DNA of 64,000 nt from Gammaproteobacteria bacterium (GCA_965601665.1 OZ271833.1:2724376-2788375), one strand, 5' to 3'. Shown: positions 1-64,000, counted from the stretch's first letter. Notes: a model not told the origin generated them from the letters alone. Made by a program: numbers and translations.

Positions 1-498
1 TCATACAAGGAAACACAAAGGGGAAGATATCAGTGGGATAAAGTGAAATTAAAATTTCCGGTGGTCGGCGATATCATTTACCGGGCAACCTTGGCAAGGT
101 TTGCACGTTCATTTTCAATGGGTCTTAAGTCAGGTGTGCCGCTGATTCAGGCAATGACGGTTGTTTCCCGATCTGTTGATAATGAATTTATCAGTGAAAA
201 GATACTTGATATGCGTAATGGCATAGAACGTGGTGATTCACTAACCAGAACAGCCGGCATGACCCGTATGTTTACCCCTTTGGTTATTCAAATGCTGTCT
301 GTTGGAGAGGAAACGGGTCAGGTTGACGACATGATGGAAGAAGTTGCTGACTACTATGATCGAGAAGTTGATTACGATATCCAGAACCTGAGTTCAGCAA
401 TAGAACCTGTTGTCATTATTGCCATTGGTGTGATGGTGTTGATTCTGGCGCTGGGCATACTGTTGCCCATGTGGGAGATCTCTACAGTTTTGAAATGA
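1..498 (+). CDS. mshG: T2SS-F/PilC family platform protein, MshG-like (5' partial, frame open from base 1)
   Basis: C-terminal T2SSF repeat (LARFARSFSMGLKSGVPL...VGEETGQVDDMMEEVADYYDREVDY...IEP...LPMW); lies upstream of msh pilin genes. Confidence 0.8.
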   Translation, partial: SYKETQRGRYQWDKVKLKFPVVGDIIYRATLARFARSFSMGLKSGVPLIQAMTVVSRSVDNEFISEKILDMRNGIERGDSLTRTAGMTRMFTPLVIQMLSVGEETGQVDDMMEEVADYYDREVDYDIQNLSSAIEPVVIIAIGVMVLILALGILLPMWEISTVLK

Positions 499-1112
499 TG
501 TACATAGCGCATCGTTGGCGGGATCGTAATCTCAGTCGACTGGAACTTGTGGTTGTATTGTTGTTGTTCGTACTGTTTGTTTTTTTTATATTGCAAAGGG
601 CAATTAATGTGTTTGCAGTAGCGGAAAAAAATTATCTGGACTATACGGTTGCAAATATAGACACTGCGTTGCGCCTGCAATCGCTGATTTACTTTAGTAA
701 TAATAAGCTTGAGGAATTAGGCGAGCTAGTAGATTCAAACCCCATGCGCTTTATGGAACTACAGGAAACAGACGACTTAAAAAGTTTTTATGAAGATACC
801 AGGGGCGCCAAACAGGCGATAGAACAACTATATTCTATTCAACCATCAAATTACCTTGGCGAACTCTTTCGTCCCGATCTGGATAACCTGAAAAAAGGGT
901 CATGGTATTTCGATGTTGAGCTAAAAAAACTTGTTTATATTGTTATTAATACCGAACGTTTTTTTACAAAGCTGGAAGGCAAGAAAAGGATTATTTTTTC
1001 TATCGTATTTGATTATGAAGATATAAACGGCGATGGTATTTTTCAAGAAAAAACCGATATATTTAATCGACTTTTTCTAAAGGCAGATAATAAATATGAA
1101 TGGCTTAACTAG
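495..1112 (+). CDS. MshF-like pilin-like protein with a degenerate class III signal
   Basis: ATG at 495 overlaps the mshG TGA (ATGA); N-terminal LSRLELVVV hydrophobic helix; NPM...NYLGE...GSWYFD pattern resembles MshF-type proteins; position after mshG. Confidence 0.55.
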   Translation: MMYIAHRWRDRNLSRLELVVVLLLFVLFVFFILQRAINVFAVAEKNYLDYTVANIDTALRLQSLIYFSNNKLEELGELVDSNPMRFMELQETDDLKSFYEDTRGAKQAIEQLYSIQPSNYLGELFRPDLDNLKKGSWYFDVELKKLVYIVINTERFFTKLEGKKRIIFSIVFDYEDINGDGIFQEKTDIFNRLFLKADNKYEWLN

Positions 1113-1136
1113 AAAAGTAGCGGGCGGGAGCAAACT

Positions 1137-1727
1137 ATGGACCTGCAACTAAGTTCGATTATAAAGGAAAGCCTGTATTATTTCAGTATATTGGTGCTGA
1201 TTGTAGGCTTTTTATTACTGCTTTTACCATCCATGTTCATTGAACAATCCGGCAAGTTTAACGCCTGGATAGATACGGATAAATACTTTAACTTTGTTAA
1301 CCGGACGCATACAACAGAACGTAAGTTTTATAAATACAGTCGGTATATAGCGGCCTGCATGTTGGTGCTTTGTTTATATATTCTTTACACGTTAACGATA
1401 GTGATTAGTGATGAAGACGTAGCAAGATTAATCGGTATTAGTTTCTTTTCGAGCATGATCAATGAATGGTTGGCTGAAGCACTACGCTACATACTGATCT
1501 GCTTCAACGTCGTCGCCCTGTTTTTGAGTATTGTGCTGTTAATTCGTCCAAGCGCAATAAAGGGACTGGAAGCAGTAGCAAATACATGGTTCAAAAGCGA
1601 CAGTGCATTACAGGCACTCGATCAATCCTATGACGTGGCAGAAAAGACGATGACGCCACTCAAACTACGAATTATAGGCATGCTGGTCATTATCACATGC
1701 CTGTACATACTGGTTTTCATGTATTAA
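1137..1727 (+). CDS. Hypothetical membrane protein with about 4 TM helices and an internal two-fold repeat
   Basis: GGGAG SD upstream; four hydrophobic segments; two halves share PS..N.W..D...E..R.I...CLYIL. Confidence 0.7.
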   Translation: MDLQLSSIIKESLYYFSILVLIVGFLLLLLPSMFIEQSGKFNAWIDTDKYFNFVNRTHTTERKFYKYSRYIAACMLVLCLYILYTLTIVISDEDVARLIGISFFSSMINEWLAEALRYILICFNVVALFLSIVLLIRPSAIKGLEAVANTWFKSDSALQALDQSYDVAEKTMTPLKLRIIGMLVIITCLYILVFMY

Positions 1728-1885
1728 AGACACAGGAGGAGAAGACAAACCTGATTCACATGTTATGTTATTGAATTTGTTTTATTTTTTTGATGAACTA
1801 AACTTAACAGTTGTAATACTGACACAGCATTGCGATGTACGTGTCATTCTCTAACAGGATTGCGATCCGCTAACAGAGGAAATCT

Positions 1886-2305
1886 ATGATGAAAAAGCAA
1901 AGTGGTTTTACCTTGATCGAACTGGTCGTGGTGTTTGTCATTCTTGGCATTCTCGCGGCTACTGCTGTTCCACGATTTACTACCGTAACAAACCAGAGTC
2001 GCACGGCCGTCGCTGACGGTATAACTGGATCCATTCAGTCGGCCGCAGTGATTGCATACGCCGCGAACTCGGGCGCAGCCTCGACCGCACAAAATATCGT
2101 ATCGGAAGTAGCGTGCGATACCAGTGAGTCGCCGGTGAATATTAATATTGCCGGTGGTGCTGCAGATATCGTCTGTGATGGTACATTTGGTCAATTAATT
2201 GGCGTGGGTCCTTGCACCGGTACTACTCCAAATACAGTTATCGTGACTGTTGGGGGACAAGCTGGTACCACCAGGAACATCCCTGCTGGATTATGTTCTG
2301 GTTAA
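1886..2305 (+). CDS. mshA: Major type IVa pilin, MshA-like
   Basis: Prepilin motif KQSG|FTLIELVVVFVILGILAATAVPRF; AGAGGA SD; long AT-rich upstream gap and terminator directly downstream, as expected for a highly expressed major pilin. Confidence 0.8.
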   Translation: MMKKQSGFTLIELVVVFVILGILAATAVPRFTTVTNQSRTAVADGITGSIQSAAVIAYAANSGAASTAQNIVSEVACDTSESPVNINIAGGAADIVCDGTFGQLIGVGPCTGTTPNTVIVTVGGQAGTTRNIPAGLCSG

Positions 2306-4146
2306 CCGGTCAAAACCCGGAGAGTACTAGAAAAAACAGGGCGTTGTTGCCCTGTTTTTTTTTGACCCTAGCGTTATTGATCACGCTGGCAGGATCGTTA
2401 TATTTCAGTCATATCCTGCTGTTTTTGCCGCTTGCAATAGGAATCATCTGCATAGCTATTGCTGCAACTGAGCAGGTCAAATGGACATGGTTAACGCTGA
2501 CGCTATGTCTATTTATTATCAATGTGTTTATCAGCATATTCATTTACAGCCCGGTTTATGATGCTGCCGCCGCCTATTATATTTGTTATCTGGTTCTTGG
2601 CTATTTGCTAGCGAGCACCCTGTTAATGAGACATGTGTTGACTCTTTATAAAATCGTTGTATCCGTCTTCCTCGTGTTGTCGGTTTGGGCGCTTGTACAG
2701 CATTTTACCGGCGAGTTTTATTTATCAAAAAGTTCAGCGCCTAATACTATTTTTACAACAAAAAACACCTTTGCAGCCGCACTTAATTTTGTCCTTTTAC
2801 CGATTAGCATTCTTGCTTGTACCAAACATGGTCAACGTTGGCACTATATAGTGACAATAGTACTTTTTTGTGGGCTTCTGGTTTCGATCAGTCGAGGTGC
2901 TTATATTGCTTTCACTGTTGGGTTTATTTTTGTCAGTTTTTATGCATTCCGCTTTGTCAAGTCTTTCAGTCGTAAGCGCTGGTTAATGTTGCTTCTATCC
3001 TTTGTTTGTTTTGTTGGGATGATTAATTTTAACGGCGCTGCATACATGGTGAATCATATTTTCAACGCAGACGAAATAAGCGGTCTTAAAGTGTTGAAGT
3101 TAAATAAAATGGTAAAAGGTAGTTCCTGGAAAGACCGAATTTATTATTATGATATAGCATTCAAGCAGATAAAGGATAGCCCTTTAAAAGGCTATGGCTA
3201 TTTAAACTATAAATATTATTTTCATGTCGACAAATCGCCGGAGCTTTATGGTCAAAATCGCTATGGCGGGTTTGTTCATAATGATTATCTGCAGATTTGG
3301 CTGGAAACCGGACTGATCGGGTTAACTCTATTGATCGTGCTTGTGGGTCTTGTTTATTACTATGTGCATAAAGTTGTATCAACAGGAATGGATTCAAGTG
3401 TCAAGATTACAGCTATTGCAATTGGCGGTGCCTTAACGGCATATTTTATTCATGCACTGGTTGATTTTGTATTATACCCGCCGTTATTGCTGTTACTGTT
3501 TGGATCGTATCTTGCCTATTTAAATCGACTGCTGCCGGAACAGAAAGTCAATTTCAGCAGGTTCGAGGCCGTTTATCACATATTAGGTACAAGGACGATA
3601 CTATTAAAGACTGTTATTGCCACATTATTGTTGGCGTGGTTATCTCAACCGGCTATTGCTGAGGCTTTCTGGTTGGCTGGCAATGATAAAATGCAAAAGC
3701 AGCAATATGGTGAAGCACTGAATCACTACCTGACGGCAATCAATTTCGCAGATTATAACGTCGATTATTATTTTAATGCGGGTCGAATATATTTCACATC
3801 TGCAGAATCAACGGGTAATCGACAGCATGCAAAAGAAGCGGATATGCTTTTTGAACGAGCGTCTGAGGTAAACCAGTTTGAGTATCACAACAGGTTTGCA
3901 CGTATCAAACTGCATCGGGACCATGCTGATTTGCTTGATAATCCTGCAACCAGGGAACAAATTCTGGCGTGGTTTGAGCATATACTCTACTGGCAACCTG
4001 TGCATCAATTTATTATGCAAGAGTATATAAAAACGCTGGTTCAGTTCGAACAAACCGAGTCTGCAAAAATTCAATATAAAGCTTATAGAGACTATTTTCC
4101 CTCTGATGATGAATTGGCTAGACTATTAGAGAAGCAGGTAAAATGA
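2293..4146 (+). CDS. O-antigen ligase family (Wzy_C; WaaL/PglL/TfpO-like O-oligosaccharyltransferase) with C-terminal TPR-like region; start uncertain (ATG 2293 or TTG 2362)
   Basis: Many TM segments; N.FAA.L, SISRGAYI, R..YY.IA...I..SPL.GYG and HNDYLQIWLETGLIG motifs typical of O-antigen ligase family; helical TPR-like tail (ALNHYLTAINFADYNVDYYFNAGRIY). Confidence 0.85.
   Translation: MFWLTGQNPESTRKNRALLPCFFLTLALLITLAGSLYFSHILLFLPLAIGIICIAIAATEQVKWTWLTLTLCLFIINVFISIFIYSPVYDAAAAYYICYLVLGYLLASTLLMRHVLTLYKIVVSVFLVLSVWALVQHFTGEFYLSKSSAPNTIFTTKNTFAAALNFVLLPISILACTKHGQRWHYIVTIVLFCGLLVSISRGAYIAFTVGFIFVSFYAFRFVKSFSRKRWLMLLLSFVCFVGMINFNGAAYMVNHIFNADEISGLKVLKLNKMVKGSSWKDRIYYYDIAFKQIKDSPLKGYGYLNYKYYFHVDKSPELYGQNRYGGFVHNDYLQIWLETGLIGLTLLIVLVGLVYYYVHKVVSTGMDSSVKITAIAIGGALTAYFIHALVDFVLYPPLLLLLFGSYLAYLNRLLPEQKVNFSRFEAVYHILGTRTILLKTVIATLLLAWLSQPAIAEAFWLAGNDKMQKQQYGEALNHYLTAINFADYNVDYYFNAGRIYFTSAESTGNRQHAKEADMLFERASEVNQFEYHNRFARIKLHRDHADLLDNPATREQILAWFEHILYWQPVHQFIMQEYIKTLVQFEQTESAKIQYKAYRDYFPSDDELARLLEKQVK
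2331..2363 (+). terminator. Intrinsic terminator after the major pilin (possibly bidirectional)
   Basis: AAAAAACAGGGC-GTTGTT-GCCCTG followed by T9. Confidence 0.8.
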
Positions 4147-4169
4147 CTGGTAGCTACTAATTAACGTAG

Positions 4170-4607
4170 ATGAAATGCACAACTATTAATCGCTCGATAG
4201 GTTTTACCCTAATTGAACTAATCATTGTCCTTCTCGTTGCAGCAATTCTTGCGGCAACGGTATTCCCTAACCTTAATATCAATATATTCCGTCAAATTGG
4301 CGGCGTGCAACAGGCAACAGCGGCAATACGTTATGCACAGAAGCAGGCAATTACCAGTGGCTGTCAGGTGGACGTGCAAATTACCAGTTCTAATTGCGCG
4401 TTGAACTGGAATGGCTGTACTGCAGCAGCAATCCTGAATCCGGCGACGGGGGATGCGAACTTTTGTGATAATAGTGACCCAGGTGTAAGCCCTGCTGTTA
4501 GTTTTAGTTTTAATAATATAGGCGTGCCTTCTGCACCACAAACGATCATTTTTTCCAATGGTAGAACGCTCAATGTAGAGGCGAATACGGGTTTCATCTA
4601 TGAATAA
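4170..4607 (+). CDS. mshC: Minor pilin, MshC-like
   Basis: G|FTLIELIIV prepilin motif; AIRYAQKQA and F..IG.P...NVEANTGFI (GspH/FimT/MshC-type); gene order. Confidence 0.7.
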   Translation: MKCTTINRSIGFTLIELIIVLLVAAILAATVFPNLNINIFRQIGGVQQATAAIRYAQKQAITSGCQVDVQITSSNCALNWNGCTAAAILNPATGDANFCDNSDPGVSPAVSFSFNNIGVPSAPQTIIFSNGRTLNVEANTGFIYE

Positions 4608-5175
4608 GCGCGCGACAGGTTTTACGTTACTGGAGTTAATTGTTGCTATTGTTGTGCTGGGCATAGGCGTGGCCGGTTTTGCGCAATTAATCAACACAGC
4701 AACCATAAACAGTGTCGATCCGCAATTGCGTCAGCAGGCACACGCGATTGCGCGTTCGTACCTGGAGGAGATTGCGCTTAAGCCTTTTTGCGATCCGGAT
4801 TTTGATCCGGATGCGGATCCAGCTACCCGTTGTAGTGCCGATTGTAGTGTTTCAGCTTGCACTACTGGTTTCCCCAATGCCTGTGGCGGTCCTAATGAGG
4901 CATCTGGCGGAGAAGGAACCAACCGTGCCTTGTTCGACGATATTTGTGACTTTGTGAATTTGCCAGATAACCTTGTACGCGATCAGAGTAATGTATTAAT
5001 CAGTGCGTTAAGTGATTACCGGGTGACAGTATCAGTAGCTGACGCAACGGGTAATAGCCTAAATGGCCTTAGTTCCGACACCAGTGGACGCTTTGTCAGG
5101 TTTGATGTCAATGTGACAAATACAAACAATAGTAATATTGATGTATCAATCAGTTCATACCGGATCAATTTTTAA
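4600..5175 (+). CDS. mshD: Minor pilin, MshD-like
   Basis: G|FTLLELIV; SVDP..RQQA..IA.SYLEEI..KPF; R..FDD..DF; C-terminal YRINF typical of MshD. Confidence 0.75.
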   Translation: MNKRATGFTLLELIVAIVVLGIGVAGFAQLINTATINSVDPQLRQQAHAIARSYLEEIALKPFCDPDFDPDADPATRCSADCSVSACTTGFPNACGGPNEASGGEGTNRALFDDICDFVNLPDNLVRDQSNVLISALSDYRVTVSVADATGNSLNGLSSDTSGRFVRFDVNVTNTNNSNIDVSISSYRINF

Positions 5176-6068
5176 TGGCGTGTTATCACAAAGGCAGAGT
5201 GTCTAATTTCGGGTTCACATTGCTTGAATTGATAATCGTTATACTCGTTATTTCGATACTCGCAGGTGTGGTGGTGACGATTTTGCGAGGACCGGTACTA
5301 CAGTATGTCCAGGTTGAACAACGTGCCAACCTGGTCGATATTGCTGAAACCGCATTACTAAGAATGACCCGGGAGATTAGACTCGCCTTGCCCAACAGTG
5401 TGCGCATATCAGATGGTAGCCCATTATCAAGTTGTGACATTTCTGTGAATTCGGTATGCGCACTCGAGTTCCTGCGCACGCTGGACGGTGCAAGATACCG
5501 TAAACAGGGTTCCAATCGTCTCAAGTTCAACAGACAAGTTGATACCTTTGAATACTTTGGCACGATGAATAACGCGGGCGCGATCGCTACAGGTGGTTCT
5601 GGTCAATCAGACTGTTATGTAGCCAATGCGACAGTCGATTGCATGGTGGTATTTAACACGGGCCAGGCAGGCGCCAATGCCTATAACTATGATAACCTTG
5701 CCGCAGTCACATCTATTTCTGTTGGTTCGCCAAACCTTTTGGGTTTTAATCTTACACCTGTATTGCGTTTTCCTTATGAGTCTCCAAACCAGCGTTTTTT
5801 TATCGTTGATACCGCTGTCAGTTTTGTCTGCTCCGGTTCAGAGATCAGGCGCTATTTTAACCACTTAATTGAAATTACACAGCGGGCACCGCCGCTAAGC
5901 GGTACTTCTAACCTGTTGGTAAACCAGATCTCTGCATGCACGGTTGATTATGATCCTGGCACGGCAACACGTAGTGGCCTGGTAACACTCGGTATTACTG
6001 TCCGTGATAATGATATTGGTCAGGAAGTGACATTATTGCAACAGGCACATGTTGATAACCAGCCATGA
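5175..6068 (+). CDS. mshO: Minor pilin, MshO-like
   Basis: G|FTLLELII; RMTREIRLALPNSVR; SP.QRFFIV; C-terminal EVTLLQQAHVDNQP typical of MshO. Confidence 0.8.
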   Translation: MACYHKGRVSNFGFTLLELIIVILVISILAGVVVTILRGPVLQYVQVEQRANLVDIAETALLRMTREIRLALPNSVRISDGSPLSSCDISVNSVCALEFLRTLDGARYRKQGSNRLKFNRQVDTFEYFGTMNNAGAIATGGSGQSDCYVANATVDCMVVFNTGQAGANAYNYDNLAAVTSISVGSPNLLGFNLTPVLRFPYESPNQRFFIVDTAVSFVCSGSEIRRYFNHLIEITQRAPPLSGTSNLLVNQISACTVDYDPGTATRSGLVTLGITVRDNDIGQEVTLLQQAHVDNQP

Positions 6069-6493
6069 AAGCAATGAAAAACAGACAAGCCGGATTTAGT
6101 GCAGTCATTGCCATCGTGCTGATCGTCGTGTTTGCTTTACTGGGCTCTTACATGTCGACATTGACAAATGTCAGCGCGGTAAATACGGCTCAATCCGGAC
6201 AATCAATACAGGCATGGTTTGCAGCAAGAACAGGTCTGGAATGGGCGGTCTATGATGCAATTCAAAATGGTGCTGCAGGTCTGAACTGTAATGGAGCTGG
6301 ACCTTCGTTTCCCCTGAGTGGCGGCAGTACAGGGGGCTTCACGATACAGCTTTCCTGTATTTCGACCGCTGTCAACGAGGGGGGCAGTGCGTACAACGTG
6401 TTCAATCTCACGTCTATAGCTTCGAAGAACGCAATCGGCACGGTTACCTATTCATCCAGGACAATCACTGCATCCATTACTGATGCTCCCTAG
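6065..6493 (+). CDS. mshP: Minor pilin, MshP-like (PilX-type, lacks Glu5)
   Basis: QAG|FSAVIAIVLIVV; QAWFAARTGLEWA motif; ATGA coupling to mshO. Confidence 0.75.
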   Translation: MKAMKNRQAGFSAVIAIVLIVVFALLGSYMSTLTNVSAVNTAQSGQSIQAWFAARTGLEWAVYDAIQNGAAGLNCNGAGPSFPLSGGSTGGFTIQLSCISTAVNEGGSAYNVFNLTSIASKNAIGTVTYSSRTITASITDAP

Positions 6494-6953
6494 TGCAACC
6501 GGTATAGCTATTCTGTCGCCAAGCCTCGTAGACAATTATGCTGGCCGCATTGGAAAGGTTCAGACTGCGGCTATCCCCCAGCATGGGAATATGCAGTACC
6601 TGTGTATCTGGAAGGGTGGCAAGGATTTCTACCGGTAAACCTCGTGTTTCGGGACCAAACAGGAAACTGTCGCCTGTCTTGAATCTTCCCATGGAATAAT
6701 CCTGCTGACCGTCGGTTTCAATCGCGAAGAGCGTACCAATGCCTGCGTTATCGAGGTAGTCCTGATAACTTTCATAGTGATGTACAATAGACTGGTCGAT
6801 ATAATCAAGGCCGGCCCTGCGCAGGCTTTTTTCATCCATACCGAAACCCAGTGGGTGGATAAGGTGCAGTTGAGAACCGCTATTTGCACAAAGACGCATG
6901 ATATTCCCGGTGTTGGGGGGTATCTCAGGTTCAAATAACACGATATTAAACAT
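6477..6953 (-). CDS. trmL: tRNA (cytidine/uridine(34)-2'-O)-methyltransferase
   Basis: MFNIVLFEPEIPPNTGNIMRLCAN; FGPETRGLP; SRSLNLSNA SPOUT motifs; start moved to ATG 6953. Confidence 0.95.
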   Translation of the reverse strand: MFNIVLFEPEIPPNTGNIMRLCANSGSQLHLIHPLGFGMDEKSLRRAGLDYIDQSIVHHYESYQDYLDNAGIGTLFAIETDGQQDYSMGRFKTGDSFLFGPETRGLPVEILATLPDTQVLHIPMLGDSRSLNLSNAASIIVYEAWRQNSYTGCTREHQ

Positions 6954-6974
6954 AACCGGATTGTATAGCGCCAG

Positions 6975-7949
6975 ATGACAAACGCCAGCATTAACAAACT
7001 CTCCCTCAGTGATGCGGATAAACAAAAAATCGCCACAGATTTTTGTGGTGTACCGTTTGCCACACCGCTGGTACTCCTATCGGGCTGTGTGGGCTTTGGC
7101 GAGGAATACACACGTATTACCGGTTTTTCCAATACTGATGTTGGCGCTATCTGTTTAAAAGGAACCACTTTGGAGCCGCGATTGGGCAACAGCCCGCATC
7201 GTATTGCTGAAACCTATATGGGTATGTTGAATGCCATTGGTCTACAGAACCCGGGTTCCAAGATCGTCGTTGATGACTATCTGCCCAACCTGGATTTCAC
7301 CGAAACGCGTTTCATCGCCAACCTTTCAGGCTCCACTGTTGAGGAATATGCCGAGGTGACGCGTATCTTTGATGACTCACCAATAGATGCGATGGAAATA
7401 AATATTTCCTGCCCAAACGTCAAGGAAGGCGGGGTAGCCTTTGGCAACGATCCGGATATGTCAGCCCGGGTCGTGGAGGTGTGCCGCAAGGCGACTAGTA
7501 AACCTATTATTACCAAGCTATCTCCTAACCAGACCGATATTGCTGAAAATGCCCGGCGTTGTATTGAAGCGGGTACGGATGGGTTTGCAGTTATCAATAC
7601 GCTGATGGGGATGGCTATTGACATAGAATCGCGTAAACCGATTATCGGTAATAACCAGGGTGGCCTCTCTGGTCCGGCAATCAAACCTATTGCATTGCTA
7701 AAGGTGCACCAGGTTTACCAGGTGGCGAAACAACATGGCGTACCTATTATCGGCCAGGGCGGTATCACCACCGTCGAGGATACGATCGAATTTATCATTG
7801 CCGGCGCTTCGGCTATTGGTATTGGGACAGCACTGTTCTACGAACCGTTGATTTGCCCTCGATTAAACAAGGGTATCGTCGATTACCTGGATAAGCATGG
7901 TATCAACCATGTTTCCGAACTGGTCGGTTCCCTGGAGTTAAATGACTAA
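6975..7949 (+). CDS. pyrD: Dihydroorotate dehydrogenase, class 1 (1B-like catalytic subunit)
   Basis: MLNAIGLQNPG, EINISCPNVK (catalytic Cys), KLSPN, INTL.GMAID, GGLSGPAIKPIAL; no N-terminal membrane/quinone domain. Confidence 0.9.
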   Translation: MTNASINKLSLSDADKQKIATDFCGVPFATPLVLLSGCVGFGEEYTRITGFSNTDVGAICLKGTTLEPRLGNSPHRIAETYMGMLNAIGLQNPGSKIVVDDYLPNLDFTETRFIANLSGSTVEEYAEVTRIFDDSPIDAMEINISCPNVKEGGVAFGNDPDMSARVVEVCRKATSKPIITKLSPNQTDIAENARRCIEAGTDGFAVINTLMGMAIDIESRKPIIGNNQGGLSGPAIKPIALLKVHQVYQVAKQHGVPIIGQGGITTVEDTIEFIIAGASAIGIGTALFYEPLICPRLNKGIVDYLDKHGINHVSELVGSLELND

Positions 7950-7971
7950 CCGTAGTAGTTCATCCTGACTA

Positions 7972-8283
7972 CTATTTGATAAGTCGTTTCAGAAATACCT
8001 TCATTTCCTTAACGGCCTGGATATCGCCATTTTTTTCTGCGACCGTGATGCCTTGTTCATAAGCATTGATGGCCCCTGATACGTCGCCACTATTGTTAAG
8101 CGATTTTGCATATGATTTCCAGGCAGCGGAATAATTCGGGTCCAGTTCCACTGCCTTGCGCAGATGCGTCACGGCAGTCTCCAGCTCGCCAGCCTGTAGA
8201 TACTCATTACCAAGGCTATATCGAAGTAAGGCATTATCATTGCCACTGGCAAGCATTTTTTCGAATGTGTCAATTTTACTCAT
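7972..8283 (-). CDS. Small TPR protein
   Basis: LEKMLA.G.DNALLRYSLG-type start and AVELDPNYSAAWK TPR motif; last gene of the def-trk operon. Confidence 0.85.
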   Translation of the reverse strand: MSKIDTFEKMLASGNDNALLRYSLGNEYLQAGELETAVTHLRKAVELDPNYSAAWKSYAKSLNNSGDVSGAINAYEQGITVAEKNGDIQAVKEMKVFLKRLIK

Positions 8284-8287
8284 AAAT

Positions 8288-8863
8288 TTATGCGGGTTTT
8301 TGCGCAACGATTGCGGCCTGGTTTCTCAACCCTTCATCTAAATTGCCGATGCTGCCTTCTTCATGATAAGCACACACTACCCAGTCTTCGAAAAAAAGTA
8401 ATAGTTCGTTTTGTTCAAGCAGGAAAGCAGGGTTGTCAGGACCAACCGGAGCCACCTTGTCCTTGATGAAAGTCTGGTAAAAGACAAGCCCTTCCGGCCT
8501 GACGGCATCTTTAATCGCGGGCATTATTGTCCTGTCCAAAAAGCGGCTGACAATAATAATATCAAAGCTTTCTCTGGTCGGTGGCGCTACTGTCACGTCT
8601 CGTTGTTCGCTCTTTATCGGCAGGTTTTTCTGTCTTGCGCTTTGCTGCACCTGTTCAATAGCCACGTCCGATATATCCCATGCCGTTGTATCCAGGCCAT
8701 GCGCAGCCAGGAAAAAGGCATTCGCTGCGCGACCACAGGCGAGATCCAGTGCCTGACCGCTTGCTGGTAACAGGTGTTGGTAGTTGACCAGTATTTCTGC
8801 CGCGTCTGCTGTTACTTCGTTACTTGCACGATAACGCGCATTCCACTTGTTTCTACTCGACAT
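8288..8863 (-). CDS. Class I SAM-dependent methyltransferase (TehB-like)
   Basis: KWNARY; ALDLACGRAANA motif I; WDISDVAI; FDIIIVSRFL. Confidence 0.8.
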   Translation of the reverse strand: MSSRNKWNARYRASNEVTADAAEILVNYQHLLPASGQALDLACGRAANAFFLAAHGLDTTAWDISDVAIEQVQQSARQKNLPIKSEQRDVTVAPPTRESFDIIIVSRFLDRTIMPAIKDAVRPEGLVFYQTFIKDKVAPVGPDNPAFLLEQNELLLFFEDWVVCAYHEEGSIGNLDEGLRNQAAIVAQKPA

Positions 8864-8864
8864 A

Positions 8865-10316
8865 CTATTGCCGCCAGAAAGACGGCGTCAGGATAACCAG
8901 TAAGGTAAAGATTTCCAGTCTGCCAAGCAGCATGGCAAAACACAAAATCCATTTTGCCGGGTCGTTGATATTGGCATAGTGCAGACTAACTTCACCCAGG
9001 CCCGGGCCCAGGTTATTCATACAGGCTGCCAGCGCCGAGAATGCGGTCACCTGGTCCAGTTGTGTTGCCATCAGGGCCAGCAGCAGAAAACCAAATACGG
9101 CTATGTAAGTTGCGAAGAAACCCCAAACAGCTTCAATAATTCGCTCCTCAAGCGGCTTGTGCCCTACCTTGATAATAAACAGGGCATTCGGATGGATCAG
9201 CCGTTTTATTTCGCGTATCCCCTGTTTAAATAGTAACAGGATGCGAATGACCTTGATGCCACCGCCGGTGGAGCCAGCACAGGCGCCAATAAAACTTGAA
9301 AACAGCAACAGTAAAGGCATAAAGCCAGGCCAGCTCTGATATTCAGTCGTGGTGAAACCTGTCGTGGTTGCAATAGACACTGTCTGGAAAATTGTATCTT
9401 CAAGTGCCTTCATAAAACTTGGGTAATCCCCAACGATGACATGATAGGAAGCGATGATGAGGCAAATGAAGAAGAGTAAAGTGAAGTAGGCCTTAACTTC
9501 ATCATCCTGGAAGTAATGTCCAAAAGACAGGTTTTTCCAGGCGATAAAATGCAGGCTGAAGTTAATCCCGGCAATCAGCATAAAAAGTACCGCAATGGCC
9601 TCGATAACCGGGCTTTGGAAATAACCCATACTGGCATCGTGCGTTGAAAAGCCGCCAATAGAAACAGTGGAAAAACTATGACAGATCGCATCAAATACAG
9701 ACATACCCGCCATCCAGTACGCAACGGCACAGCCAATGGTCAATGTCAGGTAAATATACCAGAGCGCCTTTGCGGTTTCTGTAATGCGAGGTGTCAGCTT
9801 GGTGTCCTTGACTGGTCCGGGTGTTTCTGCACGGTATAATTGCATGCCGCCAATTCCCAGCATGGGCAGGATTGCAACAGCCAGGACGATGATACCCATG
9901 CCGCCAAGCCATTGTAGTTCCTGTCTGTAAAACTGTATTGACTCGGGGAGAAAATCGATACCAACTATAATTGTTGCCCCGGTAGTTGTCAGCGCAGAGA
10001 TGGATTCAAAAATCGCATTGGTAATCGACAGATCAGGCGTGTCTGCTAACAGTAAGGGGACGCTGCCAGTCAGCCCCAGCCCGGCCCAAAACAGCACGAC
10101 AACGATAAAGCCATCCCTGAGACGTAACTCCTTTCTAATGTTCCGGACTGGAAACCATAGTATTAGACCGATACTAAGAATGAGTGCGAAAGCAGAAAGG
10201 AAAGGGAGCAGCGTGTTGTCGGAATATATAACAGAAACAATCGCCGGCGGCAGCATAGTTATGCTGAACAAGGAAAGCAGTAAACCAAGAATTCTCTGAA
10301 TGACAGCCAGCTGCAT
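8865..10316 (-). CDS. trkH: Trk potassium uptake membrane protein
   Basis: Four pore loops (LTTTGAT, VSIGGFS, ATTTGF, MNNLGPG); GSTGGGIKV; MLLGRLEIF. Confidence 0.95.
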   Translation of the reverse strand: MQLAVIQRILGLLLSLFSITMLPPAIVSVIYSDNTLLPFLSAFALILSIGLILWFPVRNIRKELRLRDGFIVVVLFWAGLGLTGSVPLLLADTPDLSITNAIFESISALTTTGATIIVGIDFLPESIQFYRQELQWLGGMGIIVLAVAILPMLGIGGMQLYRAETPGPVKDTKLTPRITETAKALWYIYLTLTIGCAVAYWMAGMSVFDAICHSFSTVSIGGFSTHDASMGYFQSPVIEAIAVLFMLIAGINFSLHFIAWKNLSFGHYFQDDEVKAYFTLLFFICLIIASYHVIVGDYPSFMKALEDTIFQTVSIATTTGFTTTEYQSWPGFMPLLLLFSSFIGACAGSTGGGIKVIRILLLFKQGIREIKRLIHPNALFIIKVGHKPLEERIIEAVWGFFATYIAVFGFLLLALMATQLDQVTAFSALAACMNNLGPGLGEVSLHYANINDPAKWILCFAMLLGRLEIFTLLVILTPSFWRQ

Positions 10317-10334
10317 AATGCGTTCTTATCCTGT

Positions 10335-11708
10335 CTAGAGAAAAGTGATGCCAACCTGGAATAGTGATTCCACATTTGCTACGTGCTTCTTGTTGGCAAC
10401 GACAAGGATGACATGGTCCTCGGCCTCAATCACGGTTTGACTGCTGGCGATAATGACATCGTCGCCCCTGACGATTGCGCCAATCGTTGTGCCCTCTGGT
10501 AAATCGAGTTCTGAGATCTTCTTGCCAACCACCTTGGATGATGTCTTGTCACCATGTGCAATGGCCTCGATTGATTCTGCAGCTCCTCGTCTTAATGAAT
10601 GCACTACGACCACGTCACCTTTTCTAACGTGGGTAAGCAAACTACCAATTGTTGCCTGTTGCGGTGAAATAGCTACGTCAATTGCATTGCTTTGTACCAG
10701 GTCAACATAAGCAGCACGATTGATTAACGCCATTACCTTCCTTGCTCCCAGACGCTTGGCAAGCATCGATGAAATGATGTTGGCTTCGTCTGCATTTGTT
10801 AACGCACAGAATACATCCGTGTGTTCAATATTTTCTTCCAGCAACATTTCCTCGTCGGCGGCATCACCGTTAAGTACAATTGTATTCTCCAGTTCTTCCG
10901 ATGCGTACTTCGCCTTGTGCGAGTCAAGTTCGATCAGTTTTACCTTGTAAGCCGTTTCCAGTGATTTGGACAGTCTGAGTCCGATATTACCTCCACCTGC
11001 AATAATGATACTTTTATAAGGTTTTTCCTGTTGGCGTATATTGTGCAGCAATCGCTTTATAGATTGACTTGAACTAATGAAGAACACTTCGTCTTCTGCC
11101 TTTATTACAGTGTTTGCATCGGGGATGATTGGCTCGCCACTCCTGAAAATGAGTACTATTCGATAATCGATGTTATCAAGCTCATTTTTCAGGTTGGCTA
11201 CCGAATGATTGACAAGCATGCCGTCATAAGAAGCCCTGACAGCAACAATTTGTGCCTTGCCATCGGCAAAATCTACCACTTGCAGGGACCCTGGATGTGC
11301 GATGAGTCGATCGATATATTCAGTGACCAGTTTTTCCGGACTGATAAGTACATCCACTGGTAATGCTTCCTGCGCAAAAAGTGGTGCATTCATCAGGTAT
11401 TCGTTTTCACGTATTCGAGCAATCTTGGTTGGTGTGTGATAGAGCGTATAGGCGACCTGGCATGCAATCATGTTAACTTCATCACTGTTTGTAACTGCCA
11501 GTATCATGTCTGCATCCTGTGCACCAGCTTTTTCCAGCACAGATGGATGGCAAGCTACGCCGGTAACAGTGCGCAGATCAAAACGTTCACTGACAAGCTG
11601 AAGCGCAGCAGGGTTACTATCTACCAGGGTGATATCATTATCTTCGTTGACCAGGTTCGCTGCGACTGAAATACCGACCTGTCCAGCACCGAGGATAATT
11701 ATCTTCAT
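10335..11708 (-). CDS. trkA: Trk potassium uptake NAD-binding subunit
   Basis: Two RCK domains (ILGAGQVG; IAGGGNIG); VHSLRRGAAE.IEAIAHGD. Confidence 0.95.
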   Translation of the reverse strand: MKIIILGAGQVGISVAANLVNEDNDITLVDSNPAALQLVSERFDLRTVTGVACHPSVLEKAGAQDADMILAVTNSDEVNMIACQVAYTLYHTPTKIARIRENEYLMNAPLFAQEALPVDVLISPEKLVTEYIDRLIAHPGSLQVVDFADGKAQIVAVRASYDGMLVNHSVANLKNELDNIDYRIVLIFRSGEPIIPDANTVIKAEDEVFFISSSQSIKRLLHNIRQQEKPYKSIIIAGGGNIGLRLSKSLETAYKVKLIELDSHKAKYASEELENTIVLNGDAADEEMLLEENIEHTDVFCALTNADEANIISSMLAKRLGARKVMALINRAAYVDLVQSNAIDVAISPQQATIGSLLTHVRKGDVVVVHSLRRGAAESIEAIAHGDKTSSKVVGKKISELDLPEGTTIGAIVRGDDVIIASSQTVIEAEDHVILVVANKKHVANVESLFQVGITFL

Positions 11709-13063
11709 TTTAGTTCTATCCCCAGCATTTTCAGTTTCCTGTAAAGGTGTGTTCTTTCAACGCCAACTGCAGTGGCAACCTTACTGACACTGCCACCCGC
11801 TTTTTCCAACTGGTATTCAAGATAGGCCTTTTCAAAACTTTCTCTTGCTTCGCGTAAGGGAAGATCAAAGTTAAAATGGTCATTTGGAAAAGCATTCTTA
11901 CTGGTGTCTATGACTCCAAGGCTCGACTCAACCTCATCTACTTCGATTATTTCATCTGTTCCCATGATTAATAGTCGCTGCACCAGGTTCTTTAGTTCTC
12001 TGACATTCCCGGGCCAGGCATAGCTACGTAAACGATTTTGTGCAGCAACGCTGAAATGGCGATACGGCAAACCCTCTGTTTCTATAAAGAAGTTTACATA
12101 AAACTCAAGTATGGCAGGTATATCTTCATAATGCTCGCGTAATGGCGGGATAGTAAGTGGTAATACGTTAAGCAGGTAGTACAGATCATCACGAAACACA
12201 CCGTTGGTAACCTGGGTCTCCAGGTTGTAACGTGTTGCTGCAATTATGCGAATGTCCAGTTCGATCGGTGTCGAGTCACCACTATGGTTATAACGTTTGT
12301 TTTCAAGGACGTTATAAAGCTGGGATTGAAGGTTGGTTTCCAGTTCTGCAATATCTTTAAGAAATAATGTGCCGCCGAGGGCCTTGTCAAAATAACCTTC
12401 TTGCAACTGATTGTTGGTTTGCATACCGAACAATTCGATTTCTGCATGTTCCTTGCTGAGAGAGGTCGCACTCACCGTGACAAATGGACCATTGGCGCGA
12501 TGGCTGATTGAATGCAGGAATCGAGCGTAGAGTTCCTTGTCAGTGCCCGACTCACCGATCACAAGTACCGGGGTATCATGATTGGCTACTCTTTCTATCT
12601 GGCTGCGTATCGCCTTGATGCGGGCACTGTCGCCAATCGGTTCCAGCTTGCTAAAGGTTGCGTGCTGTAGTTGCAGATTTTCCTGCTGCAGACTGGTTGT
12701 TTCAAGCGCGTGTTTAATAGTAAGGAGTAACTTGGCTATCGACAGTGGCTTCTCAATGAAGTCGTAGGCACCACAGCGCGTTGCTTCAACGGCTGTTTCT
12801 ACGTTGCCATGGCCAGACATCATGATGATGGCAGAGTCAATATGGTCCTTTTCTTTCCATTCCTTTAGCAGGCTGATTCCGTCTATATCCGGCATCCATA
12901 TATCAAGTAATATAAGGTCCGGCGTGCTTTCCTTACAAAAAGTCCTTGCCTCGTTGGCATTTTCTGCAGTCGCAACGGTAAAACCCTCATCTTCCAGGAT
13001 CTCCTGGACAAGATTACGAATGTCCGGTTCGTCATCGACGACGAGTATGTTGCGTTTGATCAT
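11705..13063 (-). CDS. ntrX: NtrX-like response regulator (REC, degenerate AAA+, Fis-type HTH)
   Basis: ILVVDDE, LLDIWMPDIDG, MMSGHGNVETAVEA receiver; LPLREARE.FEK.YL and ERTHLYRKLK HTH; synteny rsmB-DUF4390-ntrY-ntrX-trkA. Confidence 0.8.
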   Translation of the reverse strand: MIKRNILVVDDEPDIRNLVQEILEDEGFTVATAENANEARTFCKESTPDLILLDIWMPDIDGISLLKEWKEKDHIDSAIIMMSGHGNVETAVEATRCGAYDFIEKPLSIAKLLLTIKHALETTSLQQENLQLQHATFSKLEPIGDSARIKAIRSQIERVANHDTPVLVIGESGTDKELYARFLHSISHRANGPFVTVSATSLSKEHAEIELFGMQTNNQLQEGYFDKALGGTLFLKDIAELETNLQSQLYNVLENKRYNHSGDSTPIELDIRIIAATRYNLETQVTNGVFRDDLYYLLNVLPLTIPPLREHYEDIPAILEFYVNFFIETEGLPYRHFSVAAQNRLRSYAWPGNVRELKNLVQRLLIMGTDEIIEVDEVESSLGVIDTSKNAFPNDHFNFDLPLREARESFEKAYLEYQLEKAGGSVSKVATAVGVERTHLYRKLKMLGIELK

Positions 13064-15258
13064 GAAATTTTTCTATATGGTTTCAGGCCAGTTTGTTGTT
13101 CACTTACTGGCAGTCTGACAACTGCGGAGGCGCCAGCTTCATCGGTATTGTTTTCCAGCCAGACCTGTCCATGATGTTCATCAATGATTTTCTTCACGAT
13201 AGATAAACCTAGACCCGTACCTTTCTGTTTGGAAGTGATATACGGATCAAAGAGGTTATTAGCAACAGAGGGCTCTATGCCAGGACCATTGTCCTTGATC
13301 CGAATTTCAACAACTTCATCATTGTTCACCGTGATGGGGTCAACGCTTATTGTCAGTTCATTATTATTACCTGCCATATTCGCATCAACGGCATTCCGAA
13401 TCAGGTTATTGAACACCTGACGTAGTTTTTTTTCGTCGCCGTGGATCAACGGCAGCCCGGATGCAAAATTTGTTTCAATATGATTATTGACATAGAGGTT
13501 GCTGTAAAGATCGACGACTTCTCCAATCAGTGTCGTAATATCCAGGTTATCAGGAGTGTATTCGGGTGCCCTGGCATAATCGGAAAAGTTGTTGACCATT
13601 TCTTTCATGGTTTCAACCTGCTGGATAATTGTGTTTGTCATTCTGTCAATGGTGTCAGCCTCGGCGACACCCATGGCGGGCATATATTTATGTCTTAGCC
13701 TTTCAGCGGCAAGTTGTATGGGCGTTAAAGGATTTTTGATTTCATGTGTTAATCGCCTTGCCATTTCACTGTAGGCGGCATCCCTTTGCCCTTTCACTAA
13801 TGCTGTGATCTCGTCGAATACAATTACGTGTCCTGCAATTACAGCGTCACGCCCGGTTAGTGTTGCACCACTAATAATTATAATCTGATCTCCGGTTTTA
13901 TCGTGAACTGTAATCTGTTCGCGCCAGTCGTCTATATGTTCTTCTATATTGGTTGAAATACATTCCAGGAATGGCTTCAGCTTTGGATAAGTCTCAATCA
14001 ATGTGTCAATACTGGCATTAAGCAGGTCGCTGTCATCCAGCTGCAAGATCAATGCAGCACTGTCGTTAATCTTTTCAACCTGGCGCGACTCGTTGATCAC
14101 GAGCACGCCTGAAGATAGCCGAGACAGAACTTTTTCCAGATAGCTACGCTGCGCTTCGGCCTCCAATTGACTCTGTTTGGCATTATTTCTGGCTTGTTCA
14201 ATCTTGTCAGTCATGTCATTAAATGAAGAAACAAGATAACCCAGTTCATCATTGCCAGGCACTGGTAATCGAGTGCTGAAATTACCATCAGCAACAGCCC
14301 GCGTGCCTTCCGCCAGGTTTTTAATGGGAGCGGACAAGTGGCTGGCGTAATAAAATGCTGCCCAGACTGCGCTGAATATGCTGAATAACAGCACCAGGGT
14401 CAGAACGATAATAAAACTGATCTTAAGCTGTTCCCTCAGATAGGAGAGTTCCTTATATTTGATGTAGGAGGCCTGCACACTTTCAGTCAACTGGTTAACA
14501 CGTTCTGATATCGGAAACAGTGCCTGCAGAAGTCGGGGCTGATTTTCGATACCGGAAGAGGGCACAGTGGTGACAATTCTGATTAGCAAATCGGAGTCCT
14601 TGATTACATCCAGGCCAATATAGTTGTTGCCCTGTTGTAATTGCAGGATGATGTTATCACCCGGTAAATCAGGCACCAGATCACTGGTACTGCTGGAACT
14701 AGAGGCAATAATCGCACCGCGTGTATCAAGCAATGTTAGCTCATTGGCACCCATCTCTTCGCGATAACGGTCAATCTCAAACGGCAACACAGCATCAGTA
14801 AAAGTGCTTATATCCAATGACGTTTGCTCAGTGGTCTTCAGTAAATCACGCATGCGTATATCCAGTGCCAGCCGACTGAGTTGCAGCGAATCATCGAGTG
14901 CCTGCTCTACGCGCAGGTCAAACCAGCTGTCTACACCACGATGCAGGAAATCCAGTGAGAAGTAATAAACGACAAGAACCGGCGTAACCGAAAGAAAGGC
15001 AAAGAACACGACCATGCGGGTGGTCATTCTGGAACCAATAACCTTATTCCTTTTCTGTCGTAACAGACGACGAAAATTGATTGCGATCAGAACAATCAGC
15101 AATAACAAGCCGGTAGCATTAAACCCGAATAGCAGGGAATAATACTTATCGAACAGTTCCGAGTTTTGCAGGGACTGGCTTAGTAGAACAAGTGCAACAA
15201 GCATAAAGATAAACAGGCCGCTGCCAACCACGGTAATAATTTTTACACCGCGTTTCAT
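13060..15258 (-). CDS. ntrY: NtrY-like sensor histidine kinase (TM, HAMP, PAS, HisKA, HATPase)
   Basis: MARRLTHEIKNPLTPIQLAAERL H-box; N, G1, F and G2 boxes; ATG 15258 overlaps DUF4390 stop. Confidence 0.85.
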   Translation of the reverse strand: MKRGVKIITVVGSGLFIFMLVALVLLSQSLQNSELFDKYYSLLFGFNATGLLLLIVLIAINFRRLLRQKRNKVIGSRMTTRMVVFFAFLSVTPVLVVYYFSLDFLHRGVDSWFDLRVEQALDDSLQLSRLALDIRMRDLLKTTEQTSLDISTFTDAVLPFEIDRYREEMGANELTLLDTRGAIIASSSSSTSDLVPDLPGDNIILQLQQGNNYIGLDVIKDSDLLIRIVTTVPSSGIENQPRLLQALFPISERVNQLTESVQASYIKYKELSYLREQLKISFIIVLTLVLLFSIFSAVWAAFYYASHLSAPIKNLAEGTRAVADGNFSTRLPVPGNDELGYLVSSFNDMTDKIEQARNNAKQSQLEAEAQRSYLEKVLSRLSSGVLVINESRQVEKINDSAALILQLDDSDLLNASIDTLIETYPKLKPFLECISTNIEEHIDDWREQITVHDKTGDQIIIISGATLTGRDAVIAGHVIVFDEITALVKGQRDAAYSEMARRLTHEIKNPLTPIQLAAERLRHKYMPAMGVAEADTIDRMTNTIIQQVETMKEMVNNFSDYARAPEYTPDNLDITTLIGEVVDLYSNLYVNNHIETNFASGLPLIHGDEKKLRQVFNNLIRNAVDANMAGNNNELTISVDPITVNNDEVVEIRIKDNGPGIEPSVANNLFDPYITSKQKGTGLGLSIVKKIIDEHHGQVWLENNTDEAGASAVVRLPVSEQQTGLKPYRKIS

Positions 15259-15806
15259 TCCTGTATCACCCATTCATGCCATTCGCTACCAATGTTCCAG
15301 CTGTCAGAAAAATACACCTGTGGTCGCATCGGAGTTGGCAGGCTATCCAGGTCCAGATACATTCTTGTTCGTCCCTTGTAGCGATGTTTGTCGGAAAGCA
15401 TTTGCTTTTGCACAAGTTTAACGCCTGAGAACTCGCCAATCTGCGTTAGCGCTGCAGTTAAACTGTCAAAAGATGCTCGTAGTCCTGTTTTCAAATTTAC
15501 AGTCAGGTAGTCTTCTGTCAGAGGTTGGTGTGAAAGTTGGTACATGTAATGCACCGACTGCACAGTTTTATCCGGATACCAGTCCCTCGTCATCCTCACT
15601 TCAAAATCAGCGTTAATTTGCAGCGGAATGCCGTGCTTCAATGCATCCAGTATTTCTTCGTTTAATTCCACTGAAAAACTGGCATCAAGAAAATGCTGGT
15701 CCAGCTGCTCATAACTTTCAAAAGAACTGAGTTTGATCGCAGCGGCAAGGCATTCTGCTGAAACAAACAACATACATAACAGGTATATGATCGAAAATTG
15801 CTTCAT
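15255..15806 (-). CDS. DUF4390 family exported protein
   Basis: Signal peptide; DAL..GIPL; L.HQPLT..Y; LD..SLP.PMRP; position between rsmB and ntrY. Confidence 0.8.
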   Translation of the reverse strand: MKQFSIIYLLCMLFVSAECLAAAIKLSSFESYEQLDQHFLDASFSVELNEEILDALKHGIPLQINADFEVRMTRDWYPDKTVQSVHYMYQLSHQPLTEDYLTVNLKTGLRASFDSLTAALTQIGEFSGVKLVQKQMLSDKHRYKGRTRMYLDLDSLPTPMRPQVYFSDSWNIGSEWHEWVIQE

Positions 15807-15809
15807 ATT

Positions 15810-17114
15810 CTAGCTGGGCTTTTTCATTATGGCCGCATAAAAGAAACCATCCATATCGTCAGCGCCTGTTAAAATCTGGGCGCCATACCCGGTATCAATG
15901 CTGCATGGTACCGCAATCGGCGCCTGCTGGCTGGACGACCGCCTGTCAATAAACTCCCGTATTGTATCGCTATTTTCCTGCTTCAACACTGAGCAAGTTG
16001 CATAAAGCAATAACCCGCCTGGTTTAAGAACTGTCCATGCGCACTCAAGCAGTTGTTTTTGAATTTTATTGATTTCATTAACCTGCTGTTCGGTTCTTAG
16101 CAGTTTGATGTCGCTAAGCCGGCGGATCACGCCGGTTGCTGAGCAGGGCGCATCGAGTAGGATACGGTCGAAGGCCTCTCCGTTCCACCAATTATCTATT
16201 TCAAGCAGATCCGATACTTCGATAGTAGCTGATAGTTTTAAACGTTCGAGGTTTTCACGGATTTGCCTCGTACGGACGGGGTCCTTTTCAACGAGGGTGA
16301 CTGCATCCAGTCCTGCTTCCCGTTCCAGCAAGGCTGCGCTTTTGCCGCCGGGTGCAGCACAGGCGTCCAGTACTTTTTGTCCGGGATGGAGCTGTAACAG
16401 CTCGCTGGCAAGCTGCGCCGCCATGTCCTGCACTGATACAAGGCCATCATAAAAGCCGGGTAACTCTTCAACCGGACAGGGGGTCGCAAGCCGAATGCCG
16501 AATTCAGTATGCTTGCATGTTTCTGCTTCAATGCCCGCCTGTTTAAGTCGTTGTATATAGTCAGTCCGTTTAACAATGCGGCTATTGCAACGCAGGTACA
16601 TTGGCGGTCTTTGATTATTGGCATCAAGAATAGCAGGATAGTGTTGTGGCCAGTCTTTTCGTAATCGATTAAACAGCCATTCAGGGTGTGACGAAGCAAG
16701 ATGGCTTGTCTGCGCCAGTTTTGCCAGTAACGACTCTGATTCGCGCTGGTAACGTCTCAACACCGCATTAACCATACCCTTGGCAGATTCTTTTTTAAGT
16801 GCCTTGCATGCAGCCACTGTTTCAGATACCACGGCATAATCTGGCGTTTGCATAAACCTTAACTGGTAGATAGCAGTGATTAACAGGTATTTAAGTATGC
16901 TGTCTTTCTTTTTAACCGGCCGGGCAAGCAACTGATCCAGCAGGTATTCCATTTGCAAGTACCATCTCAGCGTGCCGTAACATACTTCCTGTATCCAGGC
17001 CTTGTCCTTCCCGGCGCTGATAAAACCACTGTCTTCGCTTAATGCAAGTTTGAGCTGTTGCTTATCTTCTACAACTTTTTTGACGATACGACTGGCGGCT
17101 ACTCTTGCTGACAC
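15810..17114 (-). CDS. rsmB: 16S rRNA m5C967 methyltransferase
   Basis: NusB-like N-terminus; VLDACAAPGGKS; ILLDAPCSATGVIRR; YATCSV; DGFFYA. Confidence 0.95.
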   Translation of the reverse strand: MSARVAASRIVKKVVEDKQQLKLALSEDSGFISAGKDKAWIQEVCYGTLRWYLQMEYLLDQLLARPVKKKDSILKYLLITAIYQLRFMQTPDYAVVSETVAACKALKKESAKGMVNAVLRRYQRESESLLAKLAQTSHLASSHPEWLFNRLRKDWPQHYPAILDANNQRPPMYLRCNSRIVKRTDYIQRLKQAGIEAETCKHTEFGIRLATPCPVEELPGFYDGLVSVQDMAAQLASELLQLHPGQKVLDACAAPGGKSAALLEREAGLDAVTLVEKDPVRTRQIRENLERLKLSATIEVSDLLEIDNWWNGEAFDRILLDAPCSATGVIRRLSDIKLLRTEQQVNEINKIQKQLLECAWTVLKPGGLLLYATCSVLKQENSDTIREFIDRRSSSQQAPIAVPCSIDTGYGAQILTGADDMDGFFYAAIMKKPS

Positions 17115-17123
17115 GGTGCCTTG

Positions 17124-18053
17124 TTACCGGCCGCTATTAAATGCTGGATGTCCGTTGAGAAAATCACGGGCAGACATCTTTTTCCTGCCGGGCAATTGCA
17201 ACTGCTCGATGGCAATAACCCCATCCCCGGTTACGACATCAATAGTGTCTTCTGTATCTGTCAATACGCTGCCAGGTTCACCGGGTAAGTGTGGTTCTAC
17301 CGTTGCTCGCCAGATTCGCATCGGGATGCCTCGCAATTCGGTATGGGCGATGGGAAAAGGGTTAAAGGCGCGTATTTTTCGATCAATCACGACAGCAGAC
17401 TGATGCCAGTTTATGGCGGCTTCAGCCTTGCTGATTTTTTTCGCATATGTGGCATACGTATCATCCTGTTTGACAGGCGCAACGTTGTTTAATGCCAGCT
17501 GCTGCAGGAGTAGATGAATTTTATCGATGCTGATCTCAACGAGACGGTCATGCAAGGTCTCAGCCGTATCATCTGCATGGATGACACAGCTTTGCTGAAG
17601 TAACATTGGCCCGGTATCAAGACCTTCTTCCATTTGCATGATTGTTATTCCGCTTTCTTTATCTCCTGCCTCGATTGCTCTCTGAATCGGTGCTGCGCCA
17701 CGCCAGCGCGGAAGTAATGACGTATGTATATTTATACAGCCGAGTCTTGGTGCCGACAGGACATCAGCTCTTAACAGCAAGCCATAGGCAACAACCAGCA
17801 TCAGGTCTATATCGTCAAATAGTGCGGGTGAAATTTCCTGTGCGTTGGCAGGTTGTTGGATCTTGAGGTTATGCTCAAGTGCGCATATCTTTACTTCGCT
17901 GGGTTTCAGCTGTCGGCCACGGCCTGCAGGTCTGTCAGGCTGAGTCAGAACAAGCACAACCTGGTGCTCGTTTTTTTTCAGTATCGATTCCAGTACCCGG
18001 CGCGAAATTTCCGGTGTGCCGGCGAAAGCCAGGCGTAATCCTGTGTTTGTCAC
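17124..18053 (-). CDS. fmt: Methionyl-tRNA formyltransferase
   Basis: [40 protein letters not shown]. Confidence 0.95.
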
Positions 18054-18559
18054 AGGACGTTTTGCAGTTTTTCCTGCTTGGCCAGCTTTTTCTTCAGTCG
18101 CTGTCGTTTCAGCGGCGACAGGTAATCAATGAATAATTTGCCATCGAGATGGTCAATTTCATGCTGTACGCAAACGGCGAGTAAGCCACCGGTTTCACAT
18201 TCTATCGTTTCGCCTCCAAGCGTCTGGTAGCGGTATTTAATATGCTCGGCTCGCTCGACGATTTCAAAATAGTCAGGCACGGACAGGCATCCCTCGCGCA
18301 TGCTTTCCACGCCGTCTTTTTCCAGCACTTCCGGGTTGATCAGGAACAAGGGTTCGTCCCTGGATTCAGACAAATCAATCACGACGATCCTTTTCTGGAT
18401 ATTTACCTGGGTTGCGGCCAGACCTATGCCGCCTTCGGCGTACATCGTTTCCAGCATATTGTGAGCGATTTCCTTGATTTCCCCGTTGATGTCTGAGACT
18501 GGTAAAGCCTTGTTTCTCAGACGTTCGTCAGGAAAATGAAGTACCTCGAGTTTGGCCAT
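18050..18559 (-). CDS. def: Peptide deformylase
   Basis: [22 protein letters not shown] motifs. Confidence 0.97.
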
Positions 18560-18607
18560 GCGAACAGCTCTCCGAAAACAGTATTAATACTAATTAGTAT
18601 ATATAAA

Positions 18608-18620
18608 AATCAATAAGTTG
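18608..18620 (+). promoter_or_regulatory. Candidate IHF binding site in the def/tsaP divergent region
   Basis: AATCAATAAGTTG matches WATCAANNNNTTR exactly, preceded by an AT-only tract. Confidence 0.45.
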
Positions 18621-18710
18621 CAGCAATACAACAAGAAGATGGTTTACTTGCTAACATTTTGCTAGACTTTTTGCTAATCTACATTAAGGAAATCATGTAA
18701 GGTAGCAGGC

Positions 18711-19928
18711 ATGTTGAATAAAATTCTGATTTCAGTCTTTTTTTCCGTCTTCGCACTGGGGGTCAGTGCAGATGTAATCAAGATAAATCCGGATCATCCC
18801 GATAAATATGTCGTCGTCAAGGGGGATACTCTCTGGGATATTTCAGCCCGTTTTCTTGAGCAGCCGTGGCGCTGGCCAGAGATCTGGAAGGTCAATCCCC
18901 AAATCGAGAACCCACACCTTATATACCCGGGTGATATGGTCTACCTTACTTATAATGATGGTATGCCGGTATTGAACGTTGACCGTGGTGGTATTGCGGC
19001 AACGGAAAGTCGCACCGTGAAGCTATCTCCCGAGGTGCGTTCCACCCCTCATGCGGAAGCCATACACAGTATTCCGGTTGATGCAATTCAGCAGTTCCTG
19101 ACACGCCCTCTGGTACTTGATGACAATGACCTTGAATATTGGCCATATGTTGTATCGAGTTACGATCAACATCTGATCGCTGCTACCGGTAATACGATTT
19201 ACGTGCGAGGTATCAGCAAAGATGATCAAGAACGTGCCTACTCTATATACAGGAAAGGTGAGGCGTATCTTGATCCTGCAGATAGCGATCAGAAAACCGT
19301 ACTTGGCTACGAGGCCATTTACGTCGGCGATGCCGTGCTTGAGCAAACAGGTGACCCTGCTTCCTTACTGGTTACCGGTGTTGATCGTGAAATTCTGATT
19401 GGCGACAGGCTGGTGCCGCAGTCGAATGAAGATATCAGTGCCGAATTTATTCCCAGAACGAGTTCCCTGGCTGTTGACGGGAAAATTCTGTCAGTTGTTG
19501 ATGGTGTCTCACAGATTGGCCAGTTTCAGATTATCGTTCTCAGTATGGGCGATGAGCAAGGCTTAGAACCAGGTAATGTCGTAGGTATTTATCAAAGTGG
19601 CAAGATAGTCAGGGATATAGTCGGCCCAAACCTGACAATAAGTGATAAAGAAAAATTGGCTGATGCTGATGCATACGAAGCGACAAACCCAAGCGATATC
19701 CAGCGTACGCTGAAAAAAATTACTGAATTTCCGGGCGCCATTGCTGAAAAATTCGATAACGCATTTCCACATTTTGCTAACAAGCAAAGTAAATCAGAGG
19801 ATGTAGAACTGCCTGAAGAATATGTTGGTGTTGCCATGATTTTCCGAACTTATAGTAAAGTCAGTTATGCACTTGTTATGGAGACACAAGGCGCAGTTCA
19901 CGTAATGGATACTGTTAAAAGTATGTAG
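18711..19928 (+). CDS. LysM peptidoglycan-binding protein, TsaP-like (type IV pilus secretin-associated)
   Basis: Signal peptide; LysM YVVVKGDTLWDIS.RFL..PW.WPEIW.VNPQIENPHLIYPGD; divergent from def and upstream of dprA, as for Pseudomonas tsaP. Confidence 0.85.
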   Translation: MLNKILISVFFSVFALGVSADVIKINPDHPDKYVVVKGDTLWDISARFLEQPWRWPEIWKVNPQIENPHLIYPGDMVYLTYNDGMPVLNVDRGGIAATESRTVKLSPEVRSTPHAEAIHSIPVDAIQQFLTRPLVLDDNDLEYWPYVVSSYDQHLIAATGNTIYVRGISKDDQERAYSIYRKGEAYLDPADSDQKTVLGYEAIYVGDAVLEQTGDPASLLVTGVDREILIGDRLVPQSNEDISAEFIPRTSSLAVDGKILSVVDGVSQIGQFQIIVLSMGDEQGLEPGNVVGIYQSGKIVRDIVGPNLTISDKEKLADADAYEATNPSDIQRTLKKITEFPGAIAEKFDNAFPHFANKQSKSEDVELPEEYVGVAMIFRTYSKVSYALVMETQGAVHVMDTVKSM

Positions 19929-19936
19929 ACTATTAT

Positions 19937-19971
19937 ATGTCGCAGGATGCGGCGTAACTGCACAGGAAGTG
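19937..19971 (+). promoter_or_regulatory. Two CsrA/RsmA-type GGA hairpins at the dprA ribosome-binding site
   Basis: ATGTCGCA-GGA-TGCGGCGT and CAC-AGGAA-GTG, the second touching the GAGG SD. Confidence 0.55.
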
Positions 19972-19981
19972 AGGTAATGAT

Positions 19982-21097
19982 ATGGATATCAACCACACGC
20001 ACAGGGATTGGTTAGCCCTGTCAATGGCCCCTGGATTAGGGCCGGTAACATGTCACCAGCTACTGGATTTTTTTTCCAGCCCCCGCAACATATTACGCGC
20101 TGATGATGCTCTGCTCAGGAAAGCGGGTCTGAACCAGGCATGTATCAATTCGCTACGCAAACCTGATCAAGAACAGCTTGATAAAAACCTTGGCTGGTTG
20201 GAAAGAACCGGACATCATTTGATTACACTGGACGATGATGACTACCCGCCTTTGTTGCGTGCTATAGCCGCGGCACCGCCAGTATTGTATGCAACAGGTA
20301 ACAGGTGTGCCCTGCAGGCAGTCCAGTTTTCGATTATTGGCAGTCGCAACCCGACCAGAAGCGGACGCCGGCTTGCCGAGGATTTTGCCAGTCAACTGAG
20401 TCAGGCAGGGTTTTCTATATGCAGTGGGCTTGCACTTGGTATTGATTATCATGCCCATGTTGGCAGCCTTAATGCCTCCGGCATGACGATTGCGGTTCTG
20501 GGCAACGGCCCTGACATTATCTATCCGGCAAGGCATCGAAAGATTGCCGATGAAATCAGGCAAAAGGGCTTGCTATTGACCGAGTTCATGCCCGGAACCC
20601 GGCCCGCGCCCGGAAACTTTCCCCGTCGGAACAGGATTATGAGTGGCTTGAGCACAGGGGTACTGGTGGTTGAGGCCGCAAAAAAGAGTGGTTCGCTGAT
20701 TACCGCAAACTATGCGCTTGAACAGGGCAGGGAAGTATTTTCTATCCCTGGATCTATTTACTCCCCGCTGTCACGTGGCACGCATCATCTTATAAAGCAG
20801 GGAGCAAAACTGGTGGAAAGCCTGGAAGACATCCTTGAAGAACTGGGTTCAACAGTCAACTGGGCACTGGAGACAGGTCACATCGAGAAAGACAGCAGTG
20901 ATGATACTCCAATACTCGATGCAGAACAGGAGCAGTTGCTGGATATCATGGGATATGACTTGATCAGTATTGATGAACTGGTCAAATCTTCAGGATTGAC
21001 GGCGGATGCAGTTTCCTCCATGCTGTTAATATTAGAGCTAGAAGGAATAGTAGAAAGCAGGCACGGAAGCCAGTATATTCGCTGCGCACAGAGATAG
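19982..21097 (+). CDS. dprA: DNA-processing protein DprA (Smf)
   Basis: YPPLL..I...PP.LY; IIGSRNPT; SGLALGID; NFPRRNRI.SGLS; SGSLITA; HLIKQGAKLV; C-terminal winged helix. Confidence 0.95.
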   Translation: MDINHTHRDWLALSMAPGLGPVTCHQLLDFFSSPRNILRADDALLRKAGLNQACINSLRKPDQEQLDKNLGWLERTGHHLITLDDDDYPPLLRAIAAAPPVLYATGNRCALQAVQFSIIGSRNPTRSGRRLAEDFASQLSQAGFSICSGLALGIDYHAHVGSLNASGMTIAVLGNGPDIIYPARHRKIADEIRQKGLLLTEFMPGTRPAPGNFPRRNRIMSGLSTGVLVVEAAKKSGSLITANYALEQGREVFSIPGSIYSPLSRGTHHLIKQGAKLVESLEDILEELGSTVNWALETGHIEKDSSDDTPILDAEQEQLLDIMGYDLISIDELVKSSGLTADAVSSMLLILELEGIVESRHGSQYIRCAQR

Positions 21098-21103
21098 GAG
21101 TTT

Positions 21104-21580
21104 ATGAAAGAATCAGTTCTAGATGTCTTAATTTATCTTTTCGATAACTACGTCGAGGAAGAACTCGAAATTTCTCCTGATCAGGAAGGTCTGAAATCCC
21201 AACTCATACAGGCCGGCTTCGCCGATACGCAGGTGACCAAGGCCATCGATTGGCTGGAGTGTCTGGCATTGAGAAAAGACGAACTCGAAACGGATATGTT
21301 ACGTTCGCGTTCAATAAGAGTGTTTAATGACATCGAAAATGAAAAACTGGATGTAGAATGCAAGGGCTTCCTGCTGTTCCTGGAGCAGTCCGGTGTTATC
21401 GATTCTGATGACAGGGAACTGGTAATAGACCGGGTTATGGCACTGGAAACAGATTTTATCGAATTGCAACAGCTCAAATGGGTCGTGTTAATGGTATTGT
21501 TTAACCGTCCAGGCAAGGAAGCCGCCTTTACGTGGATGGAAGATATACTAATGGACGACATAAATGCTGTTGTTCATTAA
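21104..21580 (+). CDS. smg: Smg (DUF494) protein
   Basis: MKESVLDVLIYLFDNY; GFL.FLEQ; RELVIDRVMAL; LKWVVLMVLFN.PG; follows dprA. Confidence 0.9.
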   Translation: MKESVLDVLIYLFDNYVEEELEISPDQEGLKSQLIQAGFADTQVTKAIDWLECLALRKDELETDMLRSRSIRVFNDIENEKLDVECKGFLLFLEQSGVIDSDDRELVIDRVMALETDFIELQQLKWVVLMVLFNRPGKEAAFTWMEDILMDDINAVVH

Positions 21581-21632
21581 CATCTATATTTAATTCTAGT
21601 TAACTTAATCACTTCAATTATTATTGCTTGTC

Positions 21633-23954
21633 ATGAGTTCAGTAGTTGTTGTCGAATCACCAGCCAAATCCAAGACCCTGGAACGTTACCTGGGTAAAGA
21701 TTACAAGGTACTTGCGTCCTATGGTCATGTGCGCGACTTGCGTGCAAAGTCAGGTGCAGTGGATCCAGATAATGGATTTAGTATGTTATATGAACCAATC
21801 GAGAAGAACAGTAAACATGTCGAAGCTATTGTCAAAGCCTTAAAGAAGGCAGATACGCTTTACCTCGCAACTGACCCTGATCGCGAGGGCGAAGCCATTT
21901 CCTGGCATCTTTATGAATTGCTAAAAGACAAGGGGGCATTGAAGAACAAGGATGTACATCGGGTTGTTTTTCACGAAGTAACGAAGACCGCTATCAAGGA
22001 TGCAATAGAACATCCCAGGGAACTGGCATCAAACCTGATCGATGCACAACAGGCCCGCCGTGCACTCGATTATCTTGTCGGTTTTAACCTTTCGCCACTG
22101 TTATGGAAAAAGGTCCAACCGGGTCTTTCTGCTGGCAGGGTGCAGTCACCGGCGTTACGCATGATCTGCGAGCGTGAAAAAGAAATCGACGAATTCAAGC
22201 CACGAGAATACTGGACGATTGAAGCGGATCTTGAATTCGATAAAAGTAAATTTATTGGCAAGCTTAACCTGTTTGATGATGAAAAACTGAAACAGTTTTC
22301 CATCACCAGTGAAAAACGAGCAGGACAGGTCAGGGAAAAATTACACGCCGCTGCCGACGGCATGCTTACAGTCAGTAAAGTAACGAAGAAACAGCGTAAG
22401 CGACAACCAGCGGCGCCGTTTATTACCTCTACCATGCAACAGGAGGCAGCCAGGAAACTCGGGTTTACAGCTCAACGGACCATGCGCACTGCCCAGCATC
22501 TTTATGAAGGTATTGATATTGGTGATGGTGCTGAAGGCCTGATTACCTATATGCGAACCGACTCGGTAACATTAGCCAAGGAAGCTGTTGAGGAAATGCG
22601 TGGCTTTATCGAACAACGCTATGGTAAGGGCGCACTACCTGCGCAGCCCAGAGAGTTCAAAACCAAATCCAAGAATGCCCAGGAAGCGCACGAGGCAATT
22701 AGACCGACATCCGTAACGCGCGTACCGGCTGACATTAAGAAACACCTTACGGCAGAACAATTCAAACTTTACGAGTTGATCTGGAAGCGGGCGATGGCTT
22801 CACAAATGAAGCATGCAACCATTGATACGGTGGCTGTTGACCTTGGCTGTGGTGAAGGTAATAACTTCAGGGCAAACGGTTCCAGCATTGCTGACCCGGG
22901 CTTCATGGAGGTTTACCTCGAGGGCAAGGATGACGAAAAGAGTTCGGATGACGAAGAAAAGTTGTTGCCGCAGTTAAAAGAAGGCAACGAGGTTACCTTA
23001 CAGGATATCCGTAATGAACAGCACTTTACCGAACCACCACCGCGTTACTCTGAAGCAAGCCTGGTCAAATCTCTGGAAGAGTATGACATCGGCCGACCCT
23101 CAACGTATGCAAGTATCATTTCCACATTGCTAAACCGTGAATACGTGGAACTGGATAGCAAACGATTTTATCCAACTGACAAGGGCAAGATCGTTAATCA
23201 TTTTTTGACTAATCATTTTAATGACTATGTCGATTACGATTTTACCGCCAGGCTTGAAGATGAACTGGATGCCGTGTCACGTGGTGAAAAAGACTGGGTT
23301 CCGTTGATGCAAGCTTTCTGGATGCCCTTTATTGAGCAGGTACAAGACAAGGAAGAAAATGTATCGCGTGCCGAGGTAGCGCAGGCCCGGGTGCTCGGCA
23401 CACACCCCAAATCGGGTAAGGAGGTATCTGTTCGTATTGGTCGTTATGGCCCTTATGCCCAGATTGGTACCAAGGATGACGAGGATAAGCCAAAATTTGC
23501 CGGACTCAGACCAGGCCAGAAACTTGATACGATTACCCTGGAAGAAGCGCTTGAGTTATTCAAATTGCCCCGCGATCTGGGACAAACCGAGGATGGTGAA
23601 GACGTCGCTGCCAGCGTAGGGCGTTTTGGCCCCTACATCCGCTATGGCAGCAAATTCGTCTCATTAAAAAAAGAGGATGACCCTTACACGGTGACACTCG
23701 AACGCGCACTGGAACTGATCGCCGAGAAGAAAAAGGCCGACGCAGAAAAGCAGATCCAGATTTTTGAAGATGAAGGGATCTCGGTGTTGAATGGACGCTA
23801 TGGTCCTTATGTGACGGATGGTAAAAAGAACGCCAAGATTCCAAAGGACACCGAGCCGAAAAGCCTCGATCTGGAAGCATGTAAAGAATTGTTGGCGGCG
23901 GCACCTGCCAGGGGACGTCGGAGCAAGAAAAAACGTGCTCGCAAGGCAGGATAG
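21633..23954 (+). CDS. topA: DNA topoisomerase I with zinc-free C-terminal GR(Y/F)GPY repeats
   Basis: VVVESPAK, SYGHVRDL, LATDPDREGEAI, SAGRVQS, LITYMRTDS (catalytic Tyr), IGRPSTYA; three GR(Y/F)GPY repeats and a basic tail. Confidence 0.95.
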   Translation: MSSVVVVESPAKSKTLERYLGKDYKVLASYGHVRDLRAKSGAVDPDNGFSMLYEPIEKNSKHVEAIVKALKKADTLYLATDPDREGEAISWHLYELLKDKGALKNKDVHRVVFHEVTKTAIKDAIEHPRELASNLIDAQQARRALDYLVGFNLSPLLWKKVQPGLSAGRVQSPALRMICEREKEIDEFKPREYWTIEADLEFDKSKFIGKLNLFDDEKLKQFSITSEKRAGQVREKLHAAADGMLTVSKVTKKQRKRQPAAPFITSTMQQEAARKLGFTAQRTMRTAQHLYEGIDIGDGAEGLITYMRTDSVTLAKEAVEEMRGFIEQRYGKGALPAQPREFKTKSKNAQEAHEAIRPTSVTRVPADIKKHLTAEQFKLYELIWKRAMASQMKHATIDTVAVDLGCGEGNNFRANGSSIADPGFMEVYLEGKDDEKSSDDEEKLLPQLKEGNEVTLQDIRNEQHFTEPPPRYSEASLVKSLEEYDIGRPSTYASIISTLLNREYVELDSKRFYPTDKGKIVNHFLTNHFNDYVDYDFTARLEDELDAVSRGEKDWVPLMQAFWMPFIEQVQDKEENVSRAEVAQARVLGTHPKSGKEVSVRIGRYGPYAQIGTKDDEDKPKFAGLRPGQKLDTITLEEALELFKLPRDLGQTEDGEDVAASVGRFGPYIRYGSKFVSLKKEDDPYTVTLERALELIAEKKKADAEKQIQIFEDEGISVLNGRYGPYVTDGKKNAKIPKDTEPKSLDLEACKELLAAAPARGRRSKKKRARKAG

Positions 23955-24170
23955 CGAGCAAAGGATCGCCCGGCTACAGCCTTTTCTCCCATAAAAATAA
24001 GAAATTCAAACAGTTATCACAAATCAGTGCTATTTGTTGCTCAATTGCGTTAGTTGAAACCCGCAGTATTTAAAGTGTTTGAATAACTGCTCGCTTGCGC
24101 GCGCCAGGCATGCCTGGATATCCAAATAGATTACGCGGCAACATTATTAAAAAAATTTGCCTTTCTGCTC

Positions 24171-24205
24171 TCGACTAGCGCTAAAGCACAAGGTATCCTC
24201 CCGCC
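24171..24205 (+). promoter_or_regulatory. Candidate upstream sigma70 promoter (P1) of the tRNA-tufB operon
   Basis: TCGACT-17 bp-TATCCT-CCCGCC GC-rich discriminator, with an A/T tract upstream resembling an UP element. Confidence 0.45.
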
Positions 24206-24352
24206 AATTCTATACTGGCTATATTGTTAACTAGCGAAACTGCGGTCTTCCGGGTGATTATTTTGTCATTTTCAGAAGACAGATTCGGGCAGGGATGCAC
24301 TGCTGGAAATGTTTGCGAGAAATATAAATTTCTAAATGAGTTCAACGCTTTA

Positions 24353-24388
24353 TTGACAGCTGTCGTTGATTATCCCAAAATGGCCGGC
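24353..24388 (+). promoter_or_regulatory. Candidate sigma70 promoter (P2) directly upstream of tRNA-Tyr
   Basis: TTGACA-17 bp-CAAAAT-GGCCGGC discriminator. Confidence 0.6.
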
Positions 24389-24397
24389 TTGAATTTT

Positions 24398-24482
24398 GGA
24401 GGGGTACCCAAGCGGTCAACGGGGGCAGACTGTAAATCTGTTGGCTCAGCCTTCGTAGGTTCGAATCCTACCCCCTCCACCA
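24398..24482 (+). tRNA. tRNA-Tyr(GTA)
   Basis: GGAGGGG acceptor stem, CT-GTA-AA loop, long variable arm, GGTTCGAATCC, encoded CCA; 85 nt. Confidence 0.97.
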
Positions 24483-24611
24483 GAATCTAGCTTGGCAGAA
24501 TTACAGCGTTATTCGCTATTTGGTCAGTATACATTATATATATAGCCCGCGGGCAATTGTGTTAGTGAGGAGTTGAGTCAGTCGTTTATCAACGGCAGCA
24601 GGGTGATCCAG

Positions 24612-24685
24612 GCGGGTGTAGTTCAATGGTAGAACGTCAGCCTTCCAAGCTGAACACGTGGGTTCGATTCCCATCACCCGCTCCA
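24612..24685 (+). tRNA. tRNA-Gly(TCC)
   Basis: GCGGGTG acceptor stem, CT-TCC-AA loop, GGTTCGATTCC, CCA; 74 nt. Confidence 0.97.
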
Positions 24686-24733
24686 ATTTGCGATTGTACC
24701 GGTAAAATAGGTGCTATAAACGGTTTGAATTTC

Positions 24734-24809
<76 letters not shown>

Positions 24810-24859
24810 TTTATTGTAACTATATGATTGCTATTAATTTTCATTGAGGAGTAGCTTCA

Positions 24860-26050
24860 ATGTCCAAGGAAAAATTTGAAAGAACGAAGCCGCATGTGAA
24901 CGTGGGAACGATCGGCCATGTAGACCATGGGAAGACGACCCTAACGGCGGCGATCACAAAGACGATGTCGGAGAAATTCGGTGGTGAATCGAAGGCCTAT
25001 GATCAGATTGACAACGCGCCTGAAGAGCGCGAGCGCGGCATTACGATTGCAACGGCGCACGTGGAATACGAAAGCGAAGGCCGTCACTATGCGCACGTAG
25101 ACTGCCCGGGACACGCGGACTACGTGAAGAACATGATTACGGGTGCGGCGCAGATGGACGGGGCTATCCTGGTTTGTAGCGCAGCGGATGGCCCGATGCC
25201 GCAGACGCGCGAGCATATTCTGCTGGCGCGCCAGGTAGGTGTACCAAAGATCGTGGTTTATTTGAACAAGGCGGATCAGGTTGACGATGCGGAGCTGTTG
25301 GAACTGGTTGAAATGGAAGTACGTGAGCTGCTGGATTCGTATGAATTCCCGGGCGACGACACGCCGGTAGTCACCGGCTCGGCGCTGAAGGCGATCGAAG
25401 GCGACACCTCTGATATTGGTATTCCGTCGATTGAGAAGCTGGTCGCGGCGATGGACGATTACATTCCGATCCCGGAGCGTCCGGTGGATCAGCCATTTTT
25501 GATGCCGATTGAAGACGTATTCAGTATTTCGGGTCGTGGCACGGTGGTGACGGGTCGTGTAGAGCGCGGCATTGTGAAGGTCGGCGAAGAAATCGAGATT
25601 GTCGGCATCAAGGACACGCAGAAGACGACGTGTACCGGCGTGGAAATGTTCAGGAAGCTGCTGGACGAAGGCCAGGCGGGCGACAACGTGGGTGTGTTGC
25701 TGCGTGGTACGAAGCGTGAGGAAGTGGAGCGTGGCCAGGTGTTGTGTAAGCCGGGCACGATTACGCCGCACACGCATTTTGAAGCCGAGGTGTATGTGCT
25801 GAGCAAGGATGAAGGTGGTCGTCATACGCCGTTCTTCAACAACTACCGTCCGCAGTTCTACTTCCGTACGACAGACGTGACGGGGGCAGTGGAATTGCCT
25901 GATGGAACGGAAATGGTGATGCCGGGCGACAACATCAAGATCACGGTAAAATTGATAGCGCCGATTGCGATGGAAGACGGTCTGCGCTTTGCGATACGAG
26001 AAGGCGGCCGTACCGTGGGTGCGGGTGTGGTCTCTAAAATTATTGAGTGA
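24860..26050 (+). CDS. tufB: Elongation factor Tu (tRNA-linked copy)
   Basis: [25 protein letters not shown]; follows the Tyr-Gly-Thr tRNAs. Confidence 0.98.
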
Positions 26051-26089
26051 TTCTGCTCGATATTCCTGAAAAATTTTGAACTAAGGATT

Positions 26090-26165
26090 AGGCCAGTAGC
26101 TCAATTGGCAGAGCGACGGTCTCCAAAACCGTAGGTTGGGGGTTCGATTCCCTCCTGGCCTGCCA
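26090..26165 (+). tRNA. tRNA-Trp(CCA)
   Basis: AGGCCAG acceptor stem, CT-CCA-AA loop, GGTTCGATTCC, CCA; between tuf and secE. Confidence 0.97.
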
Positions 26166-26204
26166 CTTGGTACTGGACTGAAATCCTGGATTGATTGGAC
26201 AACT

Positions 26205-26582
26205 ATGAGTTCGAATGTAGAAACGGCGGGTGACATGCTGGATACGGTAAAACTGGGATTATCACTACTCATTGCGATTGCCGCACTGGTAGGATTTTAC
26301 TTTTACGCGGATCAGTCACTACTTTACAGGGTTATTGGTTTATTGGCAGCAGCAGGCATTAGTGTTGCCATTGCCTTGCAAACCGACAAAGGTAGACAGA
26401 TATGGGGTTACTTTCATGATGCCCAGATAGAAGTACGTAAGGTCGTTTGGCCTACTCGTCAGGAAACCTTGCAAACCACGCTGATCGTAATACTCATGGT
26501 TGTATTTGTTGCCATCATATTATGGTTGCTCGACATGTTCCTGGGCTGGTCCATTGGTAGTTTAATGGGGCACAGGGGTTAA
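26205..26582 (+). CDS. secE: Preprotein translocase subunit SecE (3-TM form)
   Basis: [13 protein letters not shown] motif; start moved to ATG 26205, downstream of tRNA-Trp. Confidence 0.95.
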
Positions 26583-26583
26583 T

Positions 26584-27117
26584 ATGACGCAGCGCTGGTA
26601 TGTAGTTCATGCTTATTCTGGTTTTGAAAACCAGGTTATGCGTTCATTAAAAGAGCGCATTGAACGCAGCGGACTTGAGGAAAAATTTGGTGAGATTCTC
26701 GTTCCCACTGAAGAAGTGGTTGAAATGCGAGATGGCAAAAAACGCAAAAGTGATCGCAAATTTTTTCCGGGCTATGTCCTGGTGAAAATGGAAATGGATG
26801 ATGATACCTGGCACCTGGTAAAGGATGCACCCAAAGTGCTGGGTTTTATCGGCGGCACCAGTGATAGACCGGCACCAATCAGTGACAAGGAAGCCAACGC
26901 TATCTTACAGCGAGTTGAGGAAGGCGTTGATAAGCCAAGACCGAAGGTCTTGTTTGAACCCGGCGAAGTTGTCAGGGTTAAGGATGGACCTTTTACAGAT
27001 TTCAATGGAGTTGTTGAAGAGGTGAATTACGAAAAAAGCCGACTGCGCGTTTCGGTTCTTATTTTTGGACGTTCTACTCCTGTCGAACTTGAATTCGGTC
27101 AGGTAGAGAAAGAATAA
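26584..27117 (+). CDS. nusG: Transcription termination/antitermination factor NusG
   Basis: [24 protein letters not shown] domain [18 protein letters not shown]. Confidence 0.98.
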
Positions 27118-27156
27118 TTTATTATGTGAACGTAGTTCACATGTGTTTGAAATAAC

Positions 27157-27181
27157 GGGGAGCCGCAAGGCGTTTGTACCC
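27157..27181 (+). promoter_or_regulatory. L1-binding autoregulatory leader of rplK-rplA
   Basis: GGGGAGCC-GCAA-GGCGTTTGTACCC resembles the E. coli L11-operon site GGGGAGCC...GGCG...ACCC, immediately before the SD. Confidence 0.7.
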
Positions 27182-27195
27182 AAGGAGTAAGGCTA

Positions 27196-27627
27196 GTGGC
27201 CAAGAAAATTGAAACCTATATCAAGTTACAGGTGCCTGCCGGACAGGCTAACCCAAGTCCACCTGTTGGTCCCGCTTTGGGTCAACACGGATTAAATATT
27301 ATGGAATTCTGCAAGGCATTCAATGCGCAGACCCAGGACATAGAACCAGGCATGCCGGTTCCTGTAGTCATTACCGTATTTAATGACAAAAGCTTTACCT
27401 TTGAAAGCAAGACCACACCTGCTGCTATCCTGTTAAAGAAAGCGGCTGGCATTAAAAGTGGTAGCGGTACCCCTAACAGCAAGAAAGTAGGCAAGGTGAC
27501 TCGTGCACAACTGGAAGAAATTGCCAAAACCAAGGAGCCTGACCTGACCGCGGCTGACCTTGATGCAGCGGTACGAACTATTGCTGGAACGGCCCGAAGC
27601 ATGGGTATCGATACGGAGGGCGTGTAA
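27196..27627 (+). CDS. rplK: 50S ribosomal protein L11
   Basis: [23 protein letters not shown]; GTG start. Confidence 0.98.
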
Positions 27628-27629
27628 AT

Positions 27630-28325
27630 ATGGCGAAGCTATCCAAGCGTATACAGGCCTATCGTGAAAAAGTTGAGCCTGGAAAAGTTTATCCAATAAA
27701 GGATGCTTTCAGCATTTTGAAAGAAGTATCTTCAGTTAAATTTGATGAATCTGTTGAAGTAGCCGTTAACCTGGGTGTTGACGCACGTAAATCTGATCAG
27801 CAGGTCAGGGGCTCCACCGTGTTACCTAAAGGTACTGGTAAGACTGTAAGGGTTGCAGTTTTTGCCCAGGGCGAACAGGCCGAGGTAGCAAAGGCAGCAG
27901 GAGCAGATGCAGTGGGCTTTGAAGATTTGGCAGAAACCATGCAGAAAGGTGATATCGACTTCGGTGTCGTTATTGCTACCCCGGACGCCATGCCTATTGT
28001 GGGTAAACTCGGCAAGGTACTTGGCCCACGTGGACTCATGCCTAACCCGAAAGTGGGCACGGTGTCTGCCGACGTCAAGCAGGCTGTAGAAAATGCCAAA
28101 GGTGGTCAGGTTCGCTATCGCACCGACAAGAATGGCATTATCCACTGCGCGATTGGCAAGGTGTCATTTGATGTTGATTCCCTGCTTGAAAACCTGAATT
28201 CATTACTCAGTGATTTAAAGAAAGCCAAGCCCAGTGCGGCAAAAGGCATTTATCTTAAAAAGATCAGTGTCTCTACCACCATGGGTCCAGGCGTGATCAT
28301 TGATCAGGCAAGTTTGTCTGAATAA
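27630..28325 (+). CDS. rplA: 50S ribosomal protein L1
   Basis: [37 protein letters not shown]. Confidence 0.98.
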
Positions 28326-28390
28326 GAGATAGAGTCCCAATCCATATTGATTGGGTAGCAAGACTTTGTGACTGGTGAGTAATCACCAGA

Positions 28391-28465
28391 CGTCAAAGAC
28401 CGCAGGTGACATGAATCAATCATGTCTTAATGCTTACCGGGAGGTACGCCTGCGCAGACGGTGTC
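28391..28465 (+). promoter_or_regulatory. L10 (rplJ) leader RNA
   Basis: CGTCAAAGACCGCAGG...TTAA...CCTGCGCAGACGG core typical of the L10-(L12)n-binding leader. Confidence 0.8.
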
Positions 28466-28576
28466 ATCAAGGTGCAGTTCGCTGCAGAGGTCACCGTTGA
28501 CCATGGTCCGGGCAAGTTGCCGGGCTTAACTTTAAATGGATATGCGTATGTGTATCCAACAAAAAGGAGGCAAAAA

Positions 28577-29098
28577 GTGGGTCTAAATCTGGATGCAAAA
28601 AAGGCAATAGTAGATGAGATTGCCAATGTTGCAGCAGAGGCTCCTTCTGCAATCGCGGCCGAGTACATCGGTTTAACGGTGGCTGACATGACTAAACTGC
28701 GTACCTCAGCGCGAGAGTCGGGTGTGTACCTCAAAGTGGTACGTAACACTCTGGCGCGTAGAGCATTTGAAAATTCAAATTTCGAATGCATGCGAGACAG
28801 TCTGGTTGGGCCATTGGTATATGCATTTTCCAGTGATGAACCTGGAAGTGCTGCCCGTGTTATCCGCGATTTTTCCAAAGAAAATGACAAACTGGTTGTT
28901 AAGCTGGTTGCGCTCGATGGTCAATTGCTTGACCCGTCAGAGCTTGACCGCCTGGCCAGTATGCCATCGCAGGATGAGGCTCGCGCCATGTTACTTGGAT
29001 TACTTTCCGCTCCAATGGGCAAGTTTGTTCGCACCATCAACGAGGTACCGTCGAAGTTCGCACGTGTACTCGCTGCAAAGCGCGACCAGGCTGCTTAA
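28577..29098 (+). CDS. rplJ: 50S ribosomal protein L10
   Basis: GTG start after AGGAGG; Y.GLTV..MT.LR..AR..GVYLKVVRNTLARRA. Confidence 0.97.
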   Translation: MGLNLDAKKAIVDEIANVAAEAPSAIAAEYIGLTVADMTKLRTSARESGVYLKVVRNTLARRAFENSNFECMRDSLVGPLVYAFSSDEPGSAARVIRDFSKENDKLVVKLVALDGQLLDPSELDRLASMPSQDEARAMLLGLLSAPMGKFVRTINEVPSKFARVLAAKRDQAA

Positions 29099-29147
29099 GC
29101 GGGCTAGTCCTGATTAAAGTTTAGTTTTTATTCGGAGGAATTTGAAA

Positions 29148-29528
29148 ATGGCTGTATCTAAAGACGAAATTAAGGAAGCGCTGGGACAGATGCCTGTTCT
29201 GGAACTGGTTGACCTGATTAAGGAACTGGAAGATGAATGGGGCGTATCTGCCGCTGCACCTGTTGCCGTTGCTGCTGCTGGTGCTGCTGCTGGCGATACC
29301 GGTGCTGCTGAAGAAAAAGACGAATTTGATGTCGTCATGAGCAGTTTTGGCGATAACAAGGTTGCTGTCATTAAAGCAGTTCGCGGTGTTACCGGACTTG
29401 GCCTGAAAGAAGCCAAGGAAATGGTTGAAGGTGCCCCTTCTACCATCAAGGAAGGCGCCAACAAGGAAGAAGCTGAAGACATCAAAAAGCAGCTTGAAGA
29501 AGCAGGTGCTTCTGTCGAACTTAAATAA
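29148..29528 (+). CDS. rplL: 50S ribosomal protein L7/L12
   Basis: [12 protein letters not shown] hinge; [18 protein letters not shown]; ATG 29148 after GGAGG. Confidence 0.98.
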
Positions 29529-29555
29529 TCACTTGCATATTAGGTTCAAACACTT

Positions 29556-29604
29556 GGCCAGCAGGCGATGAAAATTGCCTGTTGGTTTTGTGCGCCTTTT
29601 TTTT
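29556..29604 (+). terminator. rplL-rpoB attenuator-like hairpin (P26-like position)
   Basis: 14-bp stem GGCCAGCAGGCGAT-GAAA-ATTGCCTGTTGGTT with G-U pairs, followed by U-rich runs. Confidence 0.65.
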
Positions 29605-29686
29605 GGCAGTTGGGTTAAACCTGACACGTATACCGACACAGTTATGTGTTGGCACTGAATGAAATACTTTATTACGAGGAATTGTA

Positions 29687-32600
29687 ATGGCCTATTCCTA
29701 TACTGAGAAAAAACGTATCCGCAAGGATTTCAGTAAACGTCCTAGTATTCTGGATGTACCTTACCTGGTTGAGACGCAGATAGAATCATTTGATCAGTTC
29801 TTACAGGTTGGCAATCAGCCGGAAGAACGAACCGATACTGGATTGCAAGCGGCTTTTAAATCAGTGTTCCCCATCGAAAGTTTCTCCGGGAATGCCGCAC
29901 TGGAATATGTCAGTTACAGTCTCGGCACCCCGGTGTTTGACGTCAAGGAATGTCAACTTCGTGGACTGACCTACGCGGCTTCGCTTCGCGTCAAGGTTAG
30001 ATTGATAATTTATGACAAGGAGGCTGGTTTAAATAACAAGGTCGTTAAAGATATCAAGGAACAGGAAGTCTACATGGGTGAAATGCCCTTGATGACTCGT
30101 ACCGGCACCTTTGTTATCAATGGCACCGAACGCGTTATAGTTTCACAAATGCATCGTTCGCCCGGTGTTTTCTTTGAACATGATAAGGGTAAGACGCATT
30201 CTTCAGGCAAGCTTTTGTATTCTGCCAGGGTAATACCCTACCGTGGTTCATGGCTTGATTTTGAGTTTGATCCCAAGGATTTGGTGTACTGTCGTATAGA
30301 CCGTCGTCGTAAAATACATGCAACGATATTGCTGCGTGCACTTGGTTATAGCACCGAAGAAATGCTGGCGCTGTTTTTTGATACGGACACGTTCCATCTC
30401 TCTTCAAAAGGCATCACGCTTGACCTTGTGCCGGATCGACTTCGTGGCGAAACAGCTTCGTTCGATATTGAGGACAAGAAAGGCAATATCATTGTTGAAA
30501 AGGAACGCCGAATCACGGCCAGACATATCCGGGAAATGGAAAGTGCAGGCCTGTCCAAGCTTTCGGTACCTGCCGAATACCTGATTGATAAGGTCATTGC
30601 CAGGGATATCGTCGATACTGATACAGGTGAAATTGAATTCGAAGCCAACACCATTATTACTGAAGAAGTCCTGGAGAAATTACAGGAAAAGAAAAAGCTC
30701 GAACTCGAAACTATATACACCAACGACCTGGATAATGGTCCATACATTGCGGATACTCTGCGTGATGACCCAAGTACCAATCAGCTTGAGGCACAGGTAG
30801 AAATCTATCGCATGATGCGTCCAGGTGAGCCGCCGACAAAAGATGCGGCTGAAAACCTTTTTAAAAACCTGTTCTTCAGTTCAGACCGCTACGATCTGTC
30901 TGCCGTAGGACGGATGAAATTTAATCGTCGCGTCGGCAGAAAGGAAGTTGAAGGTGATGGGGTATTATCAAATGAAGATATCACCGATGTATTGAGGACT
31001 TTGATCGATATCAGAAACGGTAAGGGTACGATTGATGACATCGATCACCTCGGTAACCGCCGCATTCGTAGCGTCGGTGAGATGGCTGAGAACCAGTTCC
31101 GTGTTGGCCTTGTGCGGGTTGAAAGAGCCGTTAAGGAGCGATTGAGCCTCGCTGAATCCGAAGGGTTAATGCCACAGGAAATCATCAACGCAAAGCCCGT
31201 CTCTGCAGTCATTAAGGAATTTTTTGGTTCCAGCCAGCTGTCCCAGTTTATGGACCAGAATAACCCGCTTTCTGAAATTACTCACAAACGAAGGATTTCA
31301 GCACTCGGGCCTGGCGGTCTTACCCGCGAACGCGCTGGATTTGAAGTCCGTGATGTGCATCCGACTCATTACGGACGAGTTTGTCCAATTGAGACCCCGG
31401 AAGGGCCGAACATTGGTTTGATTAATTCATTGGCTGTTTATGCCCGTACCAACCAGTATGGATTCCTTGAGACGCCATACAGGAAAGTGGTTGATGGCAA
31501 GGTCACCGATGAGATCGAATACCTATCTGCTATTGAGGAGGGTGAATACATCATTGCCCAGGCCAGTGCTACTGTAGACGAGAAAGGCAACTTGATTGAT
31601 GAGCTTGTATCAAGTCGACATAAAAACGAATTCACAATGTCGACGCCAGATAAAATTAATTATATGGACGTCTCGCCACGACAGATTGTATCCGTGGCTG
31701 CTTCGTTGATTCCTTTCCTGGAGCACGATGACGCCAACAGGGCATTGATGGGTTCAAACATGCAACGTCAGGCAGTGCCGACGCTTCGAACCGATAAACC
31801 ACTGGTTGGTACCGGGATTGAAAGACGTGTTGCAATTGACTCTGGCGTGACTGTTGTTTCTGAACGTGGAGGCATCGTCGACTCAGTTGACGCCAGCCGT
31901 ATTGTGGTCAGGGTTAACGATGATGAAGTCGTTCCGGGTGAGCCGGGTGTCGATATCTACAACCTGACCAAGTATACCCGTTCCAACCAGAACACCTGCA
32001 TTAACCAGAAACCATTGGTTAAACCAGGTGACCAGATTGCCAGTGGTGATGTACTTGCTGATGGTCCATCAACTGATATGGGTGAGCTTGCACTGGGGCA
32101 AAACATGCTGGTCGCGTTCATGCCATGGAATGGTTACAACTTCGAGGATTCGATACTGCTTTCAGAAAAGCTGGTGAAAGAAGATCGTTACACGACTATC
32201 CATATTGAAGAACTGACCTGTGTTGCACGAGACACCAAACTTGGCTCTGAAGAAATTTCTTCTGATATTCCTAACGTAAGCGAAAGCGCGTTAAACAAAC
32301 TGGATGAATCAGGCATTGTTTATATAGGCGCTGAAGTCAACGTGGGCGATATTCTTGTCGGCAAGGTAACACCAAAAGGTGAAACGCAGCTGACGCCTGA
32401 AGAAAAATTGTTACGCGCCATCTTCGGTGAAAAAGCCTCCGACGTTAAGGATACGTCACTACGCGTGCCTTCAGGTATGAATGGCACCGTTATCGACGTA
32501 CAGGTCTTTACCCGTGATGGCGTTGAAAAAGATGCCCGTGCACTGGAAATTGAAGAGTCAGAACTGAACAGTGTGCGTAAAGATTTAAATGACCAGTTGC

Positions 32601-33763
32601 GCATTATGGAAGATGGTGTTTTCCAGCGCATCGAAAAACTGCTGCACGGCAAATTAGCAGAAGGTGGTCCGTCAGGCCTTAAATCCGGTGACAAAATCAC
32701 CAAAGACTACCTTGATAATTTGTCCCGTGATAAGTGGTTTGAAATCAGGTTAAAGAACGAAGAGGCTAATCAGCAAATGGAAAAAGCGGCTGAGCAATTG
32801 GCTTCATTGAAAGAAGACTTTGATGGTCGGTTCGAAGAAAAACGCGCGAAATTGACCTCGGGTGATGATTTGGCTCCCGGCGTTTTGAAAATGGTCAAGG
32901 TTTACCTCGCCGTAAAGCGCCGTATCCAGCCAGGCGACAAAATGGCTGGCCGACACGGTAACAAGGGTGTGATATCAACCATCGTGCCGGTAGAAGATAT
33001 GCCGCATATGGAAGACGGTACACCTGTCGACGTGGTGCTTAACCCGCTTGGTGTGCCATCCCGCATGAATGTCGGTCAGGTGCTTGAAACTCACCTTGGC
33101 TGGGCCGCAAAAGGCGTCGGTTTGAAACTCGGCAAAATGCTGCAACAGCAGGCTGCCATCGCAGAGATGCGCCAGTTTCTGGACAAGGTTTATAACGCCA
33201 GCGGCAAACAGGAAGATCTGGATTCATTTACCGACAAGGAAATTCTGGAATTGGCTGAAAACCTGAAGGGTGGCGTACCAATGGCAACGCCGGTATTTGA
33301 CGGTGCCAGCGAAGCCGAGATAAAAAACATGCTTAAGCTCGCAGACCTTCCTGAAGACGGTCAGACCACGCTATACGATGGGCGCACGGGTGATGCATTT
33401 GAACGCAAGGTAACCGTCGGTTACATGTACATGCTTAAACTCAACCATCTGGTTGATGACAAGATGCATGCTCGTTCTACCGGGCCATACAGTCTCGTTA
33501 CGCAGCAACCTCTCGGTGGTAAAGCCCAGTTCGGCGGCCAGCGATTCGGTGAGATGGAAGTCTGGGCACTGGAAGCCTACGGTGCCGCCTATACCTTGCA
33601 GGAAATGCTGACTGTCAAATCGGACGATGTGAATGGACGTACGAAAATGTACAAGAACATCGTCGATGGTAACCACACCATGGAAGCCGGCATGCCTGAG
33701 TCATTTAACGTCTTGTTAAAGGAAATACGTTCGCTCGGTATTGATATCGAACTGGAACAGTAA
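29687..33763 (+). CDS. rpoB: RNA polymerase beta subunit
   Basis: [15 protein letters not shown]; [25 protein letters not shown]; [12 protein letters not shown]; 1358 aa. Confidence 0.99.
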
Positions 33764-33833
33764 AAGGCATGGTATACGAAATGAATTTATATATTGACGG
33801 GCAGATCTCACAACATCTCCCAGGAGGTAAACC

Positions 33834-36800
33834 TTGAAAGACTTACTCAAGCTTTTAAAGCAGCAGGGACAGGTCGAGGAATTTGATGCGATATCCATCG
33901 GTCTGGCTTCACCGGAAAAAATTCGTTCCTGGTCCTATGGAGAAGTCAAGAAACCGGAAACGATAAATTATCGAACGTTCAAACCAGAGCGTGACGGTTT
34001 ATTCTGCGCCAAGATTTTTGGCCCTGTTAAGGACTATGAGTGCCTGTGCGGAAAGTACAAAAGGTTAAAACATCGCGGTGTTGTCTGTGAGAAGTGTGGT
34101 GTTGAAGTCACGCTGTCAAAAGTACGCCGAGAGCGAATGGGCCATATTGATCTGGCCAGCCCGGTTGCACATATCTGGTATCTGAAATCATTGCCATCCC
34201 GAATGGGTTTGATGCTCGACATGACGTTGAGAGAAATAGAGCGCGTGCTTTATTTTGAGGCCTACGCGGTCATTGATCCCGGTATGACCGAGCTGGAACG
34301 TGGTCAAATGTTGACTGAGGAAAATTACCTGGAAGCAATTGAGCAATTTGGCGATGAATTTGAAGCCAAGATGGGTGCTGAAGCAATACGCGAGTTACTG
34401 AAATCGATTGATATTGATGCCGAAGTTGCGGAGCTGCGAGAAGAAATTCCAAACACCAATTCAGAAACCAAGCTGCGCAAGTTAACCAAGCGCTTGAAGT
34501 TGCTGGAAGCATTCCAGAACTCCGGAAACAAGCCTGAATGGATGGTTATGGAGGTATTGCCAGTATTACCGCCTGAGTTGCGCCCACTGGTGCCTCTTGA
34601 TGGTGGTCGCTTTGCAACTTCAGACCTGAATGACCTTTACCGCAGGGTCATCAATAGAAATAACCGCCTTAAACGTCTACTTGATTTAAACGCGCCGGAT
34701 ATCATCGTACGTAATGAAAAGCGTATGCTGCAGGAGTCGGTTGATGCCTTGCTCGATAACGGCAGACGTGGCCGCGCGATTACCGGTACCAACAAGTTGC
34801 CGCTCAAATCACTGGCAGACATGATTAAGGGCAAGCAAGGTCGCTTTCGCCAGAACCTGCTCGGTAAACGTGTCGACTATTCCGGCCGTTCGGTCATTGT
34901 TGTTGGTCCGACCCTGCGCCTGCATCAGTGTGGTATTCCAAAGAAGATGGCACTGGAACTGTTCAAGCCATTTATCTTCAGCAAGCTCGAGCGTCGCGGT
35001 CTTGCTACTACGATCAAGGCAGCCAAGAAACTTGTTGAACGTGAAGGCCCTGAAGTCTGGGACGTACTGGAAGAAGTTATTCGCGAACATCCGGTTATGC
35101 TTAACCGTGCGCCAACGCTGCATCGTCTGGGTATCCAGGCATTTGAACCCGTGTTGATTGAAGGCAAGGCCATTCAGTTACACCCACTAGTCTGTACCGC
35201 GTTTAACGCTGACTTTGATGGTGACCAGATGGCTGTTCACGTACCGCTGTCGGTTGAAGCCCAACTGGAAGCGCGCACGTTGATGATGTCGACCAACAAC
35301 ATTCTTTCGCCGGCAAACGGAGACCCAATTATTGTTCCTACCCAGGACGTTGTTCTTGGTCTTTACTATCTGACTCGTGAGACCGTGGCAGCCAAAGGTA
35401 CAGGGATGTTGTTTACTGATGTCGACGAAGTGCACCGCGCCTATGAAACCGGCGTCGTTGATTTGCAAGCTAAAATCCAGGTAAGGATTAAAGAAGTCAC
35501 GATTAATGAAGAAGGTGATAAGCAAGCAACCCTGAAACGTTATGAAACGACTGCAGGTCGAGCACTGTTGTCACGAATTCTGCCTGATGGTTTGCCTTTC
35601 GAAATGATTAACAAGGTATTGACCAAGAAAACCATTTCTTCACTTGTAAATACTTGTTACCGAAACCTGGAGTTGAAAGATACGGTCATTTTCTCTGACA
35701 GGCTGATGTACACCGGTTTTAAATACTCTACCCGTGCCGGTGTCTCTATCGGTGTAGAGGATATGGAAGTTCCGGTTGAAAAAGATGACATCATTACCAA
35801 GGCCGAAGACCAGGTAAAAGATTTTGAGGAACAATACGCTTCCGGTTTGATTACCGATGGCGAACGCTACAACAAGGTGGTGGATATCTGGTCTCACACA
35901 AATGACCAGGTTGCCAAGGCCATGATGGACAAACTGGGTATTGATATCCGTACCGATAAGGATGGCAATGAAGTTAAAGAACCATCGTTTAACTCTATCT
36001 ATATGATGGCTGATTCCGGTGCCCGAGGCTCTGCCGCGCAGATCAGGCAGCTTGCCGGTATGCGAGGCCTGATGGCCAAGCCGGACGGTTCTATTATTGA
36101 AACGCCGATTACGGCTAACTTCCGTGAAGGTCTGGACGTTTTACAGTACTTTATTTCTACACACGGCGCGCGTAAGGGTCTGGCAGATACAGCGTTAAAG
36201 ACCGCTAACTCCGGTTACCTGACGCGTCGACTGGTTGATGTCGCCCAGGATCTGGTAGTGACCGAGCAAGATTGCGGCACCGAACAGGGACTGGAAATGA
36301 CGCCCATCATTGACGGTGGCGACGTTATTGAGCCGTTGCGCGAACGTGTCCTTGGTCGAGTGCTGGCAAAAGACGCGGTCAAGATGAATGGTGAGGTGGC
36401 TGTAAAGGCGGGCACCTTGCTGGATGAGCACTATGTGGAAGTATTGGATGAGGTTGGTATAGACCAGGTCGTCGTGCGTTCCGCTATTACCTGTGAAACC
36501 CGTTACGGTATTTGCCGTATGTGTTATGGCCGTGATCTTGGCCGTGGGCATCTGGTAAATATCGGCGAAGCCGTTGGTGTCATTGCTGCCCAATCCATTG
36601 GTGAGCCCGGCACCCAGTTGACGATGCGTACATTCCATATTGGTGGTGCAGCATCCAGGGCAGCCGCGATCAGTAATATCGAAGTCAAGAACGGTGGTAC
36701 CGTTAGACTGCAGAATGTGAAAACATTGGAGCAGGACACGGGTAACCGGGTGGTTGTTTCCCGTTCCGGTGAAGTGGCCATCCTTGACGATGTGGGCCGC

Positions 36801-38069
36801 GAGCGTGAACGTTATAAAGTCCCGTATGGTGCGGTCATTACCGCAGATGACGGTGAAGCGGTGGATTCAGGACAGCAGATAGCGAACTGGGATCCGCATA
36901 CCCACCCCGTCATCTCCGAAGTGACGGGTAAAGTCCAGTTCCAGGATATCGAGGAAGGTGTCACGGTTACCCGTCATGTTGACGAAATCACGGGCCTGAC
37001 CAATATTGTTATCATGGAACCCAAGCAGCGTGCTGCAAATTCCAAGGACATGCGCCCAACCGTCAAACTGGTTGATGAAAATGGTGAAGATCTGAAGATT
37101 CCGGGTACTGACCAGCTGGCGCACTACCTGTTGCCACCAAAAGCCGTGATAAACGTGAGTGATGGCAAGGCCGTCAGCGTTGGTGATGTTATCGCAAGAT
37201 TGCCACAGGAATCTGCCAAAACACGAGATATTACCGGTGGTCTGCCTCGTGTTGCTGACCTGTTTGAAGCACGTAAACCGAAAGAACCTGCGGTGCTGGC
37301 CGAGATTTCCGGTACCGTGAGTTTTGGTAAGGAGACGAAAGGCAAGCAGCGTATTGTCCTGACGGGCCCCAGTGATCAGGTGCACGAGGAATTGATACCA
37401 AAATGGCGTCATGTCAGTGTGTTTGAGGGTGAGCATGTAGAAAAAGGTGAAGCCATCGTGGACGGTCCGCCGGCACCACATGATATTTTGCGCCTCAAGG
37501 GCGTTGTCGCGTTAACCAACTACATTGCCAGTGAAATACAGGATGTGTATCGCCTTCAGGGTGTAAAGATTAACGACAAGCATATCGAGGTTATCGTGCG
37601 TCAAATGCTGCGAAAATCCGAGATCACCGAATCCGGCGACACTGAATTTCTCAAAGGCGAACAGCTGGAGCGTCCACGCGTACTTGAAGAAAATGAGAAG
37701 GTTGAGGCCGAAGGCAAACAGCCCGCTCAGTGGGAGCCGATTCTGCTGGGTATTACCAAGGCGTCGCTGTCTACCGATTCATTCATTTCAGCGGCTTCAT
37801 TCCAGGAGACCACGCGTGTCCTTACCGAGGCCAGTGTCAACGGAAAACGCGATGATCTGCGTGGTCTGAAGGAGAATGTCATCGTCGGTCGTCTGATTCC
37901 GGCTGGTACCGGTCTTTCCTACCATGCCGAGCGTCAGAATCGCGAGGAAGAGGATGCTATGGCTGAAGTCAGCGCGGAATTGAGCGAGATCGAAGATGTC
38001 GAAATTCCGTCAACTGATGCGCCTCGGAGCGAAGATTCTGAGTCGGTTGAAGGTACAACAGGAAGCTGA
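33834..38069 (+). CDS. rpoC: RNA polymerase beta' subunit
   Basis: TTG start after AGGAGG; N-terminal Zn finger; [13 protein letters not shown]; 1411 aa. Confidence 0.99.
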
Positions 38070-38088
38070 AAATAACCCTTAAACTTCC

Positions 38089-38125
38089 TTGACATAGAAG
38101 ACCTCGAAGACATAAAATCCCCGCC
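38089..38125 (+). promoter_or_regulatory. str operon sigma70 promoter
   Basis: TTGACA-18 bp-TAAAAT-CCCCGCC discriminator. Confidence 0.7.
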
Positions 38126-38128
38126 TCT

Positions 38129-38167
38129 TGTCAGGTCGGGTTCCACGCCGGCCTGACATTTTATTAT
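38129..38167 (+). terminator. Terminator-like hairpin downstream of rpoC, inside the predicted rpsL leader
   Basis: TGTCAGGTCGG-8 nt-CCGGCCTGACA then TTTTATTAT. Confidence 0.5.
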
Positions 38168-38352
38168 AAGTACGGAAAATACCACTGTAATCAATAAGAT
38201 ACAGTGGTTTTTTAACACCTCCAGGATATCCGAATTAGACGAATTCGCATGTCCGTACTGGTTTCAAGCGATATTCATTTTTTGAATATTCACAGTCCGG
38301 ACAGGTGAGGGGGTACTGTGCCCTTTTGATTTTGGAAAATAGATAAAAAATT

Positions 38353-38727
38353 ATGGCAACGATCAACCAATTAGTCAGGAAACCGCGCAAACGCCAGCGC
38401 GTAAAAAGCAATGTTCCAGCACTGGAAGCTTGTCCTCAGAAACGAGGCGTTTGTACGCGTGTTTACACCACTACGCCAAAGAAGCCGAACTCGGCATTAC
38501 GTAAAGTAGCCCGCGTAAGGTTAACAAATGGACAAGAAGTAACCACTTACATTGGTGGTGAAGGTCACAACCTCCAGGAGCACTCGGTCATCCTGATTCG
38601 TGGTGGTCGTGTAAAGGATTTACCCGGTGTTCGTTACCACACTGTACGTGGCACGCTCGATACATCAGGTGTTGCAGATCGAAAGCAGGGCCGTTCGAAA
38701 TATGGCGCCAAACGACCCAAGTCATAA
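38353..38727 (+). CDS. rpsL: 30S ribosomal protein S12
   Basis: [13 protein letters not shown]; [12 protein letters not shown]. Confidence 0.99.
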
Positions 38728-38755
38728 CCTTATATATAAGTAACAGGAATTAAAC

Positions 38756-39226
38756 ATGTCCCGAAGACGCGTAGCCGATAAAAGACAGATTCTGCCGGAT
38801 CCGAAGTACAAGGATAAGGTGTTGGCCAAATTCATTAATATCATCATGCGTAGCGGTAAGAAATCTGTTGCCGAACAGATTGTTTATGGTGCGTTGAATG
38901 AGATCAGTGGCAAGGGCAACCCGGAGCCGCTGGAGGTCTTCAACAAGGCCATGGAAAATGTCAGGCCCCTGGTTGAGGTTAAATCTCGCCGTGTAGGGGG
39001 TGCGACTTACCAGATTCCTGTTGAAATTCGCCAGGACCGAAGCATCACTCTGGCAATGCGTTGGGTGGTGGATGCCGCCAAAAACCGCGGTGAAAAGAAC
39101 ATGGGTCTGCGCCTGGCAGGTGAATTAATGGATGCCTCTGAAAACAGGGGTTCAGCAATCAAGAAACGTGAAGATACGCACCGCATGGCCGAAGCCAACA
39201 AAGCGTTCTCTCACTATCGCTGGTAA
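38756..39226 (+). CDS. rpsG: 30S ribosomal protein S7
   Basis: [15 protein letters not shown]; [15 protein letters not shown]. Confidence 0.99.
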
Positions 39227-39250
39227 GCCGGTTACACAGGTATCATTATC

Positions 39251-41353
39251 ATGGCCCGCACAACACCCATCGAACGCTACCGAAATATCGGCATCATGGC
39301 GCACATCGACGCGGGCAAGACCACAACGACGGAACGCATTCTGTTTTACACGGGTGTCTCTCACAAAATTGGTGAAGTGCATGATGGCGCAGCCGTTATG
39401 GACTGGATGGAGCAGGAACAGGAACGCGGCATCACAATAACTTCTGCTGCTACTACCTGTTTCTGGCAGGGCACAGCGCAACAGTTTCCACAGCATCGAA
39501 TCAATATTATTGACACCCCGGGTCACGTTGATTTCACCATTGAAGTTGAACGTTCACTTCGTGTACTTGATGGTGCGTGTGCCGTCTTTTGCGCGGTAGG
39601 CGGCGTTGAACCACAGTCTGAAACCGTATGGCGCCAGGCCAATAAATATCATGTGCCCAGAATGGCATTTGTTAACAAAATGGACCGTGCCGGTGCAGAC
39701 TTTTTGCGTGTTGTTGATCAAATCAAAACCCGGCTCGCCAGCAACCCTGTGCCAATGCAATTACCCATCGGTGCCGAAGACAAGTTTGAAGGTGTTATAG
39801 ACCTGGTAAAGATGAAGGCGATTTACTGGGAAGATGAAAACATGGGTATCAAGTTTGAGGAAAAAGACATTCCTGCTGACTACCAGGAACTGGCCTCTGA
39901 GTGGCATGAAAACATGCTGGAAAGCGCGGCTGAAGCCTCGGAAGAGCTCATGGAAGCTTACCTTGAAGACAGTGAACTGTCTGAAGAACAAATCAAACAA
40001 GGTATTCGCATTCAGACGCTTGCCAATGAAATCGTACCGGTGTTTTGTGGTTCGGCATTCAAGAACAAGGGTGTACAGACCATGCTTGACGCTGTCATTG
40101 ATTACATGCCTTCTCCTATCGACGTGCCTGCTATTAAGGGACATCTGGATGACAAGGATGAGACTGAGGCAGAACGTCATGCCGATGATAAAGAGCCTTT
40201 TTCAGCGCTTGCCTTCAAGATTGCTACTGACCCGTTTGTCGGTAACCTGACCTTCTTCCGTGTTTATTCCGGTGCCATGGCGGCAGGTGATACCGTTTAT
40301 AACCCGATTAAGACCAGGAAAGAGCGTATTGGTCGCCTGCTACAAATGCATGCCAACAGTCGTGAGGAAATAAAAGAAGTACTTGCAGGTGATATCGCTG
40401 CTGCTGTTGGTCTTAAGGACGTCACTACCGGCGACACCCTTTGCGATATTAATAGCGTTATTACCCTTGAGCGAATGGAATTTCCGGACCCGGTAATCTC
40501 GGTTGCGGTGGAGCCAAAAACAAAGGTCGACCAGGAAAAAATGGGCCTGGCGCTTGGCAAGCTGGCCCAGGAAGATCCGTCTTTTCGTGTCCATACTGAT
40601 GAGGAATCTGGTCAGACAATTATCTCCGGTATGGGCGAGTTGCACCTCGAAATTATTGTCGATCGCCTGAAACGTGAGTTCAAGGTTGAGGCCAATGTAG
40701 GTAAACCACAGGTGGCCTACCGCGAAACGATCCGCAATACCCTGGAAAAGGCCGAAGGCAAATTTGTGCGTCAGTCAGGTGGTCGCGGTCAGTATGGACA
40801 CGTTATTTTCAGGATTGAGCCGAAGCCGGCTGGTGAGGGTTTTGAGTTCGTGAATGAAATAGTAGGCGGTGTTGTACCCAAGGAGTACATACCTGCCATT
40901 GAAAAAGGCGTTCAGGAACAGATGGAAAACGGTATTATCGCCGGCTACCCGGTAGTCGACGTAAAAGTCACTTTATACGATGGTTCGTATCATGATGTTG
41001 ACTCCAGCGAAATGGCGTTTAAAATCGCCGGCTCCATGGGATTCAAGGAAGGTGCCAGCAAGGCCAAACCGGTGCTGCTGGAGCCCATCATGAAAGTAGA
41101 GGTAGTAACCCCTGAGGAATACATGGGTACCGTCAACGGTGATTTGAATCGTAGACGGGGTATTTTGCAGGGCGCAGAAGATTCTCCCTCCGGCAAGATT
41201 ATTAAAGCAGAAGTTCCACTTAGCGAAATGTTCGGTTATGCGACCGACTTACGCTCGGCTACACAGGGTCGCGCCGTTTATACGATGGAATTTGCAAAAT
41301 ATAACGAAGTGCCAGCGAATATTGCTGACACGATTACTAACAGAAACCAATAA
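39251..41353 (+). CDS. fusA: Elongation factor G
   Basis: [47 protein letters not shown]. Confidence 0.99.
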
Positions 41354-41384
41354 TTGTATTCAATCAGTCAAGAGGTGATTAGCC

Positions 41385-42575
41385 GTGTCCAAGGAAAAAT
41401 TTGAAAGAACGAAGCCGCATGTGAACGTGGGAACGATCGGCCATGTAGACCATGGGAAGACGACGCTAACGGCGGCGATCACAAAGACGATGTCGGAGAA
41501 ATTCGGTGGTGAATCGAAGGCCTATGATCAGATTGACAACGCGCCTGAAGAGCGCGAGCGCGGCATTACGATTGCAACGGCGCACGTGGAATACGAAAGC
41601 GAAGGCCGTCACTATGCGCACGTAGACTGCCCGGGACACGCGGACTATGTGAAGAACATGATTACGGGTGCGGCGCAGATGGACGGGGCTATCCTGGTTT
41701 GTAGCGCAGCGGATGGCCCGATGCCGCAGACGCGCGAGCATATTCTGCTGGCGCGCCAGGTAGGTGTACCGAAGATCGTGGTTTATTTGAACAAGGCGGA
41801 TCAGGTTGACGATGCGGAGCTGTTGGAACTGGTTGAAATGGAAGTACGTGAGCTGCTGGATTCGTATGAATTCCCGGGCGACGACACCCCGGTAGTGACC
41901 GGCTCGGCGCTGAAAGCGATCGAAGGCGACACCTCTGATATTGGTATTCCGTCGATTGAGAAGCTGGTTGCGGCGATGGACGATTACATTCCGATCCCGG
42001 AGCGTCCGGTGGATCAGCCATTTTTGATGCCGATTGAAGACGTATTCAGTATTTCGGGTCGTGGCACGGTGGTGACGGGTCGTGTAGAGCGCGGCATTGT
42101 GAAGGTCGGCGAAGAAATCGAGATTGTCGGCATCAAGGACACGCAGAAGACGACGTGTACCGGCGTGGAAATGTTCAGGAAGCTGCTGGACGAAGGCCAG
42201 GCGGGCGACAACGTGGGTGTGTTGCTGCGTGGTACGAAGCGTGAGGAAGTGGAGCGTGGCCAGGTGTTGTGTAAGCCGGGCACGATTACGCCGCACACGC
42301 ATTTTGAAGCCGAGGTGTATGTGCTGAGCAAGGATGAAGGTGGCCGTCATACGCCGTTCTTCAACAACTACCGTCCGCAGTTCTACTTCCGTACGACAGA
42401 CGTGACGGGGGCAGTGGAATTGCCTGATGGAACGGAAATGGTGATGCCGGGCGACAACATCAAGATCACGGTAAAACTGATAGCGCCGATTGCGATGGAA
42501 GACGGTCTGCGCTTTGCGATACGAGAAGGCGGCCGTACCGTGGGTGCGGGTGTGGTCTCTAAAATTATTGAGTAA
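41385..42575 (+). CDS. tufA: Elongation factor Tu (str operon copy)
   Basis: Protein identical to the 24860 copy; GTG start; follows fusA. Confidence 0.98.
41385..42575 (+). repeat. About 1.19 kb near-identical direct repeat of 24860..26050 (tuf duplication)
   Basis: Identical translation; about nine synonymous differences by eye, plus different start and stop codons. Confidence 0.95.
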
Positions 42576-42580
42576 CTTCG

Positions 42581-42895
42581 ATGGCAGATAATCAAGTAAT
42601 CAGAATACGTTTAAAGGCATTCGACCACCGCCTTATCGATCAATCAACGAAAGAGATTGTCGAAACGGCGCGTCGAACCGGTGCCCAGATAAAGGGCCCC
42701 ATTCCTTTACCAACGAAAAAGGAACGCTTCACCGTTTTGATTTCACCGCATGTGAATAAAGATGCGCGCGATCAATACGAGATACGTACTCACAAACGTT
42801 TGATGGATATTGTCAATCCGACAGACAAGACAGTTGATGCTTTAATGAAACTGGATCTGGCTGCCGGCGTTGATGTGCAAATTAAACTTAACTAA
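42581..42895 (+). CDS. rpsJ: 30S ribosomal protein S10
   Basis: [14 protein letters not shown]; GPIPLPT; [19 protein letters not shown]. Confidence 0.99.
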
Positions 42896-42917
42896 CAAGA
42901 ACACTGGTTGAATAACA

Positions 42918-43568
42918 ATGACGATTGGAATTGTAGGCAGAAAACGCGGAATGACACGATTGTTTACGGAAGATGGACAGTCCGTGCCAGTTACCGTGGT
43001 AGAAGCGGCGCCTAACCTGGTGGCAGGTCTGTTAACGTCTGAAGTCAACGGATATAACGCTGTGCAGGTTGCATGGGGTAAGAAAAAACCGGCCGCTATC
43101 AGTAAATCGATGGCGGGTAGCTTTGCCAAGGCTAACCTGGAAGCGGCTGAAGGTTTGCTGGAATATCGCATCGATGAAGCTGAGGCCGAGCAATATCCAG
43201 CCGGTACTGAAATCAAGGTTGATATGTTTGAAGCTGGCCAGAAAGTTGACGTCACTGGCACCACCATTGGTAAAGGGTTTGCCGGTGCAATCAAACGTCA
43301 TAATTTTGCCGGTCAACGTAATACGCACGGTAACTCACTGTCGCATCGTGCACCTGGCTCTATCGGTCAATGCCAGACTCCAGGTCGTGTATTCAAAGGC
43401 AAGAAAATGGCTGGTCATATGGGCAACAAGCAACAAACCATCCAGAACCTGGAAGTTGTCCGTGTCGATAGTGAAAGAAATCTTTTGTTAATCAAGGGTT
43501 CAGTGCCTTCCGCGAAAGGCGGCAAGGTCGTTGTCAAACCTGCAGTCAAGCAGCGTAACAAGGCATAA
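42918..43568 (+). CDS. rplC: 50S ribosomal protein L3
   Basis: GKGFAG.IKRHNF; [15 protein letters not shown]; [10 protein letters not shown]. Confidence 0.98.
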
Positions 43569-43573
43569 CAACA

Positions 43574-44191
43574 ATGGAATTATCATTACAACAATCAGGC
43601 AAGAAAAAGGCAGCAAAGATGACAGTTGCTGATAGCGTTTTCTCTGCTGACTTTAACGAGCCGCTTGTGCACCAGGTGTTGACTAGCTACATGGCTGGCT
43701 CACGCTCCGGCACCAAGGCCCAACGTACTCGCTCCGAGGTGCGCGGTGGTGGCAAAAAGCCATGGCGTCAAAAAGGTACCGGTCGCGCACGTGCGGGCAC
43801 CATTCGTAGTCCAATATGGCGCAGCGGTGGTGTCACGTTTGCTGCCAAGCCGCGTGACTACAGTAAGAAACTGAATAAGAAAATGTATCGCGGTGCAATG
43901 CGCTCTATCTTTTCTGAATTACTGCGTCAGGAACGCCTGATTGCGATTGACCAATTTGATATTGAAGAAGCCAAAACAAAACTGGTTCAGCAGAAACTGG
44001 CTGAGCTGGGTCTTAAAGATGTATTGATTGTTACTGATGAATTAACCGAAAAGCTGTATCTCGGGATCAGGAACCTGCCCAAGGTGGACGTAATAGATAC
44101 AGATGAAATCGATCCATATTCACTTATCGGATTTGAGAAAGTGTTAATTACTAAAGCCGCACTTGAAAAAGTAGAGGCCTGGCTATCATGA
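43574..44191 (+). CDS. rplD: 50S ribosomal protein L4
   Basis: [24 protein letters not shown]. Confidence 0.98.
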
Positions 44192-44484
44192 ATCAGGAAA
44201 AGCTAATGAAGGTGTTGCTTGAGCCACGCGTGACTGAAAAATCAACCATGGTTGGCGAAGCCAGTAACCAGTACGTGTTCAAGGTTGCCAAAGCTGCTAC
44301 CAAGCCGGAAATCAAACAGGCTGTAGAGTTGATGTTTGAAGGTGCAGAAGTTGAATCTGTGCAGATACTAAATGTTAAAGGTAAGAATAAAACGTTCGCG
44401 CGCCAGCCGGGTAAGCGTGCAGATTGGAAGAAAGCCTATGTCAAGTTAAAGCCCGGCTTCGACATTGATTTTATGGGCGGTTAA
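44188..44484 (+). CDS. rplW: 50S ribosomal protein L23
   Basis: P.VTEKS; ATKPEIK.AVE..F; WKKAYV.L. Confidence 0.97.
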
Positions 44485-44497
44485 CAGGTAACGAATA

Positions 44498-45331
<834 letters not shown>

Positions 45332-45334
45332 ACC

Positions 45335-45607
45335 GTGCCACGTTCCATTAGAAAAGGTCCTTTTGTTGACCATCACCTGTTAAAGAAGGTGGAAGTTGCC
45401 AAGGAAAATAATGATAAGCGTCCGATCAAGACCTGGTCGCGTCGCTCAATGGTTATGCCTGATATGGTTGGTCTGACTATTGGCGTACACAATGGCCGCG
45501 AACATATGCCGATTTATATCTCTGAAAACATGGTTGGTCACAAGCTTGGCGAGTTTGCATTAACGCGCACTTTCCGTGGCCATCTTGCAGACAGGAAAAC
45601 TAAATAA
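45335..45607 (+). CDS. rpsS: 30S ribosomal protein S19
   Basis: PRS..KGPFVD; IKTWSRRS; [14 protein letters not shown]. Confidence 0.98.
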
Positions 45608-45618
45608 GAGCGAACAGT

Positions 45619-45957
45619 ATGGCTACTTCTGCAACATTAAAATTTACACATTTGTCACCGCAAAAACTGCGCCTGGTTGCTGATCAGGTTCGTGGAATGC
45701 AGGTAGACAAGGCAGTTAACCTTCTTGCCTTCAGCAACAAGAAGGGTGCAGACATCCTGAAGAAAGTCCTGGAGTCAGCAATTGCCAACGCTGAAAACAA
45801 TGACGGTGCCGATATTGATGAATTGCGAGTCAGTGCAATTCAGGTGAATCAGGGGCCCACGATGAAGCGTTTGCGTCCACGGGCAAGGGGCCGCGCAGAC
45901 AGAATCTTGAAACGAACCAGTCATCTGACTGTGACGGTTGCGGAAAACGGAGAGTAA
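45619..45957 (+). CDS. rplV: 50S ribosomal protein L22
   Basis: [14 protein letters not shown]; SAIANAE.N; PRARGRA..I.KRTSH. Confidence 0.98.
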
Positions 45958-45963
45958 TCAGGT

Positions 45964-46641
45964 ATGGGCCAGAAAGTACATCCAACAGGTATCCGTCTTG
46001 GCATTATCAAGGACTGGACGTCTACCTGGTATGCAGACAGCAAGGATTATGCTGATTACCTGCACGCAGATATAAAAGTCCGCGAATACATTAGAAAGAA
46101 ACTGGCGAATGCATCGGTTAGCCGTATTCAAATTGAGCGGCCTGCCGGCAATGCCCGTGTCATTATTCACACGGCCCGCCCTGGCATAGTCATTGGCAAG
46201 AAAGGTGAAGATATTGAACGCCTGCGTATGGAAGTTTCGCAAATGCTCGGTGTGCCAGCCCACGTCAGTGTTGAAGAAATTCGCAAACCTGAACTGGATG
46301 CTTTTCTTGTCGCTGAAAGCGTCGCACAACAAATTGAGCGTCGAATTATGTTTCGTCGCGCCATGAAACGCGCTGTGACTAACACCATGAGATTGGGCGC
46401 ACAAGGGATCAAGATTACCGTAAGCGGCCGTTTGAACGGAGCCGAAATTGCCCGAACCGAATGGTATCGCGAAGGCAGAGTACCTTTGCATACGCTGCGA
46501 GCTGATATCGATTACGGTACGGCAGAAGCGCAAACCACGTATGGAATTATTGGCATCAAGGTCTGGATTTTCAAAGGCGAAGTGTTCGGTCACGAACAGA
46601 GTGTTGAAGAAGAGACCGCCACAGAAGAAGCACAGGCTTAA
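45964..46641 (+). CDS. rpsC: 30S ribosomal protein S3
   Basis: MGQKVHP.GIRLG; [30 protein letters not shown]. Confidence 0.99.
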
Positions 46642-46668
46642 ATTTAAAAGTAATTACAGGATAGAGAC

Positions 46669-47082
46669 GTGTTACAACCTAAACGAACTAAATTCAGAAA
46701 GCAGAGCAAGCTGCGTAACCGTGGTCTTGCCCAGGTAGGCAATAAGGTCAGCTTTGGTGAGTATGGTCTGAAAGCTGTCGGTCGTGGACGAATTACGGCG
46801 CGCCAGATCGAAGCCGCACGTCGAGCACTGACTCGCCATGTAAAGCGTGGCGCGAAGATCTGGATTCGTATCTTTCCCGATAAACCTGTTACCAAGAAGC
46901 CGCTCGAAGTACGACAGGGTAAAGGTAAGGGTAACGTTGAATACTGGGTAGCACAGATTCAACCTGGTCGAATGCTCTATGAAATGGAAGGAGTGCCCGA
47001 AGAATTGGCGCGTGAAGCATTTGAGCTGGCGGCGGCCAAATTGCCGGTTAAAACCCAGTTTGTCGTCAGGACGGTAATGTAA
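46669..47082 (+). CDS. rplP: 50S ribosomal protein L16
   Basis: [10 protein letters not shown]; [12 protein letters not shown]; [20 protein letters not shown]. Confidence 0.98.
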
Positions 47083-47288
47083 TGAAAGCATCAGAACTCA
47101 GAGAAAAGTCAGCAGAAGAATTACAGACTATGTTGCTGGAAGAGTTGCGTACTCAATTTAATCTGCGCATGCGCAAAGGAACCGGGCAACTGGATAAACC
47201 TAGCGAAATGAAAAAAACACGTCGCAACATTGCACGTATTAATACGCTTATTAACGAGAAAAAAACGGCAGCAGGTGACAAAGCATGA
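47082..47288 (+). CDS. rpmC: 50S ribosomal protein L29
   Basis: MKA.ELREKS.EEL; QFNLRM...TGQL; RR.IARI.T. Confidence 0.97.
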
Positions 47289-47551
47289 GCGAAGATCAGA
47301 AGCAAGCTAAAACAGTGACCGGTACCGTTGTCAGTAACAAGATGGATAAAACCATCTCGGTTCGAGTTGAGCGTACGGTAAAACACCCTTTGTATGGCAA
47401 ATATGTGCGTCGTTCTACCAAGTACATGGCACATGACGAAAGCAATGAATGTGGTGAGGGTGATGTAGTAGTAATCGAGTCAACTCGACCGATGTCAAAA
47501 AATAAAACCTGGCGCTTGCAGAAAGTTGTCAGCAAGGCCCAGATTGTTTAG
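47285..47551 (+). CDS. rpsQ: 30S ribosomal protein S17
   Basis: [12 protein letters not shown]; HPLYGKY; AHDE.NEC..GD; RP.SK.K.W. Confidence 0.98.
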
Positions 47552-47571
47552 TGGGTTAGGAGACAGCACAG

Positions 47572-47940
47572 ATGATTCAAATGCAAACGATACTTGATGC
47601 GGCAGACAATAGCGGTGCACGCCGTCTGATGTGCGTAAAAGTATTGGGTGGCTCAAAGCGGCGCTACGCCAATGTTGGTGATGTAATCAAAGTCAGCATC
47701 AAGGAAGCGATTCCTCGCGGCAAGGTCAAGAAGGGTGAAGTTTACAACGCCGTAGTAGTGCGTACTCGTAAGGGCGTCCGCAGAAAGGACGGTTCGCTTA
47801 TTCGCTTTGATGGCAATGCAGCAGTACTGTTAAACAACCAGTTGCAACCCATTGGCACTCGTATCTTTGGACCTGTTACTCGTGAATTACGTGGTGAGCA
47901 ATTCATGAAAATTGTTTCACTGGCGCCGGAGGTACTCTGA
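47572..47940 (+). CDS. rplN: 50S ribosomal protein L14
   Basis: MIQMQT.L..ADNSGAR; [13 protein letters not shown]; SLAPEVL. Confidence 0.99.
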
Positions 47941-48260
47941 TGAGCAAGATACGTAAGGGTGACGAAGTTGTCGTTATTGCAGGTAAAGATAAGGGCAAAC
48001 GTGGTGTTGTGCTCTCGGTTGATGCCACTTTTGACAAGGTGACCGTTGAAAACATCAATATGATAAAGCGTCATACCAAGGGTAATCCTATGCAGGGCGC
48101 ACCAGGTGGCATTATTGAAAAAGAAGCCCCTATTGATGTTTCCAATGTTGCTATCTGGAACTCAGTAACCAATAAGGCTGATCGTGTTGGTTTCCGCTTC
48201 CTGGAAGACGGAAAAAAGGTACGTTATTTCAAATCAAATAATGAAGTTGTAGACGTGTAA
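47940..48260 (+). CDS. rplX: 50S ribosomal protein L24
   Basis: [19 protein letters not shown]; [14 protein letters not shown]. Confidence 0.98.
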
Positions 48261-48270
48261 AGGCAAAGCA

Positions 48271-48810
48271 ATGGCTAGATTACAGGAACACTATAAAAAC
48301 AGCGTGGTGAAACAGCTGACCGAACAATTCGGTTACAAGTCTGCCATGCAGGTACCAAAGATTACCAAGATCACCTTGAACATGGGTCTTGGTGAAGCGG
48401 TTGCCGATAAAAAAATTATCGAACATGCAGTTGCGGATATGACCAAGATTGCTGGTCAGAAGCCAATTGTTACCAAGGCCAGAAAGTCTGTAGCGAACTT
48501 TAAAGTGCGTGAAGGCTGGCCTATTGGCTGCAAGGTGACTTTACGTCGCGAACGCATGTATGAGTTCCTCGATCGCCTGATTAGTATCGCAATACCACGT
48601 ATACGCGACTTTCGTGGTCTTAATCCAAAGTCATTTGACGGACGTGGTAATTACAACATGGGGGTGAAAGAACAAATCATTTTCCCTGAAATTGATTACG
48701 ACAAAATCGATACGCTGCGTGGTATGGATATCACCATAACAACGACAGCTGAATCTGATGAAGAAGGTCGCGCGTTACTGGCGGCATTTAAATTTCCATT
48801 AAGGTCTTGA
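48271..48810 (+). CDS. rplE: 50S ribosomal protein L5
   Basis: VPKI.KITLNMG.GEA; PIGCKVTLR; FDGRGNY; [13 protein letters not shown]. Confidence 0.99.
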
Positions 48811-48822
48811 GGTTGAATTGAT

Positions 48823-49128
48823 ATGGCTAAGGCATGCATGGTAAACCGTGAAAACAAGCGCCTGAAACTGGTTAACAAATACGCCAGCAAACGTGCTGAA
48901 TTGAAAGCGATGATTAAAAACACGTCACTAAGCGAAGAAGATCGTAAGGCTGCGCGTGAAAAACTAAACAAGATGCCAAGGGATGCCAGTCCGTCCCGTT
49001 TACGTAACCGCTGCAACCTGACAGGCAGGCCACATGGTTACTATCGTAAATTTGGTTTGGCACGAAACAAACTTCGCGAGGCTGCGATGCGTGGAGACGT
49101 TCCTGGTCTGGTCAAGGCCAGTTGGTAA
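48823..49128 (+). CDS. rpsN: 30S ribosomal protein S14 (long form without the CxxC zinc ribbon)
   Basis: PRDASP.R.RNRC..TGRPHG..RKFGL.R; PGLVKASW; 101 aa. Confidence 0.97.
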
Positions 49129-49147
49129 TAACAGAGAGAGAATTAGC

Positions 49148-49543
49148 ATGAGTATGCAAGACCCTATTTCAGATATGTTGACCCGTATTCGTAATTCGCT
49201 GGAACGTGAAATGCGGGACGTGTCCATGCCTTCATCCAAGTTGAAGGTATCTATTGCAGAGATTCTGAAGCAGGAAGGTTATATCTCCGATTATCGTGTT
49301 ATCGAAGATAACAATAAACTTTCTCTGGTTATTGAATTGAAATACTTTGAAGGAAAACCTGTAATCGAAATGATCAAGCGCGTTAGCAAACCAAGCTTGA
49401 GGCAATATAAATCTACCACTGACTTGCCGAAGGTAATGGGTGGGCTTGGTGTTGCCATTATTTCAACAGCGAAAGGTGTAATGACCGATAAATCAGCACG
49501 TGAGCACGGCATCGGTGGTGAAGTGTTGTGTTACGTTTCATAA
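49148..49543 (+). CDS. rpsH: 30S ribosomal protein S8
   Basis: [15 protein letters not shown]; [16 protein letters not shown]; GGEVLCYV; start moved to 49148. Confidence 0.98.
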
Positions 49544-49556
49544 GTGGATTTTAATT

Positions 49557-50090
49557 ATGTCTAGAATAGCCAATAACCCGGTTGCTATCCCCAGTGGTGT
49601 TAACGTCAATATCGCTGGCAATCTGATTACTGTCAAAGGCAGTAAAGGTGAGTTGTCTCATAGCATTCACCCCCTGGTCAATGTGACCCAGGAAGAAAAC
49701 GAGCTTAAAACCACTGTTAACAATAATAGTAAACAGGCTAAGGCACTTTCTGGCACAACCCGTGCCTTGATTCAAAACATCGTCACCGGTGTGAGCCAAG
49801 GTTTTGAAAGAAAACTGGAAATTGTAGGCGTTGGTTATCGTGCTTCCGTATCTGGAAAGAACCTGAACCTGAGTCTCGGTTTTTCTCACCCGGTTGAATT
49901 TCCAATTCCGGAAGGTGTAACGATTGAAACCCCGAGCCAGACAGAAATAGTCATCAAAGGTGTAGACAAGCAACAGGTAGGGCAGCTTGCTGCAAATATA
50001 CGTGCCTACCGTCCACCCGAGCCATACAAGGGTAAAGGCGTTCGTTATGCTGACGAACGAATTATTCGTAAGGAAGCTAAAAAGGCCTAA
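49557..50090 (+). CDS. rplF: 50S ribosomal protein L6
   Basis: MSRIA..PV.IP; GVGYRA; LGFSHPV; [13 protein letters not shown]; start moved to 49557. Confidence 0.98.
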
Positions 50091-50095
50091 TTGAT

Positions 50096-50449
50096 ATGAA
50101 TAAGAAAACAGAAAGACTACGTCGCGCAAGAAAAGCCCGCGGCAGGATACAGAAGAAAGGTGAAGTTCGACTGTGCGTGCACAAGACGCCACGTCATGTA
50201 TATGCCCAGGTGATCGCCCCGAATGGGTCAGAAGTCCTGGCCAGCGCATCTACGGTAGACAAGGAATTAAGAGGCCAGGTCAAACATGGCGGTAACGTTG
50301 AAGCTGCGGCAATCGTTGGTAAAGCGCTGGCTGAGAGAGCGAAGAAAGCCGGTGTATCCAGGGTCGCGTTTGATCGTTCGGGCTTCAAATACCATGGACG
50401 AATCAAGGCATTGGCCGACGCTGCACGTGAACAAGGTATGGAATTCTAG
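50096..50449 (+). CDS. rplR: 50S ribosomal protein L18
   Basis: RL.VH.TPRH.YAQVI; [21 protein letters not shown]. Confidence 0.98.
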
Positions 50450-50460
50450 GATAACTGATT

Positions 50461-50967
50461 ATGGCATTAGCAAATTCAATTACAGGCAATGAAGACCTGC
50501 AGGAAAAACTGGTAGCCGTTAACCGCGTTGCCAAAGTAGTCAAAGGTGGTCGTATTTTCGGTTTTGCGGCCTTGACCGTTGTTGGTGATGGCAATGGACG
50601 CGTAGGCGTCGGTCGCGGGAAATCCCGTGAAGTGCCTTTGGCTATCCAGAAAGCTATGGAAGACGCACGCCGAAACATGGTCAAGGTGCCACTAAATGAA
50701 GGCACACTGCATTACCCAATTACGGCTGAATTTGGTGCGGCAAAGGTATACATGCAGCCTGCATCTGAAGGTACAGGAATCATTGCCGGCGGCCCGATGC
50801 GGGCTGTATTTGAAGTCGTTGGTATTCACAACGTGTTGGCTAAATCGAATGGTACAACCAACCCGATTAATGTTGTGCGTGCCACCATAGAAGGTCTTCG
50901 CTCAATGAAATCGCCCGAGCAGATCGCTGCTAAACGTGGCAAGAAAGTTGAAGAAGTGGTGAGCTAA
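50461..50967 (+). CDS. rpsE: 30S ribosomal protein S5
   Basis: [28 protein letters not shown]; [12 protein letters not shown]. Confidence 0.99.
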
Positions 50968-51156
50968 ATGGCAGCTAATTCTAAAATCAAGGTCACGTTG
51001 ACCAAAAGTACAAACCGCCGCGAGGCTAAACATAAGGCCTGTGTTTCCGGACTTGGACTGCGCCGTATAGGTCACACCGTTACTATCGATGATACGCCGG
51101 AAAATCGCGGCATGATTAATAAGGTCAGTTACTTGCTGGCTGTCGAAGAGGCATAA
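50968..51156 (+). CDS. rpmD: 50S ribosomal protein L30
   Basis: IKVTL.KS; [11 protein letters not shown]...[12 protein letters not shown]. Confidence 0.97.
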
Positions 51157-51159
51157 ACA

Positions 51160-51594
51160 ATGCGACTTAATTCAATTAAACCGCATCCTGATTCCGTATC
51201 AGCACCCAAGCGCCGAGGCCGCGGAACTGGTTCAGGCCTGGGTAAAACGGGCGGTCGCGGTCATAAAGGCCAGAAATCACGTTCTGGTGGATACCACAAG
51301 GTGGGTTTTGAAGGTGGTCAGATGCCACTGCAAAGGCGCTTGCCGAAGATAGGTTTTACATCGCGTGTCGGCCGCGTCACTACCGAAATCCGTTTGAATG
51401 AACTGGTAAAGGCCAATGTTGATATCGTCGATCTGGCGGCACTAAAGTTGGCCCGTTTGGTGAACAAGAATATTCAACACGTCAAGGTTATTGCATCGGG
51501 AACCATTGACAAGGCAGTAACGGTAAAAGGTCTGCGTGTAACCAAAGGTGCCAGGGCGGCTATCGAAGCAGCTGGCGGGAAGATCGAAGAGTAA
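51160..51594 (+). CDS. rplO: 50S ribosomal protein L15
   Basis: [22 protein letters not shown]; [16 protein letters not shown]. Confidence 0.98.
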
Positions 51595-52925
51595 TGTCTG
51601 TATCGAATCCGGCAATTCCGGGCGGTTTGTCCGGCCTGGGGCAGTTAAAAGAGCTGCGTCAGCGCTTGCTATTTGTATTCATAGCGCTATTTGTCTATCG
51701 CATTGCGACTCATATTCCTGTGCCTGGCATTAACCCTGTTGCTCTGGCGCAGATGTTTGATCAGCAAAGCGGCACCATTCTGGATATGTTTAATATGTTT
51801 TCAGGCGGGGCACTTGGACGTTTTTCTGTCGTGGCACTTGGTATCATGCCGTACATTTCTGCATCTATCATTATGCAGTTGCTTGCCGTTGTAGAGCCAA
51901 AGTTAAAAGAGTTGCGCAAGGAAGGTGAAGCGGGACGACGCAAGATCACACAATATACGCGCTATGGCACCGTAGTCCTGGCAACATTCCAGGCATTTGG
52001 TGTTGCGGTAGCACTGGAAGGACAACAGGGCGTAGTTATGGACCCGGGCGTTGGTTTTCGCGTAGTTGCAGTGACGACGCTGGTCACCGGAACCATGTTT
52101 CTCATGTGGCTCGGTGAACAAATAACAGAGCGCGGTATTGGTAACGGTATTTCAATGATTATTTTTGCCGGTATTGTTGCAGGTTTACCTGCTGCGATCG
52201 GCGGCACACTTGAGTTGACGCGAACAGGTGAGATGCATTTGCTTGCAGTACTTGGATTGTTTGCACTTGCAATTGTTGTTACCGGTTTTGTTGTCTTTGT
52301 TGAGCGAGGACAGCGCAGGATTACAGTGAACTATGCCAAGCGGCAGGTTGGAAGAAAGGTATATGGTGGTCAGGCCAGCCATTTGCCACTTAAGCTGAAC
52401 ATGGCCGGTGTTATACCGCCCATTTTTGCGTCCAGTCTTATATTATTTCCGGCCACAATTGCTGGCTGGTTTGCCAACAGTGAAGGCATGGGATGGCTGC
52501 AGGATATTGCGACGACGTTATCGCCCGGACAGCCGATATATGTCTTGTGTTATGCAGCAGGAATTATTTTCTTCTGTTTCTTTTACACTGCGATGGTATT
52601 TGACCCACGAGATACGGCAGACAACCTGAAAAAATCAGGTGCTTTTATTCCTGGTATGCGGCCTGGTGAACAAACTGCCAACTATCTGGATAAGGTATTG
52701 ACCAAACTGACACTGGCAGGCGCTGTTTATATTACGGCTGTTTGTTTGTTACCGGAATTTCTGATTGTGAAGTTTAATGTACCTTTCTATTTCGGCGGTA
52801 CGTCACTATTAATCATCGTGGTTGTAGTAATGGATTTTATGTCACAGGTACAGGCACATTTAATGTCTCATCAATATGAAGGTTTGATGAAAAAAGCAAA
52901 CCTCAAAGGACATACCCGTCGTTAA
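51594..52925 (+). CDS. secY: Preprotein translocase subunit SecY
   Basis: FNMFSGGAL; [14 protein letters not shown]; [16 protein letters not shown]; [10 protein letters not shown]. Confidence 0.99.
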
Positions 52926-52947
52926 TGTATCTGTTTGGAGATAGACA

Positions 52948-53061
52948 ATGAAAGTAAGAGCATCGGTAAAAAAAATGTGTCGTAATTGCAGGATCATACG
53001 ACGAAACAGAACTGTACGTGTTATTTGCAGTGACCCGCGTCACAAGCAGCGTCAGGGCTGA
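52948..53061 (+). CDS. rpmJ: 50S ribosomal protein L36 (zinc-binding form; absent from the ORF track)
   Basis: Own translation: [37 protein letters not shown]; GGAG SD. Confidence 0.97.
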
Positions 53062-53087
53062 TTACTAAAGATTTGGAGAAATAATTC

Positions 53088-53444
53088 ATGGCTCGTATTG
53101 CAGGTGTAAATATACCGGACAACAAGCATCTCAGCATTGCACTGACTTACATCTATGGCATTGGTCAAACCCGTGCTTCGCAGATATGTAATGCAACCGG
53201 ACTCGAAACCAACGTGAAGGTCAACCAGCTGACCGAGGAAGAACTCGACAAGATACGTACAGAGGTTGGTAAATACAGCCTTGAAGGTGACCTGCGTCGC
53301 GAGGTTTCCATGAATATTAAGCGTTTGATGGATCTGGGCACGAACCGTGGTATCAGGCATCGTCGCGGTCTGCCCGTCAGAGGACAGCGTACGCAAACCA
53401 ATGCTCGTACCCGTAAAGGGCCACGAAAAATGATTAAGAAATAA
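53088..53444 (+). CDS. rpsM: 30S ribosomal protein S13
   Basis: [21 protein letters not shown]; [22 protein letters not shown]. Confidence 0.99.
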
Positions 53445-53460
53445 TTAGCGGATATAACAT

Positions 53461-53850
53461 ATGGCCAAAGCAACCACAAAAAGTCGTAAGCGAGTCAAGA
53501 AGACTGTCGTCGACGGCGTCGCGCACATACACGCCTCTTTTAATAACACGATCATCACCATTACCGATCGCCAGGGCAACACGCTATCCTGGGCAACGTC
53601 TGGTGGTAGTGGTTTTCGTGGTTCAAGGAAAAGTACGCCTTTCGCTGCGCAGATCGCTTCACAAAAAGCAGGTGAGGTTGCCAAGGAGTTTGGTATGCAG
53701 AATCTGGAGGTCTTTATCAAGGGCCCAGGTCCAGGCCGTGAATCTGCAGTCAGGGCGCTTAACTCAATTGGCTTTAAGATAACCAATATCACCGACGTGA
53801 CGCCGATTCCTCATAACGGTTGTCGCCCACCAAAAAAGCGTCGCGTTTAA
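53461..53850 (+). CDS. rpsK: 30S ribosomal protein S11
   Basis: [14 protein letters not shown]; [14 protein letters not shown]; [18 protein letters not shown]. Confidence 0.99.
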
Positions 53851-53865
53851 TTCAGGAGTTTTTTT

Positions 53866-54486
53866 ATGGCACGTTATCTCGGACCAAAATGTAAACTTAG
53901 TCGTCGTGAAGGCACGGACCTGCTATTAAAAAGCCGTGCGCGTTCAATCGAATCAAAATGTCAGATTGATAAAACGCCTGGCATGCAGGGAACACGACCA
54001 GGACGTATGTCTGACTATGCAACGCAGCTGCGTGAAAAACAGAAATTACGCCGCATTTACGGTGTTCTTGAAAAGCAGTTTCGTCGTTACTACAAGGAAG
54101 CGGCCCGTCGTAAGGGGTCAACTGGTGAAAATCTGTTGCAGCTCCTGGAATGTCGACTGGATAACGTTGTTTACCGCATGGGCTTTGGTTGCACCAGGAA
54201 TGAGGCACGACAGTTGGTTAGTCATCGATCTGTGATGGTTAACGATCAGGTGGTGAATATCCCTTCATACCAGGTTCAGCCTAGCGACAAGATTTCTATT
54301 CGTGAAAAAAGCAAAAAACAGCTGCGCATTCAGGATGCTTTGAACGTAGCTGAGCAATATGGACTTCCCGAGTGGGTAGATGTGAATACGAAGAGTATGG
54401 AAGGTGTTTTCAAGGCAGTACCGGACCGCTCTGAATTACCTTCGGAAATAAATGAGCAGCTCGTAGTAGAACTTTACTCCAAGTAA
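53866..54486 (+). CDS. rpsD: 30S ribosomal protein S4
   Basis: [18 protein letters not shown]; [13 protein letters not shown]; [12 protein letters not shown]. Confidence 0.99.
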
Positions 54487-54509
54487 TAACGTGTGGAGGT
54501 TAAACACGC

Positions 54510-55505
54510 ATGTCATCGACATTTAATGAACTATTAAAACCGCGAAGAGTTGATGTTGAACCCATCAGCAACACTTTCGCCAAGATTACGATAGAACCGC
54601 TTGATCGCGGCTTCGGTCACACGCTGGGTAATGCATTACGACGAGTTTTACTGTCATCAATGCCCGGTTGTGCAGTTGTCGAGGCAGAAATTGAAAATGT
54701 TTTACATGAATACACGACAATCGATGGTGTACAGGAAGATGTAACTGATGTGTTGTTGAATCTTAAAGGTTTGGCAATCATGATGCATGCCAAGGATGAA
54801 GCAACTCTGAGCCTGAAAAAAAGTGGCCCTGGTCCTGTATATGCAAGCGATATTGCTGTCGACCATGATATAGAGATCAAGAACCCCGAGCATGTTATCG
54901 CTAACCTGACCAAGGCCGGCGAACTCAGCATGACCATGACGATTGCTCGCGGTCGCGGCTATAAGCCAGTTGTCATTGGCGGTACCGATGAAGAACAAAC
55001 CATCGGTAGACTGAAACTCGATGCATCTTTCAGCCCCATTAAGCGCGTTGCCTACGAGGTGCAAAGTGCCCGTGTTGAACAACGTACCAATCTGGATAAG
55101 CTGGTCCTGGAAATAGAGACCAACGGCACCATTGACCCTGAAGATGCAGTGCGACAGGCGGCAACCATTTTGCGCAGCCAGCTGGCTGTATTTGTTGATC
55201 TCGAGGCTGAAGAAGCGATTGAGGCAGCACAAACCAATGAGCCTGAAATTGACCCAATATTGCTACGCCCGGTCGATGATTTGGAGTTGACTGTACGTTC
55301 AGCTAACTGTCTGAAAGCAGAAAGCATTTATTACATTGGCGATTTAATACAAAGAACGGAAGTCGAATTATTGAAAACGCCTAATCTTGGCAAGAAATCC
55401 TTAACAGAAATCAAGGATGTGCTCGCTTCACGTGGTCTGGCGCTGGGTATGCGACTCGAAAACTGGCCGCCACCGGGATTAAACATTAATAGAGAAACCG
55501 CTTAA
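54510..55505 (+). CDS. rpoA: RNA polymerase alpha subunit
   Basis: [20 protein letters not shown]; ARVEQRT.LDKL; [21 protein letters not shown]. Confidence 0.99.
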
Positions 55506-55522
55506 TACAAGAGAGAATTACC

Positions 55523-55927
55523 ATGCGTCATCGTCAAAGTGGCCGAAAACTAAATCGGAACAGCTCGCACCGTACTGCTATGTTCAGAAACATGGCTGCG
55601 TCGCTTATGGAACACGAAGTTATCAAGACTACCCTGCCAAAGGCAAAGGAATTGCGTCGTGTAGCCGAACCATTAATAACTATGGCCAGGGATGACAGCG
55701 TAGCGAAACGTCGGCTCGCCTTCTCGCGCTTACGTAATCGTGATGTTGTAACCAAGCTATTTGATGAACTCGGCCCCCGCTACAAAGACAGACCAGGAGG
55801 TTACCTGCGCATTCTTAAGTGTGGAGTACGCACCGGTGACAAGGCGCCAATGGCAATTGTTGAATTGGTCGATCGTCCTGATATCGAAACTGCTGATGTA
55901 GAAGCCGAAAGCGCTGAACAGGACTAG
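55523..55927 (+). CDS. rplQ: 50S ribosomal protein L17
   Basis: [22 protein letters not shown]; [10 protein letters not shown]; RPGGY.RILK. Confidence 0.99.
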
Positions 55928-55944
55928 CCTAACTTTCTATCTAT

Positions 55945-55972
55945 AAAACCGGGGCTTACCCCGGTTTTTTTT
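55945..55972 (+). terminator. Intrinsic terminator at the end of the ribosomal protein cluster
   Basis: AAAACCGGGG-CTTA-CCCCGG followed by T8. Confidence 0.9.
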
Positions 55973-56019
55973 GCCTGTACCGTGTTGTCATCAGTTTCGT
56001 GCTTGTTAACATAAACAGC

Positions 56020-56742
56020 ATGATCCTCCTTTTTACAGACTATGGCGTTGACGGCCCATATCTGGGGCAGGTGCACTGCAAACTATTGCAAGCAGCACCG
56101 ACAGTGTCCGTGGTTAACCTGATGGCGGATGCACCCAGAAACAATCCTCGTGCCAGCGGTTACCTGCTTGCCTCTCTAATCCAGCATATTCCTGAAAATG
56201 CTGTGATCTTTGCTGTTGTAGACCCGGGTGTGGGCAGCGGAAAGGATATTCCATCAATATTCAAAACGGATAGCCACTGGTTTGTCGGCCCGGATAATGG
56301 CCTGTTTGATATCTTGCTGAGACGTTATTCGTTAGTCAAATGCTGGGAGATACAGTCCGATGAAACAAATATCGCTGTTAGTTTTCATGGTCGCGATATT
56401 TACGCCCCGGTTTGCGCGCGACTTGCCAATAACGAACAGGTACCGGGAATAAGCAGACAGTGGCAGGATGCAAATCAGTGGCCTGATGACCTGTATGAAA
56501 TTATTTATTGCGACCATTTTGGTAATGCAATGACAGGTATACGTTCAACGATGATTGATCAATCAACGGTACTAAACATAGAAGGATCCAGCATTGCCCA
56601 TGCAAACACGTTTTCTTCTGTAAAAAGGGGTGAGGCATTCTGGTATATCAATTCCAATGGTCTGGTAGAGATCGCGGTTAACCAGGGCTCAGCTGAAACA
56701 ACGTTAGGCATTAGTATTGGCACCCTCATCACGGCTAACTAG
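56020..56742 (+). CDS. DUF62 family SAM hydrolase (SAM hydroxide adenosyltransferase; halogenase superfamily)
   Basis: MILLFTDYG..GPY.G; AVVDPGVGS; FVGPDNGL; SFHGRDIYAP; DHFGNA.T; NSNGLVEIAVNQGSA. Confidence 0.9.
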   Translation: MILLFTDYGVDGPYLGQVHCKLLQAAPTVSVVNLMADAPRNNPRASGYLLASLIQHIPENAVIFAVVDPGVGSGKDIPSIFKTDSHWFVGPDNGLFDILLRRYSLVKCWEIQSDETNIAVSFHGRDIYAPVCARLANNEQVPGISRQWQDANQWPDDLYEIIYCDHFGNAMTGIRSTMIDQSTVLNIEGSSIAHANTFSSVKRGEAFWYINSNGLVEIAVNQGSAETTLGISIGTLITAN

Positions 56743-56835
56743 CTATCAATCTATAGAAACATACCTCCATACCTAGCTGGAAATTCAGTAAAGCTGGACT
56801 AAGATTTATATAAGTCCATTCGCCGGGGAAATAAA

Positions 56836-57249
56836 ATGACCGAAGTGATAATGGCGTTACTGGTTTGGATTGGTGCCAATAGCGATTACGAAGTTGATTT
56901 CCCTCAACCTATCGTCGTTATGACGACGCTGGGCAACATGTGCCAACAGTTTGGTATTGAGGATAAACAGCGTTGTGAGGCATCTGGCCTGAAAGGGTTT
57001 TACAATGAAAAGGAAACGATCTTCCTCGGTGCGGATTTTGATGCACAAGACAATCACCATGTTTCCCGTTTATTGCATGAACTGGTGCACTACATTCAAT
57101 ACAAAAATGGTAAGGGTAAATCGCGCTGCCGTGGTGAAATCGAGGTTGAAGCCTATGACTTGCAGGATAAATGGCGAGAATCACATGGGCTTGAGCCGAT
57201 CTTGCCTGCTTTTAATCGCTTAATGCTGGAGGCAAGCTGCGCTGCGTGA
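56836..57249 (+). CDS. Hypothetical protein with HExxH zincin-like motif (DUF6647-like)
   Basis: LLHELVHYIQ...E.EAY.LQ; four Cys; hydrophobic N-terminus; GGGGA SD. Confidence 0.6.
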   Translation: MTEVIMALLVWIGANSDYEVDFPQPIVVMTTLGNMCQQFGIEDKQRCEASGLKGFYNEKETIFLGADFDAQDNHHVSRLLHELVHYIQYKNGKGKSRCRGEIEVEAYDLQDKWRESHGLEPILPAFNRLMLEASCAA

Positions 57250-57268
57250 ATGTTGCTTTTAATTTAAA

Positions 57269-57634
57269 TTAAACGACAAAAGACGCCAGGCCATCCTTGA
57301 ATGACCAGTCGATATCGTGATTCTCGGCTATTGTAATTAATACATTTTCAGGATCGATTCCCGGATTGACTTTCAGGTTCTCGGTACATTTTTTATAAAA
57401 AGCTTGCTTGGCTTTATTGGAGCGCCCGGCTCGCATGATTAGAAACATCATCACCCTGTCTCCGCTTCGTCCCTGGTATTCAAGGCAGTAATCTTCTACC
57501 TCGTGAATAATTTGATAGCGATCATCATCTGGAAAATCCATCGTTTCGATAACTGCCGAATTTACGCCATCGGCAATCGCTTTAACGTATTCCCGTGACT
57601 TACCTTTTGGAATGGAGATATTGACGAGTGGCAT
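57269..57634 (-). CDS. Tautomerase superfamily protein (MSAD/Tautomerase_2-like)
   Basis: N-terminal Pro after Met (MPLV.I); FP.DDRYQIIHE; GRS...KQAFY; E....DWSF..G. Confidence 0.85.
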   Translation of the reverse strand: MPLVNISIPKGKSREYVKAIADGVNSAVIETMDFPDDDRYQIIHEVEDYCLEYQGRSGDRVMMFLIMRAGRSNKAKQAFYKKCTENLKVNPGIDPENVLITIAENHDIDWSFKDGLASFVV

Positions 57635-57653
57635 AGATATTCACCTTTGGTTT

Positions 57654-59099
57654 TTACTGGAGTTTTTCCCTTAGTAGTTCGTTGACCTGCTTCGGGTTGG
57701 CCTTGCCCTGCGATAACTTCATGACTTGCCCAACAAAATAGCCGATGAGTTTACCCTGTTTATCCGGAGGGCTAGAAAGATATTGTTCCACCTGTGCCGG
57801 ACTATTGGCAATGACTTCATCAACAAATTGTTCGATGGCTCCGCTATCGGTAACCTGTTTCAGACCCTTGATTTCTATAATCTCGTCAGCCGTACCTTCA
57901 CCATTCCACATGGCTTCAAAAACCTGTTTCGCTATCTTTCCGGAAATCGTGTTGTCCTTGATGCGCTTAATTAAGTCGCCAAGCATTGTGGCTGAAACCG
58001 GGCTACTGTCGATTGACAGGTTATCCCTGTTTAGGGCACCGCTTAATTCACCGGCTATCCAGTTTGCGCATAATTTGGCTTCGCCATATGCAGCTTGAAC
58101 ACATGTTTCAAAGTAATCAGCCATTTCTTTTTGGCTGGTCAACAGAAGGCTGTCCTGCTCAGATAGCTTAAATTCTTCAATGAAGCGTTGTTTCTTCGCA
58201 TCGGGCAGCTCGGGTAATGCTGCACGTATCTCTTCTTTCAAGGCTTCGTCAATTTGAATAGGTAATAAATCCGGATCCGGGAAGTAGCGGTAATCATTGG
58301 CTTCTTCCTTGCTACGCATAGAACGCGTTTCATTCTTGCCCGGGTCGTAGAGCCTTGTCTCCTGAATAATCTCTCCGCCATCTTCAAGAATATCGATTTG
58401 TCTCTCTACCTCGAAGTTAATAGCCTGTTCCACGAAGCGGAACGAATTGATGTTCTTTAATTCAGCGCGGGTGCCAAATTCCGTTTCACCTTTCAATCTT
58501 ACGGATACATTTGCATCACAACGAAAAGAGCCTTCCTGCATATTGCCATCACATATTTCGAGATAACGCACCAGCGAATGAATTTGCTTCATGTAGCTAA
58601 CCGCTTCCCTGGCGCTGCGCATGTCGGGCTCAGAGACGATTTCGAGTAACGGCGTGCCAGCACGATTAAGATCAATACCGGACATATTGGCAAAACCCTC
58701 ATGCACGGACTTGCCCGCATCCTCTTCCAGGTGGGCGCGAGTAATACCAATCCTTTTCGTACTTCCATCATCAAGCGGGATATCGATATGCCCCTGACTA
58801 ACAATAGGCAGTTCAAACTGGCTAATCTGATACCCTTTTGGCAGATCCGGGTAAAAGTAGTTTTTTCGGGCAAATATAGAGGTAGGCGGTATTGATGCAT
58901 CAATGGCCAGCCCAAAACGGATTGCCATGCGCACGACCTCTTTGTTAATTACCGGTAGCACACCGGGTAAGCCGAGGTCTATTGCACACGCCTGAACATT
59001 TGGTTCGGCCCCATAGGCAGTGGCAGCACCTGAGAAGATTTTGCTACTGGTCGCCAACTGGGCATGAATTTCTAGGCCAATAACCGTCTCCCATTCCAT
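57654..59099 (-). CDS. gatB: Asp/Glu-tRNA amidotransferase subunit B
   Basis: [13 protein letters not shown]; [17 protein letters not shown]; HLEEDAGKS; YRYFPDPDL; start moved to 59099 (TAATG overlap with gatA). Confidence 0.98.
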
Positions 59100-60553
59100 T
59101 AGCGATACCCCTTGGGAACACGCGTATGCCAATCAGTGACTTGCTGGAACTGGTGTCCAATATTCAATAGTCGTGCTTCATCAAAATACTGCCCAATCAA
59201 CTGCATGCCCACAGGCAGTTCATCGGTAAAACCGGCTGGCAGTGATATGGCTGGCAGGCCGGCCAGGTTGACAGAAACAGTGTAAATATCAGACAGGTAC
59301 ATACTGACCGGGTCATCGAGTTTTTCATTCAGCTTGAATGCCGGCCCCGTTGCTGTTGGCCCGGCGATGACATCAACCTGTTCAAATGCACGACTGAAGT
59401 CATCCCTTATCAGGTGCCTGATTTTTTGGGCCTGCAGATAATAGGCATCATAATAACCAGCAGATAATACGTAGGTGCCAATCATTATTCTGCGCTTAAC
59501 TTCCTTGCCAAAACCTTCACTGCGACTACGGCAATATAGATCTAACAGGTCCCTTGGTTCCTCACAACGATACCCGAAACGAACACCGTCATAGCGAGAC
59601 AGGTTTGAAGAACATTCTGCTGGAGCAACGACATAATAGGCCGGAATCGAAAGTTGCGTATTTGGTAAATCGATCTCTTTGCAAACGGCGCCAAGTTTTT
59701 CAAGCTCCTTAACACCTGCTTCTACCAGGCCAGCAACAGTACTATCCAGCGCATCATCAAAATACTGTTTTGGTAAACCAATCCTAAGACCTGCAATAGA
59801 GTCGTTTAGTCTGCTTGTATAATCTTCTACGGTTTTGTCAACTGAGGTGGAATCGCGTTCGTCAAAACCGGCCATAACATTAAGCATCAATGCTGCATCT
59901 TCGGCGGTCTGAGTCATTGGACCACCCTGATCGAGACTGGAAGCAAACGCAATCATGCCATATCGAGATACCCTGCCATAGGTTGGTTTTAACCCGGTAA
60001 TACCGCATAGAGAAGCAGGTTGCCTGATTGAACCACCTGTATCTGTACCGCTTGCAGCCGGGCAAAGACGGGCAGCAACTGCGCTTGCAGACCCGCCTGA
60101 TGAACCTCCAGGCACACAATCGATATTCCATGGGTTTTTTACTGGACCATAGAAACTGGTTTCGTTCGATGAACCCATTGCAAATTCATCCATGTTGGTT
60201 TTACCGAGCATGACCATACCTTCGGCGTTCATCCTTTCAACCACCGTTGCGTTATACGGTGCGATAAAATTATCCAGCATCCTGGAGCCACATGAGGTCT
60301 TAATATTGTTGGTGCAAAAGATATCTTTATGTGCAAAAGGTACGCCGGTTAATTTACTGGCCTCGCTGTTTGCACGCTTCGCATCCGCCATTTTTGCCTG
60401 TGCCAGTGCCTGTTCTTCCGTGACTGTGATAAAGCAATTCAATTCATCGTTTAATTTTTTGCAGCGTTCAAGGTACTGGCTAGTCAGTTCTTCACTACTG
60501 ATTTGCTTTTGTTCCAGCGCGTTGGCAAGTTGTGCAAGGGTAGAATGCAACAT
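59099..60553 (-). CDS. gatA: Asp/Glu-tRNA amidotransferase subunit A
   Basis: Amidase signature [34 protein letters not shown]; [14 protein letters not shown]. Confidence 0.98.
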
Positions 60554-60578
60554 AGGATAACGAAATAGTGCTGTGTTC

Positions 60579-60866
60579 TTACTCGATCACCCTGGGAACC
60601 AGGAAGTAACCGTCTTCTGTTTCCGGTGCCTGGTGCTGGAAGCGATCACGTTGGTTTGTTTCCGTGACCTTGTCATCGCGTAGCCGCGCAGCAATATCCA
60701 GCGGGTGAGCCAGTGGTGTAATGTCGCCGGTGTCGACACTATTCATTTGCTCAACCAGCTCAAGAATGCCGGACAATTCCTGACTGTAACTGGCAACATC
60801 TTCTGCATCGATCTCCAGCCGCGCCAGCCAGGCGATTTTCTCAATTTCAGATTTGTCGAGGGACAT
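60579..60866 (-). CDS. gatC: Asp/Glu-tRNA amidotransferase subunit C
   Basis: MSLD..EIEKIA.LARL; PLAHPL; LRDD.VTE; AP...[11 protein letters not shown]; start moved to 60866. Confidence 0.96.
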
Positions 60867-60921
60867 AAAATAGTGGTTCTTATTAATTGAAAAAAATAGG
60901 AAATCTATCATATTACTTGGC

Positions 60922-60950
60922 TTGCCCAAAGCCTCACCCATTGATAAAGT
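60922..60950 (+). promoter_or_regulatory. Candidate sigma70 promoter for mreBCD-mrdA
   Basis: TTGCCC-17 bp-TAAAGT with extended -10 TG. Confidence 0.35.
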
Positions 60951-61108
60951 GACGCTTTTATTTGCGGGTGATCTGGGCGGTAATCAGTATCGCTTATGTG
61001 GCAAAAAATGAAGAGCTTTGAGGAGTCCAGCGTAGGACAGGCGCACCGTTTTCCTTCCTTCTATTTCACTGTCTTGCTGTCTCGTTATTTTCTAAGTTAT
61101 TGGTTTAA

Positions 61109-62158
<1,050 letters not shown>

Positions 62159-62178
62159 GTAAAAAACGGAGAAATACT

Positions 62179-63045
62179 ATTAACACCCTGTTTCAAAGAC
62201 GTGCTTCTGCGAACATTCGATTGCTGGTGTTTAGTTTTCTGTCTGTCACTTTAATGGTCATTGACCATCAGAAAGATTATCTGGCCGCGGTACGTTCAAC
62301 CCTTAGTGCCGTTGTCTATCCCATACAGTATGTAGTTAACCTGCCGTTCGATGCAGCCGAATGGGTAAGCGACTCCCTCGTTACCCGGCAAAGCCTGATT
62401 GAGGAAAATGAACGCCTGAAGCAGGACCAGTTGCTGTTCAGTTCGAAGTTGCAGCGCTATGAAATCCTTGAGGCAGAAAATCAAAGGCTAAGAGAATTAC
62501 TGGAATCCTCTTTTCGCCTCAACGACAAGGTGCTGGTTGCAGAGCTCATTGAAGTACACTTGCAGTCATTCAAGCGGCAGGTTGTTATCAACAAGGGTAA
62601 GCGAGAAGGGGCCTATGATGGCCAGCCGATAGTTGATGCATCAGGCATTATGGGACAGATAGTCCATGTCGGCCCTTTTTCCAGTACAGTGCTGTTGATT
62701 ACCGATCCTAACCATGCCCTCCCGGTGCAAATTAACCGTAACGGTCTGCGTGCTATTGCTGTCGGAGCTGGTCAGAGTGGCAAACTGATTCTTGAACATC
62801 TGCCGAACAACGCCGATATCAAGGTTGGCGATTTGATTATCTCTTCGGGTTTGGGTCGTCGCTTCCCGTCAGGATACCCCGTTGGAGAGATTGAAAAGAT
62901 TACCCTTGATCCCGGTGAACCTTTTGCCAAGGTTGTCATTAACCCGAGTGCCCAGCTGAGCAAGAGTCGTGAAGTACTTATGGTCTGGCCGTATGAACAT
63001 ATCAACTCCATGACCGAAGATGTTGCGGAGGTTGCAAAACGATGA
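62179..63045 (+). CDS. mreC: Rod shape-determining protein MreC (likely ATT start at 62179)
   Basis: Coiled coil ENQRLRELL; INKG...G; LLITDPNHALPVQ..RNG.R; SSGLG..FP.GYPV; GGAG SD 7 nt before an in-frame ATT. Confidence 0.95.
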   Translation: MNTLFQRRASANIRLLVFSFLSVTLMVIDHQKDYLAAVRSTLSAVVYPIQYVVNLPFDAAEWVSDSLVTRQSLIEENERLKQDQLLFSSKLQRYEILEAENQRLRELLESSFRLNDKVLVAELIEVHLQSFKRQVVINKGKREGAYDGQPIVDASGIMGQIVHVGPFSSTVLLITDPNHALPVQINRNGLRAIAVGAGQSGKLILEHLPNNADIKVGDLIISSGLGRRFPSGYPVGEIEKITLDPGEPFAKVVINPSAQLSKSREVLMVWPYEHINSMTEDVAEVAKR

Positions 63046-63536
63046 TTGCTGATAATCAGGGTCAAAAAGGCAATATGATTATCATTGCCAGTTTTGTTAT
63101 CGCAATTATGTTAACGGCATTGCCCGTTCCAGATTGGGCAAATAGCTGGCGCCCTGCGTGGGTGCCCATAGTGCTTATTTACTGGTGCATGGCAATACCT
63201 GACCGCGTGGGCATCGCGGTGGCCTTTGTACTTGGGCTACTCCTGGATGTTATGCACAGTAATGTACTGGGCCAGAACGCGCTCGGCCTGGTAATTGTTG
63301 CGTTTATCACGTTGCACTCCTATCAACGTATCCGCGTATTCCCGCTTGCGCAACAGGCCGTTATCGTCTGTTTTTTTCTTTTGCTGTATGAACTGATTAT
63401 GCTTTTAATAACCAACTACATTGGTTCCCAGGCAGGTGGTTGGACCTACTGGATGCCAGCCATTACCAGCATGTTGATTTGGCCCTGGCTGTTTATTGTT
63501 CTCAGGGATATACGTCGCAAGTTCCAAATCTCCTGA
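63042..63536 (+). CDS. mreD: Rod shape-determining protein MreD
   Basis: RP.W...VLIYW.MA.P.RVG; LGLLLD....VLGQ.AL; WPW.F.VLR..RR. Confidence 0.96.
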   Translation: MIADNQGQKGNMIIIASFVIAIMLTALPVPDWANSWRPAWVPIVLIYWCMAIPDRVGIAVAFVLGLLLDVMHSNVLGQNALGLVIVAFITLHSYQRIRVFPLAQQAVIVCFFLLLYELIMLLITNYIGSQAGGWTYWMPAITSMLIWPWLFIVLRDIRRKFQIS

Positions 63537-63546
63537 AGGCGCATCA

Positions 63547-64000
63547 ATGGCCAGGGAGATTAATCTTAAAGACAACGAACACGAATCACAGTTAATCGCA
63601 TCACGTGTTTATGTTGCTGGTGCAGTTATTTTTCTACTGGTGTTAATGATTGTTGGCCGGGTTTTTTACCTGACCATACTCGAGCATGATCACTTTACGA
63701 CGCTGGCGACATCAAACCGTGTCAAGATAGCGCCTATACCTCCAACCCGTGGTTTAATTTTCAGTCGTGACGGTGTCGTACTGGCTGAGAATAAACCGTC
63801 ATTCAGTCTTGAAATTATTCCCGAACAAATCCAGAACGTTGATCAGTTAATTCGACAACTGCAGGAAATCATCGCAATTGACGAAGATGCAATCGCACGC
63901 TTTAAAAAATCATTAAAAAAACAGCGTCGTTTTGAAAGTATTCCGCTACGATTCAACCTTAATGAAGAAGAAGTGGCCCTGTTTTCCGTAAACAGGCATC
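63547..64000 (+). CDS. mrdA: Penicillin-binding protein 2 (3' partial; absent from the ORF track)
   Basis: Own translation: MAREINLKDNEHESQLIASR...TM helix...SNRVKIAPIPPTRGLIFSRDGVVLAENKPSFSLEI; follows mreD. Confidence 0.93.
   Translation, partial: MAREINLKDNEHESQLIASRVYVAGAVIFLLVLMIVGRVFYLTILEHDHFTTLATSNRVKIAPIPPTRGLIFSRDGVVLAENKPSFSLEIIPEQIQNVDQLIRQLQEIIAIDEDAIARFKKSLKKQRRFESIPLRFNLNEEEVALFSVNRH

Follow-up and report, generated by a model that had tools for sequence, protein, structure and literature searches.

The window, meaning the whole stretch of DNA that was analysed, comprises 64,000 nt from Gammaproteobacteria bacterium (GCA_965601665.1 OZ271833.1:2724376-2788375), and coordinates are counted from its first letter. 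The following features lie at its start:

1..498, plus strand: 3′ part of an mshG-like platform gene (GspF/PilC family; Pfam T2SSF, 7e-30)
471..1112, plus strand: ORF of 213 aa at the mshF position, without a family match (GC 0.363)
1137..1727, plus strand: ORF of 196 aa, multi-pass membrane protein (no Pfam or NCBIfam family over threshold)
1886..2305, plus strand: major MSHA-type prepilin, 139 aa (Pfam N_methyl, 3e-10)
2293..4146, plus strand: Wzy_C-TPR enzyme of 617 aa, candidate pilin O-oligosaccharyltransferase (Wzy_C, 79.7 bits; AlphaFold2 (AF2) pLDDT 91.2)
2329..2362, plus strand: hairpin and U-run resembling an intrinsic terminator (RNAfold), 24-57 nt past the pilin stop and within enzyme codons 13-24
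3598..3657, plus strand: predicted thirteenth transmembrane helix of the enzyme, about residues 436-455 (hydropathy and positive-inside count)
3658..4146, plus strand: C-terminal TPR-like domain of the enzyme, residues 456-617, eight helices, predicted periplasmic (TPR_11, PDB profiles, structure match)
4170..4607, plus strand: mshC-like minor pilin (N_methyl and GspH; syntenic in relatives, 42-49% identity)
4600..5175, plus strand: mshD-like minor pilin (N_methyl; PilV-like by NCBIfam; 43-55% identity to relatives)
5175..6068, plus strand: mshO-like minor pilin (N_methyl)
6065..6493, plus strand: mshP-like gene, the last of the operon (syntenic in relatives, 42-50% identity)

The mshG-like gene, complete in genome stretch L169, encodes 407 aa with 79-83% identity to relatives. 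The 213-aa ORF that follows has no match in Pfam or NCBIfam, and its relatives at the same position share 32-36% identity. A counterpart of the 196-aa ORF is found between mshG and the pilin gene in several relatives (27-34% identity). Behind the mshP-like gene there is a convergent SpoU-type methylase gene, and no mshQ-like gene follows at the locus. Upstream in the genome are an MshL equivalog (TIGR02519, 262.1 bits against a cut-off of 250.2), an MshE-type ATPase with a c-di-GMP-binding domain (NF053729, 74.2 against 38) and MshM/N-like genes, while the minor pilins C-D-O-P lie downstream of the enzyme gene. The label “MSHA-type”, already given to this pilus in an earlier sequence-only reading, is justified by the MshL equivalog and the MshE-type ATPase.

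Every element named in that reading was found where it had been placed, including an enzyme gene inserted between the mshA-like and mshC-like genes. It had also been remarked that no LPS core or O-antigen genes are nearby. This holds: all of the large ORFs in the remainder of the window (26/26) are housekeeping genes, and the 13.5 kb upstream of the window contain msh genes only. No glycan-synthesis genes are present in the locus over the window and these 13.5 kb. The enzyme gene is as AT-rich as it had appeared, with a GC content of 0.396 compared with 0.473 for the window.

The ORF ending at 4146 holds the two motifs by which it had been assigned to the O-antigen-ligase family, SISRGA and HNDYLQIWLETGLIG. 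The profile search proposed for this gene returned Pfam Wzy_C (PF04932) at 2.5e-22, with 79.7 bits against a cut-off of 31.7, and no NCBIfam family at E up to 0.01. The AF2 model of the enzyme has a pLDDT of 91.2 and a pTM of 0.91. Its core, model residues 13-416, is matched best by the O-antigen ligase structure WaaL 7tpj_B (VIA-align Z 25.1, rmsd 5.7, 353 residues aligned), and Foldseek retrieved 7tpg_B at 8.5e-7. WaaL is likewise the nearest solved protein when a sequence profile is compared with the PDB (7tpg, 1.6e-6); a phmmer search of the PDB with the core as a single sequence gave nothing at E up to 10. The PglL-type structure 9rmk_A, which a PglL_A-type protein retrieves at 5.6e-29, is absent from the best 60 of the enzyme's 88 profile matches. 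It is also missing from the Foldseek and VIA-align lists, whose libraries may lack it.

The catalytic residues of E. coli WaaL, R215/R288/H338, align with R201/R282/H329 of the enzyme. In 79 homologues R282, G300, G302, H329, D331 and Q334 are invariant and R201 is conserved in at least 90%; the family-specific motif in the enzyme is H-N-D-Y-L-Q. Additional positions, N158, G300-x-G302, H387 and D391, match residues reported in the text of PMC3643930 as specific to PglL. Six PglL_A-type reference proteins share the N158, GxG and H-x3-acidic positions, whereas E. coli WaaL is without them. From the PglL set of that paper (Nm Q178, N180, G316, G318, H400, E404 and P406, mapped from the paper's text and not from the Neisseria sequence), the enzyme shares N158, G300, G302 and H387. 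It has D391 in place of Glu and Thr in place of Gln, and the alignment at the Pro position is ambiguous. The domains of PglL-type enzymes are absent: PglL_A (PF15864) is not found in the enzyme even at E up to 10 and has 0 matches in the genome, and Wzy_C_2 (PF11846) has no match in the enzyme. Both domains are present in 6/6 of the PglL_A-type reference proteins scanned, and Wzy_C_2 appears below threshold (about 17 bits) in three more distant msh-linked relatives.

Beyond this core, the AF2 model contains a long helix (residues 435-468) at the predicted thirteenth membrane helix, followed by the suspected TPR-like tail. The tail is supported by a PDB profile search, in which consensus TPR proteins are found at E 2e-9, and by structure: residues 448-617 of the model match the TPR domain of OGT with Z 16.6 (rmsd 3.1, 155 aligned; VIA-align) and the type IV pilus protein PilF with Z 14.0. 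The Pfam match to TPR_11 (1.1e-5, 25.4 bits) is slightly below its cut-off of 26.8. The whole length of the tail is conserved in homologues. The count of about 13 membrane helices, together with the positive-inside pattern, is predicted to place the tail outside the membrane, in the periplasm.

The product of 1886-2305 is the short four-cysteine pilin that had been described. In its mature form it has 132 aa, 4 Cys and 26 Ser+Thr, contains the Ser/Thr-bearing stretches ANSGAASTAQ and GPCTGTTPNT, and terminates in ...GLCSG. The pilins encoded ahead of related enzymes are its homologues (39-55% identity). In its AF2 model, a helix (residues 10-60) is followed by a loop at 61-67 (NSGAAST) and then by beta strands. 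Two candidate acceptors may be proposed: the Ser that immediately follows the final Cys (C-S-G), or a Ser/Thr patch just behind helix alpha-1 (mature S55/S59/T60). At the position next to the final Cys, Ser or Thr is present in 28 of 39 cognate pilins, the remainder having mostly Asn (6) and Ile (2), and 0-3 residues lie beyond this position. No Ser/Thr is invariant across the 39 pilins. A relative of the same family that has the enzyme carries a pilin ending in CGG, the Methylobacter pilin L053 has no Ser/Thr in the patch after alpha-1, and C-T-G ends also occur in msh loci that are without the enzyme.

The junction of the pilin and enzyme genes is compact. The start codon of the enzyme is likely ATG 2293, giving a 13-nt overlap with the last codons of the pilin, and its closest homologue (79% identity) starts likewise. 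Two other start codons were rejected. TTG 2212 would place the start 94 nt within the pilin gene, and homologues begin close to the stop codon of the pilin. With TTG 2362, after the hairpin, the first membrane helix would be left with only 13 residues; conservation at the protein level also covers the region ahead of this codon, and 33 of 38 junctions have an in-frame start before the hairpin.

The hairpin itself consists of a 13-bp GC-rich stem and a U9 run, in a 100-nt stretch that folds at -37.4 kcal/mol (z -4.2; RNAfold). A hairpin and U-run occur in all 13 of the 13 junctions folded. A strict hairpin script, which misses the window's own hairpin, detects one in 32/47 junctions against 18/374 control windows; a looser script based on RNAfold has a high background (56/327). 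The hairpin is always translated in the enzyme frame, as K-[KR]-[GA]..P-[LF]-F, and its position inside the first codons of the enzyme is conserved across phyla. Expression of the enzyme may thus be coupled to that of the pilin by the overlapping ATG and the terminator hairpin within codons 13-24. It is proposed that, with the hairpin and the overlap placed in this way, only read-through transcripts would yield the enzyme and the minor pilins. Such attenuation, by a terminator that doubles as coding sequence, would be a compact way of setting the pilin:enzyme ratio.

The arrangement is widespread. A first survey covered 78 species-level loci that contain a relative, and in 46 of them a prepilin gene lies at most 300 nt upstream on the same strand. 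Eight of the 78 loci are cut off at the 5′ end of the enzyme, so that a pilin lies directly upstream in 46 of 70 assessable loci. Genes like mshC/D/O/P also follow in 37/68 full-size rows. Many related loci show an overlap of 4-20 nt between the pilin's end and the enzyme's start, and in nearly all loci it is the major pilin, not a minor pilin, that directly precedes the enzyme gene. As the arrangement recurs in dozens of species, it is not a chance neighbourhood, and the pilin linkage is conserved across classes.

The survey of msh loci suggested by the sequence-only reading was carried out on an independent class-wide sample with MshO as the probe, which matched in 92 of 400 class genomes and gave 55 complete msh loci. 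A Wzy_C gene lies between the pilin gene and mshO in 12 of these, from 10 families, and none is present in 38; the gene is therefore dispensable for the pilus. C-terminal TPR matches were obtained in 12/13 of the more distant msh-locus enzymes. Presence of the enzyme gene varies within one genus, and in close relatives the enzyme is only about 30% identical compared with about 80% for MshG. In the relative L123, a further copy is located between mshC and mshD.

Co-variation of the pilin with the inserted gene had been put forward as a check. None was found in Ser/Thr content, which is alike whether the enzyme accompanies the pilin (0.190, n=12) or not (0.181, n=37), and Ser/Thr at residues 51-68 and in the last 12 residues likewise shows no difference. 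The related idea of an exchangeable cassette for evasion of phages or predators is only suggested. Patchy presence, fast divergence and low GC are consistent with it; against it, no mobility genes were seen and the co-variation is absent.

Two trees were calculated: a FastTree of 95 rows, and a core-only IQ-TREE (LG+G4, quick) of 45 author-chosen rows with the tail columns removed. In the former, the window's enzyme belongs to a clade of 43 rows with a support of 99. This clade contains 35 msh-linked rows, four pilin-adjacent rows, the window's enzyme, its paralogue, L012 (with a divergent pilin) and L013 (cut at the 5′ end); all assessable members are pilin-linked. In the core-only tree the corresponding clade, again with 99, has 17 rows, every one pilin-linked, and the PglL_A rows are separate. 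E. coli WaaL, the sole named WaaL included and on a long branch, lies far across both trees from the enzyme, which groups with it in neither.

Nor is the enzyme the genome's only WaaL candidate, a possibility named beforehand as one that would count against a pilin-modifying role, as four Wzy_C genes exceed the cut-off. One of these is the paralogue, which shares 31% identity over its full length including the tail and lies beside a type IV filament locus. Another is adjoined by a Bac_transf phosphoglycosyl transferase and an epimerase. With two Glycos_transf_4 genes also in the genome, a donor pathway appears to be present, judging from these gene families.

Several known enzymes bear comparison. 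The TfpO, TfpM and many PglL genes adjoin their pilin gene (PMC9829042, PMC3643930). TfpO (PilO; P. aeruginosa group I and Acinetobacter) and TfpM (Moraxellaceae) are described in the consulted text of PMC9829042 as dedicated enzymes, likewise of the Wzy_C superfamily and encoded directly downstream of the cognate pilin. Their genes are accessory and present in some strains only, like the enzyme gene here, and the near-C-terminal Ser after the pilin's last Cys recalls their C-terminal acceptor. That acceptor is reported to be the very last residue of the pilin, with added residues blocking TfpO (PMC9829042), whereas 0-3 residues follow the candidate Ser/Thr here. The enzyme is further set apart from TfpO and TfpM, by description, through its 617 aa and TPR tail, and it sits in an MSHA-type locus while they serve type IVa PilA pili.

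The PglL/PglO enzymes of Neisseria and others, the type to which 9rmk_A belongs, are of similar length (550-620 aa). In them, as in the enzyme here, the Wzy_C core is followed by additional membrane helices and by a periplasmic part at the C-terminus, and they share its Arg/Arg/His triad and its N, GxG and H-x3-acidic residues. In PMC3643930, 21 of 31 pglL genes are reported to adjoin pilin genes. The enzyme differs from the PglL_A type in lacking PglL_A and Wzy_C_2, in its separate position in both trees, in having Asp for Glu and in its TPR-like tail.

TfpW of P. aeruginosa group IV agrees with the enzyme in overall layout. It is reported as a pilin-modifying membrane glycosyltransferase of 646 aa, encoded right after pilA, whose C-terminus forms a large TPR domain in the periplasm that can be modelled on the TPR of O-GlcNAc transferase (bioRxiv 10.1101/2020.04.19.049825). 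The OGT TPR is the best match of the tail here too. TfpW, however, is described as having a GT-C (ArnT/Emb-like) core with a DDX motif, D-arabinofuranose donors and 11 predicted membrane helices, whereas the core of the enzyme is WaaL-like. The resemblance is one of design, not descent.

WaaL (E. coli K-12 b3622; Cupriavidus 7tpg/7tpj) has the same core fold and the same Arg/Arg/His triad. It is about 400-420 aa long (419 aa in E. coli), without the thirteenth helix and the tail of about 160 residues that bring the enzyme to 617 aa, and it is without the GxG and H-x3-acidic residues. Its acceptor is the lipid A-core. The E. coli waaL gene is encoded among LPS core genes, while the enzyme gene has no LPS neighbours.

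The enzyme most likely adds sugars to the pilin, since it is encoded directly behind the pilin gene, here and in many environmental bacteria. On the evidence of sequence and predicted structure, the main reading, with a probability of roughly 0.7, is that of a pilin-dedicated O-oligosaccharyltransferase of an undescribed Wzy_C-TPR class. The interpretation given at the outset is thus upheld in part. Its core, a pilin-dedicated O-glycosylation enzyme of the WaaL/PglL/TfpO superfamily, is well backed by comparison: linkage, triad, predicted periplasmic tail, the other WaaL candidates and trees speak for it. The acceptor is a candidate only, with Ser/Thr after the last Cys in 28 of the 39 cognate pilins.

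Other readings of the gene have to be weighed against this one. It could encode a general PglL-like O-oligosaccharyltransferase with many periplasmic or membrane substrates, with the pilin as one of them or none, and with a position in the msh locus that is historical. The N158, GxG and H387-x3-D391 residues common to PglL_A-type proteins are in keeping with this, and the genome has no PglL_A-type enzyme, so that the role of a general O-oligosaccharyltransferase is vacant. In addition, the V. cholerae pglL is upstream of the msh operon yet is reported to act broadly (PMC6901666). Such an enzyme is nevertheless unlikely given the very tight pilin linkage, which extends to all assessable members of the 43-row clade and includes the overlaps of 4-20 nt, and given a presence that differs within one genus. 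The retention of two paralogues, with a separate type IV filament locus next to each, would also suit dedicated enzymes better.

It is highly improbable that the gene encodes a WaaL, or a polymerase or ligase of the Wzy type, that works on LPS or some other lipid-linked polysaccharide of the cell surface and has nothing to do with the pilin. WaaL does provide the best profile and fold matches among solved structures as well as the triad, and an alternative WaaL candidate in the genome (L003) is missing the first Arg in the alignment. The length of 617 aa, the extra membrane helix and the TPR domain are at odds with a WaaL of 419 aa such as that of E. coli, and there are no LPS genes in the window or the 13.5 kb upstream. 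Moreover, three other Wzy_C genes are available, one of them beside the phosphoglycosyl transferase and epimerase, and the position away from E. coli WaaL in both trees is accompanied by pilin synteny conserved over classes. TPR domains often serve as assembly scaffolds, and the tail has PilF as one of its structural matches; the protein might accordingly be a transferase-inactive membrane scaffold or chaperone for MSHA assembly, acting through its TPR domain. Alternatively, it might modify the minor pilins (MshC/D/O/P-like) and not the major one, as the gene precedes four minor pilin genes and the second copy in L123 is found between mshC and mshD. Very little weight is given to this pair of roles. 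Catalytic residues that are invariant or nearly so in 79 homologues favour an active enzyme, the 38 of 55 msh loci without the gene show that it is not a core assembly factor, and the gene is directly behind the major pilin in nearly all loci.

Under the preferred reading, a pilin-dedicated O-oligosaccharyltransferase, the protein would be an inner-membrane enzyme with a WaaL/PglL-type core, whose thirteenth helix would put a four-repeat TPR-like domain in the periplasm. The donor would be a glycan that gene products encoded elsewhere in the genome assemble on undecaprenyl pyrophosphate and that is then flipped into the periplasm. This glycan would be moved en bloc to a Ser/Thr of the membrane-anchored MSHA major pilin before assembly. 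The TPR tail may hold the globular domain of the pilin while the Arg201/Arg282/His329 site handles the lipid-linked donor.

A wider proposal, for which the odds are judged to be about even, is that the Wzy_C-TPR enzymes represent a fifth family of bacterial protein O-oligosaccharyltransferases, so far undescribed. In environmental Gammaproteobacteria (including Burkholderiales) and Nitrospirota they would constitute an accessory module of long standing for pili of the MSHA type and other type IV pili. The periplasmic TPR domain would select the pilin and so allow a non-terminal Ser/Thr to be glycosylated. The dose would be set by the dual-use terminator, which would also encode the positively charged N-terminus and the start of the first helix. 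Variety at the pilus surface would arise from frequent loss, replacement and rapid divergence.

In the literature found, glycosylation of MSHA-type pili is only speculated upon (passages of PMC6901666). No O-antigen-ligase/TPR enzyme was found described in msh loci in a literature search in which some results were swamped by mycothiol msh genes. The consulted text of PMC9829042 gives PglL, PglS, TfpO and TfpM as the only O-linking tools for glycoengineering. Glycoengineers would be interested in a new class of O-oligosaccharyltransferase whose acceptor-binding domain is separate and whose cognate pilin is short. If the class is active, about a quarter of the MSHA-type loci in environmental Gammaproteobacteria would produce sugar-coated pili. 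This would have a bearing on how methanotrophs, sulfur oxidisers and Burkholderiales attach to surfaces, form biofilms and are recognised by phages.

The 617-aa Wzy_C-TPR protein encoded directly behind the major pilin gene (hereafter the enzyme) is, at a probability of roughly 0.7, an O-oligosaccharyltransferase dedicated to that pilin, belonging to a Wzy_C-TPR class that is absent from the literature searched. The elements described in the sequence-only reading were all found to be present in the window.

Genes of the MSHA-type locus (window coordinates), and two further Wzy_C genes in stretches L168 and L004 of the same genome
1-498, + strand: mshG-like gene, 3′ part, with a T2SSF match
471-1112, + strand: ORF of 213 aa in the mshF position, without family
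1137-1727, + strand: ORF of 196 aa, multi-pass, without family
1886-2305, + strand: prepilin, 139 aa
ending at 4146, + strand: long ORF (the enzyme)
4170-6493, + strand: four prepilin-type genes in the order mshC, D, O, P, with GspH/PilV-like minor pilin matches
L168:8254-10101, − strand: second Wzy_C-TPR gene of the genome (the paralogue)
L004:1303-3324, − strand: LPG_synthase_TM-Wzy_C fusion of at least 673 aa, a lysyl-phosphatidylglycerol-synthase-type membrane domain plus Wzy_C

The 13.5 kb upstream of the window hold a PilM-like gene with three small genes, an MshL secretin that scores 262 bits with TIGR02519 (cut-off 250), an MshM-like ATPase, a TPR protein at the MshN position and an MshE-type ATPase followed by mshG. 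The c-di-GMP-binding domain of this last ATPase clears its cut-off of 38 with 74 bits. Because the MshL, MshE-type and MshM/N-like genes lie upstream, this is a true MSHA-type pilus locus. At its other end there is no mshQ-like gene behind mshP (6493-6500), and a convergent SpoU-type methylase ORF (6477-7025, − strand) overlaps the end of mshP. The remainder of the window is housekeeping in all 26 large ORFs scanned (rpoBC, ribosomal proteins, EF-Tu/G, secY, trkAH and an ntrYX-like pair). None of the 26 is an LPS or O-antigen gene, which agrees with the earlier statement that no such genes are nearby.

The HMM search proposed for the enzyme returned Pfam Wzy_C at 79.7 bits (cut-off 31.7) and TPR_11 slightly under its cut-off; NCBIfam holds no model for it. 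Translation most likely starts at the ATG at 2293, which gives a 13-nt overlap with the end of the pilin gene. The nearest homologue (79% identity) starts likewise, and the peptide after the start is conserved even in distant homologues. An AlphaFold2 model built from 79 homologues (pLDDT 91.2, pTM 0.91) places thirteen long helices in residues 19-468, three short helices in a large loop at 250-339 and eight additional helices in residues 472-616. In this model the core resembles WaaL (7tpj_B: Z 25.1, rmsd 5.7 over 353 residues; Foldseek 7tpg_B, 8.5e-7). The modelled C-terminal tail resembles TPR domains, both that of OGT (Z 16.6, rmsd 3.1 over 155 residues) and those of consensus TPR proteins (TM ~0.8). 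Hydropathy and the distribution of Lys and Arg fit a topology in which the N-terminus is cytoplasmic, the 250-339 loop lies outside and the thirteenth helix leads into a periplasmic tail. In WaaL there are 12 helices, and both termini are cytoplasmic.

[quoted passage not shown] R282, G300, G302, H329, D331, Q334 and G340 are invariant in the 79 homologues, and R201, H387 and D391 are conserved to 90% or more. The same paper also lists residues conserved in PglL and absent from WaaL (PMC3643930), and the enzyme has counterparts of these in N158, G300-x-G302 and H387-x3-D391. In the alignment, E. coli WaaL lacks the N, the GxG and the H-x3-acidic residues. Six PglL-family proteins of PglL_A type from the class sample possess them too, with E replacing D. 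The domains PglL_A and Wzy_C_2 were both present in 6/6 reference proteins scanned and gave no match in the enzyme at E up to 10. PDB 9rmk_A is a protein of the PglL_A type.

The placement of the enzyme was assessed with a FastTree of 95 Wzy_C proteins, comprising the full-size rows of both locus surveys (see below), four proteins of the same genome, seven PglL_A-type proteins and E. coli WaaL. The enzyme falls in a clade of 43 rows with 99% local support, which contains 35 msh-linked and 4 pilin-adjacent proteins, the enzyme, the paralogue and two further loci. One of these (L012) has a pilin-like match ~700 nt upstream on the opposite strand, and the other (L013) is truncated at the 5′ side. 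The opposite side of the tree is taken by the PglL_A-type proteins, E. coli WaaL and the fusion protein. Since the shared tail could draw tail-bearing proteins together, a core-only tree was built (IQ-TREE quick, LG+G4, 45 hand-chosen rows, tail columns dropped). Here the enzyme belongs to a 17-row clade with 99% support, 17/17 of its rows being pilin-linked; the PglL_A rows are separate (94%) and E. coli WaaL is weakly grouped with two other proteins of the genome. Grouping with WaaL, the outcome that would have counted against a pilin-directed role, is thus seen in neither tree, as E. coli WaaL stays outside the 99% clade of the enzyme in both. The enzyme is placed beside the group of the paralogue with 88-94% support in the two trees. 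Other msh-linked enzymes form a second, looser group, intermixed with proteins without pilin context. Both trees are limited by long branches and by references confined to PglL_A-type proteins and E. coli WaaL, with no named TfpO, TfpM or PglS among them.

The enzyme could also have been the only WaaL candidate of its host. This was rejected, as the genome (2.85 Mb, a single contig) holds four Wzy_C genes above cut-off, three besides the enzyme, and two weak ones. The paralogue (615 aa) is 31% identical to the enzyme along its whole length, tail included. Its gene is arranged head to head with a further type IV filament locus (L168:10714-16956, + strand), which encodes three unusually long pilin-like proteins (319, 220 and 325 aa), two family-less ORFs of 582 and 225 aa and a T2SSE ATPase of 370 aa. 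The third Wzy_C protein (414 aa) adjoins a glycosyltransferase-like gene. The neighbours of the fusion gene are an NAD-dependent epimerase and a small Bac_transf phosphoglycosyl transferase (C1:1144778-1145287), and the fusion protein may be the true O-antigen ligase of the genome or another glycan ligase. No PglL_A-type enzyme was found in the genome.

Four families of O-linking oligosaccharyltransferases have been described: TfpO, TfpM, PglL and PglS (PMC9829042). The enzyme resembles TfpO and TfpM in that its gene lies behind its pilin gene, but it is ~150-200 residues longer, carries a TPR tail and is paired with a pilin that has no terminal Ser/Thr. The earlier remark that the TfpO end rule cannot hold literally therefore stands. 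With PglL it shares a size of ~600 aa and the PglL-type residues, but it lacks PglL_A and Wzy_C_2 and forms a separate group in the trees. The closest in layout is TfpW, whose gene comes after pilA and whose C-terminal part is a periplasmic TPR domain (bioRxiv 10.1101/2020.04.19.049825); its core, however, is of GT-C type. The paper that places V. cholerae pglL upstream of the msh operon treats MSHA glycosylation only as a speculation (PMC6901666). The accessible part of a 2026 paper on the Shewanella MshA structure mentions glycosylation for flagellin only (PMC13334000). In full-text searches of the literature, supplements aside, no description was found of an msh-locus enzyme of the Wzy_C-TPR type or of a glycosylated MSHA pilin.

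The pilin-enzyme arrangement is widespread. A first survey, with one genome per species, retrieved relatives of the enzyme by a 10-sequence profile and gave 78 loci, 8 of them cut at the 5′ end of the enzyme; in 46/78 a same-strand prepilin gene ends at most 300 nt upstream. An ORF of 480 aa or more is present in 68 rows. Of these, 37 combine an upstream pilin with mshC/D/O/P-like genes downstream, 6 show just the pilin, 1 has msh genes in the vicinity and 24 are without pilin context. Carriers include Methylobacter (with M. tundripaludum, L035), Methylophilaceae, many Burkholderiales/Betaproteobacteria MAGs, Acidiferrobacterales, Sulfurifustaceae and unclassified Gammaproteobacteria. In two Nitrospirae MAGs the enzyme is preceded by a pair of pilin genes, with no msh genes seen. 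The wider family is sizeable: 274 representatives at 50% clustering match the profile at E up to 1e-30.

The second survey was independent of the enzyme. An MshO-like probe matched in 92/400 class-sampled genomes, from which 75 loci with (near) full-length matches were taken and 16 genomes with short N-terminal matches left out. The proposed survey of msh loci for the insertion bore out its recurrence: among the 55 stretches that span mshG through mshO, a Wzy_C gene lies between pilin and mshO in 12 (10 families), between mshG and pilin in 2 (one family) and past mshP on the other strand in 3 (one family), and none is present in 38 (31 families). In the same 400 genomes PglL_A-type enzymes occur in only 7. 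C-terminal TPR matches were found in 12/13 of the more distant msh-linked enzymes. Presence varies inside one genus (L094 with the enzyme, L090 without); one family has it in 1/3 genomes, and L089, a fairly close relative with an MshG 71% identical, is without it.

Several loci depart from the common layout. In one msh locus (L123) two Wzy_C-TPR genes occur, behind the major pilin and between mshC and mshD (oriented positions 3801 and 6493); as nearest relatives of each other in the tree, they point to a local duplication. In a Methylobacter MAG, a short pilin gene and a Wzy_C-TPR gene lie 234 nt apart past mshP (L018:7375-9647), and the msh operon proper has pilins without such an enzyme; this looks like a displaced pilin-enzyme pair. 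In three loci of one family (L098, L099, L101) a Wzy_C gene is convergent just past mshP; the tail profile is matched and the stretches end within the gene.

Identity of locus products to those of close relatives
MshG: 79-83% (L089, 71%)
MshC-P: 42-55%
Pilin: 36-52%
Enzyme: 30-31%
ORF 471-1112: 32-36%
ORF 1137-1727: 27-34%

The syntenic enzyme of a same-genus genome is no closer to the enzyme than its own paralogue is. Its gene had been noted as AT-rich, and its GC content is indeed 0.396 against 0.473 for the window. The two ORFs ahead of the pilin are also AT-richer (0.36-0.39) and are 27-36% identical where MshG is ~80% identical, thus the fast-evolving stretch exceeds pilin plus enzyme. 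Low identity, low GC and patchy presence fit a fast-evolving accessory module that would often be lost or replaced. No mobility genes were seen at the locus. Selection on the module by phages or predators is a speculation.

The 39 pilins encoded upstream of members of the 43-row clade align well with the pilin of the window (132 aa when mature, ending CSG) and are short, with 103-132 mature residues. Their last Cys is conserved in 39/39 and is followed by Ser or Thr in 28/39, otherwise mostly by N (6) or I (2), with 0-3 residues beyond. A Ser/Thr-rich patch past helix alpha-1 (mature 54-62, NSGAASTAQ in the pilin of the window) forms, in a model of pLDDT 79, the loop directly behind the long helix. 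The Neisseria acceptor occupies this position. The Ser/Thr after the last Cys, Ser131 in the mature pilin of the window, and this patch with S55, S59 and T60 are candidate acceptors. Neither site is invariant: an enzyme-bearing relative of the same family ends CGG, and the patch of a Methylobacter locus (L053) has no Ser/Thr. The co-variation of pilin with enzyme that had been proposed did not emerge from Ser/Thr content, which is 0.190 in pilins with the enzyme (n=12) vs 0.181 in those without (n=37), and the pilin C-terminal ends are near-identical in L094, which has the enzyme, and L090, which lacks it.

Just past the pilin stop, at 2329-2362, a GC-rich hairpin of 13 bp precedes a run of nine U's, and the 100-nt stretch folds at -37.4 kcal/mol (z -4.2). 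In the enzyme gene the hairpin occupies codons 13-24, which read R-K-N-R-A-L-L-P-C-F-F-L. The hairpin is present in 13/13 pilin-enzyme junctions folded, from Gammaproteobacteria, Methylobacter, Burkholderiales and Nitrospirae MAGs. A strict pattern script found it in 32/47 junctions vs 18/374 control windows inside enzyme genes; as this script misses the hairpin of the window itself, 32 is a floor. A looser RNAfold-based script gave 38/47 junctions vs 56/327 controls, with an in-frame start codon upstream of the hairpin in 33 of the 38. The reading register is constant, the A/G-rich 5′ arm encoding K-[KR]-[GA] and the 3′ arm with the U-run P-[LF]-F-F. Stem sequences vary by lineage (e.g. GGGCG/CGCCC vs GGGGGC/GCCCCC) yet remain paired. 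The hairpin may accordingly be read as a dual-use sequence: a predicted intrinsic terminator or 3′-end stabiliser of the pilin mRNA that would also encode the positively charged cytoplasmic start of the enzyme and the onset of its first membrane helix (19-36 in the model). The predicted outcome would be abundant pilin mRNA, with few transcripts reading through to the genes of the enzyme and the minor pilins.

Pilin-adjacent Wzy_C transferases are a well-known concept. What the probable pilin-dedicated transferase would add is its architecture, its MSHA context, the breadth of its distribution and the putative terminator embedded in its first codons.
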